Below the pieces are notes generated by a model, which saw nothing but the letters and a program-made list of their open reading frames with translations, did not search any database and was not told the origin of the DNA. A program made the position numbers and the translations under genes. Positions 1-64,000 of a DNA stretch of 64,000 bases are shown piece after piece. The stretch is taken from assembly GCA_051313645.2 (NCBI GenBank), contig JBNRSN020000027.1, positions 58,714,001-58,778,000 of the forward strand. Direction: 5' to 3'. This DNA is from Centroscyllium fabricii. Lineage: Eukaryota. Numbering within the stretch: the first letter of the stretch is position 1; every line of letters starts with the position of its first letter.

Positions 1-115
1 TGAAAGAATTATCATCTGCTAAGCAGACAGTTCTAATTGTGGCAGTTACAGTAAATGAGCAATCATTTTAATTTCTAGATTATATTGACAGATTAGAACT
101 GAACATCAAATGTTC

Positions 116-246
116 AAAGGCAAAATACTGCAGATGCTGGAAATCTGAAATATAAACAGAAAATGCTGGAAATACGAGTCAGACAGCATCTGTGGAGAGA
201 GAAACAAAGTTCTTCTTTCAGATCGGTGAACTTTCGTCAGAAGTTC
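116..246 (-). mobile_element. Penelope-like terminal repeat fragment with degenerate hammerhead core
   Basis: aaaatactgcagatgctggaaatctgaaa...cagcatctgtggagaga; the minus strand reads CTGACGA-aagttcaccgatct-GAAA. Same family as 58200-58967. Confidence 0.55.
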
Positions 247-326
247 AAAATCTGTCCTCTGTCGTTCAGCTTCATGGGACTGCCCTTGTTTGGCTTCATT
301 CCTACCTAGCTCAACGCAGCCAACTT

Positions 327-593
327 ATAGGACTGAGATGAGGAGGAATTTCTTCACTCAGAGAGTGATGAATCTGTGGAATTCTCTACCACAGAAGGCA
401 GTAGAGGCCAATTCATTAAATATATTCAAGAAGGAGTTGGTATATTTCTTATGGCTAAAGGGATCAAGAGATATGGAGAGAAGACAGGGACAGGGTACTG
501 AATATGGATGATCAGCCATGATCTCATTGAATGGCAGAGCAGGTTCGAGGGGCCAAATGGCCTACTCCTGCTCCTATCTTCCATGTTTCTATG
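327..593 (+). mobile_element. CR1 LINE 3' fragment
   Basis: ORF2 C-terminus RTEMRRNFFTQRVMNLWNSLP followed by the CR1/HE1 tail (gatcagccatgatctcattgaatgg...tttctatg). Confidence 0.9.
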
Positions 594-639
594 AATTTGT
601 TTGAAGGCGAGTAGTGGAGGCGTGGGGATGGACTTAGCG

Positions 640-879
640 AGGATGTGCGGGTTAGGTTGATTGGCAATGATAAATTGACCCTTAGTGTTAGGGGGATTGA
701 ATATGTGGGGTTACGGGGATAGGGTGGGATATGTGTCGGTGCAGGCTCGATAGGGATGTGGGGACAAGTTAGGGACGGGGTGCTGGGTTTGGATGATCAG
801 CCATGATCTCATTGAATGGCGGAGCAGGCTCGAGGGGCCGAATGGCCTACTCCTGCTCCTATCTTCTATGTTTCTATGT
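640..879 (+). mobile_element. HE1-like V-SINE, 5'-truncated
   Basis: gatgtgcgggttaggttgattggc body plus CR1-derived tail, as in the full copies in this window. Confidence 0.85.
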
Positions 880-894
880 TATCTCTAGCAAATG

Positions 895-1336
895 CCTCTG
901 ACGTCCTTATACACATCTTTGTTACCTGCAGACGGGACAACTCCAGCGCTTTCCTCACTGGCCTTCCATTCTCGATTTTCCAAACACTCCAAAGCCCTAT
1001 TACGCATATCCTGCCCAACCATCCCAACACCCTTGTCCTAACTGACCTACACTGGCTCCCCATCTCCCAACACATTCAATTCAAAACCCATGTCCTCATT
1101 CAGAAATCACTTCATGGCCTTGCCCCACTTAAACCTTCTCTAGCTCTATATGCCTCCACTACTCTAAATCTGGCCTCCTGTGGATCCGTCCCTTTCCTTC
1201 AATCCACCATTGGTTCCAGTGCCTTTAGCTACCATAGTCCTATGCTTGGAATTCCCTCCCTAAACTTGTCTAATTCTATACAGTACTTCTGTCGCCGCCT
1301 TTAAAAAAACTTCCTTAAAACTCTTCTCACTGACCT
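895..1336 (+). mobile_element. Decayed L2-type LINE 3' fragment, continuing after 2110
   Basis: LIHIFVTCRRD...LTDLHWLPISQHIQFK resembles the L2 ORF2 C-terminus; interrupted by the MITE at 1337. Confidence 0.75.
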
Positions 1337-2110
1337 GGGGCGCGCAATTCGTGAGCCCATGAATTGGGGCGCTAAAATTGGCGCTGCGCAAAAATTAGCG
1401 CCGGCGCTAAATTAGCAGCGAAATGCCCGAAATTTGGTTTTGCGCCGGCCTTGCAGATTTTAGCGCTAAATCTGGTGCTGCACGAGATCCAGCTGGTCAA
1501 TTTTTTGTCGCCAATTGCCAATCGCGGGCGCAGCGCACCTTCAGCATTCCTTGCTTTCCCATGAACTCTGGAGCCGGAAAGGTCTTAAAGGGGCAGGGGA
1601 AACATTGCATGATGTGTCGGCACCCCTCCCTCATCATCTCCCCAATCTCTGCCAACGCCCCTCATCATCTCTCCGAACTCGCCCGACCCCCCTCATCATC
1701 TCCCGGATCTCGCCCTCACCCCCTCAGCATCTGCCCGTTCACAGGCCGCCCTCCCCCCGTAACTGGCCGATCTCAGGCCTAAGAGGCTACAGAGGAAAGG
1801 GAGGGTCGCCCTTTTAGCAGTGCTGCAGCGGCCACTCAGACCCTCAGCAGCGCTTGCCAAAGCTGTCGCTGTTAGCGCCAGGTGTTAAATCGGCTGCCGC
1901 GGCCAAATATGGGGCGCAGGACGGGTGTTGCACGAGGATCGCGGCTAGGAATCAGACGCTGAAATTAGCATGTGCTAACAGTTAGCGCCGGCGCTAATCA
2001 CTAGGCGAATTTAGCGCCCGGCGCTATTTTTGGCGCTAATTTGGCGCCAGCCCATTAGCGCCCATTTTTGGTGCTAATGGGCCGGCGCTAAGGCGACAAT
2101 TTTGCGCCCC
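1337..2110. mobile_element. PIF/Harbinger-like non-autonomous element with TAGCGCC/GGCGCTAA subterminal repeats
   Basis: Ends ggggcgcgcaatt / aattttgcgcccc form imperfect TIRs; many GGCGCTAA motifs; GC-rich; interrupts an L2 tail. Confidence 0.7.
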
Positions 2111-2578
2111 TAGTCTTCAGTTAACCCCCCTAATGTCTTTCTTTCTGACTTGGGTTCCATTTTTTTTTTAAATCACACCCAGTTGTGAAGTGAGTTGAGC
2201 TTTTTTTAATAAAACAGTAAAGGCACCATATAAAGCTGATACTGTTATGAAAACAGGGATAAGCTTTCCCACAGTGGATGGCAGGGGGGGGGGGGGGGGG
2301 GAAGACTCAATCTAAATCACTTACACATGGCTCCTACCCAGTCACGTGGCAGTAATAGAAGAGGCCTGGTTGGTCACCTGTCCAACATTTGTCCCTGCAG
2401 CACACAGGAACTGGAGTGGAGGAAGAAAACAAAATATTTGGCCATCTTTTCTCTCCTAAATACACCAACTCTTGCTTAGATATGGTTCCAGGCACTCCCA
2501 AAGTGACTGTGCAAGAGCCCAGGCAGAGTGTGTCACCAGACTATTTACTATAAATGGCATTAGAGCTATGCCTATCTT

Positions 2579-3435
2579 CATAGAAACATAGAAGATAGGA
2601 GCAGGAGTAGGTCATTCGGCCCCTCGAGCCTGCTCCGCCATTCAATGCGATCATGGCTGATCATCCAAATTCAGTACCCTGTCCCTGCCTTCTCCCCATA
2701 TCCCTTGATCCCTTTAGCCTTAAGAAATAAATCTAACTCCTTCTTGGATATATTTAATGAATTGGCCTCTACTGCCTTCTGTGGTAGAGAATTCAACAGG
2801 TTCACCACTCTCTGGGTGAAGAAATTCCTCCTCATCTCTGTCCTAAATGGCTTTCCCCTTATCCTTAGACTGTGACCCCTGGTTCTGGACTCCCCCGCCA
2901 TCGGGAACATCCTTCCTGCATCTAGTCTGTCCAGTCCTGTTAAGAGTTTTATAAGTTTCAATGAGATCCCTCTCATTCTTCTAAACTCCAGCGAGTATAA
3001 GCCCAATTGACCCAATCTCTCCTCATGCGTCATTCCTGCCATCCCAGGTATCAGCCTGGTGAATCTTCGCTGCACTCCCTCCATGGCAAGAACATCCTTC
3101 CTCAGATAAGGCGACCAAAACTGCACACAATACTCAAGATGTGGGCTCACCAAGGCCCTGTACAACTGCAACAAGACATCCTTGTTCCTGTACTCAAACC
3201 CTCTCGCTACGAAAGCCAACATACCATTTGTCTTCTTAACCGCCTGTTGCACCTGCATGCTTACCTTCAGCGACTGGTGCACAAGGACGCCCAGGTCTCG
3301 TTGCACTTCCCCTTCTCCCAATCTATTGCCATTCAGATAATAATCTGCCTTCCTGTTTTTGCCAGCAAAGTGGATAACCTCGCGGTATCCACATTATACT
3401 GCATCTGCCACGCTTCTGCCCAATCACCCAACCTG
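2579..3435 (-). mobile_element. CR1 LINE 3' fragment
   Basis: ORF 2671-3321 QRDLGVLVH...PHLEYCVQFWSPY...RRNFFTQRVVN plus tail. Confidence 0.95.
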
Positions 3436-4136
3436 ATGTCCACCAGATGTCCACACACACGTTCTAACAGGAATCACTGAATAGTGATCAGGAGCGGGAA
3501 TCCTGACTGATTTTCCCATTCCTAGCACAGGGGCACGGAGGCCAATTTTAGCACATTTTAAATCAATGTTTTAAATAGATTAGGAGTAAAAACAAAAGCA
3601 TTTTATTTCATGATATTTTTGGTTTTGCCCTATCCATTTTCAATTGTTTTCCTCTCCATGAATTTAACAGTAAAAGTGAATGCATAGGCATCTCCCTCCC
3701 TCTGGTTCTCCGACATCCCAGTGTTTCTAGTACGCAACAGGTAATGAAGATCGACTCAGGAAAATTTTGCCTGAAAGATGAGAAATCATTTTATTTCCTT
3801 TGGAGCACCGAAGGTTTGTATAATGAGTATAATTTCTTAATCATATCACTTTCTGTCCCTCATTAAAATGTACATTACAAAAATTTAACCACCTTTTAAT
3901 ATAAAAAATTAAAAGCGATAACCTATTTTGTAACTCTAATTGCTTCAATGGAAATAAGACAAGAATTCACAGCTGTGTGATTAAATCATAGGAAATATTC
4001 CCCACTTTGTATAACAAGAGACCCCCTGCTTGTCAGAGTTTGAAGAGCCAAGGTTTTCAGATGACATTTCAATAACTGGAACACAGCATTACAAATCCAT
4101 TCCCAACTTTACTGAAACAATTATTGAAATTATTAC

Positions 4137-4177
4137 CTTCAGGCCATGTATGTTCCGTTTCCCAGGTGGCTTGCAGG
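4137..4177 (-). CDS. MAP2K5: MAP2K5 (MEK5) internal coding exon, equivalent to human exon 5
   Basis: Minus strand tttcag|CCTGCAAG...CTGAAG|gtaata, 41 nt. With the phase-1 G it gives ACKPPGKRNIHGLK, versus recalled human ACKPPGERNIHGLK. Confidence 0.96.
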
Positions 4178-5130
4178 CTGAAACAGTAATTGACTAAATT
4201 GCAGAACACATCAGGGCCATTTACAAATTTGTTAAAAATGAATCATTTGAAAGAAATGAGACTGACACCAAAATTAGCAGCTGAAAATGATGGAAAAGGG
4301 GCTCAAAAGACTGTACAGGGAATTTTAAAAAAAATGTGATTCCATCTTGCAATATTGAACACTGAAAAACTGATATACAGTCTATATAAAAAGATATAAA
4401 GTATAAAATAAAGTATATAACACTCTATAAATACAAACATAAGCACAAAGAGCCAATCCATTTCAACCTTCATGTGTCAACCTTTTGTATCATTAAGAAA
4501 GCAGGTTAACCCTAACACATGGGTGAATAATATACGTATCTATAGAATCTATTGCTAGGATTCATGAATTGTAAACTGTAAGAGTAAAATTTAAAATGCT
4601 ATTAAAAAGAAAACAGGTTTTTATCTTTAATATTTTGCTGGAGCAGGTGAGTGGAGCACCTGCCACTTGCATTCGAACAGTAAAGAGAATCAATAAAAAG
4701 TTATGAAGAATTATAATCAAAATGTTCATTTTTTTGTCTGTATCTATTTTGGTGCTTTATTTAAACAAAAAGCTATTTTAAATGGAGTTCCGATAGCCTA
4801 ATATTTGGGGCGGGGAGGAAAGGCACGTCTCAGTTGAGTTACTGAGCACAACACTGAAGTACCGGTGGAGATGGTCCCGCTAACCCAAGGCATTTTCAAC
4901 AAAGATGGAATTGCAACCGTTATGTTAATTCCACTCCCCAACTCTGCTGGATGTAGCAACTTTTCTGAGGCAACTGCACCAATAAGGTCGCCACTCACGG
5001 TTTAAACAAGGGTATTTAAGGCAAAGGAATTAGAAATAAAAACACCAAGGTTATCTATGATTCTCAGTGAACAGAATCCTAAGTGGCGCGCCTTTTTTTT
5101 TTTTTTTAATAACGTCGAATCTAGGAACCG

Positions 5131-5336
5131 GAGCACATGCGGACCCTCAACGATGGCGCCGGAAAAATGGCTTGACGTCTTGTGGGTTCTTACGTGTTGT
5201 GTGTCTTTGTTCTTGTTGTATAGTTGTAGTTGTTTAGTTGTTATATAGTGCATGAAACTGCAGTAAGCATTTCACCTTCTGAATTTAATGTTTATTTTCA
5301 GTTGTGTGACAATAACATTTTACTTACTTACTTACT
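5131..5336 (+). mobile_element. 3' end of a non-LTR element or SINE with (TTAC)n tail
   Basis: gatggcgccgg...gtgtgacaataacattttacttacttacttac; tgacaataa signal like the Rex1-type tails in this window. Confidence 0.45.
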
Positions 5337-5828
5337 TTAAAAGAATGGTCTAAGCAATGTTTGCATAACTGAAAATATTTACAAGGTTGTATATGTTCCT
5401 GCTGAAAGGTTCTTTTTGTGGATATATTGGTTTGATCTCATTTCAGAAATACAATGCCACAAATGGTATGTTAAAAGACTTGTCAATCTTGATTGATTGT
5501 CTCACCAAAACAAATTCGATTTTTCTCCCCTTCTCCCAGATGAATGTGTGCTTCACTCTCGTGGCATACCAAGTGATATAGCCAATCCAAAATGCAGCAA
5601 TCATTTTAATTATAAAATATATCGCCCACTGAGGTTTTGAATTTGTTTTTAAAGATAATCTTGTATTCAGTTCCTGGTCGGTGCAGTTAGCTCATCTCGG
5701 CCGGGACTGTGGTCGAGTTGGCACAATTGCCCTCACAGTATCCCGGGCTAGGGAATGAAACATCAGCCATGATTTCTGTTCCTGGTTATCATCCAGTCAC
5801 TCATGTTGGAAATGTACATGGGGACATC

Positions 5829-6166
5829 ATAGAATCGCTACAGTGCAGATAGAGGCCATTTCGGCCCATCGAGCCTGCACCGCCACATATCCCACCCTAT
5901 ATTCCTGTAACCCCACATATCCCACCCTATCCCCGTAACCCCACATATTTAATCCCCCTAACACTAAGGGTCAATTTAACCTGGCCAATCAACCTAACCC
6001 GCACATCTTTGGACTGTGGGAGGAAACCGGAGCACCCGGAGGAAACCCACGCAGACACGGGGAGAATGTGCAAACTCCACACAGATAGTCACCCGAGGTT
6101 GGATTTGAACCCGGGCCCCGAGCGCTGTGAGGCAACAGTGCTATCCACTATGCCACCGTGCCGCCC
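5829..6166 (-). mobile_element. HE1-like V-SINE
   Basis: tRNA-derived head and V-domain (gtgtggagtttgcacattctccccgtgtctgcgtggg) on the minus strand, with a variant CR1 tail. Confidence 0.9.
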
Positions 6167-8065
6167 GATCACATCAAGATCGATCAGGATCAGGCCGGCT
6201 CTGATGGCCCCCGCCCCATGACCCAACTCACCCAATGAATATGGGCCAATTGGGCAAAGGACCAGCACCCACAGAAGCATAGCCTGGTGAAGAGGCAACA
6301 CCTTCAGGAGAGGAAGGGAAAAAAGCTAGCTGAGATATTGAATAAAAGAGGAAATATACATTACATACTGACTTTCCATAATCAAGGAAAAACTGGAAAG
6401 ATTCCAAGATCATCTTGTTACAAAAACAAGTATTATATAGAAGTGCTTTAGGAATATATCTGAAAGGATATTAATGACCTTGTGCCTCAACTGTTAATGG
6501 GAATGAACATACCCTGTTCGGTGTTAGACTCTCAACTGCAGCACTAGGAGTTGAAAGCACAATAAAGTGCTCTAAATTTAGAATGGTCGATGGTTTGGCT
6601 ACTTAAGTCCAAAAACCTTAATTACTGAACCAGGAACTAATATATTTTAAAAGCTTGCTGGTAAGTTCATTCACGTTCTGTATTGTATAGAAAATGGAAC
6701 ACTCTACTCTTAAACACACTTTCCTTCCCAAAATGGGTTTTAACATTTCTTGATCTGGGCACCAGATAGCATACTGTATGCAGTCCCCTCAATCTTGGGA
6801 GAGGATCATATCTTACTTAACGTTCACTAATGATGGGCCTAGAAAAAAAAGTTAGTCTTTGAAGCATTTTTTGTCTAAAATGCCAAAACAATATTGACAT
6901 GAACCCTTATTTTGGAATTACTACAATTTTTTTTTACTGAACTATTCAACATGCTTTTTATTTTAAAGTTTTTTTTAACTTAGTGGTTCACAAAAGAGGA
7001 TACTGAAACACGCAAGAAGCTGAAAATGTCTCAAATGGAACATGGCATTTTATTTGAAAAGTCTATTTTTCTATAATCAGAAGTTACATTTTCCATTTTA
7101 TCCCTGATATTTCACAAGAACTATTTTGATTATTCTGGTGTTGCTTCGATCAGTTGCTTTGGTTTAAAAATGTATAAGACCAAGAAACACTTTAAAAGAA
7201 GGGAGATTGGCTAGGTTTTCAGGATGACAACATGTATGAAAGACTGCAGCCCTCTAGATGTTGAGAAATGAGATGATTCTTTTTAAGTTTAGGTAGCACC
7301 ATAGAGGTTCGAGAACTGTGCAAACACCTTATGATAAATGATTCACAGATAATTCCAAAAAGGCAAAGAATTGAGCTTATTAACACAAAATGAGCGTGGA
7401 CGGAGTTGGAGGTAGTCTTTAGACTTGGACTGGAGATTGGCTGTGATATAGGAGACAGAGAGAGTAGGGATAGAGTACGCACTCTGATTGGTAGGATGTG
7501 ACAGGTGGTGTTCTCCAGGGATCGGTTTTGGGGTCTCAACTTTTAACCGCATTTATTAATGACATGGATGAAGAAATAGAGAACTGCATATCCAAATTTG
7601 CAGATTGCACTAAATTAGGAGGAACAGTAAGCAGCGCAGGTGGGAGCAGGAAGTTGTAAAGGGACTACAGGTTTAGTGAGTGGGCAAAACTAGGGCAAAT
7701 AGTTAAATGTGGGCAAGTGTGAGGTCATCCATTTTGGATCCAAGAACGATAAATCAGATTATTTTCTAAATGGTGACAAACTAGGAACTGTAGAGGAGTC
7801 GAAGTACACAAATCATTAAAAGCGAGTAGACCGATACAAAAAGCAATCAAAAAGGCTAATGGAATGTTGGCCTTTATCTCAAGGGGGGTTAGAATTCAAA
7901 AGTGAGGAATGGATGCCTCAGTTGTACAGAGTTGGTCAGACCCCATCTGGAACACTGCGTTCAGTTCTGGACACGAAAACTCAGGAAAGATATATTGGTC
8001 TTGGAAGGGTTACAGTGCGAATTTGCCAGAATGATACCAGGGCTTAAAGAGTTAAATTATGAGGA

Positions 8066-8457
8066 CATAGAAACATAGAAACTAGGAGCAGGAGTAGGCC
8101 ATTCGGCCCTTCGAGCCTGCTCCGCCATTCAATGAGATCATGGCTGATCATCCAAACCCAGCACCCTGTCCCTGCCTTGTCCCCATATCCCTCTCGAGCC
8201 TGCACCGATACATATCCCACCCTATCCCCGTAACCCCACATATTCAATCCCCCTAACACTAAGGGTCAATTTATCATGGCCAATCAACCTAACCCGCACA
8301 TCTTTGGACTGTGGGAGGAAACCGGAGCACCCGGAGGAAACCCACACAGACACGGGGAGAATGTGCAAACTCCACACAGGTAGTACCCGAGGCTGGATTT
8401 GAACCCGGGTCTCCAGTGCTGTAAGGCAACAGTGCTAACCACTATGCCACCGTGCCG
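8066..8457 (-). mobile_element. HE1-like V-SINE, full length
   Basis: Head, V-domain and CR1 tail. Confidence 0.92.
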
Positions 8458-8590
8458 ACATGTACATACACTTGGCTCATATTCCCTTAAATTTTGAAGG
8501 GTGATCTAATTGAAGTATTTAAAATGATTAAGGGATTCCACAGGGGAGATACAGAGAAACTATTTCCTCTGGTGGGGGAATCCAGAACAA

Positions 8591-9227
8591 GATGGCGGCA
8601 CGCATTGACGCAGCGGCTTTGCGTCTCCCAAGGAAATGATGTCCGCTGGTCCCCGTACTGGTTCTGAGCGTGGCCAGGCGCCGGTAACATCAAGGCCGAC
8701 GTGGCTGGAACCTGCGTGGCCCGAGCATCGGGGCTGGAGCCTGCGTGGCCCGAGCATCGGGGCTGGAGCCTGCGTGGCCCGAGCATCGGGGCTGGAGCCT
8801 GCGTGGCCCGAGCATCGGGGCTGGAGCGTCGGGGCCGTCGTGGCCGGGCGCTAGGAGCTTCGGGGCCTGCGTGGCCTGAGCGTCGGGGCTGGAGCGTCGG
8901 GGCTGGAGCGTCGGGTCCGTCGTGGCCGGAGCATCAGGGCCAGGAGCATCGGAGCCTGCGTGGCCTGTGCACCGGGGCTGGAGCATCGGGGCCGTCGTGG
9001 CCGGAGCATCAGGGCCAGGAGCATCGGAGCCTGCGTGGCCTGTGCATTGGGGCTGGAGCATCGGGGCCTGAGCATCGGGACCGTCAGGGGGGCATTATGG
9101 ACCAGACTGGGACTTACAGGAGAGGACATTTTAACATCTATTGTTTCTTTGGGAGATTGCATGTTTGCATTTCATTGTATTGTGTTCGCTTTACAATGAC
9201 AATAAATTGAATTGTATTGTATTGTAT
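8591..9227 (+). mobile_element. Non-autonomous retroelement with internal 29-bp minisatellite and Rex1-like tail
   Basis: Starts gatggcggc; tandem ggctggagcctgcgtggcccgagcatcgg; ends caatgacaataaattgaattgtattgtattgt; splits the CR1 sequence tccagaacaag|gggacataat. Confidence 0.7.
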
Positions 9228-10537
9228 AAGGGGACATAATCTTAAAATTAGAGCCAGGCCGTTCAGGAGTGAAATCAGGAAGCATTTTATCACACAAAGG
9301 GTAGTTGACATCTGGAACTCGCTTCCACAAAAGGCTGTGGATGCTAGAACAATTGGAGCTTTCAAGGCTCAGGTAGATATACTTTTATTAAGTAAAGGTA
9401 TCAAGGGATATGGGGCAAAGGTGGTAAATGGAGTTGGGGTGCGGATGAGCCATAATCTAACTGAATGGTGAAGCAGGCTTGAAGGGCTGAATGGCCTACT
9501 CCTGTTCCTAATGATATGTTCCTATTCACATTGCGATATGGGTAAAACTTCCAAAGTATTGCATTTTTCACCAATTAGTACTGTTGTGCAAGTAGATTGA
9601 CCAGTAACCCTCTCGGTGCTAGAATGTCAACAAATTTGCCAATCTGAAAAGATGCATTTGTCCAAGTCGCTACATAAATTTTAGTTACTAGGTCATTTGA
9701 CCATTATTTTAAACAATGACTATCACTGTACCCAATTTGCAAACTGCAGAATAACCCAATTAATTAACCTGGAATATAGCAGAATATTTATATCTAAAGA
9801 GACAGATTTAAAAAACACATGGCTGCAAAGCAGCATCAAGGTAGCAATTTATAAGTAAGACATTTAGATCATGCCGAAAATCTCAATAGCTTGTGGAAAT
9901 TGTTTAGGTCACCTGGATCCCAAGATTAAATTACCGTCTTCTATTCCTTTTCATCTAGATTTTTAATCTATACAGAACTGGCTCTTACCCAAATGCCTTC
10001 ATTCTTTGTAATAGCAGAAAGACATTTGGGGATTATGTCGCTAGAACAGCTAATAGTACTGTCTTCGTTTCCCTTATTAAACCAGCTGGCTATTGTGACT
10101 ATCTTAAAAATAAATCAACTGAGTGCCTCATACTTATTGCATAGCGAATGGATATCTGTGGGTGATTACATAGCAGCTATCTTGTCAAGGGTTCTAGAGG
10201 ACATGAAAGTGAAACGGGCACTTTAGAACTGTCAGCAAGAAAAAAATTGCAGCCTTTAAATCATTCCCATGTATTCATTATATAAAAACACTGGAATTTT
10301 TTGAGGTTTATTCCTTTTTTGGTTCCTTTATTTGCTAGCAATTGTCATGGCAGATGACAAGGATAAAACATACTAGTGTGGATATTTCCATGCATAAACA
10401 TCAATGATTAATAATATGGCTTAATTATCAGATTTGTTGACATAACAGAGAGAGAAAAAAGATAAACATAAATGCAGACTTATTGGCATCTCGTTTTACT
10501 CATTCTGAACATACAGATGCAAAGTCGACCATCTTAC

Positions 10538-10607
10538 CTCGTGGATATATCTGCAGCGGCTCAATCATCTCTCCATTAACTTGCTGCTCTGTCACAGTAG
10601 TATAATA
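10538..10607 (-). CDS. MAP2K5: MAP2K5 (MEK5) internal coding exon, equivalent to human exon 4
   Basis: Minus strand ttttctag|TATTAT...CCACGAG|gtaaga, 70 nt. Translates YYTTVTEQQVNGEMIEPLQIYPR, matching recalled human MEK5 YYSTVMEQQVNGQLIEPLQIFPR. Ends in phase 1 and joins the next exon in frame. Confidence 0.96.
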
Positions 10608-10735
10608 CTAGAAAAGAAAGCGCACACACAATATATTCATGCCCAAATTTAAATAAAATTTAATTATTTAGTCTTTCCAAATATAAACAGAAATATTGAA
10701 ACGGCCAGTTAACATTTTCAGGTGGATAACAATTA

Positions 10736-11448
10736 GCCAGAAATTGCAGTCTGCCCATATCCCGCCAGAGCTTAATCTCGCATGAAGCAGCCGTTTGCGC
10801 TGCTTCAGTCATTCCGATGGCGGGCCAGCAGGGGGGGGGGGGCAGAGTTACGGGGTGCGTTGAGTAATTCCGATTTTTTAAAAAGTTTTTCTACGGACCA
10901 AGACCAGAACATTGTATGCCTGAAAAAAGGAGTCGTGAGGACCCGTTTTTATCAGGTACGTGTGTATTTTATTGATTTTAAGTGTTGTTTTTTCAGGTTT
11001 TTAATTATTGTTAACTTTAAAGACAGGTAAGTATTTTTTTAGGCCTGTTAATAGGTGAAAACATTTTCTGTAAATTTTTATTTTTTCTTTAAAATAGGTT
11101 ATTTATGTTAGTTGGAGTAATGTTAAAAAAATGTGGTGTTTTTAAACTTTTATTTTTGAGTTTAGATGTGTTTTGGGTAATCTCTCCTTTCAAAACTTAC
11201 ACAGATTTCTCCGTGGAAGGTTTGAACAGAGGATTGCTTCAACTGATTGACTCCCTGCCAATCACGTGGTCTCAAAAGCCATCTCGCACTAAGTACGCCG
11301 TTCAGTTGCCCATAAAGCTCGCACAGAGCTCAGACAAGCTGGGCTAACTGGAATGACTGAGTGCAAAAAAGCAAAACGGCAGATGCGCTGGGTAAGTGCA
11401 ACTAGCAGCACTGCACCCGCACAAAAGGCTCCACTGCAATTTCTGGGC
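10736..11448. mobile_element. PIF/Harbinger-like non-autonomous element
   Basis: TIR gccagaaattgcagt ... actgcaatttctgg(g)c. Confidence 0.65.
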
Positions 11449-11480
11449 CGATAACTTTTATGTAACACCTTTAATAATGG

Positions 11481-11902
11481 GGGAGGCGGTGGCATAGTGG
11501 TTATGTCACTAGACTAGTAAGCCAGAGGCTCAGTCAAATGCTCTGAGGATATGGGTTCAAATCCCACCACGGCAGCTGGTGGAATTTAAATTCAATTCAA
11601 TTTAATTCTGGAATTAAATGTTAGTCTTAGTAATGGCAACCATGTTACTATTGTCGATTGTTGCAAAAACCCATCTGGTTCACTAATGTCCTTTAGGGAA
11701 GGAAATCTGCCATCCTTACCTGGTCTGGCCTACATGTGACTCCAGACCCACAGCAATGTGGTTGACTCTTAATGCCCTCTGAAATGGCCAAGCAAGCCAC
11801 TCAGTTGTAAACAACAATAAGACTGCAGCGGTTCAAGAAGGCGGCTCACCGCCATCTTCTCAAGGGCAATTAGGGATGGGCACTAAATGCAAGCCTAGCC
11901 AG
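11481..11902 (+). mobile_element. tRNA-derived SINE (MetaSINE-like) sharing its tail with the LINE at 27119-27673
   Basis: A-box tggcatagtgg, B-box ggttcaaatcc, central ggaaggaaatctgccatccttacctggtctggcc, tail ggttcaagaaggcggctcaccgccatcttctcaagggcaattagggatggg. Confidence 0.8.
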
Positions 11903-12774
11903 CCACCGAAAATCGCAAAAGCGGTGTCCGCGACCCGTCCCGCCCGCTTGTCAGTTTCACCCGGCGGGACCGACTGTCCCGCCTCAGTCCCGCCCGGCAT
12001 CGGCGGGGATGCTCGTTAAGCTCATTAGGGGCCCTTAATTGGCATCGGTAATGCCATTTTAAGGGCCCCTTGTCACCCTTTTCTCACCCAAAACCCGCCT
12101 GGTGGGAACACCGCTGTTGAAAGCTGGTGGGCACCCAATCGGCTGGGTGCCTGCCACCTTCAAGGCATGGGTACACCAGCCACACAGCAGCTTGCTAGCC
12201 TCCATCATGCTGGAGGTGCCGCTGGCACCCAAGGGTGCCAAACTTCAGTGCCCAAATAACTTAAAATCACTTACCTGCAGATGCGTCCCAGTCATTCACA
12301 GACATCGCGCTGCGAGCTGTGTCTGTGAAGCAAGCTGTCAATCACTCGGGATCAGTTTCTGTTTACATTCCAATGAAACCACAAACAAACAGCCAGCCTA
12401 CTTGAAGCCGTCACTCTTAGATTTGTGGTTTCATCGGTTTACCTAGCATTATGACATCATAATACTGGGAAAACAGAGGAGGAAAACAACCACTTCACAA
12501 CTGTCAATCAGGCTTTGTGGTTTCTGAGCTATTGACACTGCATTATGAATCACAGCATAGAAACTCTTCAGGCCTGTCAATCAAAAGCCTGCCGGTGGTT
12601 CACTAACTGGAAGCACGCCCCACACTTCATGACTAAACGGCTCGGACAGGCGGGGATTTAATTGGCCACTTGAGGCAAAATTGCGTCGGTCTCCCAGGCC
12701 CTTGAGTGGGCGGGTCAGAAACCTGACCCGCCCAAAACCCGGCAAGTTCCCGCACCTTGAGGAAAATTCTGCCC
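11903..12774. mobile_element. PIF/Harbinger-like element, left end lost; related to 38879, 53047 and 56025 copies
   Basis: Shares gggcccttaattggcat...aatgccattttaagggccc and the terminus ggaaaattctgccc. Confidence 0.65.
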
Positions 12775-13800
12775 ATAGCCAAGGTGGCAAAATTGGCCGC
12801 AGTAACTGAAAACTTGGTCATGATGTTGAGTCTCAAGAAGATTGTTTTAATGGTGAAGAAGTGGGGAGGGGAAGCGAGTTCCAGACAGTTAGACAAAAGT
12901 GACTGAAGCCTCTACCACCAATGGTGGTGCAATGGGTAGGCTGAATAATGAAAAAGCTAGAGTGAGGATTGAAGGATGCAGGAGTGGATATAAGGCTGGA
13001 GGTGGTTGCAGAGATAGGGTGCGCCGAGGCCAGAGGCCAAGGAGCAATTTGAAGATGACAATAAAAACTTTAAATTCAATGCGTTGAGAGCCAACATAGG
13101 TGGGCGTGGCTGGGGTGATAATTAGCTGGACTTTGTGTGAGATATGATATGAATGACTGAGTTTTAGACAAGTTAGAATTTATGAAGGTTGGGAGGCCAA
13201 CAAGGAGGACATGGAGAAATCAAATCAGGGTAACAAAAGAATTGGTATGGGTTTAGTGGCAATGGGTCTGGGATGGGGTAATGTCGTTGAGGTGGAAGTA
13301 AGCAGTCTTGATGGTGGATGGGACATGAAGTTTTAATTTTACTGCAAGTGAAAGAGACGGCCATGGTTTTGCATGGTCTGGGTCAGCCTAAATGAGTAGC
13401 TGTGGAGGGGAATGGGGTCAGTGTCAAGAGGAGTTCATGGTGTGGGCCCAAACGTAACGGCTCTGATCTTTCCAATATTCAGTTGAAAATTTTAACTCAT
13501 CCATGACTTGATGTCAAACAGGCAGACTAACAGCAGAGTTGATTGTGGGGTGATGGGAAGTGGTGGAGGGGTAGAGCAGGGTATCATTAGCTTACATATG
13601 GAAGCTGATGCCACACTTGCTGAAAGGTCATCAAGGGGCAACATATAAATGAGGATGAGGAGGTGAGCTGGATTGATTCTTGGGGACTCCAGAAACGGCT
13701 ACATGGCAATAGAAAGAGAAGCCACTGCTGGATATATGCTGGCAGTGTTTGGACTAGTAGGACTTGATCTATACGAGTGCTGGGCAAAATAAGATAGGTC
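12775..13800 (-). mobile_element. Highly decayed L2-like LINE
   Basis: Antisense similarity to the L2 3' region at 895-1336 and 36040-36675; degenerate RT core near 13580-13700. Confidence 0.55.
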
Positions 13801-13897
13801 ATAGAGTCAGAACAACACAGGAGGCGGCCATTCGGCCCATTGAGTCCGTGCCAGCTCTCAGTAGAGCAATCCAGTCAGTCCCATTCCCCTGCATGGT

Positions 13898-14312
13898 GGG
13901 CGGCACGGTGGCATAGTGGTTAGCACTGTTGCCTTACAGCACTAGGGGCCCGGGTTCAAATCCAGCCTCGGGCACTATCTGTGTGGAGTTTGCACATTCT
14001 CCCCGTGTCTGCGTGGGTTTCCTCCGGGTGCTCCGGTTTCCTCCCACAGTCCAAAGATGTGCGGGTTAGGTTGATTGGCCAGGATAAATTGACCCTTAGT
14101 GTTAGGGGGATTAAATATGTGGGGTTACGGGGATAGGGTGGGATATGTGATAGTTCTTAGAATTGGGGGGTGTCGGGGGCTATAAGAAGAGGGTAGGAGG
14201 GGGGTGCTGGGTTTGGATGATCAGCCATGATCTCATTGAATGGCGGAGCAGGCTCGAAGGGCCGAATGGCCTACTCCAGCTGCTATCTTCTGTGTTTCTG
14301 TGTGTTTCTGTG
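13898..14312 (+). mobile_element. HE1-like V-SINE inserted in a CR1
   Basis: Head, V-domain and tail; flanked by minus-strand CR1 pieces 13800-13893 and 14313-14660. Confidence 0.9.
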
Positions 14313-14662
14313 CTCTATCCCCATAGACCTGCAAATGTATTTCCCTCAAGTGCCTATCCAATCTCCCCTTGAAAACATTGAGCGTCTCCACTTCCATCGG
14401 CAGCGAATTCCAGATCCTCACCACTCGCTGCGTAAAAGGGTTTTTCCTCACATCCCCCGGAATCTCTTGCCCAAAACCTTAAATCTGTGTCCCTTAGTCC
14501 TTGTACCATCAACTAGTGGGAACAGCCTTTCCCCGCCTCGCCTATCCAAACCCGTCATAATCTTGTACACCTCTATCAAATCACCCCTCAACCTCCTTTG
14601 CTCTAATGAAAACAAATCCAGCTTCTCCAACCTGCCCTTGTAGCTAAGATCCCCCATCCCCG
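14313..14662 (-). mobile_element. CR1 LINE 3' fragment
   Basis: LFSLEQRRLRGDLIEVYKIM, MRKNPFTQRVVRIWNSLP. Confidence 0.9.
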
Positions 14663-16987
14663 ATGGGTCAACCATTGTGACGTGGACGAAGAGGGATAAT
14701 GCACCACGGTCACAGGGAAAGTCATTTGTGCATTTGGCTAGGGTAATGTTAGTGCTGTGAGCAGGCAAGTTAAACCCGAGGGATTTAAATGGTTTGTTCT
14801 TCAGATTATAGGCACGGAGCTTAGTGGCATGGCATGTTCCAGAACTTTAGAAAGAAAACAGAGGTGAGGGATGGAGTGGGTAGCTGGAGAGAATAGATGG
14901 ATCATGGGTGGGTTTTTTGAGGAAACATAGAAGATAGGAGCAGGAGTAGGCCATTCGGCCCTTCGAGCCTGCTCTGCCATTCAATGAGATCATGGCTGAT
15001 CATCCAAACTCAGTACCCTGTGCCTGCCCTGTCCCCATATCCCTCGATTCCTATCGAGCCTGCACCGACACATATCCCACCCTATCCCCGTGATGGTGAT
15101 GACAGTGATAAAAAGGAGAAGGATCGCGCCCAAGCTAATACCATTAACAATATCAGTTAGCATGGGGTCAGGAGACGCGCTCTGTCAGAACTGATATCTG
15201 ATGACGGACATCGATCCAAAATATTAATGGCTTCTCTCTCCAGATGTTAAGTATTTCTAGCATTTTCAGATTTTTAAGATTTTACAGCTTTCTCTTTTCT
15301 TAAAAGCAACAATAGCGTCAGTTAAAAACAACTGTGGATACCAAACATTGTTTACCCAATTTGCCTATTGGCCACTTTGTGTAAATTAGTTAAAAAGCAA
15401 GGTTGACACTGCAATCCACATTAGCAAAATAAGCATGATAGTGTCATTACTGAATTCAACATCTACTGAGTTGTGGGTCTATTTGGATCACCGATCTTAC
15501 AACATTTGGGTCAAGACTTACACCACTGCTTTCGTCCAAGTTAAAACTGGATCAATTTTCACAATAATACTAATGACTGTAAAACAAACTGTTTCTACTT
15601 GCCCGATAAAATTCATAGTTTTGCATACATGAATTTTAACACGAGCATTCTAACAATCCATATATTGATTTGACATGTCGCTAAAATAAAATTTGTTCGA
15701 GGTGCTTCAATGGGGACAGGGATGAGTAAAACAGCCAGAGATTCTGCTCCTGGTCACTATCTGGTAATTCAGGCAGGAAGTGAAAGAGCGGGGGGAGCGG
15801 GACTAATTGGAGAGCTCTTTCAAAGAGCCGGCACAGGCACGACGGGCCGAATGGCCTCCTTCTGTGCTGTATGATTCTAGAAGTCTCTGCGTGCACCCAT
15901 CCCCAAAAGAACAGTCAGAGAATCAATGCTTCTCATCTAAGCCCATGAATGATGGGCACTTGATCAAAGTATCAGAGAAGTGCCAGAACTCTCTGTACCA
16001 TACTCTTGCAGATGTCAAAAGCAAAATACTGCAGATGCTCATGAGTGGAAGGGCAAAGAGGCCAGGGGGAAAATTTGAGGGGATAAAACACTGTCCTCAA
16101 CAGACTTTGCTCAAACAGCATGAAAACACTGAAATAATCTTCAATAAATACCCAAGAATGATTACAAATCAATAATCTATTTGAGGGGGTAAAGATAGTT
16201 TACACACAGCATAAGGGAAAAAATCCAGAACGTGTGATCTAATGATTCAAACATCATAAACCACTTTGGTTTATCTAACTGTCATGTGACCGTCAAAATC
16301 ATTTAAGCATATTTTTTTTTAAAGTTAGGAAATTATTTTATTCAATTTTGAGCTGGTTTTTGTGTCAGTTCTGTCACTGATAGTCAGTCTCCTTCCTGTG
16401 GTTGATACGAGAAGATGTTTTATAATGAACGACTAACACTTACAATTCAATTAATTATTGCAAATTTCATGAGAATTAATTTGCAGCTGATTACCAGGAA
16501 ATTTTATGGCCGCCATACATTATAAAGCAAATCGGATTTATTTATCCCCTTCAACAAGCACCGTGACTGCTTTGGAGATTTACTGTATATAAACTATGTG
16601 CAGCACCACTTCCAGTTTTCATTCATAGTAACTCAACAAATCTAATGTGTCCTTATAGAATAACATATGCAGGATTTATTATATGCTGATTTGGCCACGC
16701 ATTGTATAAAGTTAAAGGAACTCAAAACAAAGATTAAGATGTCATTTTTTTCCTTTCTCTTATCCTAAAGGTCCTGACTCTTTGTTGGAGTATGGTTCCA
16801 GAGGCACAAGTTGCCCTTTTGAGATCTTACAAAAGTGGTTATTCTTCACGAGTAATCCTAGACAGTGAATGTTGGCAGGCTATTTGACTGCAGCAGGCAC
16901 CACAGTCAAGCCCAATCCTATTTCACCCAACTTCAGAAGAGTACGATATAATTTTCAAGGATTTCATTAATAAAGCTATTTTACAAT

Positions 16988-17663
16988 AACATAAGAACAT
17001 AAGAAATAGGAGCAGGAATAGGCCACTCGGCCCCTCGAGCCTGCTCCGCCATTCAATAAGATCATGGCTGATCTTGGGCTCAAAGCCCCTTCCCCGCCCG
17101 CTCCCCATAACCCTTCACTCCCTTATCTTGCAAAAATCTGTCTATCTCCACCTTAAATGTATTTAATGACCCAGCTTCCACGGCTCTCTGGGGAAGAGAA
17201 TTCCACAGATTTATGACCCTCCGAGAGAAGAAATTTCTCCTCATCTCAGTTCTAAAGTGGCGACCCTTTATTCTGAGACTGTGCCCCCTCGTTCTAGATT
17301 CCCCCACGAGGGGAAACATCCTCTCTGCATCTACCTTGTCGAGCCCCCTCATTATCTTATATGTTTCAATAAGATCCCCTCTCATTCTTCTAAATTCCAA
17401 TGAGTATAGGCCCAGCCTGCCCAACCTTTCTTCATAAGTCAAACCCCTCATCTCTGGAATTAACCTGGTGAATCTGAACTGCCTCCAATGTAAGTATAAT
17501 CTTCTTTGAATAAGGAGGCCAAAACTGTACGCAGTACTCGAGGTGTGGTCTCGCCAATACCCTGTACAGTTGTAGCAGGACCTCCAGGCTTTTATACTCT
17601 AACCCTCTTGCAATAAAGGCATTTACCTTTTTGATTACTTGCTGTACCTGCATGCTAACCTTT
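16988..17663 (-). mobile_element. CR1 LINE 3' fragment
   Basis: ORFs 17080-17451 and 17432-17653 are the CR1 ORF2 C-terminus; tail present. Confidence 0.93.
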
Positions 17664-17665
17664 TA

Positions 17666-18017
17666 CAGGTACACAACCTTTTATCCGAAAACCTCGGGAC
17701 TGGGTGGGTCTCGGTTTTTGGATAAATACGGTTTTTAGAGTTGGCCCCAGTGGGCATGCGCAGGTCGCATGCGCATTGCCGTGTTTGCAGCCCAGTTCGC
17801 AGTCGGGGAACGGCATATCGGCCGTTTGGAGCGGGAGATCGGCAGTTTGGAGCAGGAGATCGGCCGTTTTTTTCCTCAGCCCGGCATCAACAGCACGAGA
17901 TCGGGGCAGGAGCGTGTTTTTTCTGCTGCAGCTTCAATTTATTTAAGAAAAAAATGATTATGTGGCGCAACCCTGGACTTCGGTTTTTGGAGTTGTGGAT
18001 AAGGGATTGTGTACTTG
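17666..18017. mobile_element. Tc1/mariner (Tigger/pogo-like) MITE, CAGGTACACAA family
   Basis: TA|caggtacacaaccttttatcc ... ggataagggattgtgtacttg|TA. Confidence 0.85.
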
Positions 18018-19803
18018 TATTAGTTTCTACAACTGCCATGGCCATGTATAGGAGGGAAAGGCAATCTTTAATCCCAAATGTCCCACTGTTGTCTCTCGGT
18101 TAATTTATTATATTAGTACCAAAACATTAAGGGGAAAAAATACACTAAGCCAATATGCTTTAATCTGACAATATAATTTTTGTGTGGTATCCTTAATTCA
18201 TCATCTCAAATTGCTCCCATCACGACTACCATCACTGACAGACCTATAACTACTACTACTTCACCCGAGCTCAAAGTACTCTCTCTGGACATAATCCAAG
18301 TTTGGAAGGATAACATCTGTAATCTAACTGTATTATTGGCTGTTTTTCACAGTTCAAATGGGCATTGTACAAAATGTTTTCATGCCCATTATTAGACTTC
18401 AGTGACTTTCTACCGACAACTATGTCAAAAAATGATTTGCAACACTTCACTGCTGCCTACTTACTTATAAGATAGGTATGAAGTTAAATATTTCTGAAAG
18501 ACCATCTGTACAGAGGAGCAACTGTCCACATAACTCAAATCAATTATTATTTTAAGATTTGGTTTGGACAGTACCAGACACCAAAAATTCTGATGAATGG
18601 ACAGATTTTGTGGCAATAGTCAGAATGTGACCACAAAAGATAACAGGAAAGGTACATTAAATTTATTTCACTGGAGCAAACTTTAGACCTTGATTGAATC
18701 ATAGAATGGTTACAGCACAGGAGGCCATTTGGCCCGTCGAGCCCATGCCAGCTCTCTGCAAAAGCACTTCAGCTAGTCCCACTCCTCCGCCCTTTCTCTG
18801 TAGTTTTGCAATTTTTTTTCCTTCAGGTACTTATCCAATTCCCTTTTGAACGCCATGATTGAGTCTGCCTCCACCACCCTCTCAGGCAGTGCATTCCAGA
18901 TCCTAACCACTCGCTGTATAAAAAGGTTTTTCCTCATGTCGCCTTTGGTTCTTCTGCTAGTCAACTTGAATCTGTGCCCTCTGGTTCTTGACACTTCTGC
19001 CAATGGGAACAATTTCTCTCTATCTACTCTGTCCAGACCCCTCATGATTTTGAACACCTCTATCAGATCTCCCCTCTATCAGATCTCCTCTCAACCTTCT
19101 CTGCTCTAAGAACAACCCCAGCTTCTCTAGTCTATCCACATGACTGAAGTTTCTCATCCCTGGAACCAATTCTTGTAAATCTCCTCTCCACCCTCTCTAA
19201 TGGCCGACACATCCTTTCTAAAGAGCGGTGCCCAGAATTGGACATAATACGTCAGTTGAGGCCGAACCAGTGTTTTATAAAGGTTCTTCATAACTTCCTT
19301 GCTTTTCAGTTCCATGCCTCTATTTATGAAGCCCAGGATCCCGTATGTTTTTTTTAACCGCTTTCTCAACCTGCCCTACCACCTTCAACAATTTGTGCCC
19401 ATATACCCCTCATGTGTCTGTTCATGCACCCCCTTTAGGATTGTACCCTTTATTTTATATTGCCTCTCCTCATTCTTCCGACCAAAATGTATCACTTTGT
19501 ACTTTTCTGTGTTAAATTTCATTTGCCATGTGCCTGCCCATTTCACCAGCCTGTCTGTGTCTTCTTGAAATCTATCACTATCCTCCTTGCTGTTCACTAT
19601 ACTTCCAAGTTTTGGGTCATCTGCAAATTTTGAAACTGTGCCCTGCACACCCAAATCCGAGTCATTAATATATATTTCAAGAAAAGCCGTGGTCCTAGTG
19701 CGGACCCCTGGGGAACACCACTCTATACCTTCCTCCAGTCAAAAAAAAACAACCGCTCACTACTACCCTCTGTTGCCTGTCACTTAGCCAATTTCGTAGC
19801 CAA

Positions 19804-20206
19804 GGGCGGCACGGTGGCACAGTCGTTAGCACTGTTGTCTCACATCACTGGAGACCTGGGTTCAAATCCAGCCTCGGGTACTATCTGTGTGGAGTTTGCA
19901 CATTCTCCCCGTGTCTGCGTGGGTTTCCTCCGGGTGCTCCGGTTTCCTCCCACAGTCCAAAGATGTGCGGGTTAGGTTGATTGGCCAGGATAAATTGACC
20001 CTTAGTGTTAGGGGGAATAAATATGTGGGGTTACGGGGATAGGGTGGGATATGTGTCGGTGTAGGCTCGATAGGGATCGAGGGATATAGGGAGAGGGCAG
20101 GGGTGGGGTGCTGGATTTGGATGATCAGCCATGATCTCATTGAATGGCGGAGCAGGCTCGAAGGGCCGAATGGCCTACTCCTGCTCCTAGTTTCTATGTT
20201 TCTATG
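19804..20206 (+). mobile_element. HE1-like V-SINE, full length
   Basis: Head, V-domain and CR1 tail. Confidence 0.93.
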
Positions 20207-20724
20207 TATCCATGCTGCCACTGTTCCTTTTATTCCACGGGCTTCAACTTTGCTGGCAAGCCTGTTATGTGGCACTTTATCAAACGCCTTTTGGAAATCC
20301 ACACACACCACGTCAACCGCATTGTCCTCATCAACCTTCTCTGTTACCTCATCAAAAAACTTGATCAAGTTAGTTAAACACGATTTGCCTTTAACAAATC
20401 CATGCTGGCTTTCCTTAATTAATCCACACTTGTCCAAGTGATTGTTAATTTCGTCCCTAATTATCATTTCTAAAAGCTTCCCCACTACCACGGTTAAACT
20501 GACTGGCCTGTAGTTGCTGCCAGGTTTATCCTTACATCCTTTTTTGAACAAGGGTGTAACATTTGCAATTCTCCGGTCCTGTAGCTAAGGAAGATTGGAA
20601 GATTATGGTCAGTACCTCCACGATTTCCACCTTAACTTCCCTCAACATCCTAGGATGCATCCCATCTGGTCCTGGTGACTTATCTACTTTACGTACAGCC
20701 AGATTTTCTAGCATCTCCTCTATC

Positions 20725-21320
20725 TAGCAAGACCTCTCCTGGTCACTAAACACCTCCTCTCTGGTTAAAAAGGCCCAACAGCGCCTGTACTTCCTAAGGA
20801 AGCTGAAAAAAGCCAGGCTGTCATCCGGCATCCTCTCCAACTTCTACCGCTGCACAATCGAAAGCATACTGACAAGCTGCATCACAGTCTGGTATGGAAA
20901 CTGCACCATCTCGGACCGGAAGGCCCTGCAGCGGGTAGTCAAAACTGCCCAACGAATCACCGGTACCCAGCTACCGTCAATTGAAAGCATCTACCTCAAA
21001 CGCTGCCTACGGAGGTCTCTGAACATTATTAAAGACCCCACACACCCCAGCCACAGTCTGTTTGCCCCCCTGCCCTCCGGGAGACGCTACAGATCAATTC
21101 GCACCCGCACGACTAGATTTAAGAACAGTTTCTTCCCCAGGGCTGTCAGCCTCCTGAACTCTCAAAAAAAACCTCCGGTACCTGCACACCTGAAAATGTA
21201 CTTTACTGTATGCAATTTGCATGTAATTTATTTGCACTACTCTCGGGAGCGGCGAGTCTTCGTCTCGTTGTATTGTACTAGTACTCTGCAATGACAATAA
21301 AACTTGAATTGAATTGAATC
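20725..21320 (+). mobile_element. Rex1/Babar LINE 3' fragment
   Basis: Open frame DLSWSLNTSSLVKKAQQRLYFLRKLKK...NFYRCTIESILTSCITVWYGNC...LPSGRRYRSIRTRTTRFKNSFFP; tail caatgacaataaaac(ttgaa)n. Confidence 0.92.
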
Positions 21321-22261
21321 AATGTTTATCCCATCCAGTATCTCCACTACTTCCTCTTTCACTATGACTTTGGCAGCATCTTCTTCTTTGGTGAAGACAG
21401 ATGCAAAGTACTCATTTAGTACTGCAGCCATGCTCTCTGCCTCCATGCGTAAGTTTCCTTTTTAGTCCCTACTCGGCCCCACCCCTCCTCTTACTACCCG
21501 TTTACTATTTCTATGCCTGAAGAAGACTTTTGAATTCTCTTTTATGTTAGCTGCCAGTCTATTCTCACACTCTCTCTTTGCCCCTCTTATTTTCTTTATC
21601 ACTTCCCCGCTGAACTTTCTATATTCAGCCTGATTCTCACTTGTATTCTCAACCTAACATCTGTCATGCATGCTCTTTTTCTGCTTCATCTTACTCTCTA
21701 TCTCTTTTGTCATTAGGCAAAAACGAACACCAAGCTGTATAGTTCTGAAGGTGGTGGGCAAAAGTAATCATTGTTTTAGCTCATGCCACAACAAATCACT
21801 TGCAACACTAGTGTACCTTTATTATTAATTACTGTCATTAGACAGCTTTGTTCTTTAAATGTAAGCAGTAATGACTAAACAATAAATGGACTTTAGATCT
21901 GTAAATGAGCATTAGCAGTACTGACTTCAGGCATAATTTTTTTTTAAATTTGAGGGAAAATTCCATTTATTTTGTCTTTATTCTCTAGGGCCTGAATGTA
22001 GCTGTGGCTGACTTGCTCTGCCAAATGCTCCATGCAGCAGGATGCCAGTTGTGCATAAGAATGGCACAGGAATAACTCTGCTGAACCCTCTTTTGGGGAA
22101 GCACCGAGTCTCCCCTAAAATATTAAGAAATCAATAGTATGGGGAGAACATAATCTGTGCCACACTACAATGTGTTAGTGACTCAACGTGCTGCATAAAC
22201 ACCGTCAGCTGCAGAAAGAAAATTTCCATCAAAGAACATGGGTGACAATTTTTGTTTACTT

Positions 22262-22512
22262 TTTTTTTTTTTTAATTCATTCTCGGGATGCGGGCGTTGT
22301 TGGCATTTATTGCCCATCCCTCGGTTCCCTGACAACTGAGCACCTTGCTAGGCCACGTCAGAGGACAGTCATGAGTCAACCACATTGGTGTGGGACTGGA
22401 GTCACATATAAGGCAGACTGGGTAGGGTGGCAGGTTTGCTTCTTGAAAGGACATTAGCGGACCAGTCGGGTTTGTAACGGCAATCCAACAGCTTCATGGT
22501 CACTTTTACTGG
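22262..22512 (-). mobile_element. MetaSINE-like SINE (family of 11481), interrupted by a MITE
   Basis: Antisense gagtcaaccacatt...tggagtcacat...aaggacattag. Confidence 0.7.
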
Positions 22513-22514
22513 TA

Positions 22515-22905
22515 CAGGTTGTGCACCGTTAATCCGGGACCCGATAGTCCGGCAGAAATCCGTCTGGCCAGCCCACGTGATCCCAGGGACGCTCGCGATG
22601 TGCGGGCCTCTCCCTGACTGGTCTGCGCATGCGTGGTGACCATTTTGAATGGTCCGCGCATGCGCGGCAGCCATCTTGAATGGTCTGAGCATGTACGGCG
22701 GCCATTTTGAATGGTCTGTGCATGTGCGGCGGCCATTTTGAATGGTCTGCGCGTGCGCAGCAGCCATTTTGAATGGTCGGCGCATGCGCGGTGGCCATTT
22801 TGAATGGTCTGCGCATGCGCTCCCCAAACCTCCAGTGGTTTCGATTTTTCAGTGGTCCGGCACCGGCCTGGTCCCGACGGTGCCGGATTAACGCTGCACA
22901 ACCTG
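22515..22905. mobile_element. Tigger-like MITE (CAGGTTG family) with six 31-bp internal repeats
   Basis: TA|caggttgtgcaccgttaatccgg ... ccggattaacgctgcacaacctg|TA. Confidence 0.9.
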
Positions 22906-24302
22906 TACCAGATTTTTGATTGGAAGTTAGGAGAGAGCAGCGACCCCAAAGTGCGGGGCACCACCAAAGGCGAAAAACAGTAAGGGAGAAGTTGAGATAA
23001 ATCAAGCTGTGATGACACAGAGCTTGAGTTTTAAAAGCCTACTAATTATAGGTGGGAGGGCAGACCAAGGAATTCCACATTTGCAAAGTCCTGGGAAAGA
23101 ATGAGTTCGGAGTAGGAGCTGGTGTAGTGAATCCGGATTTTGGAACAGTCGGAAGGCAGGGGGTATAGATGAGGAGTTTTACAAAGCTATGGTAATTAAT
23201 CACAACACTGATATGAATATATGTATAATGTCACATGAACTGAAATCATGTGATGATCTGAACATTGAATGGTGAACAGAAACAGTCCAATAGAACATTT
23301 GCCCGGTTTGGTTTTCCTAATTTGCAGCTTATTTAGTGGCTACCTTCGGTTGCCAAAATGCTGAAAACCTTAAAGAGTTGATATTGCTTTCCTTTTTCTT
23401 CTCCCATACCAATAATTTCGGAACATAAAGCCAACTTCAACACAACAATGCACTGAGGAAAACTTATCTTCAAAAGCTTTTATTACCCTTGCAAAAAATA
23501 ATTGCCGCTGTCTGTTACTCAAACGGTCAAGACAAGTAGGTTTTAATGGTAACAATTTTATAGATCGACCTTTTAGAGCAGTAATAAATGTTAACAAGTA
23601 GTCTCGAAAAACAGTTCAAAATAAAGTCTTGCCGAAATACAATGACATTTCTAAACGTAGTAATTTCCACAGAAAATATGACGCCACTGGCTATTTGGAG
23701 CTTTGTTCGTGTATTTTTAATAGGAAATTTGCCAGTTATTGATCCGCAGCTTGTACTGTCTGCCTAAGGCAGCTATTCTAGTTGCAAGCAACTTTCCAAT
23801 CAGTAGCTGTCAAAAATCACAAGATTTACAGGCATGTTCCCCCCCTCTTTATTTGCTTAACGTCACCAAAGAACATTTATGCAAGTCACTAAACAGGAGG
23901 GGCACCATTTAACTCTCTAACCCACTCAATTGGCATTGACCATCTTGTCTACATTTACAGTGAAGGACCTGTGGTTGTTTTATCACAGCTGGCATGCAAA
24001 CACTTCCTCAGAGTCAGCATACTGGTCACTGTGATTTGAGCATTTTAAATAAACAACAGAAATGTTGGTGCTCCCTCAGTTGGTATACTGAACTTTGTGG
24101 GGTTCAGCCACTCACGCCAAAAAGTCCCCAGTTTCATTTCCAGTTTGTGCCAAGTTCACTGATCAAAAGGAGGACAGTAATTGGAGCATTGCACTTGGTC
24201 TCAATGACCGAAGGGATTGGGTAAAGAAAACAAAAAGTAGGCAGATCCTGATCACTGTCTGGTGACCCCTACATATGGGTGCTGCCAAATATTAAATACA
24301 CA

Positions 24303-25025
24303 GGGGGGAAGAATTGGGTTGCTTGCGCCAGCTGTTAGCGCCCCGAGAGGGCTGCTAATGGGGCGCAAGGCACCTAGCGCCTGGGCTGGCGCCTCCCGCG
24401 ATATTCAGCGGGGCATTGGCGGCGGCTACAGCGCCCTGTGGCACTGCGCCACCGCCAATGAAGTCATCGCCGTGCGCAGCGCCCTGGCCTTGAACTTCAG
24501 TCGCGCCCCCTGACTTAGCGCCAGGCGCTGTCACCGACAGGGTCAGGGGGCCGCAGTTGCAGCCGGGCCAGCACTATTTAAAGGGGGGGGGGGGGTGCCG
24601 GGCAGCCATTTTTCTTGCTGGCCACCTGCCAGCACCTGCCCCCGATGCCGCCCCCGGCCTTCCCCGATGCCCCCCCGCGGAGTGCTGGCTGTGCTCCGTG
24701 AGCCCGGCACTTCCCTCGAGTGCCGGGTTCCTTTGCCGGCACTCCAATCCCCGGCGGTCCAGCGGGTCTCCGGGCTGCGCCGCGCTAGGCCACTCACCTT
24801 TAACAAGGGGAGGGAGGCCTGCAGTACCGCCGCGCGGCATGCTGCAGAGCGTGGCGCAGCGGCCCACAGTGGTCCGAACTTCAGTTGTTGCGCCCAAGGC
24901 ACGAGGTGGGGCGCCTGCAGTAGCGTCCCACCTCCTACTTGGGGCGCTAAAACCCAATTTAAGGCGCAACGGCGCTAACTCCGAGGTTAGCGCCCCAAAT
25001 AGGGCGCAACCCAATTTTTCCCCCC
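24303..25025. mobile_element. PIF/Harbinger-like non-autonomous element
   Basis: TIR ggggggaagaattgggttgc / gcaacccaatttttcccccc; TAGCGCC motifs as in 1337-2110. Confidence 0.75.
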
Positions 25026-25670
25026 ATACAGCCTCCACCAGTAGGGACACATCGTACTTACCCAATTCAAGCTTAATACAGGTTGCCAAAAGCCACAGCT
25101 TAAGAGACCCTACTAGTGTACATTGGGAGAGATTCTAGAGTTTAACCAGCTAAAACTGCTGGTTCCACCAGCTGGAAGTGTGGAGCTTAGGCAGCTGCTT
25201 GCCTCTCTGCAGCCTGATCATGCAAGGCCTCAAAAAAGGAAATATGAACCCGGGCTTTTGTACCTGACAAGCAAGCAACATTTTTCAATGGCTGGCACCC
25301 CAAGTCTGAGGCAGCTGTATAATGGACATCTACCTTCAGCAAGATGGATGGACCTATGCAGGCAGCTTGAAACATGCCAGCCACTTTGACGTTCAAAATA
25401 TTCATGACCAATGGTGCACACCAGACTCTCATCAATAACTGCTTAGTCCAGATGCTCATGTGAGGAGCTTTAGCAAGACATGTTGTTATGAGCCTGATTC
25501 CAACTCCAGGGTACTCAGCTACAGGTTGCAGCCCTCCCTTCTTTCCTATGCTGGTGACTTAAATTTCCCATTTTAATTGGCAAGTGAAGTTTACTGTAGT
25601 GCAGAGTCCAGTCGAATTTACACAGGTGAGTTAATAGAGATAAGTCTCAAGTCTAAAGAATGGCATTCTA

Positions 25671-26002
25671 CAGGTTGAGCACCGGTAATCTGGCATCCGA
25701 TAGTCCGGCACGAATCGAAACCGGCGGTCTTCAGTTTACGGAGCAGCCGCTCGGCGGCGCCACCGTTTCCCGCGAAGGGTGGGCGAGCGCCGAAGGCATC
25801 GGGCGTTTGGGTTTCTGTTTTTTTTAGGGCTTGTAAGTGTTCTATCCCCGGGCTCCCTCCCGGGGAGTGTTCTATCCGCGCGCTATGGGCTCCGGGGAGT
25901 GTTCAACCCGCACGCTCCCCCCGAACCTTCAGTGGTTCGGAATTTTCAGTGGTCCGGCACCAGCCTGGTCCCGAGGGTGCTGGATTAACGGTGCTCAACC
26001 TG
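25671..26002. mobile_element. Tigger-like MITE (CAGGTTG family)
   Basis: TA|caggttgagcaccggtaatc ... gattaacggtgctcaacctg|TA; sister copy at 55147. Confidence 0.9.
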
Positions 26003-26136
26003 TACTTAGAGGAAAGGTCGAGAAGGATTTGTGCATCGGGGTGACAAATGTCATTGCTTAAGAAATGTAAAATGTTCCACTTCCTGCACCCCGAGTCAGT
26101 ATGAAGCACTTTTAGTGCCACGTATTGCACAGGTTA

Positions 26137-26790
26137 TGCCCCGCTTTCACTGGAGGCTACGAATTGCCGAATCGTCCCGAATCTGAAATTTTTCAAATTC
26201 GTAGATAATTCTTGCAATTCGTAAACGATTCGTAGTTGATTCGTAGACATTCGTACAGTTCGCGTGATTTCGTTAATTTGGCAAGAAAGTTTTTGCTTGT
26301 CAAAAACTTTCTTGGGAGGGTTAACGAATGTCCAATTCGTGAATGATTCGTAAACAATTCGTGAACCTTTCTTATCGTTCGTAACCCTTTCTTATCGTTC
26401 GTAACCGATTCGTAATCGCTTCTTCTGCATTCTGGCCTATTCTTGTGCCCTCAAATTCGTGGACCCACGCCGAATACATCACGAAACAGGCACGAATGTC
26501 CACGAATCAAGTACGAATCGGTCGTAGTGGATTCGTACAGTAATTCGGCACATTCGTAAGTGAGTCGTACCTTATTCGTTAAATTCTTACCTGATTCTTT
26601 GAATTCGTACTTGTTTCTTAAACCATTCTTGACATTCGGCACGAATAATTCGTAGTCAATTCGTACCAGATTCGTAGTTCTTCCCGAATCCACCACGAAT
26701 TTTCAATTTTTTTTGCCGAATCGCCACGAATTTCGATTCGGGACGATTCGGGATATCGGGATATTCGTAGCCCTCAGTGAAAGCGGGGCT
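26137..26790. mobile_element. PIF/Harbinger MITE rich in ATTCGT/ACGAAT
   Basis: TTA|tgccccgctttcactg ... cagtgaaagcggggct|TTA: a 3-bp TTA TSD and long TIRs. Confidence 0.9.
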
Positions 26791-27118
26791 TTAGATGCAG
26801 CACAAAGCTCAATGTATTCTGTCCCAATAACATACCTTAACCCAACCTTGGAAGGTGACTCCTCAATGTACCAGTGTGAATTTTACATTCCCCACACTAG
26901 TTTTACTTGCAGTCTAAAGTGAGATTGTTAATTAGAATCAAATCGAGAGTAGTTTTGGCTTAGTCGTCCTACCTACGAGGAACTGGATCAGAGCTGCCCA
27001 AATTCCTTTCACTTAGACCCCTCCCAGCAAGCAGAGCAGTGATTTTTATTCCACCAGCCTGGGCTGGATTTCAACCCAGGTCTGCACCAACCAGATTACC
27101 CTCAAACTTCCTGTTCGA

Positions 27119-27673
27119 GCATGCCATCTACAAGGCACAAGTCAGGAGTGTGATGGAATACTCTGCACTTGCCTGGATGAGTGCAGCTCCAACAACACTC
27201 AAGAGGCTCGACACCATTTAGGATAAAGCAGGCCGCTTGATTGGCACTCCTTCCACCACCTTCAACATTAACTCCCTCCACCACCGGCGCACTGTGGCTG
27301 CAGTGTGTACCATCTACAAGATGTACTGCAGCAACTCGCCAAAGCTCCTTCAACAGCACCTTCCAAACCCGCGACCTCTACTACTTAGAAGGACAAGGGC
27401 AGCAGACGCATGGGAACAGCACCACCTACAAGTTCCCCTCCAAGCCACACACCATCCTGACTTGGACCTGTATCGCCGCTCCTTCACTGTCGCTGGGCCA
27501 AAATCCTGGGACTCCCTTCCCAACAACATTGTGGGTGTACCTACACCATATGGACTGCAGCGGTTCAAGAAGGCGGCTCACCACCATCTTCTCAAGGGCA
27601 ATTAGCGATGGGCACTAAATGCAGGCCTAGCCAGCCAGCGACGTCCACATCCCATCAATTAATTTTTTTTTAA
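27119..27673 (+). mobile_element. CR1-group LINE 3' fragment (second lineage) flanked by 197-bp direct repeats
   Basis: IYKAQVRSVMEYSALAW...SLHHRRTVAAVCTIYKM; flanks 26922-27118 and 27674-27870 are near-identical. Confidence 0.88.
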
Positions 27674-28834
27674 AGATTGTTAATTAGAATCAAATCGAGA
27701 GTAGTTTTGGCTAAGTCGTCCTACCTACGAGGAACTGTATCAGAACTGCCCAAATTCCTTTCACTTAGACCCCTCCCAGCGAGCAGAGCAGTGATTTTTA
27801 TTCCACCAGCCTGGGCTGGATTTCAACCCAGGCCTGCACCAACCAGATTACCCTCAAACTTCCTGTTCGAACAAACCTGTGGTTCCAGGTGAAGCTCCGT
27901 TGAAATCAAGATCAGAGTCAAAACAGAGAACAAGCTGCCTGGATTGGAACAATTATTTTAGGCATAGTGGCAAGTTCGTAACAGTGAGGTTTAACAATGA
28001 AGTTCAACTGTGTTTTCATTCTCCTCTAAATCGCTTCATGGTTTTGAAAGAATTTCACATTTCTTCAATTTACAGCAAGTGTTTTAGTTAGTCCACTAGT
28101 ACTGTATGTTTTAATATTGCTGCTTTTCTTACCCATCCACGAGATTGCCTTGAATAGCATTAGCATCACATTATAATAGAAGATCATTGACTAATGCAAA
28201 TTGCAGGCATCCTGCTGTTAAAAGCAACTTTGGCAAATCTTGCAGCACTTTTGCTGCTTTTCAATTATGGAACTTAATTCCAAGCCACATAAAATTATCT
28301 CCAAATCTGCAAAATGTTTTAAGAAAAACTCTTTACAACCAAAACATAATACACTCCAGAGTGCATTAACACGGAATACTATTTTATTAGGTGTATTTGA
28401 TCTATGTTTGCATCTCAACCATCCTTTTATCAGTTTATACTTGGCTTTCCTGTTGTTACCTTGCCAACAGGGACCAACTCTAAACTACAATCATAGCTAA
28501 ATACAGCATTTCTTATAAATAAATTAAGATTAAAAAAAATCTTTCAATGAATGCTGACTTCTGACAGAACCAATTTATTTCCCAGACAGTAAAGACACAG
28601 AAAGATTAAGCAGCACTGAACAGCCATGAAGGACCAGATGTCCAATCCGCAAAGCAATATTTTCCACTGCGTAACATTGCCGACTGTCAATGTCATTCAA
28701 TGTTTGGAGCTGCAGTGAGCCATTATTTGTCACAAAGTTTTTTGTTTTTCTTAAATAGCACCCAAAAGAAGTGTTGGCAAAAATGAGCTTTTTGGAAGTG
28801 TTTTATTCTGCTCATTTCCCCCTGCCCCAGTAAT

Positions 28835-30105
28835 TGGGTGGAGGATTGGCTTTCTAACAGAAAACAGAGTTGGGATAAATGGTTCGTTCTCAGACTGGCA
28901 GTCAGTGACTAGTGGTGTTCCGCAAGGGTCGGTGCTGGGACCCCAACTCTTTTACAATCTATATTAATGATTTGGAGGAAGGGACCAAGTGCAACATATC
29001 AAAGTTTGCGGATGACACAAAGATGGGAGGGAGGGTGATGAGTGACATTAAAAACCTGCAAAAGGACATAGATAGGCTCAGTGAGTGGGCAGAGATTTGG
29101 CAGATGGAATATAATACTGGAAAGTGTGAAGTTATGCACTTTGGCAGGAAAAATAATAGAGCGAGTTACTATCTAAATGGAAAGAAACTGGAAAGTACTT
29201 CAGTGCAAAGGGATCTGGGGGTCCTGGTGTAGGAAACACAAAAAGTTAATATGCAGGTGCAGCAGGTGGTCAGGAAGCCCAATGGAATGTTGGCTTTTAT
29301 TGCTAAGGGGATGGAGTATAAAAGCAGGGAGGTCTTGCTGCAGTTGTACAGGGTATTGGTGAGACCACACCTGGAATACTGCGTGCAGTTCTGGTATCCA
29401 TATTTAAGAAAGGACATACTTGCTCTCGAGGCAGTGCAAAGAAGGTTCACTAGGTTAATTCCGGGGATGAGGGGGCTGACATATGACGAGAGGTTGAGTA
29501 GATTGGGCCTCTACTCATTGGAGTGCAGAAGAATGAGAGGCGATCTTATTGAAACATATAAGATTGTGAGAGGGCTTGATCGGGTGGATGCGGTGAGGAT
29601 GTTCCCAATGGTGGGTGAAACTAGGACTAGGGGGCATAATCTTAAAATAAGGGGCTGCCATTTCAAAACTGAGATGAGGAGAAACTTCTTCACTCACAGG
29701 GTGGTGGGGCTGTGGAATTTGCTGCCCCAGAGAGCTGTGGAAGCTACTACATTGAATAAATTTAAAACAGAGATAGACAGTTTCCTGGAAGTAAAGGGAA
29801 TTAGGGGTTATGGTGAGCGGGCAGGTAAGTGGACGTGAGGCTAGGTCCAGATCGGCCATGTGATCTCCTGGACCAGTTTTCGATCGCCTAGATGGGTCGG
29901 AGAGGAATTTCCCAGATTCTTTCTCCCAAATTGGCCACTGGGTTTTTTATCTGGTTTTTCGCCTCTCCCGGGAGATCACATGGGGTTGGGCGGGATGGAG
30001 AGTAAAAATAAAATTGAGGTTAGGATCAGATCAGCCATGATCTTGTTAAATGGCGGAGCGGGCTCGAGGGGCCGATTGGCCAACTCCTGCTCCTATTTCT
30101 TACGT
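28835..30105 (+). mobile_element. CR1 LINE 3' part with extended structured 3' UTR
   Basis: agtggtgttccgcaagggtcggtgctggga (SGVPQGSVLG), ISKFADD and ORF 29251-29838. Confidence 0.95.
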
Positions 30106-30691
30106 TCACTCCTCTCCGAAAAGTGCAGTCTCCTACTGGGGTACAATTCCATCGTCACAAGCAGTTCCCCCGGTACCTGTGGCCATTCTTGATGTGTGAG
30201 GTTAGCCAGCAAGTGTCAACAGACTATTTTATGGCACGAGACATCACAGCCAAGCTCAACTGTGTCTTCATGTCACTTCCGTATATCCATACTTTTCAGC
30301 AGGGACCACTTGGTGGCAATGACAGAGCAGGAGCCCTGGGTACAGGTACTCTTCTTCTGCCTAGCCCAGGTTCACCAAGGCCAATTCTAGCATTGCAGTT
30401 GCTAACATGGCAGAGCTCAGCTCACTTAGCAGAGATTGGAATATCAAAAATTAGACGTTTCAATATATATATAGTTTGGTGTTACACTGGCCAGCAGATT
30501 TTCCAACCCTCAGAAAAGCGGATTGCTGTATCAGTTATGAAAAGAAGACCAGTGGTTAAAATGTGCAAACTGCACTTTAATGAAATTTCCATTTTAGCAT
30601 ATTCAGAATGAGTAACCCATCGCTACGTATCACACACACATGTACATACATACAAAAGCATGGCGGTGTCATTGAATGGTACAGAGCAAGT

Positions 30692-31335
30692 TTTTTTTAT
30701 CCATTGATGGGATGTGGGCGTCACTGGCTGGCTAGGCCTGCATTTAGTGCCCATCCCTAATCACCCTTGAGAAGATGGTGGTGAGCCGCCTTCTTGAACC
30801 GCTGCAGTCCATATGGTGTAGGTACACCCACAATGTTGTTAGGAAGGGAGTTCCAGGATTTTGGCCCAGTGACAGTGAAGGAGCGGCGATACAGGTCCAA
30901 GTCAGGATGGTGTGTGGCTTGGAGGGGAACTTGTAGGTGGTGCTGTTCCCATGCGTCTGCTGCCCTTGTCCTTCTAAGTGGTAGAGGTCGCAGGTTTGGA
31001 AGGTGCTGTTGAAGGAGCTTTGGCGAGTTGCTGCAGTGCATCTTGTAGATGGTACACACTGCAGCCACAGTGCGCCGGTGGTGGAGGGAGTGAATGTTGG
31101 AGGTGATGGATGGAGTGCCAATCAAGCGGCCTGCTTTATCCTGAATGGTGTCGAGCTTCTTGAGTATTGTTGGAGCTGCACTCATCCAGGCAAGTGGAGA
31201 GTATTCCATCACACTCCTGACTGCCTTGTAGATGGTGGAAAGGCTTTGGGGAGTCAGGAGGTGAGACACTCGCCGCAGAATTCCCAGCCTCTGGCCTGCT
31301 CTTGTAGCCACAGTATTTATATGGTTGGTGCAGTT
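30692..31335 (-). mobile_element. CR1-group LINE 3' fragment, same family as 27119
   Basis: ORF 30757-31311 QRLGILRRVSHLLTPQSLSTIYKA...HHHLLKG. Confidence 0.88.
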
Positions 31336-31794
31336 CAGTTAACACTATTATCCATACTAAGTTAACATTGCCATTATCATGTGGAATCACTGCTGGCGGC
31401 AATAGAACAAAATTCAGTGGGAGGATCATCCCTGGAAATTCATGTTCCTCCGATCAACTGTTTTCTTTAGTGTTCACTGGTATACAACTGAGAACTGGTC
31501 ACTGCCTCTTCTCTTTCTGATACGAATGGTTATTCAAACAAAATATTGGTCTGGATTTTGCAGTAAAAATAATGGTGAGGCCATCAATGTTCACCGTTAT
31601 TAAAGTGTAATTCAAACAGCAACTTCCGGCAACTGCACATGCGCAGTTAAACACAGAAATCGGGAAGTTGCTGTCCCGAGTTGCCCTGCTCCTCCAGAAG
31701 CTTTGCTGTAACAGTATCTCGCCGAGAGACCCAGCATCGAAACACATGAAGTTGTCGTACGTACATGATCGATACCCACTAAACTCACCAGAAT

Positions 31795-32746
31795 GATTTG
31801 GACGTGGGGACTAAATGTAGCATTTCCAAATTTGCTGATGATACAAAGCTAGGTGGCAATGTCAGTTGTGAAGAGGCTTCAAGGGGATCTCGACAGGCTC
31901 AGTGAGTGGGTGAGAACATGGCAGATGGAATATAATGTGGATAAATGTGAAGTTATCCACTTTGGTAGAAAAAACAGGAAGGCAGAGTATTTCCTAAGTG
32001 GTGAAAGATTGGGGAATGCAGATGCTCAAAGGGACCTGGGTGTCCTTGTACATAAGTCACTCAAAATGAATGTGAAGGTGCAGCAACCATTAGGAAGGCA
32101 AATGGTATGCTGGCCTTCATTACAAGAGGATTTGAGTACAGGAGTAAAGAAGTCTTACTCCAATTATATAGGGCCTTGGTGAGGCCACACCTGGAGTACT
32201 GCATACAATTTTGGTCTCCTTACCTAAGGATGGATATACTTGCCATAGAGGGAGAGCAACAAAGGTTCACCAGACTGATTCCTGGGATGGCGGGACTGTC
32301 GTATAAGAAGAGATTGAGTCAACTAGGCCTGCATTCTCTTGAATTCAGAAGAATGAGAGGGGATTTCATTGAAGCATAGAAAATTATTACAGGGCTTGAT
32401 AGGGTGGATGCTGGGAGAATGTTTCCCTTGGCTGGGGAGTCTAGAACCAGGGGCCACAGCCTCAGGATAAAGGGTAGGCCAGTCAGGACTGAGATGAGAA
32501 GAAATTTCTTCAGACAGAAGGTGGTGAATCTTTGGAATTCTCTACCCCAGAGGGCTGTGGAGGCTCAGTCATTGGGTATATTCAAAACAGAAGTCGACAG
32601 ATTTCTGACTAGTAAAGGCATCAAGGGATATGACGATAGGGCCGGTGAATGAAATTAAGGCAGAAGATCAGCCGTGATCTCATTGAATGACGGAGCAGGC
32701 TCGAGGGACCGATTGGCCGACTCCTGCTCCTGTTTCTTATGTTCTT
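31795..32746 (+). mobile_element. CR1 LINE 3' part
   Basis: tccaaatttgctgatgat (SKFADD), ORFs 31853-32652, tail. Confidence 0.93.
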
Positions 32747-33242
32747 AAAAAGTTAAAGCTTGTCCATTCCAGTGTAAGTGAATTTTTAATACCGCAATAA
32801 GTTTTAATTACTGCCAAACAACCTCTCTGGCACTGGACATTAACTTTTACACGTGTGGAGTCTCAGTCCTTCAAATTTTAATTATTGTTGGAGACTTTTA
32901 AAATTAAAAAATTTAAATCAAACTTTTTTTACTTATCCATTGTGTCTCTTCTATCTCTCCCTCTTAATCCCACCTTCTGCTCCCTTTCTTTATTTCGCTT
33001 TCTGTACATGATTTGGCATTGAATTAACTATTCTAACTTACACTTACTGCTTCGGACTCTGCGTGCCTCAGTAAGGATTTTTTCCAATCGGATTGGTTCA
33101 GGAGATCGATAGTTGCTTTTCTTGTTCACGCAGGTCCCAGACACCCAGCAGAGTGCCCTGCGCCAAAATGGCTTTCCAATCACAGCCAGTTGCAGTGCAA
33201 CAGCCCATCGAAAGTCTGTGGGCAAGTGTTAAATGTAATGAA

Positions 33243-33785
33243 TGCAAGAAGTCACACAACACCAGATTATAGTCCAACGGTTTTATTTTAAATCACAAGC
33301 TTTCGGAGCTTCTGCTCCTTCATCAGGTGAAAGAGAAGCTGACTTAAAGAACGCACATGTTTGATGAAGAGAGAAATCTGATATCTCCCACATCTCACCT
33401 CCGTAGAGAGCTAGACACATAAAGGCTTATTAACATATTTTAAGTGTTACATTTAAACATAGCACATATAGAGAAAGATAACAATGTGGTCTCTCCAGTT
33501 GTTTCACATCACACCTCAGCTGAGGGACATCAAAGCAGTCAAAGATTTTCCAACATATCAAAGGTTGCAGTCACAATGTTAGTCTGCTTTAAATCCCACA
33601 TGTGGGAGATATCAGATTTCTCTCTTCATCAAACATGTGCGTTCTTTAAGTCAGACTCTCTTTCACCTGACGAAGGGGCAGAAGCTCCGAAAGCTTGTGA
33701 TTTAAAATAAAACCGTTGGACTATAATCTGGTGTTGTGTGACTTCTTGCATTTGTCCACCCCAGTCCAACACCGGCACCTCCACA
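33243..33785 (+). mobile_element. Penelope-like element: terminal repeat plus inverted partial copy, 14-bp TSD
   Basis: TSD ttaaatgtaatgaa at 33229-33242 and 33786-33799; inverted repeat ~33243-33393 / ~33600-33750; hammerhead cores on both strands. Confidence 0.85.
33667..33705 (+). ncRNA. Candidate minimal hammerhead ribozyme core (Penelope-associated)
   Basis: CTGACGA-a-ggggc-agaa-gctcc-GAAA; the minus-strand copy at 33301-33326 has a perfect GGAGC/GCTCC stem II. Stems I and III are not clearly resolved. Confidence 0.55.
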
Positions 33786-33939
33786 TTAAATGTAATGAAC
33801 AGCTGGCACTGTTCATTCACCGCTGACTGCAAAGTCTGGCATAATATCGTTTTTTTAAAGTCACTGAACAGAACAAATGCAAATTTAACAAAACCGCTGT
33901 TGTACTTCCACTTCTGTAGAATATGCATTCCAGATAGTT

Positions 33940-34540
33940 CAGGTATACAACCTCTTATCCAAAACCCCAAAAACCGAAAAGCTCTGAAAACCGAAAGTTT
34001 TTTCTGGAACGCTGAACATGACCCGACACATTATTGTGTTGCAGTTGCTGCAAATTTTGCCCGATTGATGCCGGTGTTTTTTTGGCAGTGCTCTATCCTG
34101 CGGCTCCTCAGCTGTCTCGCTCGGACGTAACCCTGAAAAGCCAGTGCGAGCAGGCGGGCGGGCTCAGCCCGCAGTGCTGCCAGATCGAAGCCTAATTGGC
34201 GGGGCCTGGATCCGGGGAGCGCTCGGCCCTGGCAGCGCACGGCGGGGAGGCGGCCGGCTGACTGATCGATCGGAGCCAAGAGGACAGGCTGCACACAACA
34301 GGCGAGTCACCGGCTTACAGTGAGCGGGCCTCCCGCCTACCCGTCGCTTACAGGGGGGCAGCGGTGGAGGAGGGGGGCGGGCGGAAGCCGAGGGCCCGGC
34401 GCGCTGAGGGGATTGAAGGGAGCGCTGAGTTAGGCTGGTTTAATTTCACTGAAATTTCATCACAATTCTGAAATCCGAAAAATTCCGAAATCGGAAAAAC
34501 ATCTGGCCCCAAGGGTTTCAGATAAGAGGTTGTATACCTG
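33940..34540. mobile_element. Tigger-like MITE (CAGGTA family) with GC-rich cargo
   Basis: caggtatacaacctcttatc ... gataagaggttgtatacctg|TA, a perfect 20-bp TIR. Confidence 0.88.
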
Positions 34541-35009
34541 TATTATGCCATTTGGCTAGCAGTTAATGATGGCCCTTGCCTTGACACCTTACGTTTTTAA
34601 ATGCTTGAAGGCTTTGTACAGACCACTCTCTATGGGCAGCGGCGATCACATTTCGATTTGATCACAGTCTCCCCAGCATCGTCAAATTGATTCATTTGAT
34701 GGCTGACTGGTCTATTGATTATTACTGTGATTACCCAAATAACCGAATATAAAATCTGAAGAGGTTCCTTCTACATCTGTAGAGTTTCTTTTGCCCCCTC
34801 AAACACTGGCTTCTGTAAATCTGCTATTCTTAAAACTCCTCTGCAGAAAGCATCATCTAGCCCACAGAAAGTGTTGGCAATATTTCAGTACTAAATAATT
34901 GCTCACTGCTTGGAGTGCAACCTTTTTTTAAACACTTGCCCAAATTAAATTTTCACGTACCAAAAACTGTTAAACTTTAAATTGGAGGAAATTAATCATA
35001 AAAAGGGTC

Positions 35010-35200
35010 CCAGCACAATTACTGGCCTGTGCGGAGTTAGCTGATCTCAGTGGGAGCAGCAGTATGGACACTACAATTGGCTTCAGTGACTCTGGACTGG
35101 GAACTCAGCCAGTGTTGTATTCCTCAGCTTTAACCAGTGACACCTGCTGGAAAGTGTGCTGGGCAAGAACACAACTTGGCCTGGCTTGCATGCTTCCCAT
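35010..35200 (+). repeat. Old unclassified interspersed repeat; related decayed pieces near 3465-3550, 5670-5830, 15700-15780, 24110-24290, 30300-30440, 38690-38790, 53815-53890
   Basis: Recurring motifs gagttagctgatctcag, acaattggcctcagtg, cagccagggttcctgctcctgatc and cagtgacccctgctggaa. Confidence 0.55.
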
Positions 35201-35537
35201 AATCACATAGCCTACCAATGTTCACTTTCTAAGATCATACATCAAGAATGGCCAGTTGAGCACGGAGGCAACCAGCACGCTTGGAACTATACACAAGCTC
35301 CTACACCAAAGATGCCCTTTTTGTGCTTCTCTTCTCTACCTTCAGTAAGTTGTAAGGGAAGGACGATGTTAAATTTAAAGCAGCGACAGCAAGAAAAGGG
35401 GATTTAAAAAAATCACAACAGGCTGGATGCGGAGGATAAACCCATGTATGTTTCGCACGCTGCTCCGTATTAACTCCAGTTCTAGGTACTGTGCATATTT
35501 AATTTGTATGCTTATAGCAACAGACGTGCAGCGCAAA

Positions 35538-35943
35538 ACATAGAAACATAGAAACTAGGAGCAGGAGTCGGCCATTCGGCACTTCGAGCCTGCTCCGCCA
35601 TTCAATGAGATCATGGCTGATCATCCAAACCCAGTACCCCGCCCCTGCCCTCTCCCCATATCCCTCGATCCCTATCGAGCCTGCATCGACACATATCCCA
35701 CCTTATCCCCGTAACCCCACATATTCAATCCCCCTAACACTAAGGGTCAATTTATCCTGGCCAATCAACCTAACCCGCACATCTTTGGACTGTGGGAGGA
35801 AACCGGAGCACCCGGAGGAAACCCACGCAGACACGGGGAGAATGTGCAAACTCCGCACAGATAGTCACCCGAGGCTGGATTTGAACCCGGGTCTCCAGTG
35901 CTGTGAGACAACAGTGCTAACCACTGTGCCACCGTGCCGCCCA
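35538..35943 (-). mobile_element. HE1-like V-SINE, full length
   Basis: Head, V-domain and tail. Confidence 0.93.
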
Positions 35944-36039
35944 TAGTATAGAATAAAGCCACCATTTCTTCACCCGAGTACCGCCTGCACTGTGCCCAAA
36001 GGTTAACCGTGCATCTGCTTCAATCGCCCTTCTCCGATC

Positions 36040-36675
36040 TTGCCTCAGTTCATCCGCTGCTGAAACCCTCATCCATGCCTTTGTTACCTCTAGACCTGAC
36101 TATTCGAACGCACTCCTGGCTGGCCTCCCACATTCTACCCTACGTAAACTTGAGGTCATCCAAATCTCGGCTGCTCATGTCCTAACTTGCACCAAGTCCC
36201 GTTCAACCATCACCCAATGGTTCGCTCAGCGACATTGGCTCCCGGTTAAGCAGCGCCTCGATTTCAAAATTCTCATTCTTGTTTTCAAATCCCTCCATGG
36301 CCTCGCCCCTTCCTATCTCTGTAATCTCCTCCAGTCGCACAAACCCAGCCCTCGCCCCACCCCGAGATCTCTGCGCTCCTCTAAATCTGACCTCGAGCAT
36401 CCCTGATTATAATCGCTCAACCATTGGTGGCTGTGCCTTCTGTTGCCTAGGTCCTAAGTTCTAGAATTCCCTGCCTAAACCTCTCTGCCTCGCTACCTCT
36501 CTTTCCTCCTTTAAGATGCTCCTTAAAACCTACCTCTTTGACCAAGCTTTTGGTCACGTGTCCCAATATCTCATGTGGCTTGGGTGCCAAATATGTTTGC
36601 TTATAATATTCCTGTGCAGCGCCGTGGGATGTTTTACTACGTTAAAGGCGCTTCATAAATACACGTTGTTGTTGT
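36040..36675 (+). mobile_element. L2 LINE 3' end
   Basis: gctgaaaccctcatccatgcctttgttacctctagacctgactat (AETLIHAFVTSRPDY), HWLPVKQRLDFKIL, tail aaaggcgcttcataaatacacgttgttgttg. Confidence 0.88.
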
Positions 36676-36743
36676 AAACAGCCAGCGCGGAGAAAATTCC
36701 CACAACACAATGCACATCACAATAGTAAAACATCATAACACTA

Positions 36744-37260
36744 CAGGAAACTCAATTATCCGGCACCTAAATATCCGGAATTCTCTACTAACCGGCAAAA
36801 TTCTCGCTCCGAAAACAACACCTCAATAACCGGCAACGTTGCCGAGTCTGAGACCGAGTCTCCCGCAGTGGCCGAGTCAGTCAATCGGGGTAGTTCTCCA
36901 AACTGCCACTGCTCGGATTCTTGGCGCTGTCTGAAGTCTGAAGACCGCAAAACCAACAGAAGCCTGACTCTCCCGCGCTGCCGGTAGCTTCTTCTGATCC
37001 GCCATTTTACAGGGGTCCAGTACTGTACTGTGTGTCTCCCACGCTGCTGGTAGTCATTGCATTATGGAAATCACAAAAGTTGGTCCAAGCAAAACATTCT
37101 GTAGGTGAGGACCCAATTACTGCATGCTGCACATTTCTTGATTTTTTAAATTTTTCTTTGTTAAAAAACCCACAGTAGATAACCTTCTCCGTTATCCAGA
37201 GATTTTGATAAACCGGCAACACGCCGGTCCCGTCGGTGCCGGGTAATAAAGAGTTTCCTG
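36744..37260. mobile_element. Tigger-like MITE (CAGGAAACTC family)
   Basis: TA|caggaaactcaattatccggcac ... gtgccgggtaataaagagtttcctg|TA. Confidence 0.85.
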
Positions 37261-37404
37261 TAATTGAAATTGTCCCACACCTGAAAATGTAGCCCCCTTC
37301 CCCCAAAGAAACTGTAGAACTCCTTACCAACTTCAGTCTTCCCCTCTTAAAATTTACAGCCCACGCTTCGTATCACCCAATCACTGCTTCTCAATTTACT
37401 TCTT

Positions 37405-37799
37405 GGCGGCACGGTGGCATAGTGGTTAGCACTGTTGCCTTACAGCACTAGAGACCCGGGTTCAAATCCAGCCTCGGGTGACTATCTGTGTGGAGTTTGC
37501 ACATTCTCCCCGTGTCTGCGTGGGTTTCCTCCGGGTGCTCCGGTTTCCTCCCACAGTCCAAAGATGTGCGGGTTAGGTTGATTGGCCATGATAAATTGAC
37601 CCTTAGTGTTAGGGGGATTGAATATGTGGGGTTACGGGGATAGGGTGGGATATGTGTCGGTGCGGGCTTGATAGGGATCGAGGGATATGGGGACAGGATG
37701 CTGGGTTTGGATGATCAGCCATGATCTCATTGAATGGCGGAGCAGGCTCGAAGGGCCGAATGGCCTACTCCTGCTCCTATCTTCTATGTTTCTATGTTT
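37405..37799 (+). mobile_element. HE1-like V-SINE, full length
   Basis: Head, V-domain and tail. Confidence 0.93.
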
Positions 37800-38878
37800 C
37801 CACTAGGTTTCTCAATAATGTGGAAAAAAACTGCAACTGACGAACCAAATTTAACAGTAAATATACAAAGGCTTGTCGAGTGGAAACAGGTCCATGGCAA
37901 GTAAAACATTCCCTTTATCCAGTCATTTTCGCTAAGTAACAACAAAAAAAAGACTGTACATGGAATGAATCAGCGCCTGGGGAAATGCTCCCCTTTCAAT
38001 GAGTGTTCCCATTAACAGGGTGTGCCATTAACTGGTGTGTACTGGATATTAATCAAAAGACAATGCAGCAAAAAAATGTGACTGATGGACTGTAAAGTCA
38101 TTAAGGAAGCTACGTTCGAGGCCTGAAATACGATAATATTTTGATACTCATTATCAGCCAATACTACCAGCTCCCACTTATTTCATTATTTCCCCTGTAA
38201 AGTGATTGAACAAAACACAGAAGATAGGAGCAGGAATAGGCCATTCGGCCCTTCGAGCCTGCGCCGCCATTTTTTTTTTGATGAGATCAGGGCTGATCAT
38301 CCAAACCCAGCAACCCCCCTCCTACCCTCTCCCCATATACCCCGACACCCGCAACTCTAAGAACACTTGTTTCGCGTTGGTTAAATAGTCCTGCCTAGCA
38401 AAAACTTTCTTTTTAAGAAAGAAAAATCCCATGGGGATTAAAATGGCATTTTTCTACCTATTCGAGGCCTTCTCAATGCTGCAATTATTCTAGCACCATA
38501 AGAATAACCATTTAACATCCGATTATAGGATCCCTTCCAAAGACTTCCACATATTGATGGTTTTTTGGTTTTCTAACCAATTATTGCAGCATTTTCACTT
38601 TACATCAATATAATGCACAACAGGTCTACTGACTTAGTGAAAACAAACTTCCTTTAACTCATACAAAATAGCAATTGAAGTACATTAGGCCTCAATGCCT
38701 GTGGACCAGGGAGGAACAAAAACAAGATCAGGGAGGCTCTGCTCCTGATTGCTGTGCAGTGGCCCCTGCTGGAATGTGCCTCCAGAAGAGGAAGTGAACA
38801 GGACAAACATAAAAAGTTCTCGGAGTGGGAAAGAAATTCCATAGACTTGAACGTGATATCTTCCTGCTCTGAATCAAT

Positions 38879-39651
38879 GGGGGGAAATTTCATGTCCCCG
38901 TGAGGCAGGGTTTTCGGCGGCCCGGCCGGCAAAATAGCGGAACCGGCGGGTCCCGACCTCCCCCGCTGTATCCCCGCCTCTTTCTCATTTTTCCCCCGCC
39001 CAGAAACCTTCCCGCCGGCCGGCGGGGATGGGTTGTCACCTCGTTAAGGGCCCTTAATTGGCATCTTTAATGCCATTTTATGGGCCCTCAGCCATTTTGT
39101 CCTGTTTCCCGCCTTAACCCCGTCACCTTAAACCCCGCTAGGTGAAACCGAGCGGGAGCACAGCGCTGGTTATTACTTTCTCCTTCAAGGTGTGAAGGAC
39201 ATGCTGCCAAATGCTTGGCATGCCTCCAGCACCTTACAGGAGTAAGTAACTCCGTGCTGGCTGCAGCAGCTGTGAGCAGAAACTGAGAAACCTCAACTCT
39301 GCACATTTCCTGACAGCCGGTGCGAGCTGTCAAGGATTCTGAGCCCGCCCGCCCACCTGTCAGTCACCAGCACTTGACCGTTCCCATTGGTTCCACTTGA
39401 CTGTGATGTCACAGTGGAGTGTTTCCATGGGAACTGTCAACAACCAGTGCTGGAACTGTCAATCAAGCTCCTCACAGCCCCACTGGAGCCCGACTCGATT
39501 AACTTAATTACCTCCCGCTGCCGCCGGCGGGGATTTAACAACCCAATTAAATTAAAATTGCGAGGCCTTCCCAGCTGTTTGGGCGGGCGGGACAGGAAGC
39601 CGCCCAGACCAATCCCCGCCAGGTTCCTGCCCTTCCGGCAAAGTCCCCCCC
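38879..39651. mobile_element. PIF/Harbinger-like non-autonomous element
   Basis: aat|ggggggaaattt ... aaagtccccccc|aat; collinear in inverted orientation with 53047-53811. Confidence 0.8.
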
Positions 39652-39992
39652 AATATGTCTGCCAAAGTAGGCACACAGAACCTTGATAAAGGTGACTAGA
39701 AGGGAGAGACAAATGATAGGTGACTCACACTGAAGACGCTGTGGCACAATCTTACCACAGGGCAGTGGGCTCATTCATCCTGCAGTACAGTTGTGGTGCG
39801 ACAATTGTAGCCGTGTGTTACTAGGACGCCTTAAGCCTCTGCGAGAACAGCAACAAAGTTTTGAAAGGAACCAAAGTTAAACATATGAAAATGACGGGCA
39901 GGAAAAGACCATCTGGTCCAACAAGTCTGCCCCACAGTCGTAGTGCCTGAACCATCATGATCACACACCTCCTACTCACCATCAGCCATGTA

Positions 39993-40592
39993 ACATAGAA
40001 ACATAGAAAATAGGAGCAGGAGTAGGCCATTCGGCCCCTCGAGCCTGCTCCTCCATTCAATGAGTTCATGGCTGATCATCCAAACTCAGTACCCCGTACC
40101 TGCCTTCTCCCCATATCCCTTGATACCTTTAGCTCCAAGAAATATATCTAACTCCTTCTTGATTTTATTTTAATGCTTTGGCCTCCACTACATTCTGTGG
40201 TAGAGAATTCCACAAGTTTACCTCTCTCTGGGTGAAGAAATTCCTCCTCATCTCTGTCCTAAATGACTTACCCCTTATCCTTAATGTGGAGGTGCCGGTG
40301 TTGGACTGGGGTGGACAAATGCAAGAAGTCACACAACACCAGGTTATAGTCCAACAGTTTTATTTTAAATCACAAGCTTTCGGAGCGTCTGCCCTTTCGT
40401 CAGGTGAAAGAAAGCTTGTGATTTAAAATAAAACTGTTGGACTATAACCTGGTGTTGTGTGACTTCTTGCCCTTATCCTTAGACTGTGCCCCCCTGGTTC
40501 TGGACTCCCCGACCATCGGGAACATCCTTCCTACATCTAGTTTGTCCAGTCCTGTCAGAATTTTATAAGTTTCGATGAGATCCCCTCTCATG
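39993..40592 (-). mobile_element. CR1 3' fragment containing a Penelope insertion
   Basis: CR1 C-terminus and tail split at cccttatcctta. Confidence 0.88.
40284..40469 (-). mobile_element. Penelope-like terminal repeat plus inverted partial copy, 12-bp TSD
   Basis: TSD cccttatcctta at 40272-40283 and 40470-40481; hammerhead core at 40378-40403 on the minus strand. Confidence 0.85.
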
Positions 40593-41319
40593 TAATCTAC
40601 AGGGAGAGGCAAGAAACATGGATTTTATTTTACTTCAAAGCTTATACTAGCAGAAAGCCACATGCTTCGGTTCTGACTCTGCAAGATCCAGTGCCAAGTG
40701 CTGACCATGCCACCTGTCACTGTGTGACGAGATACCAAAGTTGCAAAGCAGAATCACAGGATTTAGTACAGCTGTACTCGAGACCACAATATTTATGTGC
40801 AGCACATCAAATCAGTGGAGTGAAGTCTACAGTTACGGGGAGGAGTGCACAAAGCACAACATTACAATCACCCGCTATATCTGCAGATCACCTGGGAAGA
40901 AACTCAGGAATATATTCCTGCGAAGACTCATAAAAACCTGTAAAAAAAATTAAAAAAACTCTATTTCTAATATTTTAAACAGCTGCCAAATGCTGTGATT
41001 CATGCCACCATTAAATTATTCTACACTCATTTTTGGAATGGTATATGTCTTGCAAAAGATAGAGGATGATGGAGGCAGCGGAAGTACTGGATATCAAGAC
41101 CTCACTCCTTCACTTCACCCAACCCTGTTGAATCAGGTGCTGAATAAGCTAAAACCTTACTTGAAGAATGCGCTGCCTCCCAGTGCAGAATCCAGAAATA
41201 CATGCCTTTCTTGGAGTTATCTTGTGAATGACTGAAAACCAGCATAAATAGGAATGTTGAAAAATATCAGAGCCATCCAAATCACAGTATCTGCTTTCTG
41301 CAAAAATACTGGCACATAA

Positions 41320-41850
41320 GATAAGAACATAAGAAATAGGAGCAGGAGTCGGCCAATCGGCCCCTCGAGCCTGCTCTACCATTCAACAAGATCATGGCTG
41401 ATCTGATCCTAACCTCAATTTTATTTTTACTCTCCACCCCGCCCAGACCCATGTGATCACCTGGGAGAGGCGAAAAACCAGATAAAAAACCCAGTAGCCA
41501 ATTTGGGAGAAAGAAATCAGGAAAGTTCCTCTCCGACCCATCTAGGCAATCGAAAACTGGTCCAGGAGATCACATGGCCAATCTGAACCTAGCCTCACGT
41601 CCACTTACCTGCCCGCTCACCATAACCCCTAATTCTCTTTAATCCCAGGAAACTGTCTATCTCAGTTTGAAATTTATTCAACGTAGTAGCTTCCACAGCT
41701 CTCTGGGGCAGCAAATTCCACAGCCGCACCACCCTCTGAGTGAAGATGTTTCTCCTCATCTCAGTTTTGAAATGGCAGCCCCTTATTTTAAGATTATGCC
41801 CCCTAGTCCTAGTTTCACCCACCATTGGGAACATCCTCACCGCATCCATT
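41320..41850 (-). mobile_element. CR1 3' fragment, structured-UTR subfamily
   Basis: DAVRMFPMVGETRTRGHNLKIRGCHFKTEMRR; same UTR as 29838-30105. Confidence 0.93.
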
Positions 41851-43527
41851 TCATCCATAAAACAGTCAGATGCTGCCATCATACTGAAGGTTCCCACTTT
41901 GCAGGTGGGACCAGTTGATGCCGCAATGGTTGAAAAGGAGATTCATCCCTCAATCGCAACCACTTCAACGGAAATCCTTCAAAGAAATAAAACACTTGAG
42001 GAACAGATGGGAACCTCAAAGTTAATATGACAACGTCCCAGTCTGGGGGCGGAAGAGAAAGAGAGATTTAGAAAATAGCGTAGGCCCTGGATCAGCTCGC
42101 TTCAAATCAGAGTTGTCCTGCTGGCCACCAGTTAAGCTCACGCTGTGTCTCCAATAGACAAGGTATATTTGTGACTAAAAAATGTTTTCCATAGATGGGG
42201 ATGGGGAGGAGAGGAGAGTGATTTTAACATAACATACTCTAGACTTGTTCCCCCTTTAATGGTTTACTATTCAGAGAAAGTATTGTTCCTTCAATAGTAA
42301 GACTGGCTGAGAGTTATACTGCAGATCAACACATAAAGTGGCTTACATGCCAACACAAACCACAACAGACCTTTAGTGGTTTTCCTAAATTACAACAGTG
42401 ACTACACAGCTAAAGTATTTCCTTGGCTAAGAAGCACTTTCGGGCATTCCGAGGCTGCGAAAGGCGCTATAAAAATGCAATTTCATTCTTTATGAGTCAG
42501 TAGAATCTGGAGATTCGACTACAGAATTGAATTAATTCCTTGGGATTGATTCCAATTCACATAGTTTTTACATGTGGGTTTTTATTCTGTTTTGGTCAAT
42601 TAATATGCCATCAGCGAGCTCCATATTCTGGGTCTGTGGTGATCTTCTCACAGAGGATATACGATTACAATGTCATTACTGCAAGCTTAAAAAAATTATA
42701 ACCTGCAACTGATTTTCAGCACACTCCATGCCCATTGTACATGAATTAAACACAGTAGAACATTAACCATTACAATATTTGTTAAGTAACCGTACATTAG
42801 AATGTTAGTTTAATCTATTATTTGACTGGAATAAATATACTTGTACAAATAAAAACAAAATTGTTTCAGCATCATACTGCAAAAACTCTCAATCCATCCG
42901 TTACGTGCAAGACCCATATTTCTTCTTTAGCGCCTGCAAAAAATGATCGCCTACTATCAGCGTGTCCCCATCAGAGAAATAATGGGCTTGAGTATCCTAT
43001 AAGGAATACAAGCTATTAAAATAATTCATAATGCCTTTATCACAAGACTGGAGTACTCACTGTCCATTGCTCTGGGAATACCAGAGCACTGCTCAATGAT
43101 GTAGATGATGAACAAAGCCCTACAATAAGCAAGATGAGAATCAGCTGATCCATAAAAAAGGAATAGGCCAGAGAAACCATAGTAGACATTATTCATATAA
43201 CTGCTGTATGCAATTTATTAACCAGTCTTTAGCAAAGGTGTCAGTAATATATATAGACCAATAGATAGGAGACCGGTCTTCCTATGAAGAATACAAACAA
43301 CTTGACAAGAGCAGAAAGGTGATGGTACTGTAATGCCAACAGACTAGAAGGTATGAGACAAGGATTTTTTTTCAATTGAGAGAGCTGGGCGAAGGGCCAA
43401 GGCCCATTGTGCAGGACAGCACCACGCTAGAAAAGAGCTGCAGAGTAGTGATTTGGTACCAACAAGTTTGGGTTGTAAAAAATGGAAATGAGAAGGGAGA
43501 GGGGCAGAGGAAGCTGGGGGGGGGGAA

Positions 43528-43868
43528 GCGAGAGAGAGAGAGCGAGAGAGACGGGGCGAGAGAGAGAGAGCGAGAGAGACGGGGCGAGAGAGGAGAGAGA
43601 GAGACGGGGCGAGAGAGAGAGAGAGAGACGGGGCGAGAGAGAGAGAGACGGGGCGAGAGAGAGAGAGAGAGAGAGACGGGGCGAGAGAGAGAGAGACGGG
43701 GCGAGAGAGAGAGAAACGGGGCGAGAGAGAGAGAGAGACGGGGCGAGAGAGAGAGAGAGACGGGGCGAGAGAGAGAGAGAGAGAGAGACGGGGCGAGAGA
43801 GAGAGAGAGAGAGACGGGGCGAGAGAGAGAGAGAGAGAGAGAGACGGGGCGAGAGAGAGAGAGAGAGA
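43528..43868. repeat. CGGGGC(GA)n satellite, left block
   Basis: Tandem acggggc(ga)n units with variable GA length. Confidence 0.97.
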
Positions 43869-43891
43869 CACCTTTGCTAAAGACTGGTTAA

Positions 43892-44557
43892 TAAATTGCT
43901 ACCGCTCCCTAGAAAGAGACTATAAATTGGCAGACTATCTTTCAACTGTCAGAAATACAAAGCAGAGACAGACCCTCACCAGGTACAGATTAAGTGACCA
44001 CCAGTTGGCAGTCGAAAAAGGAAGACAGAAGAAATCCTGGCAGCAAAGAGAAAATAGAATATGCGGTCACTGTTCGACGGATGAGGTTGAAACAGAGATG
44101 CACTTCCTCCTAAATTGCAAAAAATTCGAAAAAACAAGGAATTCATACTTTGACAAACTGGACCTAGAAATCCCAGATTTCAAAGAATTAGATGATACCC
44201 TAAAACTAAAAATAATCCTTGGCGAAGGAGACAGGGCACAGCTTGGTGCACAATACGTAACAGCATGCCACAACCTGAGGGAAAATGACTGACCAACATG
44301 CACACATGCACGCACACACAGGCAGAAAAGAACCAACATTGACTGTGATATTGTTTGAAACTGCATTTAAGCTATATATCTACTGATATTACTACGGATG
44401 CGGTTATGTATACTCTGTTAGTACTGTTGTTATTACGTCTAAAAATGTACTTTATATGTATGTTACAAATGTATTTTTGTGTATGTAAAAAACGCTTTGG
44501 CAACAAGGGTTGATGCCATTCATGCCAATAAAGCTATTTGAATTTGAATTTGAATTT
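43892..44557 (+). mobile_element. 5'-truncated non-LTR retrotransposon, RTE-X-like, with C-terminal zinc knuckle and (TTTGAA)n tail
   Basis: Open frame NCYRSLERDYKLADYL...YRLSDHQLAVEKGR...RICGHC-x9-H-FLLN-C, stop at 44292; ccaataaagc(tatttgaa)(tttgaa)n runs into the gap. Confidence 0.85.
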
Positions 44558-44702
44558 NNNNNNNNNNNNNNNNNNNNNNNNNNNNNNNNNNNNNNNNNNN
44601 NNNNNNNNNNNNNNNNNNNNNNNNNNNNNNNNNNNNNNNNNNNNNNNNNNNNNNNNNNNNNNNNNNNNNNNNNNNNNNNNNNNNNNNNNNNNNNNNNNNN
44701 NN
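44558..44702. other. Assembly gap (145 N)
   Basis: Run of n characters. Confidence 0.99.
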
Positions 44703-47700
44703 CGGGGCGAGAGAGAGAGAGAGACGGGGCGAGAGAGAGAGAGAGACGGGGCGAGAGAGAGAGAGAGACGGGGCGAGAGAGAGAGAGAGACGGGGCGAGA
44801 GAGAGAGAGAGACGGGGCGAGAGAGAGAGAGAGACGGGGCGAGAGAGAGAGAGACGGGGCGAGAGAGAGAGAGACGGGGCGAGAGAGAGAGAGACGGGGC
44901 GAGAGAGAGAGAGACGGGGCGAGAGAGAGAGAGACGGGGCGAGAGAGAGAGAGACGGGGCGAGAGAGAGAGAGACGGGGCGAGAGAGAGAGAGACGGGGC
45001 GAGAGAGAGAGAGAGACGGGGCGAGAGAGAGAGAGAGACGGGGCGAGAGAGAGAGAGAGAGACGGGGCGAGAGAGAGAGAGAGACGGGGCGAGAGAGAGA
45101 GAGAGAGACGGGGCGAGAGAGAGAGAGAGACGGGGCGAGAGAGAGAGAGAGAGACGGGGCGAGAGAGAGAGAGAGACGGGGCGAGAGAGAGAGAGACGGG
45201 GCGAGAGAGAGAGAGAGACGGGGCGAGAGAGAGAGAGACGGGGCGAGAGAGAGAGAGACGGGGCGAGAGAGAGAGAGACGGGGCGAGAGAGAGAGAGACG
45301 GGGCGAGAGAGAGAGAGACGGGGCGAGAGAGAGAGAGACGGCGGGGCGAGAGAGAGAGAGACGGGGCGAGAGAGAGAGAGACGGGGCGAGAGAGAGAGAG
45401 ACGGGGCGAGAGAGAGAGAGACGGGGCGAGAGAGAGAGAGACGGGGCGAGAGAGAGAGAGACGGGGCGAGAGAGAGAGAGACGGGGCGAGAGAGAGAGAG
45501 ACGGGGCGAGAGAGAGAGAGACGGGGCGAGAGAGAGAGAGACGGGGCGAGAGAGAGAGAGACGGGGCGAGAGAGAGAGAGACGGGGCGAGAGAGAGAGAG
45601 ACGGGGCGAGAGAGAGAGAGACGGGGCGAGAGAGAGAGAGACGGGGCGAGAGAGAGAGAGACGGGGCGAGAGAGAGAGAGACGGGGCGAGAGAGAGAGAG
45701 ACGGGGCGAGAGAGAGAGAGACGGGGCGAGAGAGAGAGAGACGGGGCGAGAGAGAGAGAGACGGGGCGAGAGAGAGAGAGACGGGGCGAGAGAGAGAGAG
45801 AGACGGGGCGAGAGAGAGAGAGACGGGGCGAGAGAGAGAGAGACGGGGCGAGAGAGAGAGAGACGGGGCGAGAGAGAGAGAGACGGGGCGAGAGAGAGAG
45901 AGACGGGGCGAGAGAGAGAGAGACGGGGCGAGAGAGAGAGAGACGGGGCGAGAGAGAGAGAGACGGGGCGAGAGAGAGAGAGACGGGGCGAGAGAGAGAG
46001 AGACGGGGCGAGAGAGAGAGAGACGGGGCGAGAGAGAGAGAGACGGGGCGAGAGAGAGAGAGACGGGGCGAGAGAGAGAGAGACGGGGCGAGAGAGAGAG
46101 AGACGGGGCGAGAGAGAGAGAGACGGGGCGAGAGAGAGAGAGACGGGGCGAGAGAGAGAGAGACGGGGCGAGAGAGAGAGAGACGGGGCGAGAGAGAGAG
46201 AGACGGGGCGAGAGAGAGAGAGACGGGGCGAGAGAGAGAGAGACGGGGCGAGAGAGAGAGAGACGGGGCGAGAGAGAGAGAGACGGGGCGAGAGAGAGAG
46301 AGACGGGGCGAGAGAGAGAGAGACGGGGCGAGAGAGAGAGAGACGGGGCGAGAGAGAGAGAGACGGGGCGAGAGAGAGAGAGACGGGGCGAGAGAGAGAG
46401 AGACGGGGCGAGAGAGAGAGAGACGGGGCGAGAGAGAGAGAGACGGGGCGAGAGAGAGAGAGACGGGGCGAGAGAGAGAGAGACGGGGCGAGAGAGAGAG
46501 AGACGGGGCGAGAGAGAGAGAGACGGGGCGAGAGAGAGAGAGACGGGGCGAGAGAGAGAGAGACGGGGCGAGAGAGAGAGAGACGGGGCGAGAGAGAGAG
46601 AGACGGGGCGAGAGAGAGAGAGACGGGGCGAGAGAGAGAGAGACGGGGCGAGAGAGAGAGAGACGGGGCGAGAGAGAGAGAGACGGGGCGAGAGAGAGAG
46701 AGACGGGGCGAGAGAGAGAGAGACGGGGCGAGAGAGAGAGAGACGGGGCGAGAGAGAGAGAGACGGGGCGAGAGAGAGAGAGACGGGGCGAGAGAGAGAG
46801 AGACGGGGCGAGAGAGAGAGAGACGGGGCGAGAGAGAGAGAGACGGGGCGAGAGAGAGAGAGACGGGGCGAGAGAGAGAGAGACGGGGCGAGAGAGAGAG
46901 AGACGGGGCGAGAGAGAGAGAGACGGGGCGAGAGAGAGAGAGACGGGGCGAGAGAGAGAGAGACGGGGCGAGAGAGAGAGAGACGGGGCGAGAGAGAGAG
47001 AGACGGGGCGAGAGAGAGAGAGACGGGGCGAGAGAGAGAGAGACGGGGCGAGAGAGAGAGAGACGGGGCGAGAGAGAGAGAGACGGGGCGAGAGAGAGAG
47101 AGACGGGGCGAGAGAGAGAGAGACGGGGCGAGAGAGAGAGAGACGGGGCGAGAGAGAGAGAGACGGGGCGAGAGAGAGAGAGACGGGGCGAGAGAGAGAG
47201 AGACGGGGCGAGAGAGAGAGAGACGGGGCGAGAGAGAGAGAGACGGGGCGAGAGAGAGAGAGACGGGGCGAGAGAGAGAGAGACGGGGCGAGAGAGAGAG
47301 AGACGGGGCGAGAGAGAGAGAGACGGGGCGAGAGAGAGAGAGACGGGGCGAGAGAGAGAGAGACGGGGCGAGAGAGAGAGAGACGGGGCGAGAGAGAGAG
47401 AGACGGGGCGAGAGAGAGAGAGACGGGGCGAGAGAGAGAGAGACGGGGCGAGAGAGAGAGAGACGGGGCGAGAGAGAGAGAGACGGGGCGAGAGAGAGAG
47501 AGAGACGGGGCGAGAGAGAGAGAGACGGGGCGAGAGAGAGAGAGACGGGGCGAGAGAGAGAGAGACGGGGCGAGAGAGAGAGAGACGGGGCGAGAGAGAG
47601 AGAGACGGGGCGAGAGAGAGAGAGACGGGGCGAGAGAGAGAGAGACGGGGCGAGAGAGAGAGAGACGGGGCGAGAGAGAGAGAGACGGGGCGAGAGAGAG

Positions 47701-49347
47701 AGAGACGGGGCGAGAGAGAGAGAGACGGGGCGAGAGAGAGAGAGACGGGGCGAGAGAGAGAGAGACGGGGCGAGAGAGAGAGAGACGGGGCGAGAGAGAG
47801 AGAGACGGGGCGAGAGAGAGAGAGAGACGGGGCGAGAGAGAGAGAGAGACGGGGCGAGAGAGAGAGAGAGACGGGGCGAGAGAGAGAGAGAGACGGGGCG
47901 AGAGAGAGAGAGAGACGGGGCGAGAGAGAGAGAGAGACGGGGCGAGAGAGAGAGAGAGACGGGGCGAGAGAGAGAGAGAGACGGGGCGAGAGAGAGAGAG
48001 ACGGGGCGAGAGAGAGAGAGACGGGGCGAGAGAGAGAGAGAGACGGGGCGAGAGAGAGAGAGACGGGGCGAGAGAGAGAGAGACGGGGCGAGAGAGAGAG
48101 AGAGACGGGGCGAGAGAGAGAGAGAGACGGGGCGAGAGAGAGAGAGAGACGGGGCGAGAGAGAGAGAGAGACGGGGCGAGAGAGAGAGAGAGAGACGGGG
48201 CGAGAGAGAGAGAGAGACGGGGCGAGAGAGAGAGAGAGACGGGGCGAGAGAGAGAGAGAGACGGGGCGAGAGAGAGAGAGAGACGGGGCGAGAGAGAGAG
48301 AGAGACGGGGCAGAGAGAGAGAGAGAGACGGGGCGAGAGAGAGAGAGAGACGGGGCGAGAGAGAGAGAGAGACGGGGCAAGAGAGAGAGAGAGAGACGGG
48401 GCGAGAGAGAGAGAGAGACGGGGCGAGAGAGAGAGAGAGACGGGGCGAGAGAGAGAGAGAGACGGGGCGAGAGAGAGAGAGAGACGGGGCGAGAGAGAGA
48501 GAGAGACGGGGCGAGAGAGAGAGAGAGACGGGGCGAGAGAGAGAGAGAGACGGGGCGAGAGAGAGAGAGAGACGGGGCGAGAGAGAGAGAGAGACGGGGC
48601 GAGAGAGAGAGAGAGACGGGGCGAGAGAGAGAGAGAGACGGGGCGAGAGAGAGAGAGAGACGGGGCGAGAGAGAGAGAGAGACGGGGCGAGAGAGAGAGA
48701 GAGACGGGGCGAGAGAGAGAGAGAGACGGGGCGAGAGAGAGAGAGAGACGGGGCGAGAGAGAGAGAGAGACGGGGCGAGAGAGAGAGAGAGACGGGGCGA
48801 GAGAGAGAGAGAGCGAGAGAGAGAGAGAGACGGGGCGAGAGAGAGAGAGAGACGGGGCAAGAGAGAGAGAGAGAGACGGGGCGAGAGAGAGAGAGAGAGA
48901 CGGGGCAAGAGAGAGAGAGACGGGGCAAGAGAGAGAGAGAGACGGGGCAAGAGAGAGAGAGAGACGGGGCGAGAGAGAGAGAGACGGGGCAAGAGAGAGA
49001 GAGACGGGAAGAGAGGGAGAGAGAGACGGGGAGAGAGGGTGAGAGAGAGTGAGGGAGAGAGAGAGTGAGAGAGAGAGTGAGAGAGAGACGGGGAGAGAGG
49101 GTGAGAGAGAGTGAGAGAGAGAGTGAGAGAGACAGGGAGAGAGACAGGGAGAGAGACAGACGGGGCGAGAGAGAGAGAGAGAGAGACGGGGCGAGAGAGA
49201 GATGGGGAGAGAGAGGGGGAGCGGGGAGAGGAGGGGGGGAGAGGAGGGGGGGAGAGGAGGGTTGGAGAGGACGTGGGAGAGAAGAGAGGGAGAGGAGGGG
49301 GGAGAGAAGAGAGGGAGAGGAGGGGGGAGAGAGAAGGGGGAGAGGGG
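44703..49347. repeat. CGGGGC(GA)n satellite, main block, decaying into a purine-rich tail
   Basis: Nearly homogeneous 20-bp unit over ~45350-47810, mostly 22-bp units over ~47810-48900, degenerate GA/GGA sequence to ~49347. Confidence 0.98.
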
Positions 49348-49992
49348 ATATCAAATAGGCAATTTAAAAACATTCAGTTTTAGAAAACATTGAGATTTCT
49401 GACATGGCACAGCATGGAGAGTCTCAACACAATCATTGGGAAATGGAACACTTCCACGCTTGGCATCCAGTTTCACCATCAATTACTCCCAAGTTAATTA
49501 GAGCACAACCACATTACAGTTCCAACTATACTACCATTACAATGTGTCCAAACCTAACTTCAGTAGGCCCCTTTTGCCACAGAACCTGTGTGTGCTATTT
49601 TTAATTTCCTACACTAGTGGTCTTCAGGACTGGACTTAGTACCAATTGGTACTTAACCAGAAGTAGCTTTGTTACCCATTAGGAATTTGGATGAGCCTGC
49701 TTTAACTCATTTCACTGGGTCAGCCCACAACAGGGAAACAACTTTCTTCTCAGTCCAGCAGAGATTCCAACTCAGGTGACATAAGTGAAACAACACTGTG
49801 CTTACCCACTACACCACCGATTGAAAACAGCCCTGTTGTTTAGATAACTGGAAAATGAGAAAGGAAATTACTGTTCATAGAAACATATATAGAAACATAG
49901 AAGATAGGAGCAGGAAGAGGCCATTTGGCCCTTCGAGCCTGCTCCGCCATTCAATGAGATCATGGCTGATCATCCAAACCCAGTACCCCATA

Positions 49993-50395
49993 GGGCGGCA
50001 CGGTGGCACAGTGGTTAGCACTGTTGTCTTACAGCACTGGAGACCCGGGTTCAAATCCAGCCTCGGGTACTATCTGTGTGGAGTTTGCACATTCTCCCCG
50101 TGTCTGCGTGGGTTTCCTCCGGGTGCTCCGGTTTCCTCCCACAGTCCAAAGATGTGCGGGTTAGGTTGATTGGCCAGGATAAATTGACCCTTAGTGTTAG
50201 GGGGGATTGAATATGTGGGGTTACGGGGATAGGGTGGGATATGTGTCAGTGCGGGCTCGATAGGGATCGAGGGATGTGGGGAGGGGGCAGGGACAGGTTA
50301 CTGGGTTTGGATGATCAGCCATGATCTCATTGAATGGTGGAGCAGGCTCGAAGGGCCGAATGGCCGACTCCTGCTCCTAGTTTCTATGTTTCTAT
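49993..50395 (+). mobile_element. HE1-like V-SINE between two CR1-tail fragments (49877-49990 minus, 50396-50573 plus)
   Basis: Head, V-domain and tail. Confidence 0.92.
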
Positions 50396-50574
50396 TAAAT
50401 ATATGTAAGAGGGAATTGGATATATTTCTTCGGGCTAAGGGGATTAGGGGTTACGGAGAAAGGGCGGGGACGGGGTACTGAACTTGAAAGATCAGCCATG
50501 ATCTCATTGAATGGCGGAGCAGGCTCGAAGGGCCGAATGGCCTACTCCTGCTCCTATGTTTCTATGTTTCTATA

Positions 50575-50795
50575 AACAAAAGCTGTAACTTAACCAAAAT
50601 ACATCAAATGAAACTTAACAAATTAAATTAAAATTTGGTTTACGGGGGTGATGATGCACTCCAGTGCCTGTGGCACCCACCGGTCGCAAAAGGCCTCGAG
50701 CGTGCCGGCGGACACCATGTGCTCCATCTCCAGGGCCATCCGGGCGCGAACGTGGCCGCGGAAGAGAGGCGGGCAGTCAGGCCGAATGACCCCCT
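50575..50795 (-). mobile_element. Tx1-clade (L1 group) LINE 3' fragment
   Basis: Minus frame GVIRPDCPPLFRGHVRARMALEMEHMVSAGTLEAFCDRW resembles recalled Tx1 ORF2 C-termini; T-rich UTR follows. Confidence 0.7.
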
Positions 50796-51184
50796 TTTAC
50801 TTTTGTGAGAGTGCTGGTTGCACAAGACCCATTAATCGGGACCCAGAACCACTGAGCACCATAAAAAAGCATCTTCAATTACACCACTAGCCATGTTAGG
50901 GGTAGAGTGAATTTGGCATCTAGCATTCAAAAATATTCATAATACACATTAAAATTTAAATTGGAAGATCATACTTCAGCTGATGCCACTTCATTAGGAT
51001 ATAGGTAGTGGGAGCTCTCTTAACATAAAATAAAAGATACACTTTAAAGCGAATTACAGTGGTAAAATCAAGGTATTTTGAAAATGTTACAAATAGTGAA
51101 AGTGAAACTTGCATAATTAGTAAATGACGTTAAGTAAAAACACAGAATTGTAGTGGTTACCAAAAGCTCATTCCGAACCAGATA

Positions 51185-51582
51185 CAGGTACACAATCCTT
51201 TATCCGAAAACCTTGGGACCCGACGGTTCTCGGATTTCAGATATTTTCGGAATGCTCGCATTAACATTAATATTTCAGCAGCGGACCTTGTGAATATTCA
51301 CAAAAAGTGGGATAAATAAAGACTATAGCCAGTTTATAAATACTCTGGTAAAGTTTATTTGTAAAAATATCGGAGATCAGCAGTCGGGTGCCGGGAGCAT
51401 CGGGGACTGCGTGGCTGGGTGCATCGGGGACTGTGTGGCCGGGCGCATTGGAGACTGCGTGGCCAGGCGCATCGAGGCCGTCGTGGCCTGTGCGCCGGAT
51501 CATATTTCGCGCGCAACTCGGGTCATTTGAAATGTCCGTTTTTGGAGGTTTTCAGAGTCGCGGATAAAGGATTGTGTACCTG
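51185..51582. mobile_element. Tigger-like MITE (CAGGTA family)
   Basis: TA|caggtacacaatcctttatccg ... cggataaaggattgtgtacctg|TA, a perfect 22-bp TIR. Confidence 0.92.
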
Positions 51583-51760
51583 TACTCTACAATATATACT
51601 CCTAAAAAGATCCCCATCTTCCCAAAAGGCTCTTTTCAATAAGTTTGTGTGGCACAGGACAAAAAGATACCACTGATATCAAATGACAGGTACAATTATA
51701 ATAGCGACCCATTTGACTCCATGCAGAAGAGGAAAAGTAAGTGACTTTTTTTTTTATGTA

Positions 51761-52760
51761 CAGGTTGAGCACCGGTAATCCGGCACCCGATGGTCCGGCA
51801 CCTTTCGAATCGAAACCGACTCCGCGTGTCAGCTGCCGCGGGTTGCATTGTTCAGTGCAACAGGGTTGCAAATAATTTATATCAGGGAAATAGATACTCC
51901 AGGTTCTGTTTTTCTCTCTCCAAATACGATTGCAAAATGTATCAATCTAATTTGCGAGCCGTGGCGGGTGCTTTAGAAATTGTCGAGTTGGAAGCGTGGA
52001 GGGAAACTAGTCCAACCCCCTCCAGTCATCGCCTCCGCATCCTTTGTCTTTACAAGTCACTTGCTATTTTTTTTATTTTTTTTTTTATTTTTTAAATACA
52101 GGTTGAGCACTAGTAAGCCGTTACCCAAAAAACCGGCAGCTTCGAACGTCCGTTAATAATTTCCCCTCTGAGCAAAGCCCCGCCCAGCCCTGCCTCTCGG
52201 AGCCCAGCACAGCGTCTCGGAGCCCAGCCCCGCCCAGCCTCTCTGAGCCCCGCCCAGCCTCTCCGAGCCCAGACCCGACCAGCCTCTCCGAGTCCAGACC
52301 CGACCAGCCTCTCCGAGCTCCGCCCAGCCTCACCTCTCCGAGCCCCGCCCAGCCTCTCCGAGCCCAGCCCCGCCTCGCCTCTCCAAGCCCAACCTCGCCG
52401 GGCCTCTCTGAGCCGATCCCGGGCCTCCTCGAACGACAAGCGCAGACCACTCAAAATGGCCGCCAGCCTTTCACGGCGGCCATTTTGAATGGTCTGTGCA
52501 TGCGCTGACCGACGCTTCAATCGTTCGGGATTTTCACTTTCCTGGCACGGGCCTGGTCCCGCCCGTGCCGGATTAACAGTGCTCAACCTGTATTGTCAGT
52601 GATTTGCCCGGAGGGACTGTCTAGGGGTGCAAGCTAGAGCTAGGTCAGGTTTGAATGTGGAGTTGATGCCCTTCATGTTTACACCTTCAGTGGTTTGGAA
52701 TTTTCAGTGGTCCGGCACCGACCTGGTCCCGAGGGTGCAGGATTACCGGTGCTCAACCTG
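51761..52760. mobile_element. Tigger-like MITE (CAGGTTG family) containing a nested family member
   Basis: TA|caggttgagcaccggtaatcc ... ggattaccggtgctcaacctg. Confidence 0.82.
52099..52590. mobile_element. Nested Tigger-like MITE with a cagcctctccgagccc minisatellite
   Basis: TA|caggttgagcact ... agtgctcaacctg|TA. Confidence 0.88.
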
Positions 52761-53046
52761 AATCAGAATTCGGTCAATGTATAGAATTAAAGACACACCA
52801 TGTTCAACAAATACCTATGCTGAGGGGGAAGGTGGGTGGAACTCAATGGTGTGCTTTTAATTCTGGTTACTGAGGAAAATTGCCAAAGTAGGTCATTTAC
52901 CCTACTTCAATTAGACAGTTGCTAAATTATGTTTTTTTTAAAAGCATCGCAAAACTTTGGGTTAGGATCGTTCCAAAGGCTCAGTGAGCAAATGTGACAT
53001 TATAGGAGCACTGACCCATACAGTTGACGATGCAGTCCCAGATTTA

Positions 53047-53811
53047 GGGGGTGATTTTGCCTGAAGTGCGGGAACCTGGCGGGGATTGGTCGGGGCGGGT
53101 TCCTGTCCCGCTCGGCCAAAGACCTGGGAACCCCACACAATTTTCATTTAATTGAGTTATTAAATCCCCGCCTGCGGCAGCCGGTGGTAATTGACTCAAT
53201 CGAGTAGGGGCTCCAGCTTGATTGACAGTTCCAGCACTGGTTGTTGACAGTTCCCATGGAAACACTCCACTGTGACATCACAGTCGAGTGGAACCAATGG
53301 GAAAGGTCAAGTGCTGGTGACTGACAGGTGGGCGGGCGGGCTCCGAATCCTTGACAGCTCGGCACCGGCTGTCAGGAAATGTGCAAAGCTGAGATTTCTC
53401 CGTTTTTGCCCACAGCTGGTGCACCCACCACGGAGTGACTTACTCCTCTAAGGTGCTGAAGGCGAGCAAAGCATTTTGCAGCATGTCCTTCAACACCTTG
53501 AAGGAGAAAGTAATGAACAGCGCTGTGCTCCCGCTGGGTTTCACCAGTGGGGTTTTAAGTTGGCGGGGTTAGGGTGGGAATGGGATGAAAATTCGGAAGG
53601 GCCCTTAAAATGGCATTACACATGCCAATTAAAGGCCTTTAACGAGGTGACAACCCATCCCCGCGGGAAGGTTTCGGGGCAGGGAGTCAGGGCGGGGGGA
53701 AATGTCAAAGCGGCGGGGATCCGGCGGGGGGGGGGGGGGGGTCGCGACCCGGCGGGTCCACGATTTTCCCGCCGAAAACCCCGCCTCATGGGGACATGAA
53801 AATCCCCCCCC
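53047..53811. mobile_element. PIF/Harbinger-like non-autonomous element
   Basis: TTA|gggggtgatttt ... aaaatcccccccc|TTA. Confidence 0.85.
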
Positions 53812-53902
53812 TTAGTCTCTGGGCTGTGCCGATTGGCAGTCGTGCTGCTAAATAAAACCAGCCAGGGTTTGATCCTGCTCCCTCTCCCCCTAGCCAGCAA
53901 CT

Positions 53903-54024
53903 GCCTGACGAAGGGGCAGATGCTCTGAAAGCTTGTGATTTAAAATAAAACTGTTGGACTATAATCTGGTGTTGTGTGACTTCTTGCATTTGTCCACCCC
54001 AGTCCAACACCGGCACCTCCACAT
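53903..54024 (+). mobile_element. Penelope-like terminal fragment beginning at the hammerhead core
   Basis: cctgacgaaggggcagatgctctgaaagcttgtg...cacctccacat, near-identical to 33666-33786. Confidence 0.85.
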
Positions 54025-55146
54025 CATGAGAAAAATGTAGTAAGCTGATTTTCTATAAACTCATGTTAATATAAAACTGATTAGATGTTTTTTAAGTTCA
54101 TGAAGTTAGATGCAGCTTCACCTTGCTCAGCTGCTTTTAATGCGAGGTAGTGTATGTAGAAGAAAGAAATTAATAGCATCATTATTAGTTTGCGCTTCCC
54201 CATAGCCCTATCAATTTCTGCCTTGCATTTTCTAATGGCGGACCAGCTCTGTGACTTGCATTCCGTTATTTAAGATTAGCTGAAAAGATCATGAAAAAGT
54301 GGTAATGGTTTGATTTTAAAGGTTCAAACCGTCACCTATAACTGAAGATGGCAAGGACAGGCAGTTATGGATGGGGGGGGGGGGGGGGGGAGACTGAAGA
54401 AAAACAGAATTTGAGATTACAGAAGAGGTGCTTGCAGCTGTCAGTAATCTGTTCAAACAAAATATTCAAACTGACATTTCTATGCACAATTTTGACCAAA
54501 TACCATTAATTTATGCCAGCATTTTAATCTAATTTAAAATACAACACTGTCAAGTTATTACCTCTTATCCCACAGTGCAACATAGACTAATTTTATAATA
54601 GTCTTTCAGGGGTTAAAGCCATCTCTTGTGGAAAGTGTTATTTAAAAAAGCCCAGGGGCTCATTTTTAATGAGCTGTAACTATTAAGTAATGCATAAAGG
54701 ATACTAAAATTTATGGTGCATACAGCTATTATATAATGGAAAAAATCATTAAAAACTATTTTCCTTAATGTTCATGATGATCTGATCAGTAACTATGGAA
54801 CTACTTTTGGAAATGTCAAAAAAAACTTTGCCCCATTTTGTCTGGAGAATTATCTTTCATTGCAAAGGACACCGCATAAATGCGCACCCTGCCTGCAGAA
54901 TTTTCAATCACAGTGGTCAGTGCATTTTCATCCACTGATAATGGGTTATTGCAACCTACCACCGTCAAACTCCCTTATTGGGTTTGCTGGCCCTCCTGGG
55001 GATACAGTTGAGCTCAATATATATATTCAGATACTTCGAGTTGCCAGCATTCACTGGCTGCTCTGCATCAGAACTTTTTCACAGCTTTGGGATCACCTTC
55101 CAATCTTGCTGAACTGTGAATAATTTTCGTCCTAGTAAATTCAATA

Positions 55147-55507
55147 CAGGTTGAGCACCGGTAATCCGGCACCTGATGGTCCGGCAACTTCAGTGGTCCG
55201 GCACGAATCGAAACCGGCGGCCTTCAGTTTGTGGAGCAGCCGCTCGGCGGCGCCATTTCCCGCGAAGGGTGGGCGAGCGCCGAAGGCGTCGGGCGTTTGG
55301 GTTGCTGTTTTTTTCAGTTCTTCTAAGTGTTCTATCCCCAGGCTCCCTCCCGGGGAGTGTTCTATCCATGCGCTCCGGGCCCCGGGGAGTGTTCTATCCA
55401 TGCGCTCCAGGCCCCGGAGAGTGTTCTACCGCGCGCTCCCCCAGAATTTTCAGTGGTCCGGAATTTTCAGTGGTCCTGAGTGTGCCAGATTACCGGTGCT
55501 CAATCTG
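55147..55507. mobile_element. Tigger-like MITE (CAGGTTG family), sister of 25671
   Basis: TA|caggttgagcaccggtaatc ... gattaccggtgctcaatctg|TA; internal ccggggagtgttctatcc repeats. Confidence 0.9.
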
Positions 55508-56024
55508 TATTTGCAAGGTTAATGGAATCACTGTTAAAATGGCAACTTTTCTATAATATATGCTAGTATTTTTTGTAGGAAAATATAACTGTTTTTGGTC
55601 TGTTTGCAGTAGATCTTATCTGTAAAAACTTTTACAAATAAAAAAAAACTTCAAAACAAAATGCATGGCAGGACATTTAGACACGAGTTAAAACCCACAA
55701 ATTCTAAAACACACAGATTCGGTGCTAATAATCTGAAGAACATTAGGCACCCACAAGGCACACCATGATGGTGCACTAACATGGCATCACAAAGTGGCAG
55801 AAAACAGAATCTTTCCCAAACAATTCCCGACAATGAATTACCAATATCAACTATGCATGCAAGAGGACAGCAGGCAGAACATTTTAAAAGAAAAATACAA
55901 GTACAATACGTTGATTCAAGTTGCACCACATTTATATACCTGCACCAGCTCCCAGCTGTTGATTACTGAACAATATTGGAAAAGCCTTCAGGTAATCATT
56001 TACCCTCCTCTTGACCTGGAAATA

Positions 56025-56998
56025 GTGTCCAAAATTTTCAAGTCCCCGTGAGGCGGGGTTTTCGGCAGGTTGTACGGCAAAACAGCGGAACCGTTGGGTC
56101 GCGACTCCCCCACCGGATCCCCGTCGCTTTTGCATTTTCCCCTGCCCTGAATCTTTACCGCCGGCGACTGGCGGGATGGTTGTTCAGCTCATTAAGAGCC
56201 CTTAATTGGCATCTGTAATGCTATTTTAAGGGCCCTAAGCAATTTTCACCCCCTTCCCACCCTAACCCCCCCAATACTTGGACCAGCACATGAAGGACCA
56301 TAACATACAGGGTTATGGGCCAGGTGCGGGCAACTGGGGTTAGAACAGTGAGGAGTTTTTCTGGGCCGGTGCGGACTGGATGGGCCGAATGGCCCTTATC
56401 CGCACTGTAAAATTTCTATGATTCTATGATTCTATGATTCTATGATCCTAAAACCCCGCTGGTGAAAACCCAGCGGGAGCACAGTGGTCTTCCGATCTTT
56501 CTCCTTCAAGGTGATGAAGGACCTAGAGCAAAATGCTTCCCAGGCCTTCAACACCCTGGAGGAGTAAGTCACCCCCTTGGGTGAAGACCAGCTGTGGGCA
56601 AAAACTTAGAAATCATACCTTCCCAGATTTAGTGACAGCCGGCACCTAGCTGTCAAGGATTCGGAGCCCGCCCGTTCACCTGTCACTCAACAGCACTTGG
56701 CCTTTCCCATTGGTTCCACTCCACTGTGATGTCACAGTGGAGTGTTTCCATGGGAACTGTAAACACACAGTTCCCGCAGCTGTCTGAAAACCTCCTGCAA
56801 TGCCGTTTGAGCCCCAGAATTGGCGACTGGACTGCTGCACTTACCAGAGGCACCCCGCATGCAGGGATTTAACTGAGTGATTAGGCGAAGATAGCGTCGG
56901 CTTCCCAGGCCCTTGGCCGGGGGGGGGGGGGGGGGGGGTCAGGAACCCGCCCCGACCAATCCCTGCCAGGTTCCTGCACCTCCAGGAAAATCGCCCCC
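56025..56998. mobile_element. PIF/Harbinger-like element with a CR1 tail inserted (~56275-56446)
   Basis: Collinear with 38879-39651; the insert ends in the canonical CR1 (ATTCTATG)n tail. Confidence 0.78.
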
Positions 56999-57607
56999 AG
57001 TGTGTGGTTTTTTGGGAAGCAGGAAGAAAGAAGAAGCTTTACTTTTTACATGCATACACTGGTCAGAAGGCATATTTAGAGCATTATTTCAGAACAAATA
57101 CACTACAGGGAAACACTGCACGAATGCCAATATACCTAGTATGTGCAACATGGTTGTTGTATAATACTCTTAAAATTCAGCAACTCATATTGCTCCTACC
57201 AATAGTGACAAACTTGTAACCACCAGTACTTCAACATTTACAATTGTACAGCTGGGTATATTTCACGGTTCATGTAAACATACAACAAATATTACAGATT
57301 CCACCATTACTCTGGACAGAAATCCTAATAACACAGCAACACAAACAGGTTCCATGTTTCTGGCCCACTCAAGATTACTGGTCCATGGAAACTTGAAAAG
57401 TCAAAGTCAATCCCTTTCCAGGAAAGGCCAATGATGAGACTGTAGTGGTTTAAAATGCCTTTACGGTAGAGTTGAATATTTATTACATATCAAGGCCCAC
57501 TGATTTATGGTTTAACTGGATAGAATGTAAAATATGATTCTCAACGCACCAGTAAACATTCTGAAATCCCATTTAATGAAAATATTATTCAGTCACCTTA
57601 AATTGAA

Positions 57608-58001
57608 GGCGGCACAGTGGTTAGCACTATTGCCTTACAGCACTAGAGACCCGGGTTCAAATCCAGCCTCGGGTACTATCTGTGTGGAGTTTGCACATTC
57701 TCCCCGTGTCTGCATGGGTTTCCTCCGGGTTGTCCGGTTTCCCCCCACAGTCCAAAGATGTGCGGGTTAGGTTGATTGGCCATGATAAATTGACCCTTAG
57801 TGTTAGGGGGATTGAATATGTGGGGTTACGGGGATAGGGTGGGATATGTGTCGGTGCAGGCTCGATAGGGATCGAGGGATGTGGGGATGGGGCAGGGGTG
57901 GGGTACTGGGTTTGGATGATCAGCCATGATCTCATTGAATGGCGGAGCAGGCTCGAAGGGCCGAATGGCCTACTCCTGCTCCTATCTTCTATGTTTCTAT
58001 G
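57608..58001 (+). mobile_element. HE1-like V-SINE
   Basis: Head, V-domain and tail. Confidence 0.92.
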
Positions 58002-58199
58002 AAGGCCCAATTATAATGATCTAAAATCACCTCGTCACTGAACCATCACTTTGTTGGTCATGTAAGAGTTAGCCCTTTACTTGAGATCAACATATCGATT
58101 GGGCTATTAGACCAACATGATTCATCAAATAATATGGCTTCAAGTCCCCAGTATTGATTGCTTTATCAAGGAAGAACAAATAATTTATCAAAACAAAAC

Positions 58200-58967
58200 A
58201 CATACACCACTCCCACTCCGCCCTCGGCCTCTTGCACTGTTCCAACAAAGCTTAACGTAAGCTCAAGGAACAGCACCTCATCTTTTGATTAGGCACTTGC
58301 TGAAAATCTGTTACATCTAACATTTTCCAGTTCTGACAAAAGGTCATCAACCTGAAACGTTAACTCTGTTTACATAGAAACATAGAAAATAGGAGCAGTA
58401 GGCCATTCGGCCCCTCGAGCCTGCTCTGCCATTCGATGAGATCATGGCTGATCATCCAAACTCAGTACCCCGTACCTGCCTTCTCCCCATATCCCTTGAT
58501 CCCTTTAGCTCTAAGAACTATATCTAACTCCTTCTTGAGTAGATTTAATGAATTGGCCTCAACTACATTCTGCGGTAGAGAATTCCACAGGTTCACCACT
58601 CTCTGGGTGAAGAAATTCTTCCTCATCTCTGTCCTAAATGGCTTACCCCTTATCCTTCGACTGTGACCCCTGGTTCTGGACTCACCCGCCATCGGTAACA
58701 TTCTTCCTGCATCTAGTCTGTCCAGTCCGGTCAGAATTTTTTAAGTTTCATTGAGATCCCCTCTCATTCTTCTAAACTCCAATGAGTATATGCCCAATCG
58801 ACCCAATCTCTCCTCATACATCATTCCTGCCATCCCAGGCATCAGCCTGGTGAATCTTCGCTGCACTCCTTCCATGGCAAGAACAGCCTTCCTCAGATAA
58901 GTTTCTCCCTCCACAGATGCTGCCTGGCCTGCTGACTATTTTCTCCAGCATTTTCTATTTTTATTTC
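58200..58967 (+). mobile_element. Decayed Penelope-like 3' end interrupted by CR1 (58373-58900, minus)
   Basis: GLLHCSNKA*RKLKEQHLIF*LG resembles a Penelope GIY-YIG C-terminus; degenerate hammerhead ctgacaa-aaggtcatcaacct-gaaacgtt at ~58333; sequence resumes at tttctccctccacagatgctgc. Confidence 0.7.
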
Positions 58968-59044
58968 AAAGGGAGCCACGGTGGCTTTGGGATGTCCTGA
59001 GGTCGTGAAAGGCGCTATATAAGTGCAAGTCTTTCTTTAAGTAC

Positions 59045-62000
59045 TTGGAGCATACAAAATTCTTACAGGGCTTGACAGGGAAGATGAAGGGAGGATGTTT
59101 CCCCTGGCTGGGGAGTCTAGAACCAGGGGTCACAAGACTCAGAATAAGGGGTCGGCCATTTAGGAGTGAGATGAGGAGAAATTTCTTCACTCAGAGGGTG
59201 GTGAATCTTTGGAATTCTCTACCCCAGAGGGCTGTGGAAGCTCAGTCGTTAAAGTATATTCAAGACAGAGATCGATAGATTTTTGAATATTAAGGGAATC
59301 AATAGATATGGGGACAGTTCAGGAAAGGGGAGTTGAGGTAGATGATCAGCCATGATCTTATTGCATGGCGGAGCAGGCTCGAGGGTCCGAGACTGTGACC
59401 CCTGGTTCTAGACTCCCCAGCCGGGGAAACATCCTCCCTGCATCTACCCTGTCAAGCCCTGTAAGAATTTTGCATATTTCAATGAGATCACCTCTCATTC
59501 TTTGAAACTCTAGAGAATATAGGCCTAGTCTACTCAATCTCTCCTCATAGGACAATCCCCCCATCCCAGGAATCAGTTTGGTGAACCTTTGTTGCACTCC
59601 CTCTGTGGCAAGTATATCCTTCCTTAGGTAAGGAGGCCAAAACTGTACACAATACTCCAGGTGTGGTCTCACCAGGGTCCTATATAATTGCAGTAAGATG
59701 TCTTTACTCTTACGCTCAAATCCTCTTGTAATAAAGGCCAACGTACCATTTGCTTTCCTAATTGTTTGCTGTACCTGCATGTTAACTTTCAGTGATTCGT
59801 GTACAAGGACACCCAGGTCCCTCTGAACACCAACATTTCCCAATCTCTCTCCATTTAAAAAATACTCTGCTTCTCTATTTTTCCTACCAAAGTGGATAAC
59901 TTCACATTTCTCCACATTATATTCCATTTGCTAGGTTCTTACCCACTCACTTAGCCTGTCTATATCCCCTTGAAGCCTCCTTGCATCGTCTGCACAACTT
60001 ACATTCCCACCCAGCTTTGTATCATCAGCAAACTTGAATATTTTACATTTCGTCCCCTCATCCAAATCATTGATATAGATTGTGAATAACTGATCCTTGT
60101 GGTAAGCCACGAAACCTGAAAATGATCCGTTTATTCCTACTCTGTTTTCTGTCCGTTAACCAATCATCAATCCATGCTAGTAGGTATATTACCCCCAATC
60201 CCATGAGCCCTAATTTTGTTTAATAACCTCTTGTGTGGCACCTTATCGAAGGCCTTCTGAAAATCCAAATACACCACATCCACTGGTTCCCCCTGAAAGA
60301 AACACAGAAGATAGGAGCAGGAGTAGGCCATTCGGCCCTTCGAGCCTGCTCTGCCATTCAATTAGATCATGGCTGATCTTTCAGATTCAGTAGCCTGTCC
60401 CTGCCTTCTCCCCATATCATAAGAACATAAGAAATAGGAGCAGGAGTAGGCCAATCGACCCCTCGAGCCTGCTCTGCCATTCAATAAGATCATGGCTGAT
60501 ATGATCCTAACAACCAACCTACTATCACAGAAGCATCTCCTGCATCTAACAGAATTCGACACACAAAATAGGAGCAGGATCAGGCTACGCGGACCCTGGG
60601 CCCACTCCACTACCCACAGTGCCATGACTGATCTGAACCTAGACTCATGTCCAAATTCCTGCCCGCTCCCCGTAACCCTTAATCCCTTTTACTACCAGGA
60701 AACTGTCTATTTCTGTTTTAAATTTATGTAATGATGTAGCTTCTGCAGCTTTTTGGGGCAGCATGTTCCATGGACCTAATACCCTCAGTGAAGTAGTTTC
60801 TCCTCATCTCAGTTTTGAAAGAGCAGCCCCTTATTCTAAGTTTATGTCCCCTAGTTCTAGTTTCACCCATCATTGGGAACATCTTCCCCGCATCCACCCG
60901 ATCCAACCCCTTCACAATCTTATATGTTTCAATAAGATCTCCCCTCATTCTTCTGAACTCCAATGAGTAGAGTCCCAATCTACTCAACCTCTCCTCATAT
61001 GTCCAACCCCTCATCCCTGGGATTAACCGAGTGAACCTTCTTTGTACTGACTCGAGAGCGAGTGTGTCCTTTCTTAAGTATGGACACCAAAACTGTATGC
61101 AGTATTCCAGGTGCGGTCTCACCAATACCTTGTACAACTGAAGCAATACCTCCCTATTTTTATATTCTATCCCCCTAGCAATGAAAGCCAACATTCCATT
61201 GGCCTTCTTAATCACTTGCTGCACCTGCATACTAACCTTTTGAGTTTCGTGCACCAGGACCCCCAGATCCCTTTGTACTACTGTACTTTCCAGTTTCTTG
61301 CCATTAAGATAATAATCCGCTCTACAATTTTTCCTGCCAAAGTGCACAACCTCACACTTTCCAGTATATATATATCCCTTGATCCCTTCAGCCGGAAGAA
61401 ATATATCCAACTCCTTCTTGAATATATTCAATGAACTGGCCTCCACCGCCCTCTATGGCAGTGAACTCCACAGGTTCACCACTCTCTGGCTGAAGAAATT
61501 CCCCCTCATCAGTCCTAAATGGTTTTCCCCTTATCCTTAGACTATGACCCCTGGTTCTGGATTCCCCCACCATCGGGAACATCCTTCCTGCATCCAGTCT
61601 GTCCAGGCCTGACAGAATTTTATAGGTTTCGATGAGATCCCCTCTCAATCGTCTGAACTCCAGTGAGTATAAGCCCAATCAACTCAATCTCTCCCCATAC
61701 GTCGTTCCTGCCTTCCCAGGTATCAGCCTGGTGTATCGTCGGCACTCCTTCAAATGGCAAGAACAGCCTTCCTCAGATGAGGCGACCAAAACTGCACACA
61801 ATACCCAAGGTGTGGTCTCACCAAGGTCCTGTAGAGCTGCAGCAAGACATCCTTGTTCTTCTATTCGAACCCTCTTGCTACGAAGGCCGACATACCATTT
61901 GCCTTCTTAACCGCCTGTTGCACCTGCATCCTTACCTTCAGTGACTGGTGCACAAGAACACCCAGGTCTCTTTGCACTTCCCCATCTCCCAATCTATTGC

Positions 62001-64000
62001 CATTCAAATAATAATCTGCCCTCCTGTTTTTGCCACCAAAGTGGATAACCTCACATTTATCCACATTATAGTGCATTTGCCATGTATCTGCCCAATCCCC
62101 CAAACTGTCCAAATCGCATTGGAGTTTCTCGACATCCTCCTCACAGCATACATAAGAACATAAGAAATAGGAGGAGTAGGCCAATCGGCCCTTCGAGCCT
62201 GCTCCGCCATTCAACAAGATCATGGCTGATCTGATCCTAACCTCAATTTTATTTTTACTCTCCACCCCGCCCAAACCCATATGATCACCTGGGAGAGGCG
62301 AAAAACCAGATTTTAAAAAACCAGTAGCCAATTTGGGAGAAAAAAAATCAGGAAAATTCCTCTCCGACCCATCTAGGCGATCGAAAACTGGTCCAGATCA
62401 CATGGCCGATCTGAACCTAGCCTCACATCCACTTACCTGCCCGCTCACCATAACCCCTAATTCCCTTTAATTCCAGGAAACTGTCTATCTCAGTTTTAAA
62501 TTTATTCAACGTAGTAGCTTCCACAGCTCTCTGGGGCAGCAAATTCCACAGCCCCACCACCCTCTGAGTAAAGAAGTTTCTCCTCATCTCAGTTTTGAAA
62601 TGGCAGCCCCTTATTTTAAGATTATGCCCCCTAGTCCTAGTCTCACCCACCATTGGGAACATCCTCACCGCATCCACCCGATCAAGCCCTCTCACAATCT
62701 TATATGTTTCAATAAGATCGCCTCTCATTCTTCTGAACTCCAATGAGTAGAGGCCCAATCTACTCAGCCTCTCGTCATATGTTAGCCCCCTCATCCCCGG
62801 AATTAACCTAGTGAACCTTCTCTGCACTGCCTCGAGAGCAAGTATGTCCTTTCTTAAATAGGGATACTAGAACTGCACGCAGTATTCCAGGTGTGGTCTC
62901 ACCAATACCCTGTACAACTGCAGCAAGACCTCCCTGCTTTTATACTCAATCCCCTTAGCAATAAAAGCCAACATTCCGTTGGCCTTCCTTACCCTCCCAC
63001 CCAGCTTTGTGTCGTCTGCAAATTTGGAGATATTACATCCAATTCCCTCATCCAGATCATTTATATATATTGTGAACAGCTGGGGTCCTAAGACCGATCC
63101 TTGTGGTACCCCACTAGTCACTTCCCCCCACTCGGAAAACGACCCGTTTATTCCAACTCTCTGTTTTCTATCTGCCAACCAGTTCTCTATCCAAGTCAAT
63201 ACCTTGCCCCCAATCCCATGAGCCTTAATTTTACACGCTAATCTCTTATAAGGGACCTTATTGAAAGCTTTCTGAAAGTCCAAATACACCATGTCTACTG
63301 GTTCTCCCCTATCTATTTTACAAGTTATATCCTCAAAAAATTCCAGTAGTCAAGCACGATTTACATTTTGGAAATCCATGTTGACTCTGTCCGATCCCGT
63401 CACTATTTTTCAAGTGTACTGCTATTATATCTTTAATAATGGACTCCAGCATTTTCCCCACTACCAATGTCAGGCTTACTGGTCTCTAATTCCCCGCTTT
63501 TTCTCTACCCCCTTTTTTGAATAGTGGGGTAACATTAGCTACTCTCCAATCCATGGGTACTGTTCCAGAGTCTATCGAGTTCTGGAAGATGATCAGCAAT
63601 GCATCTGCTATCTCCAGGGCCACTTCCTTAAGTACCCTAGGATGTAGATTATCAGTCCCTGGGGATTTGTCGGCCTTCAATCCCTTCAACTTCCCCAACA
63701 CCATATCCCTACAAATACTGATTTCTATCAGTTCCTCCCTCTCATTAGTCCTTATGTTTCCCGATATCTCTGGGAGGTTATTTGTGTCCTCCTTTGTGAA
63801 GACAGAACCAAAATATCTATTTAATTGGTCTGCCATTTCCTTTCATAATCTATTTTCCCCCTCTTAATTAATCCCCTTGTCCTCCTTTGCTGTATCCTAA
63901 ACTGCTCCCAATCCTCAGGTCTGTTGCTTTTTTTGGCCAATTTATATGCCCTCTCTTTTGGATTTTGTGTTATCTCTAATTTCCCTTGTTATCCACGGTT
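59045..64000 (-). mobile_element. Stack of nested CR1 LINE copies, mostly minus strand (59045-59388 plus)
   Basis: Several separate ORF2 C-termini and tails (59358-59927, 60724-61365, 61388-62150, 62423-62827) plus RT motifs out to 63836. Confidence 0.93.

Follow-up and report, generated by a model that had tools for sequence, protein, structure and literature searches.

The closest described counterparts of the junction analysed here are human L1 insertions. The accessible part of PMC11702581 holds three insertions with inversions at the reciprocal end, and its Fig. S9C presents a truncated L1 with an inverted duplication, for which the authors propose resection, fold-back, displacement and ligation to the RT end. 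As we read the coordinates in that figure, the duplication measures about 27 nt and lies about 100-130 nt from the site, and a fold-back over about 900 nt is drawn in Fig. S9A of the same part. Our locus resembles the case of Fig. S9C, as far as this part describes it, in the truncated LINE, the short inverted upstream copy at the 5' junction and the intact source, but the published case is a human L1 in cultured cells with a distance of 100-130 nt, whereas here a non-L1 element at an assembly locus is accompanied by a copy from at least 286 nt away, across a GA minisatellite. Somatic L1 insertions likewise include three cases, and one combined case (0.3% and 0.1%), in which a foldback inverted duplication lies upstream of the target and is attributed to DNA polymerases (PMC10191854). 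These share with our locus the inverted duplication of upstream sequence and the extra DNA synthesis during resolution, although 52-220 bp were synthesised at the human somatic L1 insertions compared to about 30 nt here.

Templated insertions also occur in chimeric L1s, with 22 cases shorter than 250 bp in the available portion of 10.1101/2024.08.27.596794. There, too, a non-L1 local template was copied into the insertion, but it typically lay within 15 bp and the event is explained as cDNA-primed. Flank-templated junction inserts in a non-L1 vertebrate LINE are known from zebrafish L2, whose extra 5' nucleotides derive largely from flanking DNA (PMC4245944 and PMC4760211, accessible parts), although that element belongs to a different clade, L2. 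Further, R2 cDNA ends prime on cDNA or on nearby rDNA (PMC11371274, in the part available), and templated insertions made by polymerase theta are described in the accessible part of PMC12426944 as short, minimally primed and flank-copied, with intramolecular priming suggested. The latter resemble our junction in the short flank-derived insert and the minimal priming, but they are generally shorter than 25 bp, and the sequence at our junction does not identify the enzyme. Fold-back, the cDNA jump and the RNA jump are all already in print. The junction is likely an ordinary insertion-repair scar of a type already described, whose only novelty is that the element is not an L1 and that the copied DNA lies at least 286 nt away. 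Taken alone, the event is of minor importance: it adds a non-L1 element of a probable shark to the LINEs in which such scars are known, with a reach longer than in most published cases.

The inverted copy and its two joints

Within the 64-kb window (the whole stretch of DNA that was analysed), positions 43867-43899 are the exact reverse complement of 43210-43242, with 33 nt at 100% complementarity and 624 nt between the arms (Table 1). The preliminary description had claimed just such an exact inverted copy of nearby DNA, and apart from this pair the sequence is indeed absent from the window: the 33-mer has a single copy per strand, its 14-mers are found nowhere else in the window, and the probability of a chance match of the 27 inner letters over the window is ~3e-11. 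The 33-mer maps to the upstream flank in inverted orientation and the source copy is retained. This flank (42700-43530) has word sharing of 0.93, 0.93 and 0.76 with three runs of organism H. The copy also lies, as described earlier, between the GA satellite, which reaches 43869, and the truncated LINE ORF, whose family match begins at 43897. Its uniqueness within the window led us to reject a common repeat as its identity. A search of 41800-44560 against Rfam returned 0 matches at E up to 1, and the piece is likely without function.

Table 1. Coordinates of the features discussed, as positions in the window
Feature	Position	Strand	Remarks
Next MAP2K5 exon, likely	4134..4178	-	limits approximate; found by motif search
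MAP2K5 exon, N-terminal region	10538..10607	-	MAP2K5 structures, 3/3 PDB hits, E about 1e-7
Source of the copied sequence	43210..43242	+	unique host DNA, likely MAP2K5 intron
GA minisatellite, left part	43528..43869 (repeat search: to 43868)	+	unit (GA)n-C-GGGGC, 14 pieces, likely insertion target
Inverted 33-nt copy	43867..43899	+	GAC 43867-43869, core of 27 nt 43870-43896, TGC 43897-43899
LINE ORF 3' end, 5'-truncated APE-RT non-LTR retrotransposon	43897..44292	+	open to stop codon; C-terminal C-x2-C..H..C motif
LINE 3' UTR	44293..44557	+	AATAAA 44527-44532; tail (TTTGAA)3 44537-44554
Assembly gap, 145 N	44558..44702		hides LINE 3' junction and any target-site duplication
GA minisatellite, right part	44703..49348	+	20-nt unit, 217 copies, 96% matches, degenerate at its end

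The junction reads satellite-GAC, 27-nt core, TGC-LINE, with a 3-nt microhomology at each joint, which would arise by chance in roughly 1 in 64 cases per joint. Microhomology at both joints had been proposed before and is present, but the letters differ from those given then (ga and aattgc). Since the satellite unit is (GA)n-C-GGGGC, the letters common at the left joint are GAC and not GA alone, and because the LINE family reads E-C at the other joint, the exact common letters there are TGC rather than aattgc. The family letters upstream of 43897 encode ...Q-S-R-L-E followed by C-Y-R in six contigs of run X17 and four of run X19 among the loose ends listed before 43897, besides which there are 372 further loose ends. 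These contigs contradict the suggestion that aattgc continues the LINE protein in frame as N-C. Likewise taaattgc, which the preliminary description expected in the element, does not occur in the family, and the family's own upstream letters rule out that 6-8 nt are shared at the LINE joint. On the other hand, the expectation that the 33-mer would be lacking from the LINE family was borne out, with contigs matching only from 43897 and relatives differing upstream: in a protein alignment, all nine of nine relatives carry residues other than those of the window upstream of C-Y or L-Y. An origin of the 33-mer as LINE sequence or by a twin-priming inversion was ruled out by the relatives' proteins together with the family contigs.

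In the sequencing data, depth was 0 at 43845-43892 in four of four runs (X17, X18, X19 and X1; Logan contigs, not reads, with X17 and X19 being one sample), where 43845-43877 is masked as repeat and contigs drop rare variants. Neither this lack of contigs across the junction nor the zero depth that remains in X18 for the window's letter at 43958 is to be taken as absence. As for the hallmarks of target-primed reverse transcription, the 3' tail is present, the 3' junction falls inside the 145-N gap and the target is a repeat. Independently of the satellite, the local copy links the LINE to its left flank; this speaks against a scaffolding join on the left side and, for that side, supports the earlier claim of a true insertion. 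An assembly or library chimera near the contig end might be suspected given that the contig stops at the LINE tail before the gap, between long satellites. However, the parts fit together: both joints carry microhomology, the 3' tail is complete, the satellite is alike on both sides of the LINE, and the LINE family occurs beside GA runs elsewhere too. A simple read fold-back would also not be expected to leave a 27-nt local core flanked by two other sequences. The coherent anatomy makes a chimera quite improbable.

Proposed fold-back of the broken end and competing routes

The 33-mer is likely a repair scar of the LINE insertion, and the chances are about even that it arose from the broken upstream end folding back onto its own plus strand. 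The LINE would have entered the GA minisatellite by target-primed reverse transcription, a step that follows from LINE biology and of which truncation and tail are observed in the window, and cDNA synthesis would have stopped early. Resection of the upstream end, which by its standard polarity leaves the plus strand single-stranded on the upstream side, would then have exposed a strand ending in ...GAC. As the satellite is T-free (0 T in 339 nt of the plus strand of the left array), it offers the purine-rich end no partner, and this end might have looped back to prime on GTC at 43240-43242. About 30 nt would then have been copied leftwards by a repair polymerase, probably polymerase theta or the RT of the LINE itself. 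Once displaced, the new tail, now in minus-strand letters, would have paired with the cDNA end at TGC and a few imperfect positions, after which the gap was filled. The copied host DNA lies 286-625 nt upstream. The "minus-strand template" of the preliminary description would in that case be the newly made fold-back tail itself, with host RNA unnecessary. The earlier argument that the template must have been the minus strand thus fails, given that the upstream top strand, extended on its own plus strand, yields the same letters without any RNA. We favour fold-back because resection exposes the plus strand, the left array is T-free, and published cases with the same anatomy are explained likewise. 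Some observations speak against it: priming at 43240 would involve only 3 bp (-2.7 kcal/mol, rank 24 of 32 GTC sites), a nearer GTC at 43276 (-3.6) was left unused, and the reach of at least 286 nt exceeds the "within 15 bp" typical of templated L1 insertions in the available portion of 10.1101/2024.08.27.596794.

A template jump primed by the cDNA would yield letters identical to those of fold-back, so that the sequence cannot tell which strand was copied, and one event is insufficient to fix which strand primed. Here the cDNA end ...GCA would have paired with minus-strand letters at 43212 and been extended by 30 nt in the direction of the break, after which 3 bp would have linked it to the satellite end. 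We regard this as tenable but less probable than fold-back; the template would be DNA (a displaced strand in a D-loop or R-loop), which is unlikely, or RNA (nascent MAP2K5 pre-mRNA), which is decidedly unlikely. Priming energy slightly favours the cDNA jump, with -6.2 kcal/mol for the duplex at 43212 (rank 4, 5 or 8 of 46 TGC sites, depending on primer length) against -2.7. Yet the same better duplex also forms between a fold-back tail and the cDNA, which keeps it compatible with fold-back, and sites nearer to the break pair comparably or better (43506 with -6.6, 43421 with -6.1). For both the fold-back and the cDNA priming site, better and nearer sites of the same type exist. An imperfect likeness extends outside the copied part (40 columns, 95%), but it is within chance, since 12.6% of 3733 control positions reach its score, and we rejected it as proof of cDNA priming. 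The jump would further need the minus strand to be single-stranded where resection normally removes it, and the final joining of the two ends would depend on 3 bp. It has precedents in R2, whose cDNA 3' ends prime on nearby rDNA (PMC11371274, accessible part), in the pairing of growing cDNA with nearby DNA (10.1101/2024.08.27.596794, accessible part) and in one pre-mRNA co-insertion in an adenoma clone (PMC10191854).

Orientation bears on the RNA template in particular. The host gene lies on the minus strand, and the insert, being minus-strand sequence, has the sense of the host transcript. This agrees with a cDNA jump but is a one-in-two coincidence, expected one time in two under fold-back as well. 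No RNA-only mark (splice junction, editing or poly-A) was found in the insert, which is an exact contiguous genomic copy; at 33 nt it is too short for a missing mark to exclude an RNA template. Copying of host RNA is therefore possible and not required. That the RT of a LINE targeting GA repeats jumped to nascent MAP2K5 pre-mRNA and so fixed intron RNA in the germline seems improbable to us. If this were true and regular, the orientation of inserts would follow host transcription, and the many copies of the family would form a record of co-transcriptional template jumping.

Besides fold-back and the cDNA jump, the scar might be independent of retrotransposition: a longer LINE would have lost its 5' part to a later break within or beside the GA satellite, and MMEJ repair would have closed this break with a templated insert. 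Scars of the same type are published (PMC12426944, accessible part), and the window copy differs from its family at 11 coding positions, yet the two arms are identical. However, LINE copies are normally 5'-truncated, as further copies of this family also are. Identical arms are expected with a probability of 0.37-0.13 at 3-6% divergence, so that they do not date the event, and we hold a later break to be highly improbable.

The LINE family and its GA-rich surroundings

The window retains only the C-terminal end of the element, which may be RTE-X-like. Its remnant ORF matches zf-RVT with an E of 0.016, below the family cut-off, and RVT_1 and Exo_endo_phos were present in all three full-length relatives scanned. 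The RTEX clade is named in PMC5753468, where the accessible part gives no defining features. A search among longer proteins returned nine matches from 141 candidates, the best being 72% identical to a reverse transcriptase of Somniosus microcephalus (Greenland shark), and a salmonid relative reached 57%. The best named match points to a shark as the probable source of the window. Loci of relatives were confirmed for 0 of 212 candidates in a first metagenome scan, 0 of 78 in genome contigs and 14 of 208 in a second metagenome scan. The same 3' end (AATAAA, then a TTTGAA tail) is found in the metagenome loci L001 and L003. Near the first matched base of the 14 distant loci (boundaries from tblastn, with the match beginning no more than 60 nt from the contig start in five of the 14), a search for locally copied inserts returned self-hits only.

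The family is highly abundant in organism H, with 3425, 2593 and 3309 contigs aligned in three runs. Compared to the majority letter of the family, the window copy has 11 coding differences (5 synonymous and 6 not), a count drawn from 24 variant rows after leaving out minor variants, 3' UTR rows and 44289, where two alternative letters occur. Other copies are also truncated, as seen at contig joints. In organism A (run X1), 0 contigs aligned, possibly a false zero, despite word sharing of 0.45 with the flank. This contrast in abundance may be a lead for a recent lineage-specific burst or for horizontal transfer. With 2593-3425 contigs per run, a survey of 5' junctions in this family could separate DNA fold-back from cDNA or RNA jumping in a natural germline. 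Our literature search, mostly beyond subscription papers, found no work on this LINE family in sharks or on its GA preference.

Such a preference is suggested by the surroundings of other copies. A GA run precedes 44332 in one contig each of X17 and X18, and among the 14 distant loci two of the three recognisable tails run into GA-rich sequence. Since other copies adjoin GA runs in this way, the family likely prefers GA repeats. At three contig joints the LINE tail is followed by another truncated copy, with GAGA or GAT as the linker in two, and this head-to-tail stacking is as expected if the family re-targets GA repeats. The linkers between the tail (44557) and the next truncated copies read GAGA, GAT and GGTACAGA. 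To the right of the gap the satellite is the same as on the left and continues for ~4.6 kb. At 44703-49202 it is far more uniform than the 14 pieces left of the LINE, with 141 of 210 units having one length, which suggests a recent expansion or an assembly effect.

The host gene and other inverted pairs

The earlier assignment of MAP2K5 to the minus strand was confirmed by the exon at 10607-10538, which matches MAP2K5 structures and fixes the orientation of the host gene, and a second exon-like stretch lies near 4134-4178. A motif search found no exon upstream of 10607 within the window. The insertion site thus likely belongs to a single long MAP2K5 intron, in which the LINE is oriented antisense to the gene. 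At 43119-43061 on the minus strand, 91 nt from the source arm, a stretch of 59 nt has a good acceptor (pyrimidine run, TAG), a donor (GTGAGT) and two open frames, and does not match the MAP2K5 motifs tried. Several other organisms have 0.16-0.19 of the words of 42700-43530 in common, a figure of word sharing only and not of alignment. The stretch could be a conserved alternative or frame-shifting exon.

Two further inverted pairs occur in the window, one at 33241-33393 / 33600-33752 (153 nt at 97%) and the other at 40324 / 40429 (39 nt, exact). Both are of the same sequence family and look like inverted ends of a small repeat element, unrelated to the LINE junction. In the host pre-mRNA (43195-43915, minus strand), the two arms of the 33-nt pair are predicted to form a stem of at least 33 bp with a mostly unpaired loop (z of -5.8 against 20 shuffles).
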